In this document: one piece after another, positions 1-57,280 of the stretch
How positions within the stretch are numbered: the stretch's first letter is position 1
Layout of the letters: the number at the start of each line of letters is the position of its first letter
Assembly (NCBI GenBank): GCA_019750255.1
Contig: JAIEOU010000007.1
Location: 1-57,280, forward strand
Reading direction: 5' to 3'
DNA: 57,280 nucleotides
Origin: Patescibacteria group bacterium
GTDB lineage: Bacteria > Patescibacteriota > Minisyncoccia > Phycocordibacterales > UBA918
Made by a program: the position numbers and the translations under genes
Notes under the pieces: model-generated
Databases searched by the model: none
Told to the model about the DNA's origin: nothing
Seen by the model: only the letters and a program-made list of their open reading frames with translations

Positions 1-88
1 AGGGGGGGTAATTGGAAGGGCCGACTGTGGGATTTGGACTCACACTCAGTAAGGGTTTGGACCTTAAATCGACCTCCCAGACGCTACA

Positions 89-316
89 TCAGGTGCGCCA
101 ATGCGTCCGGCCGAGAACTATCGGTCCGGTACGACGGGCTGGAGTAGTGGCCTGATATATGGCCGGCTCCCCAGTCTCCGGCGTGTCTTCGCCGGGAGCT
201 CCCTCTCCTCCTTGGATCAAGGAACCGTCAACGCTTGCGCGCTGCTGATAGGTTCCAGGTGCCGTGCACGCGGCCAACGTGCAGAGCACAACGAGGATTT
301 TCCACACTTGTAGCAT
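89..316 (-). CDS. Small putative lipoprotein (75 aa)
   Basis: Start moved to MLQVWKILVVLCTLAAC: hydrophobic stretch plus LAAC lipobox; AAAGGGGG SD-like sequence upstream; own promoter at 405-433. Confidence 0.6.
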   Translation of the reverse strand: MLQVWKILVVLCTLAACTAPGTYQQRASVDGSLIQGGEGAPGEDTPETGEPAIYQATTPARRTGPIVLGRTHWRT

Positions 317-404
317 CAAACTACCCCCTTTGAGAAGCCCCCGACAAAGCGCCGGGAGCTGCTCCGCGTTTAGCCAAATTAAGAGGCTACAACGAAGCCC
401 GGCA

Positions 405-433
405 AGAATACTCTCTTTTCTAGACCACGTCAA
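405..433 (-). promoter_or_regulatory. sigma70-type promoter for the small lipoprotein gene
   Basis: Minus strand TTGACG-17 nt-TATTCT. Confidence 0.5.
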
Positions 434-456
434 ATAACTTATGTACAGACCTATGA

Positions 457-488
457 TAAAAGACGGCACCGCCGCTACGGTGTCGTCT
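457..488 (-). terminator. Probable intrinsic terminator after murF
   Basis: Minus strand AGACGACACCG-tagcgg-CGGTGCCGTCT hairpin followed by a short T-run. Confidence 0.55.
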
Positions 489-532
489 GGTCTCACGATA
501 TTCGCTTGCGTAACTACTGAACTACGTATCAA

Positions 533-1822
533 TTACCGTTCTTGCCACGCATCATCTTGGCGAACGAGCAGTTCACCGGCCCGATCAGGTTCAGCCATTA
601 ACTCCTCAATTATTCGTTCGGCGCGAATGCCTTGTGAGCCCTTCACTAGAATGACATCCCCCGGCTGAATAAGGCCCTGCAACTCCTTCCCTGCCTTTAC
701 TGCCTCCTCGTACTGAAGCACGTACTTCTCACTCATACCGTGCGCGAGTGCGGCCTCCGCTGTGCGCTGTGACCGAATACCTACCGTTACTAACATATCC
801 GCACAATCTGGCACGAGCTCGCCAATCCGTTCGTGTTCGCGGGCAGAATACTTGCCGAGCTCGAGCATGTCACCCAGTACCACAATTTTGCGCTTTGCGT
901 ACTTAACTTCGCGCATGGCTTCAAGGGCGGCCGTGGCGGCCGTAGGTGACGAGTTATACGTGTCGTCAATCAGTGTGGTGCCCTTTATTCCCGAGATAAT
1001 TCTCATGCGGCCAGGAGGTGGCGCGATTTCCGCGGTTGCGGCCACCGCTTCAGGAAGGGTCATTCCGCGGTGAAGCGCCACCGCGATTGCCCCAGCGACC
1101 GTATAGGCGTAGTGCCCGCCAAGCACTCCCGGGAGCCGCACGGGGTGCGCCTCACCCAAGTGAGAAATGGTACAGGCAAAGCCAGCCGGAGCATTATCGT
1201 GGTAGTAGGTGCTATCCGCGCTCGCGGTCACGTGCGTTGGCATGTCGCGACCATAGCCGACCGCCTGGCGACGTATACCTTTAACATATTCTTGCAGCCG
1301 TACATCGTCATGATTAAAAATGAGCGCACCTTCTGGCTTCAGACCCTCAGCGAGCAGGAGCTTTTCAGCGGATACTGCTTCCGGAGAGGAGAAGTATTCA
1401 ACATGCACAGGCACGTCTGGCAATCGCGTAATCACAGCAATGTCCGGCCTGAGCCAGCTTACCAGCTGCTTCATGTCACCCGGACGATCGACCCCTGCCT
1501 CGATAACCAGAAGTTCGGGGTATTGCCGAGCACACAGAGCAATGAATGCACCATCGACAATATTTTTTAACCATCCTATCGGACTATTCCAAGCATTCGG
1601 CAAGCCCAACACCGTGAGTGGAATGCCGATTTCCGAGTTAAAACTTTTCTCGCTTTTGCGGGCACTGGTACGATTCTTTACCATCGCAAAAATAGCATCC
1701 TTCATTGACGTCTTTCCGACACTACCGGTGACGGCAATGATGTACGGTTTTTTTCGTGAGAGTAAAAATTTGGCCTCGGCGGTAAGTATTGAAACAACTA
1801 TCTGCTTGAAGAGTGTGCGCAT
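533..1822 (-). CDS. murF: UDP-N-acetylmuramoyl-tripeptide--D-Ala-D-Ala ligase (short N-terminus)
   Basis: AVTGSVGKT P-loop, NSEIGIPLT, DDTYNSSP, GDMLELG and VKGSQG motifs; position in the dcw cluster. Confidence 0.93.
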   Translation of the reverse strand: MRTLFKQIVVSILTAEAKFLLSRKKPYIIAVTGSVGKTSMKDAIFAMVKNRTSARKSEKSFNSEIGIPLTVLGLPNAWNSPIGWLKNIVDGAFIALCARQYPELLVIEAGVDRPGDMKQLVSWLRPDIAVITRLPDVPVHVEYFSSPEAVSAEKLLLAEGLKPEGALIFNHDDVRLQEYVKGIRRQAVGYGRDMPTHVTASADSTYYHDNAPAGFACTISHLGEAHPVRLPGVLGGHYAYTVAGAIAVALHRGMTLPEAVAATAEIAPPPGRMRIISGIKGTTLIDDTYNSSPTAATAALEAMREVKYAKRKIVVLGDMLELGKYSAREHERIGELVPDCADMLVTVGIRSQRTAEAALAHGMSEKYVLQYEEAVKAGKELQGLIQPGDVILVKGSQGIRAERIIEELMAEPDRAGELLVRQDDAWQER

Positions 1823-1827
1823 AGACG

Positions 1828-3543
1828 TTAGCGATCGGGTGGAATCGAATAGTAATTAATCAAGAATTTCGCAATATCCATAAAGGGCAGCGTCAGTGTT
1901 TCTGAGGCAAAGCGCACACCCTGTGGCTTTACAGTATACATGAAGACCAAAAAGCGTGGTTCGTAGGCCGGGAAATAACCAAAAAAGGAGTGGAGGTAGT
2001 CATTTTCCGAGTACTTTCCCGTGGCGGAGTCTGACATTTGGGCGGTACCGGTTTTGGCCGCAATGGTGTGGTGGGGCAAAGCAACGGTTCCGCCAAGGAG
2101 GGCATCATCCACCACGTTCGTGAGAATGCGCGATATTTCTTCACTGGTTTCAGGACGCAAGACCTGTGCCCCTTCTGGGTACCGGAGCTCTTTGGTCGTT
2201 CCATCGGGTTGTTTTATCCCCGAAACTAAGTGTGGGGTGACTAAGTATCCCCCGTTACCGAGTGCTGCGAGCGCACGAGTAGCAGCAATCGGACTCACCG
2301 CAATTCCTTGACCAAATGAAGCGGTCGCGTACTCCACATCACGCGGGGACTGAAGATTTTCCACCAGCCCCTTCGCTTCATTCGGTAGATCAATACCGCT
2401 TTCGCTTCCCAACTTAAAATTTAGAAAATAATCACGGAACTTATCTCTACCCATGGAAGTCACAATATGAGTGACGCCGGTATTTAGCGACTGACTGAGC
2501 ACTTCCTGCATATCAACAGTCCCCCGCCCTTTCTTGTCATAGTTGCATATTGGCTTCGTATTTAGCTCGATGCAGCCGGGGTCAAAATAGGTAGAGGTGC
2601 GAGTGATGGCACGACTGTCGAGGCCAGCAGCAACCGTCAATGCCTTAATCGTTGATCCAAATTCATACACATCTTCTACCAAAACATTCTTGAAATCTTG
2701 TACACCCGCATCACCTCGATCATTGAGGTCAAAGTTTGGCACAACCGACATGGCGTAAATAGCCCCCGTCTTAGGGTCCATAATAATGGCGCCAGTTAGT
2801 TCGCTTTTATAGGTATCATTCGTTTCTTTTAGAATTTTATCGAGGGTATGGGCTACGGTCGGCTCGACCGTCAAAATGATGTCACCTGGACCAGACACCT
2901 CCCCACTCGCGGCATCGCCGAGATTAGAAAATAGCTCAGCAAACAAGTTAACGGTGCTGACCTCACGCGGGCGAAACAGCACATGGTCATACTGACGCTC
3001 GAGACCATACTTGCCATGAAGTTCAGTCTCCGAACGTTCCGTATACCCAACAAACCCGAGCATGCGCGAAGCGAGCGTATTACCAGGATAATAGCGCCAC
3101 TGGTTACGGTAGAGTTGTACACCCTCTAGCTTTAGGGGCTTGAGCTTAGCCGCGTCTTCAGTGGAAAGTCGAGCAACCAGCTCTACATACGCGCGCCCAG
3201 CTACGGTTGCCTTGGTAACACAGTCGTCTGGTAGCGCTGTGACTGACGATTTAAGTGTCGCACACACCGTCTCAGCATCTGTAATAGCAGTTGGGTTCAG
3301 CGCCAACACGTACCCTTGCTGCACCGAAGCGGCTGATACATGATCATTATCCTTAGTGGTAAAAAAAATTGACCCTCTGGTATAGAGATCCCGAACTGTA
3401 TGCACGTACTGCCGCTCGGCTCTTTCGACATACACCTCATGAGCGTGCACTTGTATAAAATATAATCGGCAAATGATTCCAAGTGCCACCAGCACGAGGG
3501 CTAGCGCGATAACTCGTACCCGCAGAATCATCTGGTTCCGCAT
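1828..3543 (-). CDS. ftsI: Class B penicillin-binding protein (FtsI/PBP3)
   Basis: N-terminal TM, RGSIF, GSTIK (SxxK), SLN (SxN), KTGTAQ; follows rsmH and the ftsL-like gene. Confidence 0.88.
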   Translation of the reverse strand: MRNQMILRVRVIALALVLVALGIICRLYFIQVHAHEVYVERAERQYVHTVRDLYTRGSIFFTTKDNDHVSAASVQQGYVLALNPTAITDAETVCATLKSSVTALPDDCVTKATVAGRAYVELVARLSTEDAAKLKPLKLEGVQLYRNQWRYYPGNTLASRMLGFVGYTERSETELHGKYGLERQYDHVLFRPREVSTVNLFAELFSNLGDAASGEVSGPGDIILTVEPTVAHTLDKILKETNDTYKSELTGAIIMDPKTGAIYAMSVVPNFDLNDRGDAGVQDFKNVLVEDVYEFGSTIKALTVAAGLDSRAITRTSTYFDPGCIELNTKPICNYDKKGRGTVDMQEVLSQSLNTGVTHIVTSMGRDKFRDYFLNFKLGSESGIDLPNEAKGLVENLQSPRDVEYATASFGQGIAVSPIAATRALAALGNGGYLVTPHLVSGIKQPDGTTKELRYPEGAQVLRPETSEEISRILTNVVDDALLGGTVALPHHTIAAKTGTAQMSDSATGKYSENDYLHSFFGYFPAYEPRFLVFMYTVKPQGVRFASETLTLPFMDIAKFLINYYSIPPDR

Positions 3544-3549
3544 AGGTAG

Positions 3550-3876
3550 CTATTGGTTTGATGGATTGGTTCGAAGTGCGACATCGTCACTTTCACCCCG
3601 CCGAATAAACACTTTATCATCTTCTTCATTATACCCATTTGAAAGCGCTAGGCGATTACTTATTTCGTGCTGGGCAGCAATAAGCGATGTTTCAAGTGAC
3701 GCAAGCTCCGATCGCACCGCCGAGGACCTGACATCAACATCTTGCTTAACGACCACATGAAGTACTGACGCAGCCACAAAATATATATAGAGGACCACAC
3801 AGCACCCAATAGCAAACAGGAGTGTAGCCGTGATGGTAGAGGGCGTGATATAGGAGACAAGGGTTTTTGGTTTCAT
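3550..3876 (-). CDS. FtsL-like cell division protein (single TM plus coiled coil)
   Basis: Occupies the ftsL position between rsmH and ftsI; TM followed by a heptad-like segment; start set at MKPKT. Confidence 0.6.
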   Translation of the reverse strand: MKPKTLVSYITPSTITATLLFAIGCCVVLYIYFVAASVLHVVVKQDVDVRSSAVRSELASLETSLIAAQHEISNRLALSNGYNEEDDKVFIRRGESDDVALRTNPSNQ

Positions 3877-3883
3877 GCGGGAT

Positions 3884-4783
3884 TTAAAGCAAGGGTAGTT
3901 TGGTAATAATGCGGAGCTTGGCACTGCGGGACCTTGGGTTTCGCTTCACTTCCTCAGCGGTAGGGACAATTGGGCGCTTTGTTACAAGTTCTACTACCCC
4001 TTCGGAAACCAATGACCTGAACGTGTGTTTGACGATTCGGTCTTCAATACTATGGAAGGTAATGATGGCGAGCCGTCCCTCGGGGGCAAGGAGGTCAACG
4101 GCAGCCTGGATAAACGCTTCAAGGACAGTCAGCTCGTCGTTGACGACCATGCGCAGCGCTTGAAAGGTCTTGGTCGCTGGATTAATGCGACCGCGGCGGT
4201 AGGCAGCCGGTACGGCACTGCGGATGATATCCACGAGCTCTAGCGTGGTGTTGATGGCACTTGTCTGGCGAGCCGCTACAACAGCCTTAGCAATCTGTCG
4301 AGAATATCGTTCCTCACCGTACCCATAGATAACCATAGCTATCTGTTCCTCACTCCACTCATTGATGACATCATGAGCGGTAAACAAGTAGCCAGCCGGA
4401 TCCCCGAAGGTCATGAGTAGAGGTTCGTTCACTTGGAAGGAAAATCCTTTTTTTCCATCAGTAAACTGCTCCATTCTCCACCCAAGGTCTGCGAGAATGC
4501 CGTCCACCTGTCGTATGCCATGGGCATGTGCAATTGCGGTCAAGTCCTTAAAGTTTCCAACTGCCAGCGATACCTTAGGTGCGACCTTGGAAAGGTGCGG
4601 AGCTGCTGCCTCAACTGCAGACTGATCTGCGTCGATGCCAAGATAGACTCCTCGCTTTCCGAGCTGCGCGCAGATAGCACGAGCGTGACCAGCACTCCCT
4701 AAGGTGGCGTCAATGACAGTGCTCTGTGGTATAAGCGCAAGCCCTTCGACCGCTTCGTCTTGAAGGACGGTGATGTGCTGCAT
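3884..4783 (-). CDS. rsmH: 16S rRNA m4C1402 methyltransferase
   Basis: HITVL, DATLGSAGH, ATKTFQALR, ITFHSIEDRIVK and NPRSRSAKLR motifs. Confidence 0.97.
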   Translation of the reverse strand: MQHITVLQDEAVEGLALIPQSTVIDATLGSAGHARAICAQLGKRGVYLGIDADQSAVEAAAPHLSKVAPKVSLAVGNFKDLTAIAHAHGIRQVDGILADLGWRMEQFTDGKKGFSFQVNEPLLMTFGDPAGYLFTAHDVINEWSEEQIAMVIYGYGEERYSRQIAKAVVAARQTSAINTTLELVDIIRSAVPAAYRRGRINPATKTFQALRMVVNDELTVLEAFIQAAVDLLAPEGRLAIITFHSIEDRIVKHTFRSLVSEGVVELVTKRPIVPTAEEVKRNPRSRSAKLRIITKLPLL

Positions 4784-4798
4784 AAGAGGGATTTCAGT

Positions 4799-5233
4799 TT
4801 ATAGGACGCCTATCTCTCCCAATTTCTCCGCAAGGGAGTCAGCTTGAGATTCGATAATACGTTTATAGTCGTTCCATTTCTTCTCATCCCAAATTTCGAT
4901 ACGACTGTGGATTCCGGCGAGAACTACGTTCGTCGCTAGCCCCGCAAAGTCTTTCAAAAAGTCTGGCACGAGAATACGTCCAACTGAATCTATTTCTACC
5001 TCTACTGCACCACTCAAGAAGAATCGATTGAAACTTCTCGTATCCGCCTGCCCGAGTGGCAGCTGACCAACCTTATCGGTGATCTTCTGCCACTCCATGA
5101 GCGGATATACAAAGAGACAGTTATCAAGACCTCTCGTGATTACAACCGTCTCCCCAAGTTCCCTCCGCCACTTAGACGGAATGGACAGCCGTTTCTTGGG
5201 GTCCAACGTGTGGTTGTATTCGCCGATTAACAT
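4799..5233 (-). CDS. mraZ: Division/cell wall cluster transcriptional regulator MraZ
   Basis: MLIGEY..LDPKKRL, TRGLDNCL, DSVGRILVP, RIEIW; first gene of the dcw cluster. Confidence 0.97.
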   Translation of the reverse strand: MLIGEYNHTLDPKKRLSIPSKWRRELGETVVITRGLDNCLFVYPLMEWQKITDKVGQLPLGQADTRSFNRFFLSGAVEVEIDSVGRILVPDFLKDFAGLATNVVLAGIHSRIEIWDEKKWNDYKRIIESQADSLAEKLGEIGVL

Positions 5234-5268
5234 ATCTTGATTAGTCTAAACCGTTTTTGCGGTTCATG

Positions 5269-5323
5269 CCACTATCTCCCACCACTCCTACATCTTATAC
5301 CACTTTACCCCACACGCCACCAC
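5269..5323 (-). promoter_or_regulatory. MraZ-binding repeat array (GTGG at ~10-bp pitch)
   Basis: CCAC on + strand at 5269, 5279, 5300, 5310 and 5320, with CTAC at 5288, upstream of mraZ. Confidence 0.75.
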
Positions 5324-5385
5324 GTTATACACAGGCGCAACAAAAAACAGCGCATGCCCCATTGGAACATGCGCTATTTGTATCT

Positions 5386-6969
5386 CTACCCTTCTCTCCT
5401 TAATCGCTTCAACAGAAAATCACGACTGAGCGTACTTAAAAACCATCCCACTTTCGGGCCACTGTCTTTTCCCAGAAAAGCGATGTACATTGCACCAAAA
5501 AATTCTTTTGGACTGAGGCCGCTCGTTTCGCGGACGGCATGTATAAGTTCATGAAGCGTCTGTCCATCTGTTGAATCGACTTGTTCCACCTTCTCAGCCA
5601 ACAGACGCAACGCATCTGATTGCGATTCTGTAAGTGCGGCAACAGCGTCAGGAAGTTGTTCCTGTAGTGTAAAAATAAATTTTTCGTCAGCATACTCAGA
5701 TAGCCAGCGCTTAGCATAATGCGACCGTAGCGCTATTTCTGCCCTATCCTCATCAGTGAGATCATCGCCCTTCTGTACAGCCACTTCTGTATAAACATCC
5801 ATGTGCGGCATTTGGACCAGAAATGCAATCTGAGAAAACCTCGGTAGGTAGCGCTTGGTAATTGGCGTACGCTCCTCTGGTACATGTGCAAAGGTAAATA
5901 GCTGTGAATCATCATCAACGACCCCGCTCCAGTATTTTTCTGCTAAGCGGTCATAGGTATCAAACAGTACGGGAATGACATCGCCATCAGGATCAAAATC
6001 CAACTGGCGGTTAATGGGGGACTTAAGAAGGAGGAGACGCAATATATGTGGTGGTAAGATCTCTGCCATCTCAACTGCGGTGGCAGCATTCCCCTTTGAG
6101 GATGACATCTTTTTACCTCCCACAAGGAAAAATTCATTAAAGACACCGTAGGGCGGTTCGTGGTCAAATACTTCACGACAGATAGCTTCGGCCACCTGAC
6201 GCGCACCCCCTTTAGTGTAGTGGTCTTTGCCTCCGCCCTCAAAACACACACCCTTAGCCACAAACTTGGCTGCCCAATCGAGCTTCCAAGGAAACTTAGC
6301 ATTACCGTCAAACGGAGAGACCGTTCCGGTGTGTCCACAACCCTTGGCCCAGGCGATAGTGTCAGAACTACAGGTATACGTGACGAGCTCGTTATCCCAA
6401 GCAGTAATCCTCGTTGCGCTTAAATTACCACACTGCTCACACATTACATTAAGTGGGTACCAGTCCTCGGACTTTTGACTACCTGATACGCGCAAGTAAA
6501 TCTCACGTACCGTAGCCCGCCTATCGAGTGCCTTGCGAATCAGGTCGTTCATTACCCCGCTGCGGTAGAGCTCACTCGCACGATAAATTTGTGCATCAAA
6601 ACCAATGTTTTTTAGCACGGCTACATACTCTTGCCCATACAACTCGGCAAAGTTTGCAAAACCTGGCTCCGGCGAGGGAATGTTACATAACGGCACCCCC
6701 ATGTACTGCTCATACACCGCAGCATCAAGATAACTAGGAATACCGTCCATGGCATCAAAATCATTGATCTCAAAGTGGAACTCTACTAGATGTCCCCGCG
6801 AACGGAGCACGTCAGCGACAATGGCATGCAATGTCGCACTACGCAGCGATCCAACGTGCACGCGACCAGATGCTGTCTTCTCATCACGCACGATTATAGG
6901 CAGTCCGGCTTTGATAGTGTCCGCATAACGCCGCTCGACTTCGTCGGCAATAGTATCCGCCCAAAACAT
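5386..6969 (-). CDS. lysS: Class I lysyl-tRNA synthetase
   Basis: MFWAD start, TASGRVHVGSLR (HIGH), Cys pairs, GGKDH, KMSSSKG (KMSKS), GKDSGPK. Confidence 0.95.
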   Translation of the reverse strand: MFWADTIADEVERRYADTIKAGLPIIVRDEKTASGRVHVGSLRSATLHAIVADVLRSRGHLVEFHFEINDFDAMDGIPSYLDAAVYEQYMGVPLCNIPSPEPGFANFAELYGQEYVAVLKNIGFDAQIYRASELYRSGVMNDLIRKALDRRATVREIYLRVSGSQKSEDWYPLNVMCEQCGNLSATRITAWDNELVTYTCSSDTIAWAKGCGHTGTVSPFDGNAKFPWKLDWAAKFVAKGVCFEGGGKDHYTKGGARQVAEAICREVFDHEPPYGVFNEFFLVGGKKMSSSKGNAATAVEMAEILPPHILRLLLLKSPINRQLDFDPDGDVIPVLFDTYDRLAEKYWSGVVDDDSQLFTFAHVPEERTPITKRYLPRFSQIAFLVQMPHMDVYTEVAVQKGDDLTDEDRAEIALRSHYAKRWLSEYADEKFIFTLQEQLPDAVAALTESQSDALRLLAEKVEQVDSTDGQTLHELIHAVRETSGLSPKEFFGAMYIAFLGKDSGPKVGWFLSTLSRDFLLKRLRREG

Positions 6970-6997
6970 ATTGGCTAATCCTAGCGTATGGACTGGT

Positions 6998-7043
6998 AAA
7001 AGAAAAGGCCCGCACACCTAAAGGTGTGCGGGCCTTTTCTTTT
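6998..7043. terminator. Bidirectional intrinsic terminator (serves the greA transcript)
   Basis: Perfect 22-bp inverted repeat AAAAGAAAAGGCCCGCACACCT / AGGTGTGCGGGCCTTTTCTTTT. Confidence 0.85.
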
Positions 7044-7044
7044 C

Positions 7045-7395
7045 AAACACAGTCGGGCTTCGCCCTCCTTGTTTCTGCTTATCCCTTTGAAGGTCGAATC
7101 CAGCAGAGTTTTACTAAATTCTTCTACTCTCACAGCTCGCCGCCACTACTTTAGCAAATACTACCAGCATATTCTCCTCTTTAAAGTCGAATCTGCTCAA
7201 GCGATTGCATAAGCAAAATATAGTCGGACTTTGTCCTCCTTATTTCTGTTAGACATAGCTCGCCGCCGCTACTTTGAATAAAGGGCCTCTTATTTACAAA
7301 CACAAACGCTGGATTCTCCCTTTAAGGGTCGAATCCAGCGAAGTGTTTGCCTAATCAAAACATAGTCGGGCTTCGCCCTCCTTGTTTCTGCTTAT
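7045..7395. repeat. Cluster of REP-like palindromes downstream of greA
   Basis: 33-bp direct repeat AGTCGGGCTTCGCCCTCCTTGTTTCTGCTTATC at 7051 and 7363; further related hairpins at ~7166-7197, 7216-7247 and 7307-7340. Confidence 0.85.
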
Positions 7396-7866
7396 CTACT
7401 CAACCTTAAGTACTTTGTACTTCTGCTTCCCTGCTGGAGTATCAAAGGTAAATTCATCTCCCTTGGTCTTTCCCATGAGGGCTTCACCAAGCGGTGAGAG
7501 GTACGAGAGTTTGTGTTCGTGGATATTTGCCTCGTCTGAACCCACAATGGTGTAGGTGCGGCTATCTTTATCCTTATCCTTTTGAATTACCACAATCGAA
7601 CCAAGACCGACTGCACCACCCTTCTTTTCATGAGCAACAATTTTTGCTTCTTTAATTGTCTTTTCGAGGTAGCCGATACGTTCCTCAATCGCTGCCTGCA
7701 TATCACGTGCCTCTTGGTATTCAGCGTTTTCTGAAAGGTCACCGAGCGACCGAGCGTACTCAAGTGATTCGGCTACTTCCTTGCGGCGAACGGTTTTGAG
7801 GTGCTCGAGTTCCTTCTTTAGCTCATCAAACTTCTCGGAGGTCAGGAACGCTTGTGTTTCAGACAT
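7396..7866 (-). CDS. greA: Transcription elongation factor GreA
   Basis: GDLSENAEY and SYLSPLGEALMGK motifs. Confidence 0.97.
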   Translation of the reverse strand: MSETQAFLTSEKFDELKKELEHLKTVRRKEVAESLEYARSLGDLSENAEYQEARDMQAAIEERIGYLEKTIKEAKIVAHEKKGGAVGLGSIVVIQKDKDKDSRTYTIVGSDEANIHEHKLSYLSPLGEALMGKTKGDEFTFDTPAGKQKYKVLKVE

Positions 7867-7930
7867 AATTCAAATTAGTTGTCAGTATTATAAGCATAAA
7901 TAAGGAGACCGCAAGGTCGACTATATTTTG

Positions 7931-8402
7931 CTTATGCAATCGCTTGAGCAGATTCGACCTTCAAGGGGAGAATCTGCTCGTAGCGACTTGCTAAGCAGAG
8001 TCCATTGCCTGTTTTGCTTCCCGAAAACTACCACGCGTTATCTCCCTTTGAGGTCGAAACGAGTGAAGTTTTCAAATAAGGAAAATATAGTCGCAGCTAC
8101 GCTGCTCCTTATTTCTCCTTATGCAATCGCTTGAGCAGATTCGACCTTCAAGGGGAGAATCTGCTCGTAGCGACTTGCTAAGCAGAGTCCATTGCCTGTT
8201 TTGCTTCCCGAAAACTACCACGCGTTATCTCCCTTTGAGGTCGAAACGAGTGAAGTTTTCAAATAAGGAAAATATAGTCGCAGCTACGCTGCTCCTTATT
8301 TCTCCTTATGCAATCGCTTGAGCAGATTCGACCTTCAAGGGGAGAATCTGCTCGTAGCGACTTGCTAAGCAGAGTTCTTTGCCTGTTTTGCTTCCTGAAA
8401 AC
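7931..8402. repeat. 187-bp tandem repeat (~2.5 units) made of REP-like palindromes
   Basis: Units start at 7931, 8118 and 8305; first two appear identical, third is partial with a few substitutions. Confidence 0.92.
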
Positions 8403-8412
8403 CGAGTCGGCA

Positions 8413-10125
8413 CTACATCCCTTCTTGCTTCTCCTTAATACCAAGATACTCCGGACGCTCCACCTCCATCCACTTCACCACATCACCCATAATCCGAGTG
8501 GCCCCGAGCATGTTGCTGCGCGGCGCCCGATCCATCATCATAATAAAAGCATACTGTGGCTTCTCATACGGAAAGAAACCGGCCGCCCACGAGTTTACGT
8601 ACGCGTTCCCTGCCCCTACTTCAGCCGTACCCGACTTTGCCGCAATCGCGACCAGCGGCCGGTCGAGCGAACGAGCGGTTCCGCCTGGATAATTTGTTGT
8701 CATGCGCATACCCTCATGAATGACGCGCAATTTGGCCAGGTCCATATCAATAGTTTTTGTCTCTCCTTGGGCCCCCTTCACAACATGAGGAGTCACGAGC
8801 GTGCCGCCCGAAGCTAAGGCCCCGTAGGCCCGCAACATCTGGAGTGGTGTCGTGAGGAAACCAAACTGACCAATTGCAGTGAAGTACGTATCACCGAGTC
8901 TCCAGTCATCGTCAAATTCTTTTCTCTTCCATGCCGGATCAGGGACTACCCCCACCTGCTCTTCTCCGAGAATCATTCCGGTACTACTCCCTAAGCCAAA
9001 GCGACGATAGTAATCAGCCATTTTGGTGATACCAAGTCCTCGTTGCTCGCCAAATCCACCTCCCACAATGTAGAAATAAACATTTGAGGAGTAGGCGATA
9101 GCTTCCCGCATATCCATAATCCCGTGAGCACGCCAGTCAGTAAAGCGGGACGGGTTCTGTGGATTATAAGGATTGGGAACCACAATTTCACCAGTACTTA
9201 CAAATTGCTTTTCCGGCGTGACTATTCCTTCAGCCAGCGCCGCATACGCTACAAATGGCTTCACAATCGATCCGGGAATATACACTCCCCCGACCACTTT
9301 ATTTAGAAACGGCAGACGAGTGTCCTTGTTGTACGACTCGATAGTACCAGTATCATCACCGTCGGCCATGATTTCCGGATCGTACGAAGGGAAACTGGTG
9401 AGCGCGAGGATTTCTCCCGTATGAATATCCATGATCGCTCCAGCCCCACTACGAAAACCGGCAGACGCACTGCTTGTGGCGATGATCTGATACATAGCCT
9501 CCGAAAGACCGGCATCAATTGAAAGTGTGAGAGGTTGGCCGGGCACGGCTGCTTCGATCGAATGTTCCGAAACAATTTCACCAAGAGCATCAACAGAAAT
9601 AATTTTTTTGCCGTTTTGCCCTTTTAAAATCGTGTCATAGGCGGATTCCGAACCACTAATGCCCTCGTATTCGGTTCGGTAGAAAAAACCCTTCTTATCC
9701 CGCTGTGGGTAGCTCACGTACCCAAGCACGTGCCCCATCCCCAAAGCGTCAGTATAAGCGCGGATCGGAAAGTCATAGAGACCTTTTTCATCAAGCTCGT
9801 TCCGGGCTACCATTTCGCCGCGACGATCATAAATTACTCCGCGTTCAGCAATAATTGCAGTCTGCGAAACACTATTATTATCCGCAATCGCGCTAAAATC
9901 GTCGCCGCGCACTACCTGAAGTGTATACACCTTACTCAGGAAAAGACCGGCCACAATCATAAAGGCAAAACCCACCAGCGAAAGGCTGCGTCGGGTTATG
10001 GGCAGCTCCCGCTTACCCTCAAGACGCATCTGGTCAAACGCCGGAATGTTGGATGAGTCGAGAAAAATTTCATCCACTTCAACGGGACGCACTTTTCGGG
10101 CACGAGACAAGAAAGGTAATTTCAT
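8413..10125 (-). CDS. mrdA: Penicillin-binding protein 2 (MrdA)
   Basis: ERGVIYDR, PGSIVKP (SxxK), SSN, KSGTAE; follows mreBC(D); start set at MKLPF. Confidence 0.9.
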   Translation of the reverse strand: MKLPFLSRARKVRPVEVDEIFLDSSNIPAFDQMRLEGKRELPITRRSLSLVGFAFMIVAGLFLSKVYTLQVVRGDDFSAIADNNSVSQTAIIAERGVIYDRRGEMVARNELDEKGLYDFPIRAYTDALGMGHVLGYVSYPQRDKKGFFYRTEYEGISGSESAYDTILKGQNGKKIISVDALGEIVSEHSIEAAVPGQPLTLSIDAGLSEAMYQIIATSSASAGFRSGAGAIMDIHTGEILALTSFPSYDPEIMADGDDTGTIESYNKDTRLPFLNKVVGGVYIPGSIVKPFVAYAALAEGIVTPEKQFVSTGEIVVPNPYNPQNPSRFTDWRAHGIMDMREAIAYSSNVYFYIVGGGFGEQRGLGITKMADYYRRFGLGSSTGMILGEEQVGVVPDPAWKRKEFDDDWRLGDTYFTAIGQFGFLTTPLQMLRAYGALASGGTLVTPHVVKGAQGETKTIDMDLAKLRVIHEGMRMTTNYPGGTARSLDRPLVAIAAKSGTAEVGAGNAYVNSWAAGFFPYEKPQYAFIMMMDRAPRSNMLGATRIMGDVVKWMEVERPEYLGIKEKQEGM

Positions 10126-10376
10126 ATAACCATTTCGGGTGTCCTCAAGCGCGGCCGAATAAACATCATCAGTAGCACTATCACCACCACACACAATGTC
10201 AGCCACGGTACCCGAGAGAACACCCCGTAAAAGGCATCTATAAGGACCGCTACGGCAATGAGCTCGTAACCAGTGTACCGAGTTGTATATGGGATAGTCA
10301 TGAGCGCCACAGCCCACCACGGGAAGAAGAGCGCACCCATAATTATTAACGCAAGTGATAACAGACGGACTATCAT
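10122..10376 (-). CDS. Small membrane protein in the mreD position
   Basis: Three hydrophobic segments; 4-bp overlaps with both mreC and mrdA. Confidence 0.6.
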   Translation of the reverse strand: MIVRLLSLALIIMGALFFPWWAVALMTIPYTTRYTGYELIAVAVLIDAFYGVFSRVPWLTLCVVVIVLLMMFIRPRLRTPEMVI

Positions 10377-11332
10377 AATGGTGTAAGCTCCGACTCAGGA
10401 AGCACATCAGTCGAGGTAGGGGTTGAGCTGGGGACTAGGAACTCCGCCACTGCTGGGATGTAGAAATATGAAGCGAGCAAGGCTTGAGTGGATGAAGCAA
10501 TAACCTCGGCCGCAGGAGGCGCGTCGGGTTTTTCACCGACCGTTACGTAGCGCAAAGACTGGATCGCTTCGGGCAATGTGACATAGGCATATTGTTCGGG
10601 TTGTGTCGAAGCATTCTCTACGTGACTGACCTGCCCGTACACGCCGGCATCATATGCCAACATGACCACCAAATCGCCAGGCATTACGCGTATACCTTGG
10701 GCAAACCGAACGCGTGAGACCCCACTACCCTGCCCCTCCATAGTAGCTACGAGCTTAGCTGCCGGAATATACACGGTCGACTGGAACCCTGCGGTGGTAA
10801 CCAACTCAACAAACGCATGGCGTGCACTTGTCTCCACCACACTACCAATAACCACATCACGGCCGGCAAACACCGGAGATCCAACAACCACCCCATCATC
10901 CGCTCCCTTATCAATCTGTATCAAGTCGTAAGCGAGCCACGGCGGCCGGGCCACCACCCGAGACAGCAGCCGTTTACTGGGCAATCCTTCCCCATACACA
11001 CTTCGAAGTGCAATGTTTTCTTCGGTAAGTCGATTGATGGTTAAAGTATGAGCCGTGCTGGAGTCAATCTGCGCACGTAATTCCTCAATCTCAGCCCGAA
11101 GCGCACTACGCTCTCTCAGATATGTCGGTATCATCCCTGGTGACTCGCGCACCCAGGACGCCACCCGAACAAACGGTGCCATAGCGATATCACTCACCAC
11201 TCCCATGAGTGTGGGTAATAAAAAACCGGCCGCAAGGACAAGGCCGAGAAAAATAAGCGTAAGCCGATGCCGCCGCTCACTGAAGAAGCTGCGGCGAGAG
11301 CTCGCCTTCGTTGTCGATGAGAACTTCTTCAT
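10373..11332 (-). CDS. mreC: Rod shape-determining protein MreC
   Basis: TM, coiled coil (LTEENIALR), IDKGADDGVVVGSPV; start set at MKKFS, overlapping the end of mreB. Confidence 0.88.
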   Translation of the reverse strand: MKKFSSTTKASSRRSFFSERRHRLTLIFLGLVLAAGFLLPTLMGVVSDIAMAPFVRVASWVRESPGMIPTYLRERSALRAEIEELRAQIDSSTAHTLTINRLTEENIALRSVYGEGLPSKRLLSRVVARPPWLAYDLIQIDKGADDGVVVGSPVFAGRDVVIGSVVETSARHAFVELVTTAGFQSTVYIPAAKLVATMEGQGSGVSRVRFAQGIRVMPGDLVVMLAYDAGVYGQVSHVENASTQPEQYAYVTLPEAIQSLRYVTVGEKPDAPPAAEVIASSTQALLASYFYIPAVAEFLVPSSTPTSTDVLPESELTPL

Positions 11333-12353
11333 ATTGATCAAGATTCTCGATAATGATACCAGCTCCTCGGACAACTGCACGAAGTGGGTCTGGTACCACC
11401 ACCACCGATACCTGAAGCGCTTCTTCAAGCACCCCAGCGAGGCCCGGAATCAGGGCTCCGCCTCCAGATAGATAAATACCTCGCTGCATGACGTCGGCAA
11501 GAACCTCGGGCGGGGTTTGTTCGAGAACGACCCGACAAGACTCAACAATCGTGTCGAGATGGCCCGCGATGGCGTCACGCACGTCATTTTCCGTGATAAC
11601 CACCTCTCGAGGAAGACCGCTCATAACATCACGGCCGCGCACCACCATGTCTTTAACGCCATCACTTTGCGTCACTGCCGCTAGAGCTATTTTTGCGTCT
11701 TCGGCCGTTTTTTCGCCCACATGCACTTTAAATTGGTCACGAATATAACTCACAATCGATGCATTAAGGTGATCGCCAGCCGTGCGCAGGTTCTTAGAAA
11801 CAACAATGCCATTGAGGGAAATCACCGCGATATCAGTAGTACCGCCACCAATGTCAATGATCATATTACCGACTGCCTTACCGACCGGCAGCTTAGCACC
11901 AATGGCTGCAGCCATTGGTTCTTCAACGAGGAACACATCACGTGCGCCAGCGTTCTTCGCAGCATCCCGGGCCGCTCGCATTTCTACGTTAGTAATTCCT
12001 GTTGGCACAGCGATGAGCATACGGGGTGCCACGAGCATCCTAACCGTACTACGCACCTTACCAATCAGGTAACCAAGCATTTCTTCAGTGACCTCAAAGT
12101 CAGAGATAACCCCATCGACAAGCGGTCGCACCACCTCGATATGAGTCGGTGTACGACCCTGCATCACCTTGGCATCATTTCCAACTGCAACCAACTGCCC
12201 CGTCTTTTTATTAATCGCTACAATTGTCGGTTCATTGAGAACAATCCCCTTACCCTTTACATACACGAGCGTGTTGGCAGTACCGAGGTCAATCGCTAGA
12301 TCAGTTGAGACAAGTCCGAGAAGATTATTGATGTGCTTTGAAAGGGCGCTCAT
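11277..12353 (-). CDS. mreB: Rod shape-determining protein MreB
   Basis: IDLGTANT, EEPMAAAIGA, DIGGGTTD, GEKTAE, LSGGGA. Confidence 0.97.
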   Translation of the reverse strand: MSALSKHINNLLGLVSTDLAIDLGTANTLVYVKGKGIVLNEPTIVAINKKTGQLVAVGNDAKVMQGRTPTHIEVVRPLVDGVISDFEVTEEMLGYLIGKVRSTVRMLVAPRMLIAVPTGITNVEMRAARDAAKNAGARDVFLVEEPMAAAIGAKLPVGKAVGNMIIDIGGGTTDIAVISLNGIVVSKNLRTAGDHLNASIVSYIRDQFKVHVGEKTAEDAKIALAAVTQSDGVKDMVVRGRDVMSGLPREVVITENDVRDAIAGHLDTIVESCRVVLEQTPPEVLADVMQRGIYLSGGGALIPGLAGVLEEALQVSVVVVPDPLRAVVRGAGIIIENLDQYEEVLIDNEGELSPQLLQ

Positions 12354-12499
12354 ACAATAAGTTCATAAGCGGGACAAAAACACACAGCCGCAAGGCGCGA
12401 TTGAGGGAGCATGGGAGACGTATTTTTTATACGATGATCATGCGAGCGAGTGAAGCAACAAAGCGGCTGTGAGAATTTCGTCATGCGGAGGGCATTGTA

Positions 12500-13765
12500 C
12501 TACGTGTTGGGGTCGTTATCAAAATCAGCATAAAGTTCTTCTTCTGTCAGACGGCGGACTTCACCCGTCGCACGTGTTACAACCTCAAAAGTGCCCTCCT
12601 CGCGCCCTTTTCGGCTCGCCACAACTCGGTACGGCATACCCATGAGGTCACTATCAGCGAACTTCTCGCCCGGGCGAGCATCACGATCATCAAACAAGGT
12701 CTCAATACCGTGCTCGATAAGATTCTGGTAGATACCATTTACCCAATCACGCACCACTTCATCTTCGAGGTTTAAACCGACCAGGTGTACCGTAAACGGA
12801 GCCACACTTTTTGGCCACACAATACCCTTATCATCAGCAAACTTTTCTACCAGTACGCCCATGAGACGCGTCACACCGATACCATACGAACCCATAAACG
12901 GCGCCACAGTTTCACCCACTTCATTTTTATAAGCCAAGCCTAAGTCGGTTGCTTTTTGTTGACCAAAATTAAAGATATTTCCCACTTCGGCCGTCTTCAC
13001 CATCTCAAGCTCGTCTTTAGTGACCCCGAGCGACGAAAGCGTCTCCTCATTTAAAACCTCTTCGTTTATCGCAATTCCCTTTTCACGATTGATATAAATG
13101 ACATCCTCACCCGCCTCACAAATAGTTTGGAATTCGTGACTAAACTTGGTAAACGCACCGCCAGCTGCAAAGGTAACGAAAGTGTCATCACCAACCCCGA
13201 CCCGCCTAAACACATTCATGTAGGCTGGTTTCGTTGCTTCATAGTACGCCACATGGGACGCTTCGTCGGCAGCAAAAGAATACATATCCTTCATCACAAA
13301 CTCACGCCCACGCATAATGCCACTTTTTGCGCGAGTCTCGTTACGAAGTTTAGTCTGAAATTGATATACCGAAATCGGTAAATCTTTGTAACTTGAGAGG
13401 TGCCCCTTGAGCATTTCCCCAATCGGCTCTTCATGACTCCAACCAAACCCAACTTCACCACCCGCTTTCAGTTCGGACTTAAACCATACATCTACCATCT
13501 CATCACTCCAGCGATCCGTACGTTCCCACAACTCTTTACGTTGGAGCGAAGTCATAATCAATTCTTGGCTCGCAATGGCGTTCATTTCTTCACGCACAAT
13601 CTGCTTAATTTTTTCAACCACGCAGAAACCGAGCGGTAGATAGGCATAGACGCCAGCCATTTCCTTATGAATATAGCCGGCTCGAATGAGAAGCTGGGCA
13701 TTCTTAGCCACCTCGTCTGCTGGTGCCTCTTTTCGGGTCTTAGTAAATAGTTGTGATTGTCGCAT
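12500..13765 (-). CDS. proS: Prolyl-tRNA synthetase, bacterial type without the INS editing domain
   Basis: QLLIRAG, RGREFVMKDMYSF, EVGNIF, MGSYGIGVTR, GEKFADSDL; ~421 aa; start set at MRQSQ. Confidence 0.95.
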   Translation of the reverse strand: MRQSQLFTKTRKEAPADEVAKNAQLLIRAGYIHKEMAGVYAYLPLGFCVVEKIKQIVREEMNAIASQELIMTSLQRKELWERTDRWSDEMVDVWFKSELKAGGEVGFGWSHEEPIGEMLKGHLSSYKDLPISVYQFQTKLRNETRAKSGIMRGREFVMKDMYSFAADEASHVAYYEATKPAYMNVFRRVGVGDDTFVTFAAGGAFTKFSHEFQTICEAGEDVIYINREKGIAINEEVLNEETLSSLGVTKDELEMVKTAEVGNIFNFGQQKATDLGLAYKNEVGETVAPFMGSYGIGVTRLMGVLVEKFADDKGIVWPKSVAPFTVHLVGLNLEDEVVRDWVNGIYQNLIEHGIETLFDDRDARPGEKFADSDLMGMPYRVVASRKGREEGTFEVVTRATGEVRRLTEEELYADFDNDPNT

Positions 13766-13870
13766 ATGGACACATTGTATAGGAAATGGGTCATTTTTCA
13801 CAATAAACAAGCCCCTGGAAAGATAATCCAGAGGCCAGTAAACAATACTATGTCGAGTTTCAGTCAAGGC

Positions 13871-14977
13871 CTACAACAACCGCATGATGTCACCGTAGGT
13901 GACGAGCACCATAAGAGCCATAAGAAGAATGAATCCGGCAGCATTGAGCCGGTGGGTCCAAGCAGCGTTGGCGGGGCGTCGAAATACGACTTCACCGAGA
14001 AGCATGAGAAGTCGCCCCCCATCAAGCGCTGGAAACGGTAAGAGGTTAATGATGGCTAGATTAAGCGAAATGATAGCCACAAACGCAAACAGTGACGTAA
14101 GTCCAAAGGCTGCAGCATCACTCACCATACCCGCAATACCGATCGGGCCGGCTACCTGCGAAAGATCAGCCTCACCAACGACCGCATTTCCAATCAACAT
14201 GGCGAGGCCGGCGGTAATAGCGGTGAGTCCCTCCCACGTTGCGGTCGCTGCACTGCCGAGGGCAGCTATAAACGACTGTTTTTCATTGGCGACGAGCGAG
14301 AGCGCGAGGCCAACCGCCTTCCGCTGCGTATCACTCTCAATCAAACCAGCCACGGGAGTCACGGTTTTTGTTTGTTCGGTGTCACCGGAGAGGACCGTGA
14401 TTGAAATAGCTTCTTCGGGACGCTCGGTAACAAACGCGCTAAAGGCCGCCGGTGTCAGGGTGTCGAGCGTGGATTCTCCGGCCTCAACCCGAGTAATACG
14501 TGAGCCCGGGGTAATATCAGTGCCAAGCGGACTACCCGGGAGCACGCTTACGATATACAGCTCGGCATTATCGGGAATCGGAGCACCCTCCTCTACCGCC
14601 ACTGGTACACCCATCATAAACACGGCTACATAAAGGAAATATGCCAACACTACATTCATAAAGACACCGGCAACCAACACGAGCGCCTGCGCCCATTTCG
14701 GCCTGGCCCACATAGCGCGATCGTGATCAGGATCTTGCTCCTCCCCTTCACCATGAACCAGGGCCTCACCGTAAATGCGCACAAATCCACCCAAAGGAAG
14801 TGCGTTCAGTGTATATTCGGTCTCACCCTTCTTAAAACCAAATAAACGCGGCGGAAAGCCAATGCCGAATTCGTCCACCCGCATGCCGGTTTTTTTAGCG
14901 ACAATGTAGTGTCCCCACTCATGCACGAGCACAAGGACAAATAAGACAGCAAGAAAGAGGACAATAGTAGTAATCAT
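13871..14977 (-). CDS. rseP: Site-2 intramembrane metalloprotease RseP with PDZ-like region
   Basis: HEWGH, FGIGF, PLGGFVRI, NLLPFPALDGG. Confidence 0.93.
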   Translation of the reverse strand: MITTIVLFLAVLFVLVLVHEWGHYIVAKKTGMRVDEFGIGFPPRLFGFKKGETEYTLNALPLGGFVRIYGEALVHGEGEEQDPDHDRAMWARPKWAQALVLVAGVFMNVVLAYFLYVAVFMMGVPVAVEEGAPIPDNAELYIVSVLPGSPLGTDITPGSRITRVEAGESTLDTLTPAAFSAFVTERPEEAISITVLSGDTEQTKTVTPVAGLIESDTQRKAVGLALSLVANEKQSFIAALGSAATATWEGLTAITAGLAMLIGNAVVGEADLSQVAGPIGIAGMVSDAAAFGLTSLFAFVAIISLNLAIINLLPFPALDGGRLLMLLGEVVFRRPANAAWTHRLNAAGFILLMALMVLVTYGDIMRLL

Positions 14978-15513
14978 TGATCAAGTTCTGATTCCTTGTG
15001 CTCATAAAGAGCCTCAAGCTTTCGATTAACGTCTTCTGTTTGCTTTTGAATAGTTTCTTTTTCAGAAAATTTTTCGTCTTCACTAATATCACCATCTTTA
15101 AAACGCTTTTCCATATCTTTCTGAGCATCATCACGCGCTGCCCGCACCGCAATGCGCGCATCTTCGAGCTTACTTTTCGCAATTTTTTTTAATTGGACGC
15201 GACGCTCACTCGTGAGCTCAGGAAACATAACTCGCACCCCAGCCGAATCTGTCATCACCGACACACCCAAATCAGCCTCGCGGAGTGCTCGCTCAATTGC
15301 CGCAATCTGGGAAGTATCCCAAGGAGCAATTCGGATGGTGCGGGCGTCTTCCACCCCCACGGAACCCACTTGGTTAAGTGGCAACATACTGCCATAACTT
15401 TCTACACGCACACCATCAATGAGCGCTGGAGTTGCCCTTCCGGTACGAATACCAGCAAACTCCTTTTCCAGCCAAACAATAATTTCCTTTACGCGGTCGT
15501 GATGTGTGTCCAT
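14974..15513 (-). CDS. frr: Ribosome recycling factor
   Basis: IRTGRATP, PELTSERR, RIAVRAARDD. Confidence 0.96.
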   Translation of the reverse strand: MDTHHDRVKEIIVWLEKEFAGIRTGRATPALIDGVRVESYGSMLPLNQVGSVGVEDARTIRIAPWDTSQIAAIERALREADLGVSVMTDSAGVRVMFPELTSERRVQLKKIAKSKLEDARIAVRAARDDAQKDMEKRFKDGDISEDEKFSEKETIQKQTEDVNRKLEALYEHKESELDQ

Positions 15514-15573
15514 GATTATGAATATGGCGTTACTGGTATAAAATATTTTTCAATCTCTTTGGTATGTTCTATT

Positions 15574-16215
15574 TTAGCGCGCTTTTGTTGCTGAGGAAAC
15601 ATGCGCCATGGTCAGAGCAACCTCTTCCAGCAACATTTTGTTACTGGCACCTCGCGTCCCAATCGTAGTCAGGGCAAAATACAAACGCTGGGCCGAGCTT
15701 TGTGGAATAGTAACCATGTGCGGAGCAATGAAAGCCAAAGCCCCTTGCTTAATTGCTTCTATCCAGACCTGATCCTTGTCCTTTGTCCGCTTTTCAATTT
15801 CACCGAGCTGCCCGGCAATCGGGAGCCGTTGCCAGGCCGCAAACACCTCCCCAACATCATTACTAACATTACTACTGCCACCCACCACTGACAACCGTGA
15901 CAAAACCGTCGGCAGCAAAGCCGCTCCGGCCGCAAAAAAACAGTGAAACGAAACACCCCGTGGAGGCTCTTCAAGAACCTTCAGAAGGGCATTTTGCGCT
16001 TCCACCGTGAGCGAGGTTGCATCCAGAACAAACAACCGTTCGCGACCTACCGGGTCAGTATGTTGCACCTCAAGAGCCAGTGCGCGACTATCATCAATTC
16101 CCCACGCACTTCTCAGAAACAGAGTCACTACACCATGAGCGCGAAGTGCCTCAATAAGTACGTGCTTAGCTTCGGGTGAACGCTCTTGATATAAGAACGC
16201 ATGATGGTTGTGCAT
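15574..16215 (-). CDS. holB: DNA polymerase III delta' subunit-like protein (shortened)
   Basis: HHAFL, EAQNALLKVLEEPP, LLPTVLSR; no zinc-finger cysteines. Confidence 0.75.
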   Translation of the reverse strand: MHNHHAFLYQERSPEAKHVLIEALRAHGVVTLFLRSAWGIDDSRALALEVQHTDPVGRERLFVLDATSLTVEAQNALLKVLEEPPRGVSFHCFFAAGAALLPTVLSRLSVVGGSSNVSNDVGEVFAAWQRLPIAGQLGEIEKRTKDKDQVWIEAIKQGALAFIAPHMVTIPQSSAQRLYFALTTIGTRGASNKMLLEEVALTMAHVSSATKAR

Positions 16216-16224
16216 AGGAGCCGA

Positions 16225-17661
16225 TTATGCCCCCTTCCGACGATTTTGCAAATCAATGATGTGTCGAATGACTCGGCGAAGATAGTGTTCAAAGGCCTCA
16301 TCTTGTTCATAGATTATTCCTTGTTCGTAGCGCCACCCATTCATGTAGTCGGTAACACTCTGGCGAATTTCCTGGGTTGCACCATCATACCGTCCAGCTA
16401 AAATAAGTGGAATAGTAACCTTAGCTAACGTTTTAAACAGTGGGTGCTCACGACCCTTTGGACCAGTGCCAAAAAGACCACTTTTCTTAAATATATTCCA
16501 TTCAGCCAAAAGCTGTTCAAGGCCTGCGTCTACCTCTTTAGTAAACAGGGGGTCACCGGCAACGCTGCTCGTTGAAAGAGAGGCCGCATCTGGTAAATCG
16601 TCGGGAGTAAGCAGCCGGTCAATGTCATCAGCCAATGAGGCTGCTTTAAAGCCCGAGACAGGGCCTGGCGCGGTAACTGGAGCAGGTGTGGGACTAGCAG
16701 GAGGTATCGGTACTTCAGTTCCCCATCGCGAATCACCAAGGGATGGAGCTGGTGTCGCAGCTGGACTAGTCGATGGTGCTGGGGCGGCCGCTACGGGTAA
16801 AGGAGTGACAACAGCCGATTGCGGAGCTGGAGCGGCCGCCGCTACCGCTGCCACCGAAGTACTTTTTCCACCCGCTGCGTGCAGCGCAATGGCTGCTTCA
16901 ACTGCAGTATAAGCATCTTCGAGACGCACCATTGCTTGACCAACATCACCCTGTGCGCCGCCGCTTACACGCTTCATGGCCTCAAGGAGCGCCATCATGT
17001 ACTCTCTCCCAACAGTATTATCAATATCAACCAGGTTCACCGGATTACCCACTTTTAGATTAACGGCTGATTTAATTTCACGTATACGGTCAAGGGCTGG
17101 CGTACGTACCACGGGCGCGGTCGGTGGCATGATCGGGGCTGGAGCTGCCGGTACGGATACCGGTTCGACAGGTAGCGGTACGGGCGCTGAAGCCACCACA
17201 GGAGGCACCACTGGGGCTGGAGCTGGCGGCGTAACCGGAACGGAAGGGGCCACGACCACCAGCTCTGGTGCCGGCACTGGAGCTGGAGCTGGAGCTGGAG
17301 CGACAACTGGAGTCGCTACAGGTGCTGGGGCTGCATGACCAACAATTGAAACCGGAGAAAACTGCGGCGAAGGACGAGTGTTGCCATAAGGCCGCACCGG
17401 CTGGGGTGCTGCGGCTACCTTTGGCGTTTTTGCACCAACCGATACAGGGACAAGGCCATAGGTGTTAATTTTCTGTTCGAGCGAACGACGGACCGTTGCA
17501 TCACCACCACCATTAGCATAGAGAAATACCAGGTCGCGCAGCTCGCTTTTCTGATCTGAGGTAAGCTGACTCACCCGCACAGCAGCCAACACAGCCATCA
17601 CGCCCGCTTGTGAATTAAAATCAAAAGAACCTCCCTGCCCCAAGGAACTAGTGTTCGACAT
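16225..17661 (-). CDS. Hypothetical protein, three helical domains joined by Pro/Ala/Val-rich linkers
   Basis: 478-aa ORF with two low-complexity linkers; upstream extended -10 (TGG TAGTAT) 9 nt before ATG. Confidence 0.75.
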   Translation of the reverse strand: MSNTSSLGQGGSFDFNSQAGVMAVLAAVRVSQLTSDQKSELRDLVFLYANGGGDATVRRSLEQKINTYGLVPVSVGAKTPKVAAAPQPVRPYGNTRPSPQFSPVSIVGHAAPAPVATPVVAPAPAPAPVPAPELVVVAPSVPVTPPAPAPVVPPVVASAPVPLPVEPVSVPAAPAPIMPPTAPVVRTPALDRIREIKSAVNLKVGNPVNLVDIDNTVGREYMMALLEAMKRVSGGAQGDVGQAMVRLEDAYTAVEAAIALHAAGGKSTSVAAVAAAAPAPQSAVVTPLPVAAAPAPSTSPAATPAPSLGDSRWGTEVPIPPASPTPAPVTAPGPVSGFKAASLADDIDRLLTPDDLPDAASLSTSSVAGDPLFTKEVDAGLEQLLAEWNIFKKSGLFGTGPKGREHPLFKTLAKVTIPLILAGRYDGATQEIRQSVTDYMNGWRYEQGIIYEQDEAFEHYLRRVIRHIIDLQNRRKGA

Positions 17662-17725
17662 AACAAGTACATACTACCACTTCAACGGTCAGCCGGCTTG
17701 CGCGACACTGTGGGAAAGCTACACC

Positions 17726-18067
17726 TTACACAGTTTCTTTACGTGATCCATGTTCTGGATCCATCAGCATAAGCGCATTCTCACGAAAGCGGGTGATTTC
17801 GACATTAAGCTCCTCTGAAAAAGCCGGATAGTGCAAGGCAATATTCTCCATGAGCTCTTCACCCTCGCCAGCTCCCGCCACAAACACTTCGAAGGCGTCT
17901 CGCTCAGCATCACTTAATGACAAAGTAAACGTAAGAAGCGCACTTTGAAACAGCGTCGTGCCAATAGATGCGATGAAGTCTGCCTGCTCCTCTTCAGAGA
18001 GTGTATCCAAACCAAATAGCTCGGTGAGGTCTTGCTCGGTTGTGTCAGTAGTAGGTTCCATATACAC
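17726..18067 (-). CDS. Small acidic helical protein (resembles CPR DUF5663-type proteins)
   Basis: LFGLDTLSEEEQADFI pattern; 4-bp gap after the large upstream gene; family assignment from recall only. Confidence 0.65.
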   Translation of the reverse strand: MYMEPTTDTTEQDLTELFGLDTLSEEEQADFIASIGTTLFQSALLTFTLSLSDAERDAFEVFVAGAGEGEELMENIALHYPAFSEELNVEITRFRENALMLMDPEHGSRKETV

Positions 18068-18071
18068 GACA

Positions 18072-21000
18072 TTATGCGACTAACTGCTTTTCTATACTAT
18101 CAACGTCGTTGGCGGCTGCCAGGGTGATTATCTGCTCGACTGTTGTTTCATTTGGATCTACCTTTACTCCAATGTCCTCAAGCTTAGTCGCCAGCGCTAC
18201 GACTTCGCGCCTCCAGCGATTAAAGTTTTCAAGTTTTACCCCCGATTGCTCAATAGTGGGACGACTAACCTTGCCTTCAAAGTCTGCAATCGTCCTATTT
18301 CCAAACACGCGTTCGGCGGTATTTTCATTAGCTCCGGTTAAAAAGCCAAAAAATGTTTGGGTGCGTGCGTTCACCTTTTCGGTCATCGCCTCACGAATTT
18401 TCAGAAACTTTTGTTCGTCTCCGTATCGCTCGGTAACGTACTTCTGGAAATCAGGGTTCTCAAGTGTCGCTTCCTCAGTTGAAGTAAAGACATCATCAGA
18501 CGACAGAGGGGCGGCCGGCTGTACCACATCGCCGAGCAACTCGTCTCTTGTTACCCTGTCCCTCACAGGAACGACGCCTTCTCCCTCAGAAACTTCTATA
18601 CGCAACCTCCTTCCACCTCGTTCGGCGGGTTGCTCTACCACGAGTGACTGGACTTCACTACCCTCATCGTCATCATACGTACCACGTACCTGCTCAGGGT
18701 CAGCCACAGCTAGCGAGCGAACATCCTCAAGAACTTCCGGTGTCTCGGCCGCCACTTGCGATACTTCAGCGTCTATTACGTCTGTATCGGGATTGACCGG
18801 AACTGATCGAAATAAAACTTCTGGCCCGTCCGATTGTGCAGTGGCCCTTTGCGCAAACTCACGTAGACGTTCGCTACTCAGCTCAAACGGCGGTCTCTGC
18901 GCTACTTCTACTACTGGAACCGGCAGCGGTTCCGGAACAATCGACACCGGTGGTACAAATACTCTTGTGCCACGAAGCGTCGACGATTTCTCTTGCGCCA
19001 ACTGGAGCAGATCGTGCACATTAATACGATCTTTGCCAGCAATAATTCTATCAACATGACCAGTAGTCACTCCCACCCGAGCACGCAACTCGGGATTAGC
19101 CTGCACTTCGTTCATAACGAGCTGCAGCATTCGATCGCGCTGCACCGGAGTCAGTCCCTGGTAGATTTCGGGGTTGCCGCTACGAATAGCATTATCCAGG
19201 ATTCCGGTCAGTCCCCGTCGACTATGCGCACTCGTTACTTCTACAATCTGAGTAGGAAATTCCCGTGGGCCACCAACGCGAACTGCTTCTGAAACAGCTG
19301 TTCTACTACCGGCACCGCGCCCTGTCGTCTCAGGTGCTGGAACCTGCCCCACCTCTGCAGGCCGCGCTCCGGTCGGATTACCTAACTGATCAACCGCGGC
19401 CGCAGGTCGAGGAACTTGAGCAGGCGGTTCTGGAGGTCCGCCAAACCTAATGCCTGAATCTTCGTACGTCGGCACACCTGGCTGAGGTGTTCGGTTTATA
19501 CGCAAACCATTGCCGGCCCCCTCTCCACCCGAGCTAAATACCCCCTCTGCCCAGGCGCGTCCCCCACCCATGCCAAACGCCGCACCAGCTGCGATACCAA
19601 CTCCAGTCGTAACATCTCGAACGATACGCTCGGTCTTCTTTAGATTTGCCTGAGCAAGGATTCTGCTATTGGCGATTCTTTGTAAGACCTGGATGGAACC
19701 AGTCCGCATACTACCCGCGTGATTCACGTTACTTTTTTCAAGCGCTGCCTGCTGACTGCTAAGGAGCAGCTTTGTAAGCACGCTTTTTGTGCCATACTTT
19801 GCTCCCATACCCACCGCGGCGGTGGTAGCCCATGCCCCAGCTGCCGCACCAAGACCAAGCAGTCCTCCCCCCGCCACTGCGAGTGCCCCGACACCACCGA
19901 CAAGTAACTTACCGCGCAACAGCATCTTCCCATCTTTCCGACGCTCGTTTTTACTTCCGTACAAAACTTCCCCCACACCTTTGGCGACGGCCGAGCCAGC
20001 AATCTTCTGCTTCATTTTGTCGTACAGCAACATTCCTTTACCAAATGCACTTTCGCTGCGCGCTGCGTTCAGAGCATCCTCTCGAGCCTTAAGTTCACCC
20101 TGTACCCTACTAAGAACAATAGTGTTGTACATTACCTGGTCCTCTTTGTTTTCACTATGTTTGTCGGGAAGGGCCTTAGTCGGATCAGTCGGGGCAGAAA
20201 AACCAAGCGCTTTAGCCGTCTCGCGTTTTTTATAGAATGTCTCTTTTAAAGCTGCTCCAGCCTTAAAGTACTGTGCTTCAGCCGCCAGGTACTCGGGGCT
20301 CTTCACTGCTTCCTTGGCGAAGTAATTTTTAAATTCTCCAAGAGCTGCCTGCTTTTTTGCATGCTCGTCACGGTGTGAGACCATCGCCGCTTCGGCCATT
20401 TTAAAAGCTTCTAACATTTGACGACGCTCCATCCGTACATCCAAAAAGGCGTTTTCTTTTTCAGCTTTTTCCTGAATCGCACCATAGTCAGCTGGTGCTG
20501 GCGGATTGGCAATAATTCTCTCAGCTAAAACAGTGATCAAATCTGTAATTCGTGCACGATTTGCTTCCAGCTTACTTTTATATAGGGCTAGGGCTTGTTT
20601 GTTTGTTTCCGTTGGTGGACTTTTCGCCGCAGCCTCAAGGGCTCTCTTACTTAAGTTCAGAAGGTTGTTAATTTCAGTAAATTCCGCCCGAGATGAAGTT
20701 TCTAGGGCCGGGTGGTCATTTCTAAAAGTAGCCAGTTCAGCTTCCGCGCTCTGTACTGATGCCGCTTCGCTACGAACCCATTCGTGCGCGCTTTCACTGT
20801 ACTGCTTCGACTCAGTCTGCGGTTTAGCCTCAGCTAAAACCTCTTTTCCAACCACTGCATCGTTAAACTTTTTCTGTAAAGACCCAAATAAAGACTCAAT
20901 TTCTGATTGAGTCGTCTCAACTTGGGCCTTTGTCGCTTCAAGGGCAGTAGTAACGCTGTATGCGTCATTTGCTATTTGAAACGTATGATCTATAAGTTGT

Positions 21001-21581
21001 TCTGAAGCTTCTATTTTTTGCTTCAGTAATACTAAATCCTGCGCCGCTTCAACACCTTTTGCTGCAAAATTACGTTCAAAGTTTTCAAGAAGCGCTTTAA
21101 AGTCAGAGACTTTTAGTGTTTTTGCATCAATCCATGACTGAGGACTTTTTATATATTCAGGCTTTATTTTTTCAAGACTATCCAGAAGTTGGACGCACAG
21201 GTTTTTTTTATTCCGGTACTCATCAAGTAGTGATTGCAACTGTGCGACTGCATCGGTAGGGTTTAAATTACTGGTTTCAACCGCAAGAATTCTTGTCCCG
21301 ATCTCGTCTAGTTCTCCCTTGGCTGATTTTAATTGTTCACCGATCTCTTCATTTAGATAATCGACACTCATCCTCTTGTCAGGCATCTGCACTAATACAG
21401 TATCTATCTTTTGCTGTACGAGTGCTTGCTGCTCCCTAAACCATTTTATTAATTCAACCTCTTGCTCTTCAAGTGATTGTGGGGGACGATTTCTTTCACG
21501 CGGCCCACCACCCCCTTGCGGAGGCCTTGGCTGAACCGCACCGGCAGGAGTGGGTGGCTGATTAATTCTGTTAGGTGGCAT
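18072..21581 (-). CDS. Large hypothetical protein: coiled-coil N-half, Gly/Ala hydrophobic segments, Pro-rich linker, possible LysM-like motif
   Basis: 1169-aa ORF starting 5 bp after the ATPase stop; GGVGALAVAGGGLLGLGAAAGAW and GVGIAAGAAFGMGG segments. Confidence 0.8.
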   Translation of the reverse strand: MPPNRINQPPTPAGAVQPRPPQGGGGPRERNRPPQSLEEQEVELIKWFREQQALVQQKIDTVLVQMPDKRMSVDYLNEEIGEQLKSAKGELDEIGTRILAVETSNLNPTDAVAQLQSLLDEYRNKKNLCVQLLDSLEKIKPEYIKSPQSWIDAKTLKVSDFKALLENFERNFAAKGVEAAQDLVLLKQKIEASEQLIDHTFQIANDAYSVTTALEATKAQVETTQSEIESLFGSLQKKFNDAVVGKEVLAEAKPQTESKQYSESAHEWVRSEAASVQSAEAELATFRNDHPALETSSRAEFTEINNLLNLSKRALEAAAKSPPTETNKQALALYKSKLEANRARITDLITVLAERIIANPPAPADYGAIQEKAEKENAFLDVRMERRQMLEAFKMAEAAMVSHRDEHAKKQAALGEFKNYFAKEAVKSPEYLAAEAQYFKAGAALKETFYKKRETAKALGFSAPTDPTKALPDKHSENKEDQVMYNTIVLSRVQGELKAREDALNAARSESAFGKGMLLYDKMKQKIAGSAVAKGVGEVLYGSKNERRKDGKMLLRGKLLVGGVGALAVAGGGLLGLGAAAGAWATTAAVGMGAKYGTKSVLTKLLLSSQQAALEKSNVNHAGSMRTGSIQVLQRIANSRILAQANLKKTERIVRDVTTGVGIAAGAAFGMGGGRAWAEGVFSSGGEGAGNGLRINRTPQPGVPTYEDSGIRFGGPPEPPAQVPRPAAAVDQLGNPTGARPAEVGQVPAPETTGRGAGSRTAVSEAVRVGGPREFPTQIVEVTSAHSRRGLTGILDNAIRSGNPEIYQGLTPVQRDRMLQLVMNEVQANPELRARVGVTTGHVDRIIAGKDRINVHDLLQLAQEKSSTLRGTRVFVPPVSIVPEPLPVPVVEVAQRPPFELSSERLREFAQRATAQSDGPEVLFRSVPVNPDTDVIDAEVSQVAAETPEVLEDVRSLAVADPEQVRGTYDDDEGSEVQSLVVEQPAERGGRRLRIEVSEGEGVVPVRDRVTRDELLGDVVQPAAPLSSDDVFTSTEEATLENPDFQKYVTERYGDEQKFLKIREAMTEKVNARTQTFFGFLTGANENTAERVFGNRTIADFEGKVSRPTIEQSGVKLENFNRWRREVVALATKLEDIGVKVDPNETTVEQIITLAAANDVDSIEKQLVA

Positions 21582-21586
21582 AATTT

Positions 21587-24358
21587 CTACAGCATACCAC
21601 TTAGTCCCGGTGGCGGGGTGACCGGTGCTTGTGCATACCGGGCATTAATTTCTGCCTCGATCTCGTCCCGCGGGCGGCCGTAGCGCGACACACTGTACTC
21701 GCTTAACTGCTGCACGAGCGCCGGGTCAGATTTTATTGGTGGCCGCATCGCCAAACTGAAGGGTTTTGTCGGCACACCGTTAGCCAAAATACGCACAATT
21801 GCATTGTAATTCGGGGTGTTCATTATATCTTTAGCCGTGAAAACGGGGGCAAATTGCTGCTCCAAAAACTGCGCATCTTCGGTACCCACACGGAACGCCA
21901 CGAGCGAACCGACGTTGCCAAATACCGCATCCTTGATAGTGGGATCAAGCTGCGCAATAAACTGGTGAACGACCGTGAGACTGAGCTTATACTTGCGCGC
22001 TTCCGACAGAATGGACGCAATGGCCGGAGTTGAGACGTTCTGGAACTCGTCAATATGGAGATAAAATGGCGGAAAGCCTCTCGTTGGATCATCAACGCGC
22101 GAGAGCGCGGCCATGAGTATTTTTCCAACCACAATCATACCGATGAGATTGGCATTAATTTCACCAATGCGACCCTTGGCCAGATTCACAAGAAGAATCT
22201 TCTTTGTGTCCATTATGTGCCTGAAATTCAGCGACGAGGTTTGCTGCCCAATAATTGGGCGCATGTAGTCGTTGGCGGTAAACACGTCAAACTTTGACAC
22301 GATGTACGGCACGATATTTTCAAGCGACGCTTCCCCGCCGGCCTTGGTGGCAATCTCCCGCCAGAACTGAACCACCACTGGGTTCTTAGCCCGTTCGAGC
22401 TTGTAGCGGCGATACCGCGCATCAGCCATCACCCGGGAGATATCCATAAGCGTACTGCCGCTTTCTGGATCTTCAAGCACAAGCAGGGTCGCGTTACGGA
22501 AATACTGCTCAAACATTGGCCCCATGCTCTCCGGGTTCCCGCCGTAGAGTTTTTGGAAAATTGAAAACAGCTCATTAACCACAAACGTCTTTTGTTCGGG
22601 CTTCGCCGGATCAAACTCGAGCATATTAAGTCCGAGCACCCGGTCGGTACGCGAGGGGTCGAAATAGATAATATCGTCATAGCGCTCGGGTGGGATGGCG
22701 CCCAGCACCTCTTCGATATCGGTTCCGTGCGGATCGATCATACACACGCCATTTCCCGCCTGTATATCCTGAATAATCGTGTTCGTCATGAACTTCGACT
22801 TACCCGTACCCGTCTGTCCAATAATGTACAGATGCCGCATGCGGTCGAGTTCAGTCATGAAGATTGGCTTTTCAGTGCCCCGATGGCGATTATCACCAAT
22901 CAACGTACCGGCAGTCGGCATAACCGTCGGCGCTGGAGCAGTGGCTGACTGTACTTGCTTAAACTGCGGCGTACCCAAAATCCCATTTGCCGGAAAATGT
23001 ACGAGAGTCGCGACTTCGGTGAGTGACAACGGAAGCAGACTCGACACCTCAAACTCACGAAACGAAAAGGATTTTTGGGCACGAAGGAGCGTACTACCCT
23101 TATGTCGGGTGGCGGTAAAATGGTTCCCTTCGACTAAGTCAAACTGATTAAAGGTCGCCTGTAGTTCAGTAATAATGTCTTCCGACCGATGCTTTTCTTT
23201 GGCCGACACAACGAGCCTGATATTACTCTCAATAATTTGGCTTTTTATTTTTCGCTGAAACAGTTCTACCGCTTCACTATCTACCTCCTTAGATTTTTCT
23301 TCCTCCTTTTTCTTTTTATCCCCCGCAAAAAGAAAGTCCGACAAGCCGCCAGTGAGCGCACCAAAGGCGGTACTGCGCGAAATGGCCTCGCCAGGCTTCA
23401 TACCCTTCTGTACCTCTTTAATTATTCCTTCGTAATGCTTACGGTAATCAGTTTGGGGGTGACGGAAGACGAACTGGATAGCAGCCCCCCCACCCTCACG
23501 TTCAATTTTTGAAAAGGCATTGAGGATGACCGCAAACGGGTCCGAGGTAAACGTATCAGCGGTACGAATTGGATAGATGGGATGCTTCTTGAGCGCCAGG
23601 TCAATAATGGCGTGCACCCCACCAGGAACAAACACATTATAGTCATGCTGGGCAATCGTAAGCGCAGCGTAGGGAAAGAGGCCGAGCACCTGCTTTTCAA
23701 AGAGCGTGGTGAATTGGTTTGGTACCGCCGCATAAAAAACAATATCGTCACTCCCGTCAGCTACGGCAATCTCTAGGGTGAAGTGATTATGCTTCACGGC
23801 CGAGCCAATGGTGCGCAAGCCCGCAAACAATTGCTCCATCATGCCCACGAGCTCCGCCAACTGATATTCCTTGTCCTGCGTTGCCTTAAGTTCTGGCAGC
23901 GCCACCTCGTAGAGCGTCATATGAAGGAGATGCCACGGCTCAAGTCCTTCTTTAGTATCTGAAAGCTCCGCACCGGCGCGGATTTTCTCTATCAGCCGGC
24001 GATGGACGTCATCAACCAAGTACGCATCATCAAGCTTCTCCAGTACCGAAAAAGCGTTACGTACTCCTTTCTCGAGTGCTAGATTAACAATTTCCTCAGC
24101 TTTATCGGTCGCGAGCTTCACGCCCTCTACCGCCGAGGCGAGTGCCGGACCTTCGAGGCGATGTGAGCTGTCGAGGATGACTTTGGGGGTAAACTGTGAA
24201 TACTCACGTAATTCCTGTTTTCCCAGTACCTCCACATCAGCCCGGTCGATTTCACTCGAACGCAACGAAAGCTCGCGCTCGCGCTCTGCGATACGTGCCT
24301 TTAGGTAGTCAATCTCTTCTTCAGCAGAAGAAAACTGCCGCGGTGCGGATTCTGCCAT
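21587..24358 (-). CDS. VirB4/TraG/HerA-like secretion or DNA-translocation ATPase
   Basis: RMRHLYIIGQTGTGKS (Walker A), IDPHG, LHIDEFQN (Walker B), LSEARKY, HQFIAQL. Confidence 0.88.
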   Translation of the reverse strand: MAESAPRQFSSAEEEIDYLKARIAERERELSLRSSEIDRADVEVLGKQELREYSQFTPKVILDSSHRLEGPALASAVEGVKLATDKAEEIVNLALEKGVRNAFSVLEKLDDAYLVDDVHRRLIEKIRAGAELSDTKEGLEPWHLLHMTLYEVALPELKATQDKEYQLAELVGMMEQLFAGLRTIGSAVKHNHFTLEIAVADGSDDIVFYAAVPNQFTTLFEKQVLGLFPYAALTIAQHDYNVFVPGGVHAIIDLALKKHPIYPIRTADTFTSDPFAVILNAFSKIEREGGGAAIQFVFRHPQTDYRKHYEGIIKEVQKGMKPGEAISRSTAFGALTGGLSDFLFAGDKKKKEEEKSKEVDSEAVELFQRKIKSQIIESNIRLVVSAKEKHRSEDIITELQATFNQFDLVEGNHFTATRHKGSTLLRAQKSFSFREFEVSSLLPLSLTEVATLVHFPANGILGTPQFKQVQSATAPAPTVMPTAGTLIGDNRHRGTEKPIFMTELDRMRHLYIIGQTGTGKSKFMTNTIIQDIQAGNGVCMIDPHGTDIEEVLGAIPPERYDDIIYFDPSRTDRVLGLNMLEFDPAKPEQKTFVVNELFSIFQKLYGGNPESMGPMFEQYFRNATLLVLEDPESGSTLMDISRVMADARYRRYKLERAKNPVVVQFWREIATKAGGEASLENIVPYIVSKFDVFTANDYMRPIIGQQTSSLNFRHIMDTKKILLVNLAKGRIGEINANLIGMIVVGKILMAALSRVDDPTRGFPPFYLHIDEFQNVSTPAIASILSEARKYKLSLTVVHQFIAQLDPTIKDAVFGNVGSLVAFRVGTEDAQFLEQQFAPVFTAKDIMNTPNYNAIVRILANGVPTKPFSLAMRPPIKSDPALVQQLSEYSVSRYGRPRDEIEAEINARYAQAPVTPPPGLSGML

Positions 24359-24427
24359 AGTACCCCTATTCTACCGCGCCACGGACCGTTGCCGACGGCG
24401 CTGTCCCCTAGCGTCTGTATGTGTACG

Positions 24428-25081
24428 CTAGCTGAAATCTTTGCAGAGCAATATGATATTTGCAGTAATAACGTCTTTCGCCACTTGAGTAAGATTAGTT
24501 ACTGACTGGTCAATTTTTTGCATGTAGTACTCATCTCCTAAAAAATAAGCAGCAACGAGTTCGGTGATATCTTCAAGAATTGCCACATTAAGCCGACCAG
24601 ACTCGACTTGCTCGCTCTGTCTTCGGTACACATCCATAGTGGAAAGACCAGATACTCTTCCCACTTTTTCCAAAGCAAGGTAAAGATGAATAATGGGGAT
24701 TTGATTTTGCGGCACTAGGTGACCATCAAGCCATTGTAAAAGCGTACGTTCATAGCCGCTCTGCTCCAGAAACGCATGCGCCAGTTCATGAGCAAATTTA
24801 AATACCAACTGTTCCTTAGGTGAAGCTTCAGCGATACCCCATCGTTGCGCTACTGTTTCGGGCACACCCCCGGTACCATACGTTATTGTCCTCTCGTGTT
24901 GTGTAGTTGGTGTTCGGGAGTACTTTCCTACCCAAGTAGTATCATCGGGCTTGAGTTTAATTCGATCACCATCTCCTAAAATAGCAGCCGCCACTTTGTT
25001 AAGTCTGAAGCTTGGATTATTAGTACCAAACTCATGCGCAGGACCCGTAAGTGGATTAGTTCTTTGTGTTGGCCGTTCCAT
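24428..25081 (-). CDS. Putative zinc metallopeptidase (HExxH)
   Basis: FAHELAHAF plus downstream EDITE; own extended -10 (TGG TAAAGT) 6 nt before ATG. Confidence 0.6.
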   Translation of the reverse strand: MERPTQRTNPLTGPAHEFGTNNPSFRLNKVAAAILGDGDRIKLKPDDTTWVGKYSRTPTTQHERTITYGTGGVPETVAQRWGIAEASPKEQLVFKFAHELAHAFLEQSGYERTLLQWLDGHLVPQNQIPIIHLYLALEKVGRVSGLSTMDVYRRQSEQVESGRLNVAILEDITELVAAYFLGDEYYMQKIDQSVTNLTQVAKDVITANIILLCKDFS

Positions 25082-25107
25082 ATAAAAACTTTACCACAGT
25101 GCAGTAC

Positions 25108-26121
25108 TTATCTTTTAGCCAAAATGGCACGCTTATATGTATCTAGATGTTCCAGCGCCACCCCCGTCCCCTTCACCACACAAAAGAGCGCCTGGTCAGC
25201 GAGCTGGGCTTTTACCCCAGTTCGCCTGCGCACCAGCTCGGTAAAGTTACGTAGCTGTGAAGTACCGCCCGTCATAATAATGCCCCCATCAATAATATCG
25301 GCCGCTAATTCGGGTGGGGTTTCCTGAAACACGTCCTTGATGGCCTTAATCATGTCGCGGAGCTCCTTTCCAATGGCGCGCACCACTTCATTGGTGCGAA
25401 TCTCGGTCGTGCGAGGAAGACCTGAAATCACATCACGGCCTTTAATTTCCATTGTGAGCTCTTCTTCAAGCGGCAAGGCCGAACCAATGGTGATTTTTAT
25501 CTCTTCTGCCGTCTTTTCTCCAATCGAAAGGTTTCGCGTCTTCTTTACATAATCAATTATCGCAGCATCAATCCGATTACCTGCACACTTCACCGAGTTC
25601 GATGCCACGATACCACCAAGCGAAATAACTGCCACGTCAGTCGTGCCACCACCCATGTCAACAATCATATGGCCCTGTGGTTCATAAATTGGAATACCAG
25701 CACCAATCGCTGCCAAAATCGGTTCCTTTACCACATAGGCGTTGCGTGCACCGGCTTTCATGGTCGCTTCTACCACAGCACGACGTTCGGTCGAGGTTAC
25801 CCCGGCCGGTACCGACACCATTACATCAGGGCGAAAGAGAGAGTACTTGCCTACGACCTTCGAAAGAAAATAGCGAAGCATAGCCTCAGTCACCCGGTAG
25901 TCGGCAATGACCCCGTCTTTCATAGGGCGGTAGGCCCGTAGCGTGTCGGGCGTGCGGCCAATCATGCGCTTGGCCTCAGCCCCCACGGCAAGCACCTGAT
26001 TATTGTCTGACACCACGACAACCGATGGTTCATTGAGCACAATACCCTGCCCCGGCACATACACGAGCACACTTGTAGTACCAAGGTCGATACCAATTTT
26101 CGGCGTAAAGCGAGACCACAT
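25108..26121 (-). CDS. mreB: Second MreB/Mbl paralogue
   Basis: IGIDLGTT, KEPILAAIGA, DMGGGTTD, GEKTAEEIK; start may be 26121 (MWSRF) or 26136. Confidence 0.93.
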   Translation of the reverse strand: MWSRFTPKIGIDLGTTSVLVYVPGQGIVLNEPSVVVVSDNNQVLAVGAEAKRMIGRTPDTLRAYRPMKDGVIADYRVTEAMLRYFLSKVVGKYSLFRPDVMVSVPAGVTSTERRAVVEATMKAGARNAYVVKEPILAAIGAGIPIYEPQGHMIVDMGGGTTDVAVISLGGIVASNSVKCAGNRIDAAIIDYVKKTRNLSIGEKTAEEIKITIGSALPLEEELTMEIKGRDVISGLPRTTEIRTNEVVRAIGKELRDMIKAIKDVFQETPPELAADIIDGGIIMTGGTSQLRNFTELVRRRTGVKAQLADQALFCVVKGTGVALEHLDTYKRAILAKR

Positions 26122-26175
26122 AGACACGGGCACCATTGTACTGCTTTTCTCCCCACACTACCAATCACAAGCTCC

Positions 26176-26191
26176 ATAGCATATATGCTAT
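26176..26191. promoter_or_regulatory. Perfect 16-bp palindrome overlapping the murA extended -10 (candidate operator)
   Basis: ATAGCATATATGCTAT is its own reverse complement; TGc-TATATT at 26186-26194. Confidence 0.6.
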
Positions 26192-26203
26192 ATTATTTTT
26201 TAT

Positions 26204-27712
26204 ATGCAAAGTATTGGACAGAAAATCATGGACGTACGTGAAGCTGCCGGAATTACTCAAGAGATACTCGCACATAAGCTCAAAACCACCCAAAGCGCTG
26301 TGGCTCGGATGGAAAGCGGAAAACAGAATGTCAGTACCGATATGCTGAAGCGCATAAGCCAGGCGCTTGGGAAAAATCTCATCACCCTCTCGCCCGGGAC
26401 GGTCAACGTCGCAATCGAAGGCGGAAAAAAACTCAAAGGCACGATAGAAACTAACACCTCCAAAAATGGTGCCGTGGGTCTTCTGTGTGCCTCGCTCCTG
26501 AATCGCGGCACCACTACCCTACGCCGCATGCCGCGCATTGAAGAGGTACATCGCCTGATTGAGGTTCTTACGAGCATTGGCGTCCGGGTGGAATGGAGCG
26601 GAAGCGACCTTATCATTACTCCACCAAAAACCTTCACCCTACATAGAATTGATGTGGCGGCTGCAAAGAAAACCCGTAGTATTGTAATGTTTATCGGACC
26701 GCTGATTCACGTCCTGAAATCATTTTCTCTCCCTCAATCCGGTGGCTGCAAACTCGGCAGTCGCACTGTAATGCCACACTTCTACGCCCTTGAACATTTT
26801 GGTGTCTCGATTACCACGACCGAATCAGCTTTCAAAATTGAACGTACCACCAGAGCCCTCGAAGCTGTTCATGAAGTCGTCCTCTATGAGTCGGGTGACA
26901 CCGTAACTGAAAACGCGCTCTTTGCGGCCGCCTGCACACCAAGTACGACAGTCATTAAGTACGCGAGCGCAAACTACATGGTGCAAGAAGTCTGCGCCTT
27001 CCTTATTAAGTGTGGAGTACAGATCGAGGGTATCGGGACCACCACCCTTACCGTCACCGGAGTGAACAACATCGCTACCGACATTGAATACACCCTCTCG
27101 GAAGATCCGACCGACAGTATGTTTTTCCTCGCCGCCGCGATTGTGACAAAATCTGCCATTACCATTACCCGCTGTCCTATCGACTTTCTCGAGCTCGAGC
27201 TCCTCGTTCTCGAAAAAATGGGCCTGGATTATTCACGCAGCAAACCCTACCTCTCGCAAAATGGTGTGACCAAATTAGTAGACCTTAAGGTGAGACCAAG
27301 CACGCTTACAGCCCCACTAGAAAAAATTCATTCCCGTCCGTATCCCGGCCTCAATGCCGACAACCTTCCCTTCTTTGCCGTAATCGCCACGGGCGCCAAG
27401 GGTCAAACCCTGATTCACGACTGGATGTATGAAAAACGCGCCATCTATTTTACTGAACTGGATAAGCTCGGTGCCGACACCGTACTTGCTGACCCGCACC
27501 GTATCTATATCACTGGCCCGACCCCACTACGCGCCGCTGAACTTGTCTGTCCACCGGCGCTACGCCCGGCTACCATCCTCCTTATTGCTATGCTTGGCGC
27601 CTCCGGCCGCAGCGTACTCCGCAACATTTACTCCATTAACCGGGGCTATGAAAACCTCGTCGCCCGACTTTCATCGCTCGGCGGCAATATTGTTTATTTA
27701 GATGAATTCTAG
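26204..27712 (+). CDS. murA: XRE-HTH / UDP-N-acetylglucosamine 1-carboxyvinyltransferase fusion
   Basis: N-terminal XRE HTH (ITQEILAHKLKTTQSAVARMESG); SKN, GGCKLGSR with catalytic Cys, PYPG, INRGYE. Confidence 0.93.
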   Translation: MQSIGQKIMDVREAAGITQEILAHKLKTTQSAVARMESGKQNVSTDMLKRISQALGKNLITLSPGTVNVAIEGGKKLKGTIETNTSKNGAVGLLCASLLNRGTTTLRRMPRIEEVHRLIEVLTSIGVRVEWSGSDLIITPPKTFTLHRIDVAAAKKTRSIVMFIGPLIHVLKSFSLPQSGGCKLGSRTVMPHFYALEHFGVSITTTESAFKIERTTRALEAVHEVVLYESGDTVTENALFAAACTPSTTVIKYASANYMVQEVCAFLIKCGVQIEGIGTTTLTVTGVNNIATDIEYTLSEDPTDSMFFLAAAIVTKSAITITRCPIDFLELELLVLEKMGLDYSRSKPYLSQNGVTKLVDLKVRPSTLTAPLEKIHSRPYPGLNADNLPFFAVIATGAKGQTLIHDWMYEKRAIYFTELDKLGADTVLADPHRIYITGPTPLRAAELVCPPALRPATILLIAMLGASGRSVLRNIYSINRGYENLVARLSSLGGNIVYLDEF

Positions 27713-27747
27713 CCCTCATATATCAAAGTGACACCTTGATAATAAGA

Positions 27748-27773
27748 AAGGCCGGGCCCGAAGGGTCCCGGCC
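27748..27773 (-). terminator. Hairpin terminator between convergent murA and a hypothetical gene
   Basis: GGCCGGG-cccgaagggt-CCCGGCC hairpin, followed by TTTCTT on the minus strand. Confidence 0.55.
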
Positions 27774-27797
27774 AAATTGCGCGCCAAGTGAGGAACC

Positions 27798-28202
27798 TCA
27801 GTTAGCTCGTTGAAGATTTTGCTTCAGGTGAACATAGTTTGGATAGTCGATTACCCCGTTAGCGTAAAGGATATCCGAATAGTCAACTTTCGCCTCGGCC
27901 AACCGATGTAGCAGACCATCCTGCACCCGAAGCACCTCTCGGGCATTTCGAGCACCTTGGAAGCCTCGAACATACGACAGGAGCTCATCGTGGCTAAGTA
28001 ATCGTTGAGCATAGACCAGCCGCATGAGTTGACGGGAAGTACTTAGATAACCGAAATAGTTCCCGCTCGTATCAGCCTCTGGATTCTGCAAAGTTTCAAC
28101 AGCAAGGTCGATGTTGGGCGTCAAGGTGATGAAGCGATGCCCCGCTGCCAGCCCGACAATGAGGCAGAGGACGGCGAGAAGTCGAGCAATATTGTTAAAC
28201 AT
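27798..28202 (-). CDS. Hypothetical exported or membrane-anchored protein
   Basis: Start MFNNIARLLAVLCLIVGLAAG with GGAG SD; consensus promoter upstream. Confidence 0.65.
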   Translation of the reverse strand: MFNNIARLLAVLCLIVGLAAGHRFITLTPNIDLAVETLQNPEADTSGNYFGYLSTSRQLMRLVYAQRLLSHDELLSYVRGFQGARNAREVLRVQDGLLHRLAEAKVDYSDILYANGVIDYPNYVHLKQNLQRAN

Positions 28203-28232
28203 TTTCAAATCTCCATGAACAATTCGTTTTTT

Positions 28233-28260
28233 ATTATACATTCTATTATTTAAATGTCAA
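28233..28260 (-). promoter_or_regulatory. Consensus sigma70 promoter
   Basis: Minus strand TTGACA-16 nt-TATAAT. Confidence 0.75.
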
Positions 28261-28317
28261 TACTTTCCCTACCAAATCCACGACTCAAAATAAGCTTTTC
28301 TGCTATACTACGGTCTC

Positions 28318-30207
28318 ATGTTCGTCATCCATGTCATCCCCCTCATGCGCGCGACGACCGTCGAATCACTCTCCTATTTTTCAGCTCAAGAATACCCCAT
28401 TGGTGCCATCGTCCATGTGCCGGTACGCGGCAAAAGCTACCAAGCGATAGTGACCGAAGTGGGAACCGTAAGTACCGCAAAGACGTCACTGAAGCTCGCG
28501 CACTACAGCCTGCGGAAGCTACCCGAACAAGCTGATAGTGTAGTGTTACCAAGGTCTCTCTATGAAACAGCCAAGGCGCTCGCCGCCACCTACCCAGCCA
28601 CCTTAGGCAGCATCCTCTACCACTTACTCCCGAGTGAAGTGCGTAGTGGCGAGCGCCCCTACCCCGCCGCCGGTAGTCATGTCCACAACGAAGACACAAC
28701 GCCAGCCATATTGACGGCTCGGCGAGACGAACGCATCACCAACTATAAGAGCCACGTACGCAGCGTGTTTGCCCATCGCGGATCAGTACTGTTAGTTGTC
28801 CCTACTTCGGTAGAGGTCGCGCAGATCGCTGCATTGCTTGCGCACGGCATTGAAGATCGAGTGATAGCGCTCGGCGGCCATTTAGGGAAGCGCGAACTCG
28901 ATAAAGCCTTTAAGGCGGTTGCGGATACGACCATTGCTAAACTTATCGTAACCACTCCAGCGCATGCGTATATCGAACGAGCGGATTTACTTTCAATCAT
29001 TATCGAAGGGGCAGCGAACCCACTCTACCGCGGGCGGACCCGCCCCTACCTCGATCACCGCTTGGCACTCATGCACTATGCCCGTGTTGGTGGACGCTCG
29101 CTTATACTCGGCGACAGCGCACCACGTACGGAAGACGAAGTCGCGCGCCGTGACGAGCGCTACCTTACACTCGGTGAAGGCGGTAAGCGCATTGCTTTTC
29201 CAGCGTCACTCACCGTAATCAAGCATCGTGATAAGCCGACCCCGGAAATTCCGTTTAGCCTCCTCTCGCCCGAACTCGCTATTCATTTGCGCACTTCGCT
29301 AGAGGCACGGGAGCACGTTTTTCTATTTGGGGCGCGACGGGGCCTCGCACCAGTCGTGGCCTGCCAGGACTGTGGGTTTATATTTCGCTGCCCTGACTCG
29401 GGTGCGCCGTACTCACTTTTGCGCACCTACCGGGACCACGTTGAGGAACGCTGGTTTGTATCGGCCACATCGGGAGCGCGGGTTCGGGCGGCCGATGTCT
29501 GCACCCAGTGCGGCAGCTGGCGTCTACGAGAACGTGGTATTGGTATTCAACAGGTATTTGATGAGGTGAAGGTGCAATTCCCTACCGCACCAGTATTTCT
29601 TTTTGATAGCACTACCGCTACCACCCCTAAGACCGCTCAAAAAATCATCGACCGCTTTTATGCTGAAAAAGGCGCCTTTCTTGTAGGTACCGCTATGGCC
29701 ATACCGTATCTCAACCCAACCGTGGATATGAGCGCAATTATATCGCTTGATGCCGCACGGAGTATCCCGACATGGCGAGCTGACGAGTGGATGTTTCATT
29801 TTCTACTCCACCTTCGGGAAATTAGTCGTCGTGAAGTGTATGTGCAGACCCGCACCGATGAAGACAACCTCCTTACCTTCGCCGCACGCGGAGCGCTTGA
29901 GCGCTTTTATGATGACGAAATTCGTCTGCGCGAACAACTTTCGTATCCGCCGTTTGCCACGCTCATCCTTTTTTCCTGGACAGGCCCGACTGCGACCATA
30001 AAAAATATCGATAGCTTGATAGCGACCGCGACCACCCCGTATACCCCACAGTTCTATAACGACCCGCTATCAACCCCAGAAAAGGCCACGCGTCACGCCC
30101 TTATTCGCCTTAAGCAAACCGACGCATACTACCCCGACCTCATTGGCAGAATACGGAGCCTCCCTCCTTATATAAAAATTGAGGTAAATCCCGACAGAAT
30201 CGTTTAA
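28318..30207 (+). CDS. priA: Primosomal protein N' (PriA), degenerate helicase
   Basis: N-terminal VHVPVRGK domain, VLLVVP, RRG..CQDC, GIGIQQV, VGT, VQT, YPPF, IEVNP; sits before def-fmt. Confidence 0.85.
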   Translation: MFVIHVIPLMRATTVESLSYFSAQEYPIGAIVHVPVRGKSYQAIVTEVGTVSTAKTSLKLAHYSLRKLPEQADSVVLPRSLYETAKALAATYPATLGSILYHLLPSEVRSGERPYPAAGSHVHNEDTTPAILTARRDERITNYKSHVRSVFAHRGSVLLVVPTSVEVAQIAALLAHGIEDRVIALGGHLGKRELDKAFKAVADTTIAKLIVTTPAHAYIERADLLSIIIEGAANPLYRGRTRPYLDHRLALMHYARVGGRSLILGDSAPRTEDEVARRDERYLTLGEGGKRIAFPASLTVIKHRDKPTPEIPFSLLSPELAIHLRTSLEAREHVFLFGARRGLAPVVACQDCGFIFRCPDSGAPYSLLRTYRDHVEERWFVSATSGARVRAADVCTQCGSWRLRERGIGIQQVFDEVKVQFPTAPVFLFDSTTATTPKTAQKIIDRFYAEKGAFLVGTAMAIPYLNPTVDMSAIISLDAARSIPTWRADEWMFHFLLHLREISRREVYVQTRTDEDNLLTFAARGALERFYDDEIRLREQLSYPPFATLILFSWTGPTATIKNIDSLIATATTPYTPQFYNDPLSTPEKATRHALIRLKQTDAYYPDLIGRIRSLPPYIKIEVNPDRIV

Positions 30208-30210
30208 GTG

Positions 30211-30346
30211 GAAACAAGCAGGACGTAGTCCGACCATGTTTTGCTTATGCGAGTGCTTCGTTAGATTCGACTCTTAAAAGGAGAATCTAACGAAGCGAGT
30301 TGTGAAGGAGAAATAACGAGCAACGAAGTTACGAATATATTTTCCT
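30211..30346 (+). repeat. Cluster of the REP-like G.A-mismatch palindromes downstream of priA
   Basis: CTTCGTTAGATTC-GA-ctcttaaaag-GA-GAATCTAACGAAG, flanked by two GAAA(C/T)AA..ggac-gta-gtcc / gcaac-gaa-gttac type hairpins. Confidence 0.75.
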
Positions 30347-30490
30347 ACTGTCGACGCTTCGCTATCTTTCGACCTCGCTGGGAGAAAATGGTGGCAGGGG
30401 CCGACTAATGAAAAATCAGAAAATCCCCTAGAGTAGTTTAAAAAGTACCAGGCTCGCAAAACCCTAAAATTCATTGTACAGTAGTGGCAC

Positions 30491-31024
30491 ATGGCCAAAC
30501 TCGTCCCCCTAAACCACCCAGCCCTCCATACCATCGCTGAGGAATTCACTCGCGAGGAATTTGAAAGTGGCGCAGTGACCAAGCTCCTCAAAGACCTTCA
30601 GAGTGCGATTAAAACCTACAAAGTTGATGGCTATACCGCTGTCGCCATTGCTGCCCCGCAAATTGGTGTAGAGAAGCGTATGTTTATTATTGTAGACCAA
30701 AGCAAGGGCGAAGACCGTCTTCCGACCATCATCGCAATCAATCCCCGCTTCACAAAACTCTCTAAAAAAACCCATGTCGTAGGGGAGGGCTGCCTATCGG
30801 TACCGGATTATTATGGGGTCGTTCGGCGCCACACAAATGTCACCCTCGAGGCTCTTGATGAGCACGGCAAAATGTTTACCCGTGGTGCCGGCGGACTTCT
30901 TGCTCAAATCATGCAGCACGAGTACGACCATCTGGATGGTATTCTCTTTACCGATCGCGCGGAAGAAGTCTGGGAAAAGGATAAAGTTCCCAAAGGCCGG
31001 CAGAGTGAAGCTGAACCAACCTAA
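30491..31024 (+). CDS. def: Peptide deformylase
   Basis: AIAAPQIG, EGCLS, QHEYDHLDG. Confidence 0.96.
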   Translation: MAKLVPLNHPALHTIAEEFTREEFESGAVTKLLKDLQSAIKTYKVDGYTAVAIAAPQIGVEKRMFIIVDQSKGEDRLPTIIAINPRFTKLSKKTHVVGEGCLSVPDYYGVVRRHTNVTLEALDEHGKMFTRGAGGLLAQIMQHEYDHLDGILFTDRAEEVWEKDKVPKGRQSEAEPT

Positions 31025-31027
31025 GCT

Positions 31028-31903
31028 ATGCGGTTTGTTTTCTTCGGCACCCCGGATCTTGCGGTACATGCTTTGACGCGACTTGAAGCCCACAACCTCG
31101 TCCCGAGCCTCATTGTCACCACTCCCGACGCACCGGTAGGCCGAAAACAGGTAATTACTCCCCCACCAACAAAAGTCTGGGCGACCGAGCGGAGTATTTC
31201 AGTCATTCAACCAACCACCCTCAAAAACAAGGAAGACCTCACACCGCTGACAAGCGAGCAGTGGGATATATTTGTCGTCTTCGCCTACGGCAAAATTATG
31301 CCGGCGTGGCTGCTTTCCCTACCCACGTTCGGCACTATCAATGCCCACCCGTCTCTCCTCCCTAAATTCCGTGGCGCCAGCCCCATCCGCAGCACTCTCC
31401 TTCTCGATCTTTCTGCTGCCGGTGTAACAATCATCCAAATGGATGCCGAGATGGACCATGGACCAATTCTTCATCAAGTGCCCGTCACCTTAATCGAACC
31501 GGTTCCCGGAAGAGAACTTGACCACACCATGAGCGTCCTCTGCGGCGACCTCCTCTCGCACGTTATAAAAGAATTACCTAAGGGAACCATAACCCCAAAA
31601 GACCAAGACCACGACGCAGCCACTTTTTGCACTAAAATCACCAAAGACATGGCTGAGCTGACGCTTGACCCCCACAACCTCCCGAGTGGCGAGCAAGCAC
31701 AAGAATACTTCCGCAAGGTCTGTGCCTTTGATGGCTGGCCAGAAACGTTTTTTAGACACGAACATATTCGCATTAAGATAAAAGACGCCGCCGTAATCGA
31801 TGGCGTCTTTACCCCGACTCGCGTTGTGCCCGAAGGTAAGGCCGAGATGTCTTTCTGGAATTTCGTACAATTATGCACTCCCGGTAAAAAAACGCTCCAA
31901 TAA
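31028..31903 (+). CDS. fmt: Methionyl-tRNA formyltransferase
   Basis: FFGTPD, AYGKI, NAHPSLLPKFRGASPI, MDHGPI. Confidence 0.95.
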   Translation: MRFVFFGTPDLAVHALTRLEAHNLVPSLIVTTPDAPVGRKQVITPPPTKVWATERSISVIQPTTLKNKEDLTPLTSEQWDIFVVFAYGKIMPAWLLSLPTFGTINAHPSLLPKFRGASPIRSTLLLDLSAAGVTIIQMDAEMDHGPILHQVPVTLIEPVPGRELDHTMSVLCGDLLSHVIKELPKGTITPKDQDHDAATFCTKITKDMAELTLDPHNLPSGEQAQEYFRKVCAFDGWPETFFRHEHIRIKIKDAAVIDGVFTPTRVVPEGKAEMSFWNFVQLCTPGKKTLQ

Positions 31904-32248
31904 CACATCAATCGCAACCGCTAAATCTCGATATTCTTCAGCCGCCAATTGCTGCTCCTTGGAAAGCCTAGCTAAACCGCTCATGCGTTCATTGATGATG
32001 CTTATGAGCTCGGGAGTTTCCAAACCGCCAAAACTCATCTTTTGCAAAAACACGTCAGTCGACTCACCAACAATGGCATACACAGAAAATTTTTTTGCCA
32101 GAGCTGGAAGTATCACGGGGAGTGTTCCTAGGGTGAGCGGCATCATATCGACCGCTTCAGATTCATTAAGTCGCTTTGCATAAAGCTCTGCCGGTGTAGG
32201 CTTCTGGTTATCGTTTGCACTACCAGGAAAATGTTCTAGTGTTCCCAT
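31871..32248 (-). CDS. Hypothetical protein
   Basis: 125-aa ORF starting 1 bp after the hpf stop. Confidence 0.55.
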   Translation of the reverse strand: MGTLEHFPGSANDNQKPTPAELYAKRLNESEAVDMMPLTLGTLPVILPALAKKFSVYAIVGESTDVFLQKMSFGGLETPELISIINERMSGLARLSKEQQLAAEEYRDLAVAIDVLLERFFTGSA

Positions 32249-32249
32249 G

Positions 32250-32615
32250 TTACTTTCCCCAACGGAGCATATCTTTCATCTTCCGACCACCACGACGCAC
32301 AAGGCTCTCACGCTTGCTATGCGCCTTCCGCAACTCGGTGTCGAGCTCACTGCGCACCACATCAATTGCCTTTTCAAACGTCTCATCAGTTGCTTCTGCC
32401 CGAAAAAATTTCCCCTTGACCGACACGTTAACTTCTACTCGGTAGACCAGTCCCGACTGGTGCGGGGCTTCTTTTTGGAATTCTACTTCACAGCGAGCGG
32501 ACGGTTCATTTCCAATATATTTGGCAAGGGTAGCGAACTTGTGTGTCACGAGCTCTTCTAAATGCTTCGCTTCATCCGTACGGGTGTGCTTGAACGTAAT
32601 TGATGGAAATGACAT
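32250..32615 (-). CDS. raiA: Ribosome hibernation factor (HPF/RaiA family)
   Basis: KFATLAKY, VEVNVSVKG, AEAT..FEKAIDVV..L..ELRK pattern. Confidence 0.85.
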   Translation of the reverse strand: MSFPSITFKHTRTDEAKHLEELVTHKFATLAKYIGNEPSARCEVEFQKEAPHQSGLVYRVEVNVSVKGKFFRAEATDETFEKAIDVVRSELDTELRKAHSKRESLVRRGGRKMKDMLRWGK

Positions 32616-32765
32616 ACAGTGTTGATCTTAGAATGCTGCTAACTTCCCTTTAACCATATTACTACCTGCGCAATATCCCGTCACGGCACAACCCAAAGCT
32701 GTAAAAACAAAAGGCCCCGGCAAGTGAGCAGGGGCATTTTGTTCTGGACACGTACCTCGTCTCCA

Positions 32766-33080
32766 CTACCCCTCACATGACACACAGACCGAGCCACCAA
32801 CGTGAACTCGAGGCCTTGCACCGCCCACCGGTGCCCCTGCTGCAGGACCATACTCTTTTTGCAGGTGTGCAACAATCGCATCGGATTCATACATTTCGAC
32901 TCCACCCTCTTCGTCAACCAAATACGGTACCTGGACCTTCCCGCCACGAGCCATCAGCTCCTGTTCGAACTCTGCGCTCGTAGTGATATCACGCAACTCG
33001 ACCTCGAGGTTAAGGCGAGCAACCGTTGCTTGTACCAAGCGACAGAACGGACACGTAGGCTTGTAGTAGAGAATAAGCAT
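32766..33080 (-). CDS. Glutaredoxin-like protein with a C-terminal CxxC tail
   Basis: LYYKPTCPFC, QVPYL, MYESDAI; ends VCVSCEG. Confidence 0.88.
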   Translation of the reverse strand: MLILYYKPTCPFCRLVQATVARLNLEVELRDITTSAEFEQELMARGGKVQVPYLVDEEGGVEMYESDAIVAHLQKEYGPAAGAPVGGARPRVHVGGSVCVSCEG

Positions 33081-33217
33081 AGATGGGTGGGCTTAGATGA
33101 TAATTAGTACCCTATTGTACACCCTTTTCCTTTTTCACTTTCCACAGGTGACCGATCCGAAAAAGTGTCCACCGTATCCCTAGCCGGCGCACTCCCCCAC
33201 GAACCTGGCCCAATGGG

Positions 33218-33245
33218 TTGAAATCCCCCCATATTTCGGTACAAT
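33218..33245 (+). promoter_or_regulatory. Probable promoter for the tRNA-Asn transcript
   Basis: TTGAAA-16 nt-TACAAT. Confidence 0.5.
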
Positions 33246-33362
33246 GCGTCATGCCTGTGCTGAGTCAGTACAGGCAGAAGCTACCTACCTCGGTAAGTGA
33301 AAACTTTCCGAGTACACTCGAAGAGCTAATGTGCTTGTAAACAATCACATTTTCCTTCTCAT

Positions 33363-33434
33363 TCCTCGGTAGCTCAGCGGTAGAGCAAGCGACTGTTAAT
33401 CGCTTGGCCGCAGGTTCGAATCCTGCCCGGGGAG
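33363..33434 (+). tRNA. tRNA-Asn (GTT), CCA not encoded
   Basis: Acceptor TCCTCGG/CCGGGGA, D-arm GCTC..GAGC, anticodon arm AGCGA-CTGTTAA-TCGCT, T-arm GCAGG-TTCGAAT-CCTGC, discriminator G. Confidence 0.97.
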
Positions 33435-33440
33435 CAAATT

Positions 33441-33467
33441 AAAAAACACCTTTACGGGTGTTTTTTT
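33441..33467 (+). terminator. Intrinsic terminator after tRNA-Asn
   Basis: AAAAAACACC-tttacg-GGTGTTTTTTT. Confidence 0.75.
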
Positions 33468-33586
33468 ATTTGTGACCCGGGAGAACGTGACTAAATGTCA
33501 CGTTCGTCAGGATTCGAAAAGCGCTTTGAGATATTTTGGAGCTTGCGAACAAAATATCCAAACGCTGCACCGTCCATGTAATGGAA

Positions 33587-33606
33587 GAATCCTGCCCGGG
33601 GAGCCA
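33587..33606 (+). repeat. Direct repeat of the tRNA-Asn 3' end (att-like), ending in CCA
   Basis: GAATCCTGCCCGGGGAGC is identical to 33418-33435; here it continues CA to give G-CCA. Confidence 0.85.
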
Positions 33607-34030
33607 GAAGAGACGTCAGCTTGATCAAGGACCAAATTAAACGGAGAAGCTATCGTAATAGCTAGCTTTTTTCCGTTTACAGTCGGGTTGTGAAGTAAAA
33701 AGTTTAATAACGCTCTCTTATTAGGGATTTCAGAACAACCAAAAAAGATTTCTTGTGCTCATCGTGCCAAAGATACAACTATAGCAACGGTTGTTTGGTA
33801 ATCGTAGTCAGCTTTTTGGTATTCAGATTATTCAATTCCTAACAGCTGCAGCTTGTCAGCATACTCTTGATGTTTTTTGTCAGAGACATCCTTAGTAATT
33901 TGAATATTTTAGATAGCGAGCACCTCCTTAACTCCTGCCCGCGCAAACGCCGTAGAGGGAAGAGGGTCTATCAGGTATTCTATGAGTTAACAGGTGTTGC
34001 ACTTCAACATTGAATCTACCCCTACAAGTA

Positions 34031-34059
34031 TTGACAAATATCTATATTTACTGTATATG
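34031..34059 (+). promoter_or_regulatory. Probable sigma70 promoter upstream of the XRE gene
   Basis: TTGACA-17 nt-TATATG. Confidence 0.45.
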
Positions 34060-34158
34060 TAAAACAATTCCTGCATAAATTGTAGGTCGTTTGTTTCGGC
34101 AAATAAGGGTATTAGATTCCCATACCAGCTGTGGAATCACGATCAAAGAAAGTTATCG

Positions 34159-34596
34159 ATGACCAATCCCAGAAGAATCAAAGGCGCGTCTAACAATCGC
34201 AAACCGACCGAGTCGGATATCATGGTCGGTCGCACAATCAAGTCGCTCCGCCGCAACCAGAGCCTCACGCAGAGAGAATTGGCGCACAGAGTTGGCATCA
34301 CGGGGGCGCAACTGCACCGCTACGAGAACGGCAGCACCCGAATTGCCACCAGCCGCCTCATCGCTATCGCCGATGCATTGAAAGTGAATGCGGAGACGCT
34401 GATCGCTGTTGGCCAGAAGCAATCCACCGAGACCGTACCACCAGTCGCGACCAAAACTGCGGACCAAGCCCGCGACGATATCATCGAGCTGGTTGAACTG
34501 TACAGCAGCATGACCGATCCCCGTCACCGCAGCGCTCTGATGGTAATGGCTCGGATAATAAAACGTAGTGAGCACCCGATGGCTCAAACGAACTGA
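34159..34596 (+). CDS. XRE-family HTH transcriptional regulator
   Basis: VGRTIKSLRR..LTQRELAHRVGITGAQLHRYENGSTRI..SRL..IADALKV. Confidence 0.9.
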   Translation: MTNPRRIKGASNNRKPTESDIMVGRTIKSLRRNQSLTQRELAHRVGITGAQLHRYENGSTRIATSRLIAIADALKVNAETLIAVGQKQSTETVPPVATKTADQARDDIIELVELYSSMTDPRHRSALMVMARIIKRSEHPMAQTN

Positions 34597-34967
34597 AGTC
34601 GAGCAGCTTAATTCGACGCGGGGTCCTGCGATAACATCAAGGGTCCCTTTTTCTATATGCACTGATGAGAGGAATCCCGGCGGCGCTTCCTATGATTTGC
34701 ACCACAAGTGTATATCCTGCCCCAGAGCATCCTCTCTGGCTGCGCAACTCACCTTAATGCACATAGCCGCTCTGTTCCTTGAACATTGAGCCAGGACCTT
34801 TTGAACACGCTCTTGAGTGAGTCAAAAGAAAGTCCCAAAGATGTAGTGCCTTTGTATGGATAGAAATTTTAGTCCGGTGAGCATACCCTTACCATCAGGA
34901 ACTCTCCTCGCTTATACTGAACATTTAATGAGGTAACTATTTGAGGGCGTAGATTGTTCTCATTATT

Positions 34968-35147
34968 ATGAGAATAATTAAAATCGTTCAGATTTTACTA
35001 GCGATTGTGTCTGGAGCATTACTCATTGGCTACGGTGGGATGGACGATAGTCCAGGAACGCAAGGCATTGGCCTGCTCACGATTGTCAGCAGCGTAAGTA
35101 TCGGTACTTATTCACTTCTCAAGAAAACGGAGGAGGCTCGACAATAG
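34968..35147 (+). CDS. Small two-TM membrane protein with DDSPG motif (59 aa, below the ORF track cutoff)
   Basis: Translated by hand: MRIIKIVQILLAIVSGALLIGYGGMDDSPGTQGIGLLTIVSSVSIGTYSLLKKTEEARQ. Confidence 0.65.
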   Translation: MRIIKIVQILLAIVSGALLIGYGGMDDSPGTQGIGLLTIVSSVSIGTYSLLKKTEEARQ

Positions 35148-35226
35148 TGCGCCACAGAGGCTTTTGCCGTACGTAACAAAATGACTGGAATTCCACTAGC
35201 ATCAACGTATTAAAAACCATTCAGCA

Positions 35227-35257
35227 CAAAACCCTTTCTCAATAAGAAAGGGTTTTG
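35227..35257. terminator. Bidirectional terminator
   Basis: CAAAACCCTTTCT-caata-AGAAAGGGTTTTG between convergent genes. Confidence 0.75.
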
Positions 35258-35314
35258 CTTGAACTAAAAAGAGTTAGCGACCTCGTTGCGAGAGTGGTCA
35301 AGCACGGCCCTCAG

Positions 35315-35539
35315 TTACTCATTACTGCCGCCACCCGATCCTGACTTACCTCCCTGACTGGCTTGCCCGCCCTTTCGGCCAGCTTCGCGAGCCTCTTCGG
35401 AGTCAAACTCATGGGCGTTTCCACTTTCATGAGCAGCCTTTCCGCCCTTGCTAGCAATTTCCCGACGTTCTTCTTCACTCATGGAAGCAAAGCCTCGCTT
35501 TTCAGTATTATTCTGATTGTTGTTGTTTTGATTTTCCAT
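35315..35539 (-). CDS. KGG-repeat general stress protein (YciG/Con-10-like)
   Basis: RGFASMSEEERREIASKGG, AHEFDSEEAREAGRKGG. Confidence 0.9.
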   Translation of the reverse strand: MENQNNNNQNNTEKRGFASMSEEERREIASKGGKAAHESGNAHEFDSEEAREAGRKGGQASQGGKSGSGGGSNE

Positions 35540-35688
35540 AGTGTTTTAGATTTAATTTTATAAATCGTGAGTTCCTCTCGAGCTGCACTATGTAAGCCGA
35601 GGTCTCACCGTAACGGTTACACTGAGACGCGCCATTTCTGTGGTCTAGTTAACTTAGAAATGGTTTGTTTCGTCGCTCTTTGGTTGCT

Positions 35689-35715
35689 AAAAAAAACGCC
35701 CGGCGGCGTTTTTTT
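35689..35715 (-). terminator. Probable terminator
   Basis: AAAAAAACGCC-cggc-GGCGTTTTTTT. Confidence 0.65.
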
Positions 35716-35746
35716 CATAACCGTAACCATTAATTGAGGTTTAACA

Positions 35747-35989
35747 TTAGCTTGCTTTATGTAACAGATTTTTCTCGCTGCGTTTAGCAGCTTCGATGTG
35801 CTCATCAACCGCCTCAAGATGCACAACAGCGGCTTCAAAGTGTAATTCAGCGGCTTCCACATGCAAATCACCCACAGATTCCTGCGCCGCTTGCACCTTA
35901 TCTTCAACCGCTTCTACTTTCACTTCACAATCCTCAATTTTTTTATTAGAGATAACGGGACACTTCTCATCTTTATGGATGTTTGCCAT
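35747..35989 (-). CDS. Small acidic, His-containing helical hypothetical protein
   Basis: Repeated LHVEAA/LHFEAA/HLEAV/HIEAA heptads; start uncertain (35989 or 36028). Confidence 0.55.
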   Translation of the reverse strand: MANIHKDEKCPVISNKKIEDCEVKVEAVEDKVQAAQESVGDLHVEAAELHFEAAVVHLEAVDEHIEAAKRSEKNLLHKAS

Positions 35990-36115
35990 AGGAATTATGA
36001 ACTTATTTACAAAGTAATCAGGCTCCAATCAGTTACTAATGAATAGTAACAAAAAAAATTAATAAATCAAATCGCCAATTTTCTCAGCAAATAAGCTTTT
36101 TTCACCATATTTAAT

Positions 36116-36628
36116 CTAGACAATTGCGTTCAGTTGTTTTAAAAGTGCAACTATTTGTGTTAAAAGCTCAATCTTTTTTAAGAGACTGGCGCGGTCGGAA
36201 GGAGTTGCATTAGTGGTCGATACCGGTACATCCCAACACAGACGTGATGAGTTCCATGGGGTGGTTCCTTGCGTATCATGGACGTGCTCCGCATACGCTA
36301 CGTTGCCTTCCAAAGTGTGAAGATTGTGTCCAAGCGCTGACGCTCCTGGTTCGTGCACCGACTCAAAAAACTGATAGACCCCAACCATACCGCCTCCGAC
36401 GCCACCACGGAGGACAGAACCGTCACGGTTATATTGACGAAATTTTGATTCACAGCGAGCGATCTCAATCATCGCTGGTACTTCTTTGAAACGTTCTCTT
36501 ATCAGCCCTTCCACTTCAGCGGGGGTTGAAAAGCCAGCAGTACCAGTTGCTATCGCGGCCGCTGACACTGACCCCGCCCCAAGAATGGAATATACCCCGA
36601 CTACCGCAACTACTAGAGCCATTTTCAT
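36116..36628 (-). CDS. Secreted lysozyme-like / lytic transglycosylase-fold protein
   Basis: Signal peptide; IARCES (candidate catalytic Glu), GVYQF, GTTPW. Confidence 0.7.
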   Translation of the reverse strand: MKMALVVAVVGVYSILGAGSVSAAAIATGTAGFSTPAEVEGLIRERFKEVPAMIEIARCESKFRQYNRDGSVLRGGVGGGMVGVYQFFESVHEPGASALGHNLHTLEGNVAYAEHVHDTQGTTPWNSSRLCWDVPVSTTNATPSDRASLLKKIELLTQIVALLKQLNAIV

Positions 36629-36764
36629 GTCGCCTCATTATACCACTTTACTGACACTAACGTTGAGACAGTCTTTCAATACCTTTGGGGCCTTCTGGTG
36701 ATGAATAATTACCAGAGGAGGAAATGCTTCGACTATCTTTTGATTCCTCTAGTATACTGTCGCC

Positions 36765-37397
36765 ATGAGTATCACTAAAGACAAACCGCCGATCGAACGC
36801 CTAACCGCCTGGCTTGGTTCAATTTCGTCGCTCATCGTTCATACTATTATTTTTAGTAGTGCTTTCTTGATAGCTGCGCTTGGCTTTGCACCGTGGGATA
36901 GCGTGCTTTTAGTGGTGACCACCCTCGTATCCCTCGAGGCAATTTACCTTGCTATCTTTATCCAGATGAGCGTTAATCGCGCCCAACAAAGCCTTTCTGA
37001 AGTTGAGGCAGACGTGGCTGGTATCGAAGAGGATATTGAAGAAATTAGTGAGGATATTGAGGGTATAGAAAAGGACGTTGCAGAGATTGAAGAAAACATT
37101 GATGACATCAGTGAGGATATTGAGGGTATAGAAAAGGACGTTGCAGAGATTGAAGAAGGTATCGAAGAGATAAGTGAAGATATCGAAGAAATTGAGAAAG
37201 ATGTAGCGGGTATAGAGGAAAATATCGAAGAAGTCTCCGGTGACATTGAGGAACTACAGGGTGATATTGATGAACTGGCCGAAGTAGAAACAAAAGACAG
37301 CTCCCGTAAGCAAAAGCAAGAAGTCACCCTGAGTGAAATTACTGCAACGTTAGAGAAGCTTCTCGCCGATATTGAACAACTGAAGAAACGACAATAA
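36765..37397 (+). CDS. Membrane protein (DUF1003-like) with acidic heptad-repeat coiled coil
   Basis: WLGS..., LVSLEAIYLAIFIQMSVNR; EDIEGIEKDVAEIEE repeats. Confidence 0.8.
   Translation: MSITKDKPPIERLTAWLGSISSLIVHTIIFSSAFLIAALGFAPWDSVLLVVTTLVSLEAIYLAIFIQMSVNRAQQSLSEVEADVAGIEEDIEEISEDIEGIEKDVAEIEENIDDISEDIEGIEKDVAEIEEGIEEISEDIEEIEKDVAGIEENIEEVSGDIEELQGDIDELAEVETKDSSRKQKQEVTLSEITATLEKLLADIEQLKKRQ
37047..37157 (+). repeat. Intragenic 63-bp-period repeat (21 aa, three heptads)
   Basis: 48-bp identical stretch AGTGAGGATATTGAGGGT...GATTGAAGAA at 37047 and 37110. Confidence 0.85.
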
Positions 37398-37470
37398 CCA
37401 CAGTACTCGGGAACAGTTTTAATTGCACAACCCCACCGATACCACTCAGATATCGTTATACTGTATAAAC

Positions 37471-38406
37471 ATGAGGTGGGTAAAATGTATCGCTTCCCTG
37501 CTCGGCCTGTTTTCGTTTGGGCTTGTAGTGCTCGTGTTGTTTATTTTTTTACTCCTCCTTTTACGCCAGCTATTTCCCGTAGAGCCAATCCCGCTATTTC
37601 GTGAACAGCCCGGAAGCGCTATGGTGGAGCCGCCCTACCTGAAGTCGGAAGAAGCGGTAATTGCAGAGTCACCGACCGAAACCGCTAGTAGCACTACCGA
37701 AGCAGCCGTTACATTGTTACCAATAAAAGACGTACTCTTTGAGTACGTTGAGGTCGTACATGGCTGTGGACCACACTTCGAAGGTGAGTGCCTTAACGCG
37801 AGGAGCGGGCCTGGTGTTGAATTTCCAAGTGTCGCCAAGCTACGCAGTGGAATAGTGCTTAAGGTTGACGGAAAGGTTGAGGCCGCCAGTAGTACCTGGT
37901 ATAAAATTGTTTTTGATGAGTGGTTACGCTATCCAGAGCGCATGGCTAAAAACTTTTACGTTGCCGCAGAGTACGTTGAAATTTTACGTGACGAAGGCAA
38001 CCGCACGCACGACGGAATTTCTACTTCAACCAAACGCATCATTGTCGACCGGAGCGAACAGAAACTGTATGCCTATGATGGCGATACGGTGTTTATGGAC
38101 ACCAGCATCTCAACGGGCCTTGAACTGACCCCTACTCCGCGCGGTACCTTTACCATTTTTAAAAAGACCCCGAGCCGTTATATGCAAGGACCGCTCCCCT
38201 ACCTAGCAGTCAGCAAGTACTACGACCTGCCCGGCGTACCCTGGAATCTTTACTTCACAGAGCAAGGCGCCGTCATTCATGGTGCTTACTGGCATGATAG
38301 TTTTGGTAAACGCTACTCATCAGGCTGCGTCAACATGCGCCCTTATGAAGCGCGCACTCTGTATACCTGGGCCGAACTCGGCACCACTGTCACGGTCCGC
38401 GACTGA
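37471..38406 (+). CDS. L,D-transpeptidase (YkuD family) with N-terminal TM and SH3b-like domain
   Basis: LNARSGPG, IIVDRSEQKLYAY, STG..TPRG, IHGAYWH, SSGCVNM; start set at MRWVK. Confidence 0.9.
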   Translation: MRWVKCIASLLGLFSFGLVVLVLFIFLLLLLRQLFPVEPIPLFREQPGSAMVEPPYLKSEEAVIAESPTETASSTTEAAVTLLPIKDVLFEYVEVVHGCGPHFEGECLNARSGPGVEFPSVAKLRSGIVLKVDGKVEAASSTWYKIVFDEWLRYPERMAKNFYVAAEYVEILRDEGNRTHDGISTSTKRIIVDRSEQKLYAYDGDTVFMDTSISTGLELTPTPRGTFTIFKKTPSRYMQGPLPYLAVSKYYDLPGVPWNLYFTEQGAVIHGAYWHDSFGKRYSSGCVNMRPYEARTLYTWAELGTTVTVRD

Positions 38407-38412
38407 TCAACA

Positions 38413-38979
38413 TTAGAAAGGTAACCAGCTTCCAAACGTGGCAATAAGAAGCACGAGCGTAAAATTACCCAGAATTAAGGCCGGAAGGACCAACATTAAT
38501 GGTTGCCGGGCCGCACCCAGCATCATCGCCAGAATGTCATTAGGAAGAGGCGTAAATGCCGCGTAGGAGTAAACGACAGCAAATACATAAACCCGAGGCT
38601 TCTGTTCGAGCCACAAGCTCGTACGGACAATAAACCGCTGCAACCGACCGGCGGCGACTTCACGCAAACCGAGATGGCCGATATAGTAGAAAATCACATC
38701 TCCAATACTTACCCCAAGGCTCGAGGCAAGCGCAAGCAAGAGCGGATGCAGACCGGCGCTGGCAAGTGTCAATAAAGTCGCGAAATAGGTAACACTCGTG
38801 AAAGTAGAGAGCCCTCCAAAAAATGCCACGAGGAACATCACTACATACCCATTTTCAGCCCCAATAAATTCCACGATGCGCTCGGCACCAATAGTCGAAA
38901 GGAGCCACGTCCAGGCCGCCACCTTCAGCACGAGAAGGAAGGCGATAAAGAGCGTACGTTTACGCGGGTGCCAGGCCAT
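38413..38979 (-). CDS. DedA/VTT-like membrane protein
   Basis: Several TMs, SIGDVIFYYIG, FTPLPND. Confidence 0.75.
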   Translation of the reverse strand: MAWHPRKRTLFIAFLLVLKVAAWTWLLSTIGAERIVEFIGAENGYVVMFLVAFFGGLSTFTSVTYFATLLTLASAGLHPLLLALASSLGVSIGDVIFYYIGHLGLREVAAGRLQRFIVRTSLWLEQKPRVYVFAVVYSYAAFTPLPNDILAMMLGAARQPLMLVLPALILGNFTLVLLIATFGSWLPF

Positions 38980-39388
38980 AGAGATACGTCAGCATACCAT
39001 AATGAGCTATGTGAAATAAAAGGGCGCGGCAGCCAATATTGGCCGCCGCAACCCATCCTTCATTTCTTCTTCGTTTTTGCGTAAGCGCTCCACGCTCTGC
39101 GGGGCTCAATTTTACCTCACCCGGGAGCGTTGGCGTCTTTGCCGAAACCAGTGCGAAGCGAAGACCGCAGGCCTCGGCCAATGCCGTTGCTGTCCGCAAA
39201 TGTGGACGCTTGGTGTCCCCCGTTGCGAATTTTGCGACGGTACTGGTTCCGATGTTTGCCTTATCGGCAAGGCTTTGCCAGGTACCTCCGTTTCTTTGGG
39301 TACCCCACACGGCACCCCTCAAATCAGCATAGAGCCGATTGAATGGATCAGCTTCATCAAGGTCCTGGTTAATTTTCCGGTATGCCAT
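38960..39388 (-). CDS. Cro/XRE-like HTH protein
   Basis: WQSLADKANIGTSTVAKFATGDTKRPHLRT..ALAEACG; GGAGGGG SD; TTGACT-16-TATTAT promoter. Confidence 0.7.
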   Translation of the reverse strand: MAYRKINQDLDEADPFNRLYADLRGAVWGTQRNGGTWQSLADKANIGTSTVAKFATGDTKRPHLRTATALAEACGLRFALVSAKTPTLPGEVKLSPAERGALTQKRRRNEGWVAAANIGCRALLFHIAHYGMLTYLYGLAPA

Positions 39389-39538
39389 TTCCCCTCCATG
39401 GCATTGTAACTACATATATAATATAATGTTTTTATAAAAAGTCAAATAGGTATGGCTGAATTCATAGCCTAATCGCATAAAAGTGCGCATTGCACATACT
39501 ATAAATCTTTGATATCACGTACAGCGGAGGTACAACCG

Positions 39539-39883
39539 ATGCCAAAAGCCCTGTCCAATAAAGAAATTGGAGCCCGAGTGACCGCAGCTACACAGCGCCA
39601 CACCAGGTCAATTCTTGAAGCCGCCACTGCGGCCAAAGTGGACCAAAGCTTAACCACTGTTCTGATTAGTGGGAGCGAGAGCCGCAATCGGTTGATTCTC
39701 GATAAGGGAATTTCTGTTGGGTCTATCGTTTACGTGGGCAGCTCGGTGACGCCACATGAGGTAGCAATAATCCACCCAGACGGTCTACTTGAACTCGCCG
39801 GCCTTGCCTACCGAGTAAAGCCTGATAACGTCTCCCGCACGCCCCGTAACCACACGCCGCACAAGAAAGGAACGTCGCGCTAG
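39539..39883 (+). CDS. Hypothetical protein, divergent from the HTH gene
   Basis: GGAGG SD before MPKALS. Confidence 0.55.
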   Translation: MPKALSNKEIGARVTAATQRHTRSILEAATAAKVDQSLTTVLISGSESRNRLILDKGISVGSIVYVGSSVTPHEVAIIHPDGLLELAGLAYRVKPDNVSRTPRNHTPHKKGTSR

Positions 39884-39956
39884 CGAGTCCTTCTTGGGCG
39901 GCGTTTCTTGAACATTACTCATACTGGTTTTTGAACGCATATGCTAGGATGCTGCC

Positions 39957-41234
39957 ATGAAGCGCATCCCCACCAAACCTAAGCCCCAAACCATGTACGA
40001 CGTCATTGTTATTGGCGGCGGTCCAGCCGGCATGATGGCCGCCGGGCGAGCGGCCGAGCGCGGCGCCCGAGTACTCCTGCTTGAAAAAAATCCGTCGCTC
40101 GGCAAAAAGCTACTCATCACTGGTGGCGGTCGCTGCAATGTGACGAACGCCGAAGCCAACACACGCACTCTCCTCTCACACTTTAAAGACAGTGATAAAT
40201 TTCTCTTTTCCCCCTTCTCGCAGTGGAATTCTATTGATACCATTCGATTCTTTAACGAGCGCAACATGCCGACAAAAATTGAAGATAACCTACGTGTCTT
40301 CCCTACCTCAGACAAGGCCCAGTCGGTGTGGTCAGTATTGGTGCAGTATCTTAAGGAAGGCGCGGTGACGGTGAAGTCAGGTGAGGAGGTCAAAAGAATG
40401 GAGGCGCGAGGGACTGAAATTACAGGCGTCACCCTCAAGAGTGGCGAGATACTGACCGCTCAATCATACATACTGGCCACTGGTGGCAAATCACGTCCAG
40501 AAACCGGTTCAACCGGTGATGGCTTTGGGTGGCTTAGTACATTAGGTCACACCGTTAAAGAACCTGACGCGTCACTGGTACCCCTCACTCTTAAGGACAC
40601 CTGGACCAAACTACTCTCCGGACTTACCCTGCCTGAAGTTAAAATTAGCGTCTTTCAAAACGGTAAACGCTTTAACAGCAAAAAAGGCAAGCTGCTCTTC
40701 ACGCACGTTGGCGTAAGCGGGCCAACTATACTCAACATGAGCAAAGGTATCGGCGAACTACTTCCTTATGGTGAAGTCACTTTAGAGATTGATCTTTTCC
40801 CTGCTTACGATAATGGCACACTTGATCAAACATTAATTGCTCTTTTTGAAACACATAGTAATAAGCACTTTAAAAATATTCTCTGTGAACTACTCCCCAC
40901 GGCGCTCGCGAACGCCCTTATCGCGCACACCGCTATCAATCCGAACACTCCGTGCCATAGCATCAGTAAAGAAGCTCGCAAGGCATGTGGTCTACTACTT
41001 AAACACGTACCCCTGCGTGTAAAGGGTCTCCTTGGTGTCGACAAAGCCATAGTGACCTCAGGCGGCGTATCACTAGACGAAATAAACACAAGGACTATGT
41101 GCTCACGACAATTTAACAATCTGTATATTGTTGGCGACCTCCTCAATATCGACCGACCATCGGGCGGCTATAGCCTACAGCTCTGTTGGACCACGGGTTT
41201 TGTGGCAGGTAGTTCAGTTGCACTAGATTCCTAG
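39957..41234 (+). CDS. HI0933/BaiN-family flavoprotein (NAD(P)/FAD oxidoreductase)
   Basis: IGGGPAGMMAA, GKKLLITGGGRCNVTN, ATGG, GSTGDG, LFTH.GVSGP, TSGGV, GGYSLQ. Confidence 0.93.
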   Translation: MKRIPTKPKPQTMYDVIVIGGGPAGMMAAGRAAERGARVLLLEKNPSLGKKLLITGGGRCNVTNAEANTRTLLSHFKDSDKFLFSPFSQWNSIDTIRFFNERNMPTKIEDNLRVFPTSDKAQSVWSVLVQYLKEGAVTVKSGEEVKRMEARGTEITGVTLKSGEILTAQSYILATGGKSRPETGSTGDGFGWLSTLGHTVKEPDASLVPLTLKDTWTKLLSGLTLPEVKISVFQNGKRFNSKKGKLLFTHVGVSGPTILNMSKGIGELLPYGEVTLEIDLFPAYDNGTLDQTLIALFETHSNKHFKNILCELLPTALANALIAHTAINPNTPCHSISKEARKACGLLLKHVPLRVKGLLGVDKAIVTSGGVSLDEINTRTMCSRQFNNLYIVGDLLNIDRPSGGYSLQLCWTTGFVAGSSVALDS

Positions 41235-41423
41235 CGAAGCACTAAATGAGGCGATTAGCATTGGTCCTAGTATTGCAGCCAGGAGCAATGGCGCCACTAT
41301 CATAGCAAGCGATGACCACATAATGACGAGGAGGTATGTGCGCGTTTTCTCCGTTACTGCATGCACAGCATCTACTTTGGCTTCAAGGCGCGAGAGCCGC
41401 TCGTCTGTTGAGTTGGAATCCAT
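41223..41423 (-). CDS. Small membrane protein
   Basis: Short coiled coil followed by a hydrophobic C-terminus; follows the hydrolase gene. Confidence 0.6.
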   Translation of the reverse strand: MDSNSTDERLSRLEAKVDAVHAVTEKTRTYLLVIMWSSLAMIVAPLLLAAILGPMLIASFSASLGI

Positions 41424-41440
41424 AAAGAAATGAGTAGCAA

Positions 41441-42234
41441 TTACTGGAGGTGCTGCTCCAGAAACGCCAGCGTCTTACCCCAGGCATCGGCTGTCTCAGC
41501 GGGAGCAAAGTTTGGATTAGAAGGATTCGCAAAGGCGTGACCTACACCTTCATACATATATATCTCTGCCGGAACGCCAAGGTTTTTAAGATTTGACTCA
41601 AATACTGCGACTGAGGACGTTGGTACCACCTGATCAACCGATCCAAATATGCCGAGTACAGGACTCTTAAGTTGAGTAAGCACTGCCTGGTCCTCCGGTA
41701 GGCGACCGTAGTAAATTACCGTAGCGTCAAGATTTTCTCCTGAGGTTGAGAGGGCGAGCGATTCGGCGCCACCAAAACACCACCCAAGTGAGGCAATTTT
41801 TGGAGCTCCTTCTTTGCGCAAGAAGGCAGTAGCGGTACGCATATTCTGGATACCAACGGCGCGGTCGTACTGCGAGCTGTAGGCGCGCGCTTCTTCCTGG
41901 GTTTGCATTACCGTACCTTTGTAGAGATCAACCGCGAGAACACGGTAGCCCTCGGCAGCCAGTTCATCGGCTGCACGTTTTATTTCTTCGCGCAACCCAC
42001 GATTTTCGTGAATCATGACGACACCGGGATATGAACCCTCCGCGGCCGGCTTGGCATAATATCCACGAGAATCATTGAAATACTCAACCTCTTCTCCCAC
42101 GACCGCCAGCGCTACTGGTGCTTCTTCAGGCACAGCCTCAGGCGCAAGCACTTTTTTTCATCCGGCCACAAAGCAATTGCTCCTATAACAATAATGAATA
42201 TCGCTACCACTCTGAGTACATTTAATGCATGCAT
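41441..42234 (-). CDS. Dienelactone hydrolase family protein; N-terminal anchor separated by a -1 frameshift at 42152-42158
   Basis: PGVVMIHE, GWCFGG nucleophile, GHAFAN; upstream frame encodes MHALNVLRVVAIFIIVIGAIALWPDEKK. Confidence 0.85.
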
Positions 42235-42289
42235 ATTATAGATAGAGGTGATGAATAAACGTACTTCCAGTATACCAGCCTCTTCCCTT

Positions 42290-43585
42290 TCAAGTACCGT
42301 ATCCTTCGTACATACTCTCGCGTTTAAGCGAACGCGCGAGGAACGTAGCCACAAAACAACCGATAAGGAGCGGGATGATAAGCTCACGATCACCCACTAT
42401 TTCGTAGGTGATAAGAGCCGCAGTAACAGGAGCGTGCGCGGCTCCGGCAAAAACTGCCGCCATTCCTACAACGACGCAGATTACCGCGTCTGCTGGAGAC
42501 AGCACGCCATAGTGCACGGCGACGGAACCAAACACACTACCAAGAATGGTACCAAGGAGCAGCGAGGGTGCAAAAATTCCGCCCGCTCCGCCAGAACCAA
42601 GCGTTACCCCAGTTGCTAGCATTTTCATTAAAAATAAACCGAGGAGAAAAGAAAGCGGCAAGGTGGTGAGCGCCATCAAATCGACCATGAGCGGATACGC
42701 CGCGGGCTCATGGATATAAGGAATATACAAACTAATAAGACCGATGACAAAACCACCAAGCGCGGGACGCAACACTCTCGGAAACGGAAATCGAGCAAAA
42801 ATAACCTGGGCGGCGCGCAGTACCATACCAAACAGCAGGGCCGTAAGCGCCGCTGCTGCCCCAAGCACAATCACCACAGCGCCATCAGGCCACCACACAA
42901 AACTTGGTACGGCCTCAACGGCGAAACGCAGACCACTGTGTCCAGTAAGTAGTCGAGTGAGTACTTCACCCAAAAGTGCCGACACCGCAATCAGTCCGGT
43001 GCGAAAAAACGTCGGCTGGTGCTTCAAAATTTCAATGGTAAATAGTACGCCCGCAAATGGTGCACCAAACGTTCCGCCAATAGCGGCAGCCGCGCCACAA
43101 GCCAACAACAGCGAACGCTCAGTCTGTACCATACCGAACAGCTGCCCCACCGAAGATCCAATTGCCGACCCAATTTGAATTACGGGACCCTCCCGCCCAG
43201 CAGAACCACCGGAAGAGAGCGTGAGCGCAGCGGCCACAATCTTTACCGGCGCTACGATGGGTCGTATCATGCCTTGATGAAGCGTGAGCGCCTCAACCAC
43301 CTCGGGAACACCCTCCCCTTCAGCCTCACGCACTCGCGCAATTTTAAACAAAATTCCCACGAGCAATCCACCCACGGCAGGAATTAGTATCCGCAGCCAC
43401 CACGGCATGCTCTCTACGCTCCCAATAAAATCACTGCCGAAGTCTCCATAAAACAGCCGGGTACCAGTGGCGATAAGAAAATGGAATACCGTGGCCCCGA
43501 GCGCACCTCCCACTCCAACCATAAGCGCGAGCACTAGCAGCGCTAACGGTGACGCTTTACTAAACCAGACGCGAAGTGACGGCAT
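42290..43585 (-). CDS. ClC-family chloride channel / Cl-/H+ antiporter (no CBS domains)
   Basis: GEGVPE, GGSAGREGP, GGIFAP, AHAPVTA. Confidence 0.92.
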   Translation of the reverse strand: MPSLRVWFSKASPLALLVLALMVGVGGALGATVFHFLIATGTRLFYGDFGSDFIGSVESMPWWLRILIPAVGGLLVGILFKIARVREAEGEGVPEVVEALTLHQGMIRPIVAPVKIVAAALTLSSGGSAGREGPVIQIGSAIGSSVGQLFGMVQTERSLLLACGAAAAIGGTFGAPFAGVLFTIEILKHQPTFFRTGLIAVSALLGEVLTRLLTGHSGLRFAVEAVPSFVWWPDGAVVIVLGAAAALTALLFGMVLRAAQVIFARFPFPRVLRPALGGFVIGLISLYIPYIHEPAAYPLMVDLMALTTLPLSFLLGLFLMKMLATGVTLGSGGAGGIFAPSLLLGTILGSVFGSVAVHYGVLSPADAVICVVVGMAAVFAGAAHAPVTAALITYEIVGDRELIIPLLIGCFVATFLARSLKRESMYEGYGT

Positions 43586-43666
43586 ACGATTTCATGTATT
43601 GTACGGTACGGCCGCCCCAAGCGAGACTTCATTCTCCCCCAGCGCGCCATGCTACAATCGCACCAT

Positions 43667-44257
43667 ATGCAAAAAATCGTCACAAATTTGTGGTTTGATG
43701 AAAATGCCGAGGAAGCCGTCCGCTACTACACGGGTATTTTCAAGCACTGTCGGATTCTCCACACCTCATATTACGGAGAGGCAGCGGCTAAGCGCCTTGG
43801 TCGCACCCCGGGGTCGGTTCTCGTCATCACCTTCGAACTCGAAGGGCAGCAATTTGCCGCGATTAATGGTGGACCACACTTTTCTTTCACACCAGCCATT
43901 TCTCTGGTCGTTAATTGCGAAACCCAGGCAGAACTAGATAAAATCTGGAAAAAATTAGCCGCTAAAGGCAGTGTTGAGCAGTGCGGTTGGTTGCGCGACC
44001 GCTTTGGTGTGTCATGGCAGGTAGTACCGACGCGACTCCAAGAACTTATGGCAACGCCAGGAGAAGCGGCCAACCGGGTTGTTGCGGCAATGCTGGATAT
44101 GAAAAAGCTCGAACTCGACGTGCTCGAGGCCGCCTATAGAGAAGCTGCCCAAACAACCGAAATGGCCTTCAAGGAAGTTCCGCAGAGAACTCTCGTTACG
44201 AAAACGACACAGCCAGAAGCACGACCTAAGCGAAGTCCGTCGACAAAGGAAGAGTAA
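43667..44257 (+). CDS. VOC family protein (PhnB / 3-demethylubiquinone-9 3-methyltransferase-like)
   Basis: MQKIVTNLWF, AEEAVRYY, NGGPHF, CGWLRDRFGVSWQVVP. Confidence 0.9.
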   Translation: MQKIVTNLWFDENAEEAVRYYTGIFKHCRILHTSYYGEAAAKRLGRTPGSVLVITFELEGQQFAAINGGPHFSFTPAISLVVNCETQAELDKIWKKLAAKGSVEQCGWLRDRFGVSWQVVPTRLQELMATPGEAANRVVAAMLDMKKLELDVLEAAYREAAQTTEMAFKEVPQRTLVTKTTQPEARPKRSPSTKEE

Positions 44258-44324
44258 CCCAACATTGACGCAAGCACTCTTTGCTGGCATGCTTTCTACA
44301 GTCTCGTACATGAGGAGAGCACGA

Positions 44325-44489
44325 ATGATGACCGGTTCCAACCTACCCACAGATCCCCCGAAGACCAGTGAGCGCGAGCCTGGTTATCTCGACCGAACCC
44401 TCACGGGCTTTCACGGAAAAACCAATTTTCTTTCTCCCCGAACCGGAAAAGAGCAGCGACCGGCTGGCGATGTCCTTGAGCTCGACTGA
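44325..44489 (+). CDS. Possible small protein (54 aa)
   Basis: TTGACG-17-CATGCT promoter-like sequence, GAGGAG SD and a terminator right after the stop. Confidence 0.4.
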   Translation: MMTGSNLPTDPPKTSEREPGYLDRTLTGFHGKTNFLSPRTGKEQRPAGDVLELD

Positions 44490-44499
44490 ATCCCACCCT

Positions 44500-44525
44500 T
44501 GACCCCTCGAGCAATCGAGGGGTCA
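44500..44525 (+). terminator. Probable intrinsic terminator
   Basis: TGACCCCTCGA-gcaa-TCGAGGGGTCA followed by T-rich sequence. Confidence 0.7.
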
Positions 44526-44605
44526 CTTGTTATTTTGATACACATTACTTATGTGGCCCACTAACATTACAGTCCCGCCTATCAGTGCTATACTGGGCCC
44601 ATCAC

Positions 44606-45700
44606 ATGTCCGACGCAGAGCATGACACCATCACCCTCAAAGAAGAGTCGGGCCGCTTTAAAGCGGCCTTTGATACACTGCTTGAGCGATATATCACTGA
44701 AAAAACCACACGCTATAGCGCGCAGTTTAATAGCGCATCGCTCCAAGCACTCTTTCAGCATTTAGTCGCCGTCTGCAGCGGGGGTAAACGGTTGAGGCCC
44801 TTTATGGTATTTCGTCTGTACCGGGAAAGTCATCCTGAGGCGACACTCCACGACATTAAAGAAGTACTACTTGCAGTTGAACTCTTTCACATCTTTTGCC
44901 TCATCCACGACGACATCATGGATGAAGCGCCGCAACGCCACGGTGTCGCCACACTCCATCAGTTTGCTAGTAATACAGTGTACGGCGATGCACCGCGACA
45001 GAGTACAGTACGGCGAGCCGGCGAGAGTCACGGCATCCTCATTGGTGATCTAGTCTTTAACCTGGTCATGGAGCTGCTTGGGGAGGCACAAGATCGGAAC
45101 CTCCCCCACATGAAAGAAGTACGACGCCTCTTTCATACGTTAGTCGAAGAGGTGTGCCTCGGACAAATGCTCGATATTGACTTTACCGTTCGCGCCGAGG
45201 TCGATGAAAACGAGGTCTTACTCAAAAATCAATATAAGACCGCACGGTATTCTTTTGTGCGACCCCTCCACATCGGAGCCACGCTCGCTGGCCGGCCCGA
45301 ACTTCTCCCTGCCGGAGAAGCCTTTGGTCTCGCGCTCGGTCAACTCTACCAAATTCAAGACGACATACTGGATATCGTGGGTGACAGTAAAGAAACCAAA
45401 AAGGACACGATGACGGATGTGACACAAAACCAACACACCGTACTGACCGCATATGTCCGAGAACACGGTGGCACAGCGGCAGAACTACTAGAGCAGGCGG
45501 TCGGAAAATCCTTGGACGAGGAAGACAAAGCCGCGCTTCGTGCCATGTTTACCACCTCAGGAGCACTCAAACACGCACACAATCTTGTTGCGGTGTTTGA
45601 AGCCAGTGCATATGCAGCCCTGGAAGATCCGGCCCTCACGAGTCGTGATCGGACTTTCTTTTCAACGATTGCGACACTCATTCATAAACACTCTACCTAA
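44606..45700 (+). CDS. crtE: Polyprenyl (GGPP) synthase
   Basis: GGKRLRP, LIHDDIMD, GQMLD, KTARYS, QIQDDILD; first gene of the crt cluster. Confidence 0.88.
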   Translation: MSDAEHDTITLKEESGRFKAAFDTLLERYITEKTTRYSAQFNSASLQALFQHLVAVCSGGKRLRPFMVFRLYRESHPEATLHDIKEVLLAVELFHIFCLIHDDIMDEAPQRHGVATLHQFASNTVYGDAPRQSTVRRAGESHGILIGDLVFNLVMELLGEAQDRNLPHMKEVRRLFHTLVEEVCLGQMLDIDFTVRAEVDENEVLLKNQYKTARYSFVRPLHIGATLAGRPELLPAGEAFGLALGQLYQIQDDILDIVGDSKETKKDTMTDVTQNQHTVLTAYVREHGGTAAELLEQAVGKSLDEEDKAALRAMFTTSGALKHAHNLVAVFEASAYAALEDPALTSRDRTFFSTIATLIHKHST

Positions 45701-45705
45701 TCATC

Positions 45706-46551
45706 ATGAAAGCTGCAGCCATTGAAAAAGCCCGCCGGATTGAAAAACGTCACGGTACAAGCTACTACCTAGCTACCCTCTTTCTCCCCCGCGAATACCG
45801 CGAGGCAGTGTTTATACTGTATGCCTTTGTGCGTATACCTGACGAGATAGTTGATAACCCGGCTGCCGGCAGTGACCCGGCTGTTGAGCTCGACAATTGG
45901 AAGCACGACTGGATTCAGTGCTATGACACGGGAGAGACCAAACGCAGTATCCTAGAAGCAACTCGCGAAGTGTTTCTCCGCTACCATATTCCTCTTCCAG
46001 TCAGCATCGAGTTTATAGACGCAATGCTCCTTGACCTCACCAAAACCCGTTACACTACCTACGAGGAATTGCAGTCGTACATGCGAGGGTCTGCCCAGGT
46101 GGTGGGAGTCATGCTCACCTATATTTTTGGCTACCGTGATGAGCGCGCCTTTCCACGAGCTGAAGCGCTTGGTGAAGCGATGCAGCTGACAAATTTCCTC
46201 CGCGATGTTCGGGAAGACTATGATGAGCGCGGGCGAATTTACCTGCCACAAAGCGAGATGACCAAGCATGGCGTCACCGAAGACATGATCAAGCACCACG
46301 CCACTACCCCCGAGTTTATTGCGCTCATGAAGCAAGAGATTGCCAGAGCGCGCCGGCTGTACACCGAAGCCGAGCCAGGTGTTGCATTACTTTCACCCAA
46401 AGCCCGACGGGCGGTTATCCTTGCCTCCCGCTTCTACGCAGCGATACTCGACCAAATTGAAAGACAGCACTACAACGTGTTTACCAAACGCGCCCGTGTA
46501 TCCAAGCTCCGCAAATGCCTTATTATTTTACGTACCTATGTCAACAACTAA
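45706..46551 (+). CDS. crtB: Phytoene synthase
   Basis: TSYYLATLFLP, LYAFVRIPDEIVD, AMQLTNFLRDVRED, GRIYLP. Confidence 0.93.
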   Translation: MKAAAIEKARRIEKRHGTSYYLATLFLPREYREAVFILYAFVRIPDEIVDNPAAGSDPAVELDNWKHDWIQCYDTGETKRSILEATREVFLRYHIPLPVSIEFIDAMLLDLTKTRYTTYEELQSYMRGSAQVVGVMLTYIFGYRDERAFPRAEALGEAMQLTNFLRDVREDYDERGRIYLPQSEMTKHGVTEDMIKHHATTPEFIALMKQEIARARRLYTEAEPGVALLSPKARRAVILASRFYAAILDQIERQHYNVFTKRARVSKLRKCLIILRTYVNN

Positions 46552-48046
46552 ATCAGCCATTATTATTGGAGCCGGCTTCGGCGGCATCTCGCTCGCTGCC
46601 ATGCTCGGAAAACAGGGCTACCAAGTAGACGTCTATGAAAAAAACGAATCGATTGGCGGTCGAGCGCGTGTGTTTGGAGATCAAGGCTACACCTTTGACA
46701 TGGGTCCGTCGTGGTACATGATGCCGGACGTCTTTGAACACTTTTTCACGCTTATGGGTGAAGACATTCACGAGTACCTTACCCTCAAAAAGCTCGCTCC
46801 TTCGTACCGAGTATTCCTCGGATCCACTGGTGAGCACCACGATTTTTTTGCCAACCGCGCTCTCAACGCCGTCGTGTTTGATGCAATTGAATCGGGAGCC
46901 GGTAAAAAGCTTAACGACTACCTCGATGAGTCAGAGCGTCAATACGGTATTGCTAAACACGAGTTTATTTACAAAAATTACGATTCAATTTTTGACTTCT
47001 TTAATAAGCGGGTTATGCGCGAGGGTCGCAAACTCGAGATTTTAAACAGCATGCAGCGCATCATCCACAGAACCTTCAAGAGCGAGCTCTTGCGTAAGGT
47101 GATGCTCTTTCAAATGGTATTACTTGGCACTGCCCCCAAAGATGCGCCCGGGATGTATCGTCTCATGAACCATGTCGACTTCGACTTAGGCATCTGGTAT
47201 CCCGATGGCGGCATCGGTGAATTACCGAAGGCAATTGGAAAGCTCGCCGAAAAGCACGGGGTGCGCTTTCACTACAACGCACCGGTGCGACGCATCATTA
47301 CCGAACAAGGCAAGGCCGTCGGGGTTGAACTTGAGGACGGGACGAACAAGCACGCAGATATGGTCGTGAGTAACGCCGACCTCCATCATACTGAAACTGC
47401 CCTCCTCTCACCCCACGAGCGCGACCACAGCGACCGCTACTGGGAAAAACGGACGTTAGCACCAAGTGCCTTTATTATGTACCTCGGTGTTAACAGACAG
47501 TACGATAACCTGACCCACCATAATCTACTCTTTACCGAGAACTGGGACAGAAATTTTAAAGAGATTTTCAACCACCACGACTTCCCTACTGACCCATCAA
47601 TCTACGTCTGTGCCCCGAGCAAGAGCGACCCGAACGTCGCACCGGCCGGTCACGAAAACCTGTTTGTCTTAGTACCGCTCTCAGCGGGGGTTTCGTATGA
47701 CGATGCCAAAAAACGACTATGGGCGGATCGCACCCTGAGCATATTACAGAACCGACTCGGCCTCGCCGACCTTGAAAAGCATATAGTGTACAAACGGGTT
47801 TACTGCGCTGAAGATTTCTCCCATGACTACAATAGCTTTAAAGGTACAGCGCTTGGTCTGGCGCACACCCTAGGTCAATCAGCCCTCTGGCGCCCGAATA
47901 ATATCTCAAAGAAAGTTAAAAACCTGTACTTTGTCGGTTCATACCAAAACCCAGGCATCGGTATGCCGATCTGTGTTATTTCGGCCCAGAATGTCTATAA
48001 GCGCATCATGAATATAAGTTCACCCCATCCCCTCACGTCCCTCTAA
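46538..48046 (+). CDS. crtI: Phytoene desaturase
   Basis: IIGAGFGG, FDMGPSWYMMP, YVCAPSKSD, GLAHTLGQ, PGIGMP; start set at MSTTK. Confidence 0.93.
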   Translation: MSTTKSAIIIGAGFGGISLAAMLGKQGYQVDVYEKNESIGGRARVFGDQGYTFDMGPSWYMMPDVFEHFFTLMGEDIHEYLTLKKLAPSYRVFLGSTGEHHDFFANRALNAVVFDAIESGAGKKLNDYLDESERQYGIAKHEFIYKNYDSIFDFFNKRVMREGRKLEILNSMQRIIHRTFKSELLRKVMLFQMVLLGTAPKDAPGMYRLMNHVDFDLGIWYPDGGIGELPKAIGKLAEKHGVRFHYNAPVRRIITEQGKAVGVELEDGTNKHADMVVSNADLHHTETALLSPHERDHSDRYWEKRTLAPSAFIMYLGVNRQYDNLTHHNLLFTENWDRNFKEIFNHHDFPTDPSIYVCAPSKSDPNVAPAGHENLFVLVPLSAGVSYDDAKKRLWADRTLSILQNRLGLADLEKHIVYKRVYCAEDFSHDYNSFKGTALGLAHTLGQSALWRPNNISKKVKNLYFVGSYQNPGIGMPICVISAQNVYKRIMNISSPHPLTSL

Positions 48047-48897
48047 AACCAACCGTTTTCATAGAGCACAAGGAGCGTTACCAGGGTTCCCATAACTGAA
48101 TTTAACTTCGGGAAGTACTTGTAGAGCTGTAGTAGTCGTTCGTCGCTAGCCTTAAGCGAAAGGCCCATCATTATGAGGTACGGTACCGAAAGTGCGAGTG
48201 CGAGCAAACCGAAGTACAGATAGGCTATAAGTCCAGCACCGAGATAGGCAAAGGCACACACAATGATGGTTCGTTCTTTACCTAAAAAAGTGGCAATGGT
48301 TGGTACGCCCGCCTCTCCGTCGGCGGCAATATCAGGCACCGCCGAATATGCATGCATGGCCATCGCCCAGAACATGCCGGCCACCACGGGCAAAAGGACG
48401 TCCTCCACTTCACCAGCTAGGTAGTAACCAAACACACCTGTCGCTACGTAGTGACCGGCAGAAAAAAAGCTATCAAGCAGCGGCCGAGCCTTCGCTCGAA
48501 CGGGCGGCATCGAGTAACCAATCGCAAAAAAGAGAAAGGCTATAAAGGCGAGGAGAGCAGCCTTCGAAGCAAAGATGGCCAGAATCAGAAATGGCAGCGT
48601 GCTCCAAAAAATAGCGCGCAAGACCGGTCGATGGAGGGATGGGTCAAGCACGTCTTCGTACCCGGCTTTCTTTGGGTTGCGAATGTCCGTATCGTAGTCA
48701 TACACATCATTAACTCCGTAAATCAGAAAATTTGCCGGATACAGAAAATAAAGAGCAAAAATTATGACCAGCCACCACGGTGTAGTGGTGGTAGCTGAGA
48801 GCGCCATGAGTACTCCAAGTGCAAACGTACCTAATTCGTAAATCCAGAATCGTGGTCGGGAGAGCGAAAGAGCCCGCGGCAGGGTGAGTACAGACAT
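48043..48897 (-). CDS. UbiA-family prenyltransferase, lycopene elongase (CrtEb/LyeJ) type
   Basis: SRPRFW, YGVNDVYDYDTDIRNPKK, YSMPPVRAK, SAVPDIAAD; convergent with crtI. Confidence 0.82.
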   Translation of the reverse strand: MSVLTLPRALSLSRPRFWIYELGTFALGVLMALSATTTTPWWLVIIFALYFLYPANFLIYGVNDVYDYDTDIRNPKKAGYEDVLDPSLHRPVLRAIFWSTLPFLILAIFASKAALLAFIAFLFFAIGYSMPPVRAKARPLLDSFFSAGHYVATGVFGYYLAGEVEDVLLPVVAGMFWAMAMHAYSAVPDIAADGEAGVPTIATFLGKERTIIVCAFAYLGAGLIAYLYFGLLALALSVPYLIMMGLSLKASDERLLQLYKYFPKLNSVMGTLVTLLVLYENGWF

Positions 48898-49420
48898 CCG
48901 GCTATAGTAACAGACTTTGAACTGTTGACAAATCATTATATTAACTGCCTTCTGAGGAAGGCTAGGACCAATACAGCTAGCGAGAGGAGTCAGTCTATGA
49001 CAAACCCGTAGTGACGAAGACATACACCGACATGAGCGACACAAGATATTTGACAGAGCCAGCTATACGCTTTACGAGTGGTCAGACATGCATCATCAGG
49101 CTCATCGATAAGTGTTACAGGGCTCAACAGACCGCATAATCCCATGCCCTGCCACCTGTCAAAAAAACACATCCGAGCTCAAACCTCCCACGATACTACT
49201 TGATTATCATTTTATATGCAGCTTTAACTGAACCCGTAGAACGTGTCACCCAAGCGCCCTCCAGCTCATAAAAAATCTTCTTTTTTTATTAATGAAAGAA
49301 ATCAGCGGTTCGTGCGTCTTAAGAACTGGAAGTACAAAAAAGGAATCAAGGAACACCAACGACCAGTAATAAGGTCACCCACGGGAGGTCTGACCACGCT
49401 TTACATCGTGAGAGAGGACC

Positions 49421-49915
49421 ATGTTTTTGTTACAAAGAACACTACTCGTCGCCGTACTCATAGTCGCCAGCATGGTGACGCCGAGCACTGTTACGAGCGC
49501 CTGGGCTATGCCTAACCATATGCTGAGCCGCCTTGGCGAAGCAGAGCAGCGTACTATCGTCAACCACATCATTGCCGAGGTATTTCCTCGGGCCGCGGTT
49601 GCACGCATGCAGGCGATTGCCTGGTGCGAATCTCGAGGACGCCATGTCATCGAAAATGGCTCGCTCATGCGTAACGCTTCAGGTGCCTTTCACGGGGCCC
49701 TGCAAGTTGCATGGAGAGTCCATGAAAACGATATTGAGCGTCTTCGACAGCAGTACAATCTTCAGGTACGGGATAATGTACGTGACTATGTGCACTTCAA
49801 TCTTATTCTGTACCAACAGGATAGGCAACGCGGAGGTGACGGTTTTAGACCCTGGCCCCGATGCCGAGTTCGCACAGCCCACGTGGATACAATTCAAGTA
49901 GCTGAAGCACGCTGA
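49421..49915 (+). CDS. Secreted lysozyme-like / transglycosylase-fold protein
   Basis: Signal peptide; IAWCES, GALQV, GFRPW; GAGGA SD. Confidence 0.65.
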   Translation: MFLLQRTLLVAVLIVASMVTPSTVTSAWAMPNHMLSRLGEAEQRTIVNHIIAEVFPRAAVARMQAIAWCESRGRHVIENGSLMRNASGAFHGALQVAWRVHENDIERLRQQYNLQVRDNVRDYVHFNLILYQQDRQRGGDGFRPWPRCRVRTAHVDTIQVAEAR

Positions 49916-50016
49916 TTCATGCGGGGCCCGAAATCGATGCACATCATCACTTCGGGCCCCGCCGCCGACCGCCTATTCGACACCATCGGGTAGGTGTTTT
50001 TAATATGGATGACATT

Positions 50017-50057
50017 TAAAACAGCGGGCGTCCCCGATGGGAACGCCCGCTGTTTTA
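50017..50057. terminator. Bidirectional terminator
   Basis: TAAAACAGCGGGCGT..ACGCCCGCTGTTTTA inverted repeat between convergent genes. Confidence 0.8.
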
Positions 50058-50069
50058 TTGATGAGAGTT

Positions 50070-51887
50070 TTAACTCTTAGTAACCGCTACCTTGTCGCGT
50101 CGGTAGAAAGCATACCCAAGGTACGCACCCCACAGAACGATAATCGCAAGCACGGTGAGCTGGATCGCAGTACGAGCATCGACGCCAGTGTACGGAACAT
50201 CGGTGAGTGAGATACTCGTGACAAGCGGCTGCTGGTCACGGATTTCAGTTATCTTAACATCGTCTACATCGATTTTTACCGTACATTCACGATCACGACT
50301 ACCGCGGGCGGCTGTCAGGGTGTAGGTAGTGTCGCGGGTAGGGCGAACCGTAATTGAGCCATCATAGAGATCTTTTTTATCGTCTCCCAGTTTACCGTCA
50401 GTAGTGACGATTGTCTGGTTACGATTATCTTTAATTTCTACAGCTGTTGCGGCTGAGGTGTTCCACTTAAGCGTGACACGATCACCAGAACTGATAGTGC
50501 GATCTGATGCAGTGAGTTCACACCGTGGTGTAGCTGAACCACCTCCACCTCCCCCACCGCCACCGCCATTATCTTCATCTACCGAAATGGTAACCGGACA
50601 GCTAATCGTCGTACTATTCTTAGTCGCGGTTAACGTGTAGGTGGTATTTGCGCTAGGACTGACTGCAACTGAACCAGTGAATGCATTATTCGTATTCACA
50701 CCGTTACTGATTGCAACACTGGTTGCACCACTGACACTCCAGCCGAGCGTACTGCTCTCTCCTTCGTCGATAGTTAATGGACTGGCAGTGAAGTTTACAT
50801 TGTTAGCACAGGTAAACGGTGTCTCTACGGAACGTTCGCGTACTTCTATCGATACTGGACAGGTTACCTGAGTACCGTTGCCACTGGCCGTAAGGGTGTA
50901 GGTGGTGTTGGCTTGTGGACTTACAGAGCGCGTCCCGTCAGCATCAACCGTGTTGATACCCTGGTTAATGGAAACACTGGTAGCGTTACTGGTACTCCAG
51001 GTCAACGTTGAGGAATCCCCACGGAAAATCACCGTTGGGCTGGCGGTAAATGCGTCACACGTCGGTGCTGCTGGTTGCTCGGTAACCGTAACCGTGACTG
51101 GACAACTTTTAGTCTCCTGACCTTTCTTTACCGTAAGGACGTATGTGGTTGTTCCATCAGGTGTAACCTGACGCGAACCATTGCCTAGCGATACAGCACC
51201 AACTCCGCCCGAGATAATTGCACTGTCGGCGTTAATGGCGCTCCACGTAAGAACCGTTTGGCCACCCCGCACCACCGACACTGGTGATGCGGTAAGAGTA
51301 CAGTCTGGAAGTGGATCTGGACAAGGAATAACAGTAATTACCACCACACAGGTCGAACTACTACCTTGTCCCGAAACCGAAAGGGTGTAGGTCTGAGTGC
51401 CGACGCCACTAGCAGTAAAAGTGCGTGATCCGCTACTCTCAACTGAGCCAAAATTTGTAAGCGTTACGTTCGATGCATTACTACTACTCCACGAAATCGT
51501 TACCGAACTCTTTTCCTCCACGGTCCGTGTCGAGGAATTAAGTACACACGTAGGCAGATGCGGCGGCGTGACAATGGGAGGAATCACAACCGGGGGTATT
51601 ACGGTGGGTACAGTGACGGTTGGTGCGGCCACCGTAGGTGCCGTTACGGTTGGTGCTGATACAGTCGACGGTACGCTCACAATGGGAACAGTAATGGTTG
51701 GTGCAGCAAGTGTTGGGGCGGTTATGGTTGGTGCAGTTACGGTTGGTAGAACCGTTGTGAATAAGCCAGTAGCCTGCACCGGCTCGGTAACAACGTTGGT
51801 CTGATGATTGATATCAAACGCCATGGTCACTCCCACCATACATAGGGCTACAACAACAAATGCGGAAATCTTAATAATTTTGTGCAT
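50070..51887 (-). CDS. Cell-surface protein with ~5 Cys-bracketed Ig/PKD-like repeats and a sortase-type C-terminal signal
   Basis: Signal peptide, APT(I/V/L) repeats, repeated C..tASP..L.W..TTYTLT..C units, poly-Gly linker, VPYTG + TM + RRDK. Confidence 0.85.
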   Translation of the reverse strand: MHKIIKISAFVVVALCMVGVTMAFDINHQTNVVTEPVQATGLFTTVLPTVTAPTITAPTLAAPTITVPIVSVPSTVSAPTVTAPTVAAPTVTVPTVIPPVVIPPIVTPPHLPTCVLNSSTRTVEEKSSVTISWSSSNASNVTLTNFGSVESSGSRTFTASGVGTQTYTLSVSGQGSSSTCVVVITVIPCPDPLPDCTLTASPVSVVRGGQTVLTWSAINADSAIISGGVGAVSLGNGSRQVTPDGTTTYVLTVKKGQETKSCPVTVTVTEQPAAPTCDAFTASPTVIFRGDSSTLTWSTSNATSVSINQGINTVDADGTRSVSPQANTTYTLTASGNGTQVTCPVSIEVRERSVETPFTCANNVNFTASPLTIDEGESSTLGWSVSGATSVAISNGVNTNNAFTGSVAVSPSANTTYTLTATKNSTTISCPVTISVDEDNGGGGGGGGGGSATPRCELTASDRTISSGDRVTLKWNTSAATAVEIKDNRNQTIVTTDGKLGDDKKDLYDGSITVRPTRDTTYTLTAARGSRDRECTVKIDVDDVKITEIRDQQPLVTSISLTDVPYTGVDARTAIQLTVLAIIVLWGAYLGYAFYRRDKVAVTKS

Positions 51888-52279
51888 ATAGAATTAGGTA
51901 ATTTTTATTTCAGTTATTCCCACCTACACCTGTACGCGAGAATATTAAAAACAAAAAATGTAATCGGCGGGTTGTTACAGCGGCACACAGAGACGCTAAG
52001 CCACGCAAGCTCAGGTCCTGCAGAGTAACGATGACGAGCACTATTCGTAGAAACGGCTCAAGAATTGTCAATTTTGTGGTACATGTCCCGAAGCTTAGCC
52101 GCGAGAGAGATGAGAACTTTACGCCACAGTGTAGCAAAAGAAATACATTTTGTCAATATATTTTACTACCTGTCAAGAGCAGGCTCCCGTGTCACAAAAT
52201 ACCTTTACATGAAGCCATATCATAAGGGCAAACGAGTAGTTGAATAGGGTTAATAATGTTAAACTCACGTTTACTACTT

Positions 52280-53140
52280 ATGCCAGAACTTCCAGAAGTC
52301 GAGACCGTTCGACTTCAGCTTTTATATAAGGTTCGCGGTAAAATCATCAAAAATGTGGTGGTTTTTCATAAAAAAACGGTAGCGCACGACCCAACCTTTA
52401 GCCAAAAACTAGCTGGACTCAGTATTGCGAATATCGACAGGATCGGGAAACTCCTTATTGTACACTTTGCTGACTCAACTCATCACCTACTGGCCCACCT
52501 TAAAATGACTGGGCAGTTTCTCTTTGTTGATAGTACCGGCATCTCTGGTGGCGGACACACAATGTCCACCACTGACACCACTTTACCCAACAAGCACACT
52601 CGAGTAGCGTTTCAGTTTACTGACGGCAGCACCCTGTACTTTAATGACATGCGACTATTTGGATATACTAAGCTTGCGACACTGGAAGAGGTGGAAAAAG
52701 CTCGCGCTCATTTTGGTCCAGAACCCATTGCGGAAAACTTTGACATAGAAATATTTGCTAAGCAGGCAAAGAAGCGAAACGCTCCAATTAAAGCCATATT
52801 ACTCGACCAAACTTTTATCGCTGGCCTTGGTAACATATACGTGGACGAAACACTTTTCCGCGCCGGCGTACGCCCCATAAGTAAGGGCTCTTCTCTTTCA
52901 ACGCCGCGCCTGCGCTCCATTGCCAGACACGCCAGAGACGTCCTTAGTGAGGCAATTGCGGTAGGCGGTACCACCTTTCAACACTTTACTGACACCGGCG
53001 GTGAAGCTGGTAACTTTACCGACTACCTCCGAGTTTTCGGTAAACAACGTACACCGTGCCAAGTCTGCGGTACCACGATTATAAAAATTCGGTGCGCCGG
53101 CCGAGGTACACATTACTGTCCCAAATGCCAGAAACCCTGA
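52280..53140 (+). CDS. mutM: Formamidopyrimidine-DNA glycosylase
   Basis: MPELPEVE, RIGK, HLKMTG, GLGNIY, CQVC..CPKCQ zinc finger. Confidence 0.96.
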   Translation: MPELPEVETVRLQLLYKVRGKIIKNVVVFHKKTVAHDPTFSQKLAGLSIANIDRIGKLLIVHFADSTHHLLAHLKMTGQFLFVDSTGISGGGHTMSTTDTTLPNKHTRVAFQFTDGSTLYFNDMRLFGYTKLATLEEVEKARAHFGPEPIAENFDIEIFAKQAKKRNAPIKAILLDQTFIAGLGNIYVDETLFRAGVRPISKGSSLSTPRLRSIARHARDVLSEAIAVGGTTFQHFTDTGGEAGNFTDYLRVFGKQRTPCQVCGTTIIKIRCAGRGTHYCPKCQKP

Positions 53141-53151
53141 CGTAACCTGTT

Positions 53152-53226
53152 CGTCTCTGCGAGGCACGAAGCAGTCCAGGATCTTTCAGTTTTACCCAAG
53201 ACTGCTTCGCTTCGCTAGAAAAGACG
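53152..53226. repeat. REP/RPE-like palindromic element of a second family
   Basis: CGTCTCTGCGAGGCACGAAGCAGTC ... GACTGCTTCGCTTCGCTAGAAAAGACG. Confidence 0.6.
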
Positions 53227-53256
53227 GCTAACAGTAATTTTGTTAACATAGAAATA

Positions 53257-53919
53257 ATGCACATCCGACTCGAAGAATCCTGGAAGCAAGCGCTCGCTTC
53301 TGAACTCGAGACTGAGTATTTTAAAGAGCTTACTGTTTTTGTACGCGAGGCCTACCTAAACGGCACCGTCTACCCGCCGCCAAAAGATTTATTTGCCGCT
53401 TTTGACGACTGTCAGTTTGACCAAGTGAAGGTAGTAATTCTAGGACAAGATCCCTACCACAGTCCAGAGCAAGCGCATGGCCTGGCCTTTTCAGTACCAG
53501 ACGGCGTAGCCATTCCACCCTCACTTAAAAATATCTATAAGGAAATTAAAAACGATATCGGTACCGATATTCCCCCTTCTGGCAATCTCGAACGCTGGGC
53601 AGATCAGGGTGTATTCCTACTCAACAGCACCCTCACGGTCGCGGCCGGCGCCCCCGGCTCACATCAAGGCAAAGGCTGGGAGGAATGGACTGATGCTGCC
53701 GTTAAAGCCCTGTCAGAAGAGCGCGAGCACCTGGTATTCCTGCTCTGGGGAAATTTCGCCAAGAAAAAGGGTGCGCACATCGACCGCACAAAGCATCTGG
53801 TGCTCGAGGCTGCCCACCCTTCCCCACTCGGTGCCTATAAAGGTTTTTTTGGCAGCAGGCATTTTTCAAAGACCAATGCATATTTAGAAGCACAAGGACA
53901 AAAGCCGATTGTATGGTGA
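53257..53919 (+). CDS. ung: Uracil-DNA glycosylase (family 1)
   Basis: GQDPYH, PPSLKNI, LLNS.LTV, HPSPL. Confidence 0.97.
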   Translation: MHIRLEESWKQALASELETEYFKELTVFVREAYLNGTVYPPPKDLFAAFDDCQFDQVKVVILGQDPYHSPEQAHGLAFSVPDGVAIPPSLKNIYKEIKNDIGTDIPPSGNLERWADQGVFLLNSTLTVAAGAPGSHQGKGWEEWTDAAVKALSEEREHLVFLLWGNFAKKKGAHIDRTKHLVLEAAHPSPLGAYKGFFGSRHFSKTNAYLEAQGQKPIVW

Positions 53920-54108
53920 GGAGAAACAAGGAATAGCAAAACCATGACTGTTTTCTCCTTCCCGAAAACTACCACTCGTTATCTCGCTCTACGGCTCGAA
54001 ACGAGTGAAGTTTTCAAATAAGGAAAATATAGTCGGCACTTCGTACCTCCTTATTTCTCCTTATGCCGAGGCCCCGCTACTTTCTCCCATTCAGGGAGAA
54101 AGTAGCGG
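53919..54108. repeat. Dispersed copy of the G.A-mismatch mosaic repeat plus a perfect 15-bp hairpin
   Basis: 53958-54066 matches 8017-8124 except mainly in the inner stems and loops; hairpin CCGCTACTTTCTCCC-attca-GGGAGAAAGTAGCGG at 54074-54108. Confidence 0.88.
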
Positions 54109-54131
54109 CCGCAGCCGGCCACACTCACTAT

Positions 54132-55691
54132 CTAGGCAAGACCTGGGAAAAAGTCTTCTACGATCTTCGTTACCCCCATTTCTTTTAGTAACGTACTATA
54201 CGCATTCACCATCCCCGGTGGCCCCGAGAGATACCACGTTCGATCGCCGTAATCAGGGGCGCGGCGGGCAATCATTTCTTTCGTGACGAAGCCTTCTTCA
54301 AACTCACTCCCTATGTGCTTTTCTTTGGCTAGTACGTGCACGAGTCGTAACGGCAGCACCTTAGCAAAGTGAGTACATTCATCACGGTAAGCAATTTCTG
54401 CAGACGTGTTGTTGCAATAAAAAAGAATGGTGTCGTGCACTATCTGAGCGTCGGCCATATAGGCTAAATGGCTTCTAAACGGTGTCACCCCGATACCACC
54501 AGCGATAAAACCAAGTTTTTCCGTTGCACTTTCTGGCAAAACAAAGTCGCCAGCGAGCTGACTGCCTATCAAACTATCTCCGGGTCGCAGTGAAAGTAGG
54601 GCTTGCTTATACGTACTTCCTCTCTCCACTACCTTGAGGGCGAGGCGCACATCAGGCTCGGTCGATGATGAGGCAATCGTAAAATAGCGGCGCAGTCCCC
54701 GACTGTCGGCCGGAGCATGCGGCAGCATCCACTCTAAGTACTGTCCGGCTAAAAATGAAAACCTTGCCGGCTTTTTAAAAACAAACTCGTACGTACCGAG
54801 CGCTAGTTCACGGCGACTAGAAAATACCAGAGCCAGCTTCTGGCGCAATGTAGTGTAGTAAAACGCAAGATTACCAACCACGAGTGCAAGCTCCGGCGTC
54901 ATTTTTACTACTGGGGCAAGCAGATATGTTTGAGACAGTAGGCCGACGAGTACGCCATAGCCGATTTGTTGGGTTCGCCGAGGCGGCATAGTAAATGGTT
55001 CGGTAAGCATAAAAATCGCGAGAAACAGACTTGGTCCAGAAAGCCAGAAGAACTGTGTACTCAACATCAAATCACCACTAAGCCGCCACTCCTCGAACAA
55101 CATCATCGCATAACCAGCACCCAAAAACGCGAGCACCGGTGCCCACTTACGCACCTTAGTGACGACCAAGCATCCAATCAGAGCAAGCGGAATAAATAAT
55201 AGCGGCGTACCTATCCACCAGCCCGTCTCAAACGTACCAAAAGAAGCCGGAAGGAGCGCGAACAGAAAAGCCATCATGATCGCCCCTCCGGCCGCCGGAT
55301 TAATAATGTGCTGCTTGCGCCAAACAATAATAAATTTTGTACATACTGCCAGAGCAGCAACCCCGGCACCAAGCGCATAGTCACCCACACTCGCAAGCGG
55401 GGGTGGGACCACTAGAAAGTGTACAATCAGTCCAGTTATTACTGCCGACTCATGATTCACTGATATATGTAACAATCTCGCTGCGAGCGCATTCACGGCC
55501 AGCGCGGTCACGAGCGCGCTTCCAAGTGAAAGCAATTGTTCAAAGGCAGTGTACGGGAGCAGACCGCCTATACCCGCCACCAACGCAATTAATGCAAGCA
55601 GAGTGAGTCCGATGGTTACCACCCGGTACATACCGGTACGGTCAAGAAACCGACTGACTGGTGCCCAGAGAGAATGAAAGATTGTAACCAT
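54132..55691 (-). CDS. RnfD/NqrB-like membrane domain fused to an FNR-type FAD/NAD(P)-binding oxidoreductase
   Basis: Multi-TM with HIINPAA and FMLTEPFTMP; then GQYL, RYFTIASS, IAGGIGVTPFRS, YLSGPPGMV, FFPG. Confidence 0.88.
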   Translation of the reverse strand: MVTIFHSLWAPVSRFLDRTGMYRVVTIGLTLLALIALVAGIGGLLPYTAFEQLLSLGSALVTALAVNALAARLLHISVNHESAVITGLIVHFLVVPPPLASVGDYALGAGVAALAVCTKFIIVWRKQHIINPAAGGAIMMAFLFALLPASFGTFETGWWIGTPLLFIPLALIGCLVVTKVRKWAPVLAFLGAGYAMMLFEEWRLSGDLMLSTQFFWLSGPSLFLAIFMLTEPFTMPPRRTQQIGYGVLVGLLSQTYLLAPVVKMTPELALVVGNLAFYYTTLRQKLALVFSSRRELALGTYEFVFKKPARFSFLAGQYLEWMLPHAPADSRGLRRYFTIASSSTEPDVRLALKVVERGSTYKQALLSLRPGDSLIGSQLAGDFVLPESATEKLGFIAGGIGVTPFRSHLAYMADAQIVHDTILFYCNNTSAEIAYRDECTHFAKVLPLRLVHVLAKEKHIGSEFEEGFVTKEMIARRAPDYGDRTWYLSGPPGMVNAYSTLLKEMGVTKIVEDFFPGLA

Positions 55692-55791
55692 AGATGCGTA
55701 GTTGGCAGTAAGCGTTCGTTGAACAAACAACGGTACTTTGTATAATGACGGTTGTTCGCGCGTGCTTATTTTATACTAATAATAACTCATC

Positions 55792-56325
55792 ATGCCTATC
55801 GTTGCCCTATTCATCGTACTTGCAGCAGTGATTGGAGGCATTGTCTACTTTAGAGATGCCGGAACCACCGTTTCGGAAGTCAGTACTCCAACAAGCGAAG
55901 CAGCAGCTCCAGGCGCTCCTCTGAGCACCACCACTACCACAAGCAATGTTCCTATCACCGCACCGGCCACAGACACCACGCCAAACGCTAGACCGGGAAT
56001 AACCCCGACCCCATCTAATGAGGTTACGGCACCCGCACCCGAGGTGGTAACAATTTTTAAACCCTACCGCAGCCCAGCCAGGGTGCAGGAGTCAATCACG
56101 GTGAACTTTACTGTGGAGGATGGTATCGTGACCGCAATTTCAAGTAGTTATAACGAAGGAAAGGGTGAAAATACTCATCAAAAGCGATTTGACGGAGCTT
56201 ACCAAACGTTAGTGGTAGGAAAGAAGCTGAGTGACATTTCCCTTTCACGTGTTGGCGGCGCATCTCTTACGAGCGCAGCTTTTAATGAAGCAGTACAGGA
56301 CGCGATTGCAAAAACCGCTTCTTAA
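55792..56325 (+). CDS. Membrane-anchored extracytoplasmic FMN-binding protein
   Basis: TM, Thr/Pro linker, C-terminal SRVGGASLTS.AFN.A flavinylation motif; next to apbE. Confidence 0.82.
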   Translation: MPIVALFIVLAAVIGGIVYFRDAGTTVSEVSTPTSEAAAPGAPLSTTTTTSNVPITAPATDTTPNARPGITPTPSNEVTAPAPEVVTIFKPYRSPARVQESITVNFTVEDGIVTAISSSYNEGKGENTHQKRFDGAYQTLVVGKKLSDISLSRVGGASLTSAAFNEAVQDAIAKTAS

Positions 56326-56329
56326 ACTC

Positions 56330-57193
56330 ATGGAGCTGCTCCTTAACCGCCATCTTGCGCTCGGGACAGCCTGGTGGGTAGAGGTGAACCTCCACACCGA
56401 AGCTGCCAAGGAATTCATAACACAAGAACTTATAGCGCGCCTCAGTTACTTTGAGGCGCGCTATTCGCGTTTTAAAACTGATTCTCTCGTTGGTCGACTT
56501 AACAAGGATCGTGCCTTTCACAATCCAGATGCTGAATTTGTAACACTCCTGCAGTACGGTCAAGCTCTGCACAGCCGCACAGCGGGTGCCTTCAATTTCT
56601 TGATTGGCCACACCTTGGCATCTCGCGGATATGGCGCGCGTCAAAAGGCTGACTCTGGCACCTTACTTCCCATACCCGAACAAGACATCGAGATCTCACG
56701 CGACATCATCGTACTCAATAAAGGAAGTATTGATTGTGGTGGTTTTGGTAAAGGCTATCTCATTGATGAACTCGCAATCCTACTGCGACAACACGACATT
56801 GAAGAATTTCTTATTAATGGCGGTGGCGACCTCTACGTTAGTCACGACATGAACAACCCCATAGCAGTTCATCTCGAACACCCCACAGAAGCAGACACAT
56901 ACCTGGGTATGACCACCTTATTGCACCAAGGCTTTGCAGCCTCAAGCCCTTACAAGCGAGTATGGAAACACAATAATCAAGCAGAGAATCACATTGTTGG
57001 CACCACCCGGTACGCATCGTATGTAAAAGCTAAGAGCGCGCGCGACGCGGATGCCTTTGCCACAGCCGCTTTGTTACTCGATGACGCCACCTTACGCATT
57101 ATGGCTACTGCGGAAGGCCTTTCTGTTGCTCGCTTTGACCCTACGAACAGTGAATTTATGGGCATTAATTTTGACTTTACACCTCTCTCTTAA
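56330..57193 (+). CDS. apbE: FAD:protein FMN transferase (ApbE)
   Basis: YSRFKTDS, IDCGGFGKGYLID, INGGGDL, AASS, ADAFATA. Confidence 0.9.
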   Translation: MELLLNRHLALGTAWWVEVNLHTEAAKEFITQELIARLSYFEARYSRFKTDSLVGRLNKDRAFHNPDAEFVTLLQYGQALHSRTAGAFNFLIGHTLASRGYGARQKADSGTLLPIPEQDIEISRDIIVLNKGSIDCGGFGKGYLIDELAILLRQHDIEEFLINGGGDLYVSHDMNNPIAVHLEHPTEADTYLGMTTLLHQGFAASSPYKRVWKHNNQAENHIVGTTRYASYVKAKSARDADAFATAALLLDDATLRIMATAEGLSVARFDPTNSEFMGINFDFTPLS

Positions 57194-57280
57194 TGCGCAC
57201 TGATGCATAAGTTCAGAAACATTTGAGACTCCTTAGCAATAAGGAAACCATGAGAATTCGGAGTCAGTTGCAAGGAACGA

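Follow-up and report, generated by a model that had tools for sequence, protein, structure and literature searches.

What kind of element occupies the intergenic DNA on both sides of greA is the question raised by this locus, which lies in a window (the whole stretch of DNA analysed) of 57,280 nucleotides from a Patescibacteria group bacterium. The original prediction distinguished two types of G·A-containing palindromes around greA, A and B, and proposed a REP/BIME-type system. Positions 7045-8402 are indeed composed as it described: the pattern AAGGAG-N9-14-CGACTAT occurs six times in the window versus 0.01 times expected (100 shuffles), and all seven of the listed type B inner stems are present. 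We consider it fairly probable that the palindromes are copies of a single family of non-coding, non-autonomous repeats in Paceibacteria-type CPR bacteria, REP/BIME-like but distinct from the known systems.

The two types are the halves of one ~105-nt unit, in which hairpin B (~48 nt) is followed by hairpin A (~60 nt) on the same strand. Hairpin A is not independent of B: the 58 B and 64 A hairpins found by nhmmer in this genome are joined into 50 direct same-strand B->A pairs, and the boundaries are sharp. Type B reads ..AAATAAG-GA-(4-5 bp stem, mostly 3-nt loop)-GA-CTATATTT.. and is comprised of an outer stem, AAATA/TATTT, AG/CT, the tandem G·A, and a short GC stem with a triloop cap, whereas type A, exemplified by GAGCAGATTC-GA-CCTTCAAGGG-GA-GAATCTGCTC, contains a long stem, the tandem G·A, a 2-3 bp stem and a loop of 4-7 nt. 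The tandem internal loop (G·A/G·A) was found in 54 of 65 distinct B copies and in 53 of 65 A copies; its G·A pairs are enclosed by Watson-Crick pairs on both sides, without a 3-nt bulge. Two sequence details of the prediction apply to a part of the family. The cGNAg loops describe about half of the B copies, but other loops are also used: triloops are found in 43 of the 65 distinct copies (GNA in 22, ANA in 15, others in 6), and the loop-closing pair is C:G in 44 of 62. The 5'-CGAC/5'-GGAG context describes the A copies of the window, but 21 of 65 A copies genome-wide have (T/C)GAGC..GCGA(A/G) in its place. The unit begins with TAAGGAGA, and its ends, TAAGGAG.. and ..GAGCTGC, are mutually non-complementary, hence it has no terminal inverted repeats. 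Median identity among the units of this genome is ~64%. A coding reading was rejected by inspection, since the short ATG..TGA frame found where B meets A differs in length between copies, and its changes are compensatory rather than codon-wise.

Table 1. Hairpins, repeat units and adjoining features in the window
Positions	Strand	Feature	Evidence
6999..7046	.	Ordinary GC-rich terminator hairpin flanked by A and T runs	Sequence; weak terminator-like Rfam matches only
7045-7083, 7206-7252, 7348-7396, 8076-8123, 8263-8310	-	Type B hairpins	nhmmer / element map
7890-7938	+	Type B hairpin	nhmmer / element map
7929-7991, 8116-8178, 8303-8365	+	Type A hairpins	nhmmer / element map
7133-7215, 7257-7354, 8028-8082, 8215-8269	-	Type A variants	nhmmer / element map
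7045..7110	-	Truncated unit: full B (7045-7083) and A-apex fragment (7082-7110)	nhmmer B E 8.4e-9
7133..7258	-	B->A unit in greA sense orientation (B 7206-7252, A 7133-7215)	R1 68 bits
7257..7401	-	B->A unit 1 nt past the greA stop (B 7348-7396, A 7257-7354)	R1 79.9 bits
7396..7866	-	greA, with units on both flanks	Pfam GreA_GreB_N, GreA_GreB; stop 7396-7398
7884..7997	+	Canonical B->A unit, antisense to mrdA and greA	R1 106.6 bits
7924..8402	.	187-bp tandem repeat, 2.6 copies, 98% identity	Tandem Repeats Finder
8015-8128	-	Unit in 187-bp array	R1 match
8070-8184	+	Unit in 187-bp array	R1 match
8202-8315	-	Unit in 187-bp array	R1 match
8257-8371	+	Unit in 187-bp array	R1 match
8397..8439	-	Degenerate B arm over the 3' end of the mrdA-like gene	nhmmer B E 0.085; ORF end 8413
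30198..30411	+	Two tandem units directly 3' of PriA-like gene	R1 85.9, 66.9 bits
53914..54125	.	Cluster between UDG gene and convergent gene	R1 81.5, 48.4 bits; Pfam UDG

The proximity of the clusters to stop codons, which had been claimed for greA, mrdA, priA and ung, was observed at all four genes, with a PBP2-type mrdA-like, a PriA-like and a UDG gene as the latter three (Table 1). The TAA stop of the PriA-like gene is formed by bases 1-3 of the first unit (ORF end 30207; Pfam PriA_3primeBD). At the mrdA-like gene, the degenerate B arm appears to encode the final codons and the TAG stop, and tblastn alignments with relatives end 3-10 residues short of the C-terminus. The -10 box of greA, as identified by promoter comparison with relatives, directly adjoins the 5' end of the canonical unit, and the mrdA-greA spacer is 546 bp long here versus 52-102 bp in 20 of 29 congeners. 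The terminator hairpin that closes the greA transcription unit is context outside the repeat, and relatives have the same kind of hairpin 3' of greA; the adjoining truncated unit scores only 25.7 bits with the covariance model of the whole unit (R1), over 6992-7088.

The mosaic, BIME-like arrangement proposed for these clusters is in part recognisable in both orientations of the units, shared B hairpins, tandem arrays and nesting. Within each 187-bp repeat, 36 nt of linker separate an A(+) hairpin from an A(-)+B(-) unit, whose B is common to both A hairpins. In the cluster near the UDG gene, an A(-)B(-) unit and an A(+) likewise have one B in common, accompanied by a weak B(+). Alternating composites with a shared hairpin were identified at 8015-8184, 53956-54125 and contig 14:79111-79283, in addition to the tandem arrays. 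BIMEs are mosaics of regularly spaced REPs in alternating orientation; the commonest form here is the single direct B->A unit. The unit at 7257..7401 includes a small nested hairpin and a second A 3' arm. The unit at 7133..7258 has a chimeric A 5' arm, with an additional A-type 3' arm attached, and in the public run X1 seven linked differences at 7183-7207 restore the pairing (-24.4 versus -15.2 kcal/mol). Furthermore, segments 7161-7231 and 7913-7983 are 90% complementary and form a 71-nt inverted repeat spanning greA. On the evidence of these comparisons, in which the arm that is chimeric here is intact in another strain, neighbouring copies demonstrably recombine, which produces the tandem, inverted and chimeric mosaics. 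Sixteen public sequencing runs are listed for the region, with no RNA run among them; runs from soil, drinking water and wastewater contain it. No insertion polymorphism was readable in four public DNA runs, available as fragmentary Logan contigs only; all four contain a joint that skips 143 nucleotides (7218->7362), which most likely derives from other repeat copies.

Covariation of the stems, a further element of the prediction, is pronounced. RNAalifold analysis of 26 units predicted 33 pairs with compensatory change in 27. In an alignment of 65 distinct units, which was fitted to the model and is thus biased towards structure, both sides have changed in 31 of the 33 pairs, 94.5% of base-pair cells are intact as compared with 75.8% for shuffled and 36-44% for slid partners, and the covariation score of 0.504 versus 0.179 was attained in none of 500 shuffles. 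The outer stem covaries as well. G·T combinations outnumber A·C by 104 to 25 (58 to 25 after removal of one conserved T·G pair), therefore one strand is the folded one. The strand with the G·A pairs is more stable than its complement in 52 of 58 units under RNA parameters and in 42 of 58 under DNA parameters. Thus, selection on the folds of one particular strand, as originally proposed, is supported by these data. As to the nature of the folded molecule, the triloops and the GCGAAGC-type apices point to single-stranded DNA, and the sense bias and the location after genes, tRNAs and tmRNA, described below, point to RNA or the non-template strand.

Scanning of the genome and its relatives with the covariance model, as the original prediction had suggested, revealed a family multiplied in this genome. 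R1 has 67 matches in this 950-kb Parcubacteria-type genome, from which we estimate that ~0.7% of the genome is repeat (67 matches of ~105 nt each). Among 40 congeners the number of matches ranges from 0 to 9, with at least one match in 21 genomes (1-9 each), and in other genera of the order 4 of 149 genomes have matches, all of them weak. A search with a model of hairpin B alone (R2) was positive in 48 of 150 genomes at the level of the order and in 21 of 150 for the class, where one genome has 32 copies, but in none of 150 genomes sampled evenly from the phylum; viral contigs contain no matches to the B core pattern. Hairpin B alone is older and more widespread than the whole unit. The family was expected to be absent from Rfam, and no Rfam 15 family other than one tRNA reaches the gathering threshold in the window. 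At E<=10, region 6950-8450 gives spurious sub-threshold matches centred mostly on the terminator, and 15 metagenome loci match nothing but tRNA and tmRNA. Hammerhead and other ribozyme readings were rejected, as they have no Rfam match.

Analysis of genomic context with crude longest-ORF gene calls places 38 of the 67 units between codirectional, seven between convergent and three between divergent genes, 11 in doubtful short ORFs and eight at contig edges. Of 52 B hairpins, 14 overlap the stop codon of the gene that leads into the hairpin. The GA-type B hairpins of this genome are in sense orientation in 20 cases and antisense in 10. Units are located 3' of the stop codon and upstream of the native terminator, and would therefore be co-transcribed. 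Outside the genus, most B copies have the sense orientation and directly follow coding genes, tRNA-CCA or tmRNA. Among 63 distinct metagenome loci other than BA units, B between codirectional genes is sense in 20 cases and antisense in six, and an upstream same-strand ORF ends -13 to +15 nt from the core in 24 of 34; in the best 18 loci from order and class genomes the orientation is sense in seven and antisense in one. Hairpin B lies within a few bases 3' of tRNA genes or tmRNA at six loci (L229, L230, L233, L237, L251, L262), and at locus L263 it is found within an operon, at the secY-adk junction.

These observations allow for the possibility, tentative but to be taken seriously, that the unit is primarily an RNA element. 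Hairpin B, with or without the second hairpin, would then be a portable 3'-end or intercistronic module, whose genomic spread is secondary; it could protect mRNA or tRNA 3' ends, mark a processing site, or signal factor-dependent termination or pausing, with a G·A-loop-binding protein as the reader. Such a role is consistent with the excess of sense copies in this genome and especially outside the genus, with the tRNA- and tmRNA-linked loci and with the expected co-transcription, as well as with the frequent G·U-type pairs, the larger strand asymmetry of stability under RNA parameters, and the retention of the fold in nearly all copies at 64% identity. On the other hand, antisense copies make up about one third of those in this genome, and composites carry units on both strands; hairpin A is not followed by a U-run; and B occurs inside operons such as secY-adk, where a terminator would do harm. 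C:G-closed triloops and minimal GCGAAGC/GCAAAGC apices are classic stable DNA mini-hairpins that are poor as RNA, and their presence in the unit also argues against an RNA element, as does the lack of an L7Ae-family protein (no PF01248 match in this genome). A simple scan for intrinsic terminators, which are GC-rich hairpins with an immediately adjoining U-run where a transcription unit ends, gave four matches versus 1.4 expected, and the sole feature flagged was the inner B stem of two identical array copies. A kink-turn or L7Ae site was rejected separately, given the missing 3-nt bulge and the absence of PF01248 and Rfam matches.

The preferred reading, a mobile REP/BIME-like family, combines strand-specific folding with spread. 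The fold is kept on one strand through compensatory change in nearly all copies, and the family has multiplied in this genome with copies at or on stop codons. The two conserved G·A loops are putative recognition points of a trans-acting protein that would bind the folded single strand and copy or move the unit to gene 3' ends, by analogy with REP/BIME elements or with the IS200/IS605-derived PATEs. In RNA, the hairpins of units transcribed together with their genes would probably serve in addition as structures at 3' ends or between cistrons, which is also the case for REPs. Several observations weigh against this reading. Old copies at 64% identity nearly all fold, which selection on each copy for a host-level or RNA function would explain at least equally well as mobility, and the sense bias of B outside the genus (20:6 metagenome and 7:1 genome loci) favours a role at the RNA level. 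In addition, the unit lacks a conserved 5' target and terminal inverted repeats. Furthermore, an IS608-type mechanism acting on lagging-strand ssDNA predicts a replication-strand bias, but a hand tally of orientation versus GC skew on 16 contigs (leading 31, lagging 35) reveals none.

A mover was sought among the Y1, GIY-YIG, RVT, TnpB and IS110 families, and the fact that none was found also counts against the preferred reading. RVT_1 reverse transcriptase, TnpB (PF07282) and IS110 (PF01548) have no match in this genome, and none of its three GIY-YIG genes adjoins units, contrary to the original suggestion that such a gene might be flanked by the hairpins. The single Y1_Tnp gene (contig 9:10200-10874, 225 aa) encodes an HUH motif and scores 34 bits in Pfam (cut-off 23). 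The predicted link to a RAYT/Y1-HUH transposase was not borne out by its context: across this genome and 11 congeners, with 12 Y1 loci in all, no unit lies within ~1.5 kb of the gene (E<0.01, filters off), and the flanks of the contig 9 gene contain no B- or A-like hairpin. In the 40 congeners, units and Y1 genes occur together in 11, units alone in 10, Y1 alone in 10 and neither in nine, counts that are descriptive only, the genomes being related. G010 (seven units) and G019 (eight units), both 99% complete, have no Y1 match with this protein query, and the Y1 genes of G046 and G007 are flanked by palindromes of a different, GGGTACCCTAGG-type. The Y1 HUH transposase was rejected as the mover on genomic context and phyletic pattern, and the only such gene of this genome is unlikely to play this role.

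A REP is a high-copy palindrome of 20-40 bp, one end of which bears an unpaired GTAG or CGTC tag (PMC3733652); a rayt gene always lies between two cognate REPs in inverted orientation, and its presence correlates with the abundance of its REPs (PMC2817692). Proteobacterial REP/BIME/REPIN elements share with our family that they are short, many-copy extragenic palindromes, mainly after coding regions of unidirectional or convergent genes, in mosaic clusters of alternating orientation, with species- or genus-specific abundance and probable transcription into hairpins; the units are likewise mainly downstream of coding regions (codirectional 38, convergent 7). In contrast, the unit is ~105 nt long with two different hairpins in direct order and a copy number of 58-67, its conserved feature is the tandem G·A internal loops instead of an unpaired GTAG/CGTC tag, the RAYT-type gene is neither flanked by units nor correlated with them, and the CPR host belongs to a group absent from the REP papers found. 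We regard it as very improbable that the hairpins form a true REP/RAYT system as substrates of the IS200-like, RAYT-like Y1 HUH transposase of this genome. This possibility draws on the REP-like, strand-specific hairpins at gene ends and on the existence of one Y1_Tnp gene, whose only NCBIfam match is REP_Tyr_transpos; the score of that match (33.9 bits) is far under the cut-off of 80, and the missing tag, the unlinked Y1 loci, their independent phyletic distribution, the unit-bearing genomes without a Y1 match and the Y1 genes with palindromes of their own all argue against it.

Other small mobile elements resemble the unit in part. IS200/IS605 elements and hairpin-only PATEs have two imperfect same-strand hairpins at their ends that fold strand-specifically, and lack terminal inverted repeats and a clear target duplication. 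All of these traits are shared by the unit, which differs from PATEs in that its left hairpin is not preceded by a conserved tetra- or pentanucleotide (none was found in the 14 nt 5' of the unit), and in showing no replication-orientation bias and no cognate TnpA bearing these hairpins, the Y1 gene being unlinked. MITEs of the terminal-inverted-repeat type (Correia, RUP, Nezha) are small, non-autonomous and intergenic; they can extend into the ends of genes and affect promoters or terminators. The unit is likewise small, non-autonomous, intergenic and overlapping gene ends, but it lacks terminal inverted repeats and TA duplication. Where MITE copies are near-identical, those of the unit have diverged strongly, with compensatory changes. 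Integron attC sites conserve structure over sequence, fold on one strand directly after a gene, and have R/L boxes, extrahelical bases and one orientation in arrays. The unit shares with attC the preference for structure, the one-strand fold and the position directly 3' of a gene, whereas its core sequence is highly conserved and both orientations occur.

Comparison of orthologous loci provides snapshots of insertion. At contig 14:42575 the unit begins exactly after the last sense codon; congeners G010 and G053 have the empty site, where the gene ends GTA/GGA-TAG, and G020 has a unit of opposite orientation in the equivalent spacer. Judged from these alignments, independent insertions have demonstrably taken place at one intergenic site in different species. 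At contig 16:85305, all five relatives compared have ATC-TAA followed by the terminator and no unit; at contig 16:12286, a single flank is syntenic in relatives and the exact junction is not readable.

The first nucleotides of the unit resemble its 3' flank: the 8 nt 3' of a unit match its first 8 nt at 3.53 positions on average, as compared with 2.24 for 8-mers 40 nt downstream, and the excess of own over permuted pairing was reached in 36 of 2000 permutations. The flank has the consensus N-A-A-G-G-A, and three tRNA-linked units (L334, L348, L350) have CCACAA on both sides. Together with the covarying outer stem, this agrees with a target-guided single-strand element, in which the 3' outer arm of B would be an internal guide, longer and more variable than the IS200/IS605 guide, that pairs both with the target (which becomes the B 5' arm) and with the unit's own 3' tail, subfamilies aiming at TAAGGAG (stop and SD-like) or CCA-CAA (tRNA ends). 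The effect is weak, tandem or eroded neighbouring units also explain it, and the empty sites are too diverged to tell which copy is ancestral; we know of no enzyme for such an element and regard it as distinctly unlikely. A related and more novel formulation, which we hold to be doubtful, is that B is an undescribed protein-read single-strand module spreading in Paceibacteria without a known transposase, which would aim at gene 3' ends by pairing of its own 3' arm and rebuild the interrupted stop or CCA. In this module a mini-hairpin would be enclosed by AAATAAGGAG and CGACTATATTTT, the whole stacking as sheared G·A and G-C pairs, and its targets would be a stop codon with SD-like sequence, tRNA-CCA and tmRNA. 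If so, the module would represent a novel type of mobile element, guide-directed and acting as ssDNA or RNA.

CPR genomes are tiny and tightly packed, and we found no paper on repeat families in them, including REP- or MITE-like repeats. The covariance models allow these elements to be masked or marked across the order. The repeat breaks assemblies, as about seven contig ends lie inside units. The double G·A motif, as a ~50-nt oligonucleotide, could serve as bait for a single-strand-binding enzyme or an RNA-binding protein of an uncultivated lineage. For the organism itself, the repeat reshapes gene ends: the PriA-like gene owes its stop codon to it, and the mrdA-like gene probably its C-terminal codons. 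It has also displaced the greA promoter.

The genes around greA all lie on the minus strand (table), and both hairpin types, B and A, are present as originally described, the two spacers flanking greA being made almost wholly of them. The signature AAGGAG-N9-14-CGACTAT occurs six times in the window, where 0.01 occurrences would be expected, and an inverted repeat (71 nt, 90%) spans both sides of greA. The source genome (950 kb in 16 contigs, 99.9% complete, 50% GC) includes the window as its contig 10. Its earlier assignment to Parcubacteria is reasonable, since the closest GreA proteins come, by record titles, from Parcubacteria, Paceibacteria, Nomurabacteria and Kaiserbacteria MAGs and from some Saccharibacteria.

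Features of the greA neighbourhood in the window
Feature	Coordinates	Strand	Remarks
Class-I lysyl-tRNA synthetase gene	5386-6969	-	
Hairpin-filled spacer	7045-7395		
Unit with altered hairpin A	7148-7258		
greA	7396-7866	-	
Hairpin-filled spacer (mrdA-greA)	7867-8412		
Tandem repeat	7924-8402		187 bp, 2.6 copies, 98% identity
mrdA-like PBP2-type transpeptidase gene	8413-10407	-	

Genome-wide, 58 B and 64 A hairpins were identified (nhmmer, E<=0.01), and in 50 cases an A lies immediately 3' of a B on the same strand. Alignment of 45 of these pairs with 45-nt flanks, the five at contig edges being left out, revealed sharp ends and unrelated flanking sequences; B and A are one unit, not two elements. 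The B hairpin reads TAAGGAG-AAATA-AG-GA-[stem-loop]-GA-CT-A-TATTT-TCCTTA, and the A hairpin located 3' of it reads TGCAGGCGCC-TCGTTACTTT-(T/C)GA-(G/C)C-[loop]-G(C/G)-GA(A/G)-AAAGTAACGG-CGGCGAGCTGC. Of 65 copies of each hairpin, 54 for B and 53 for A have the tandem G·A mismatch, and the B apex is a triloop in 43 of 65 copies (GNA in 22, ANA in 15). Some B hairpins (L212, L234, L245, L280, L339 and others) have a second tandem G·A nested in the first, GGAG-YGAGC-AAA-GCGAR-CGAC, and this nested GA-GC..GC-GA module is the same as that at the apex of hairpin A.

The fold of the unit is conserved through extensive sequence change, with a median identity of only 64% among 45 distinct units of the source genome. 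In 26 canonical units RNAalifold predicted 33 base pairs, 27 of them with compensatory changes. The alignment to R1, a covariance model of the whole unit, contains 67 units, of which 48 belong to the source genome (15 of these to the window) and 19 to relatives. Among its 65 distinct rows 94.5% of paired cells can pair, compared with 75.8% in shuffles and 36-44% with slid partners, and both-sided changes occur in 31 of the 33 pairs. The proposed covariation check supported the structure with a score of 0.504 versus 0.179, a value reached by none of 500 shuffles; because the alignment is fitted to R1 and includes related sequences, these figures lean towards the structure, with a margin that is still very large.

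As anticipated, copies occur well beyond the window: R1 has 67 matches in the source genome and one to nine in each of 21 of 40 congeners, and weak matches in 4 of 149 genomes from other genera of the order. A second model for the B hairpin alone (R2), based on 62 sequences and a hand-written structure, has one to nine matches in 48 of 150 other genomes of the order, matches in 21 of 150 genomes of the class, and none in an even sample of 150 genomes across the phylum; these counts are lower bounds, as stricter filters were used and just 24-39 candidates per genome were scored in the large searches. One genome of the same class (G394, 55% complete) has 32 R2 matches, a B count comparable to that of the source genome, and its B expansion is independent. 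Metagenomes yielded 110 stretches with the exact B core, and viral contigs none. Full units account for about 15 of 80 metagenome loci examined, the others pairing B with a different second hairpin. About seven contig ends of the source genome fall within units, contigs C2, C5, C7, C8, C12 and C13 being among those that start or end in this way; the repeat is thus a main cause of assembly breaks, and the true copy number probably exceeds the count.

The unit family works like REP/BIME elements and like hairpin-only IS200/IS605 derivatives, yet fails the defining tests of REPs and of those derivatives. It matches no catalogued Rfam family, and our literature search found no published description of it. 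The predicted association with a RAYT/Y1 transposase gene was not borne out, as none of 12 Y1 loci in the source genome and 11 congeners (E<0.01, filters off) is flanked by units. The single Y1_Tnp gene of the source genome (contig 9, 225 aa) passes the Pfam cut-off (34 bits against 23) but falls short for NCBIfam REP_Tyr_transpos (33.9, cut-off 80), and neither a unit nor a hairpin resembling one is located next to it. Y1 as the mover was rejected, its occurrence being independent of that of the units (both in 11 genomes, units only in 10, Y1 only in 10, neither in 9). The three GIY-YIG genes, the other proposed partners, are all remote from units, and the source genome has no match to reverse transcriptase, TnpB, IS110 or the L7Ae family. 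Directly downstream of the contig 9 Y1 gene (L058, 2037-2566) lies a BrnT-like toxin and CopG-type antitoxin gene pair. The Y1 (IS200-like) genes of two relatives have different palindromes of their own on their flanks, containing GGGTACCCTAGG or CCCTAGGCAAGGCCTAGGG (G046, L175 at ~900-1010 and 60-130; G007, L178 at 2005-2060), which looks like genuine REP/RAYT-type pairing unrelated to the units.

Comparison of sites with those of relatives gives evidence of insertion. At contig 14:42575 the last sense codon is followed immediately by a unit, and the unit immediately by a TAA; in congeners G010 and G053 the gene ends with TAG and a short spacer without a unit, and in G020 the same spacer carries a unit in opposite orientation. 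At contig 16:85305 all five relatives have ..ATC TAA and then a terminator, and in the source genome the unit is inserted at the TAA with the terminator after it. The first 8 nt of the unit resemble the 8 nt that follow it (mean 3.53 of 8 matches versus 2.24 for control 8-mers), and own pairs match better than permuted ones (36 of 2000 permutations reach the observed value). Like the CCACAA on both sides of three tRNA-linked units, this likeness is consistent with a unit end that matches the target or with a small duplication, and eroded neighbouring units account for it as well.

Of the R1 matches in the source genome, 20 are sense and 18 antisense between codirectional genes, 7 convergent, 3 divergent, 11 within doubtful short ORFs and 8 at contig edges. 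For B hairpins of the GA type, counted against ORFs of >=100 aa only, the distribution is 20 sense, 10 antisense, 11 convergent, 4 divergent, 5 edge and 2 inside, and in 14 of these 52 the hairpin overlaps the stop codon of the incoming gene. The sense bias is stronger elsewhere: 20 versus 6 in 63 distinct metagenome loci lacking full units, and 7 versus 1 among the 18 best genome loci. Relative to GC skew, no orientation bias was evident. Outside the source genome, B also occurs a few bases downstream of tRNA genes and one tmRNA gene. In this subfamily, directly 3' of tRNA-CCA or tmRNA (L229, L230, L233, L237, L251, L262, L334, L348, L350), the second hairpin ends in ..GCGCCA-CAA, resembling an acceptor minihelix with CCA, and hence CCACAA stands on both sides, as in three of the tRNA-linked units examined (L334, L348, L350).

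The sense bias, the position 3' of any kind of gene, and co-transcription of units upstream of native terminators suggest that the fold may act as RNA or as the non-template strand, as do the retention of the fold by old copies and the frequency of wobble pairs (104 G·T-type versus 25 A·C pairs, or 58 versus 25 once one conserved T·G pair is set aside). With RNA parameters, 52 of 58 units have the lower folding energy on the strand bearing the G·A mismatches; DNA parameters give 42 of 58. Alternatively, the fold may act as single-stranded DNA, which is consistent with the occurrence of both orientations, the C:G-closed triloops, and the minimal GCGAAGC or GCAAAGC apices in other lineages. Such triloops and mini-hairpins are unusually stable as DNA.

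Evidence of turnover also comes from the surroundings of greA. In one public run, hairpin A of the altered unit regains its pairing through seven linked differences at 7183-7207 (-24.4 versus -15.2 kcal/mol in the assembly), so that the assembled arm is a chimera; this arm matches the copy across greA. Between the greA stop and the terminator many congeners (L060, L061, L064, L065, L068-L070, L073, L076, L077, L083, L086) have a different long imperfect palindrome of ~120-130 nt with arms ..CCAAAAT.. / ..ATTTTGAA.., a second repeat family at the same site as the units. The mrdA-greA spacer has a 943-bp insertion in L071 (G054) and a 401-bp insertion in L085 (G006), with open frames, at the site of the source genome's array, and is a hot spot for several kinds of insertion. 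This spacer is 52-102 bp long in 20 of 29 congeners, compared with 546 bp in the source genome, and mostly contains the promoter TTGACC-N17-TATAAT, located 20 nt before the greA ATG in most congeners (L060-L088). In the window, at 7867-7940, a unit abuts the -10 box with no -35 at the proper distance, and a simple scan of 6900-8500 found no sigma-70-like promoter. Transcription of greA in the source genome may depend on read-through from mrdA or on a hybrid promoter.
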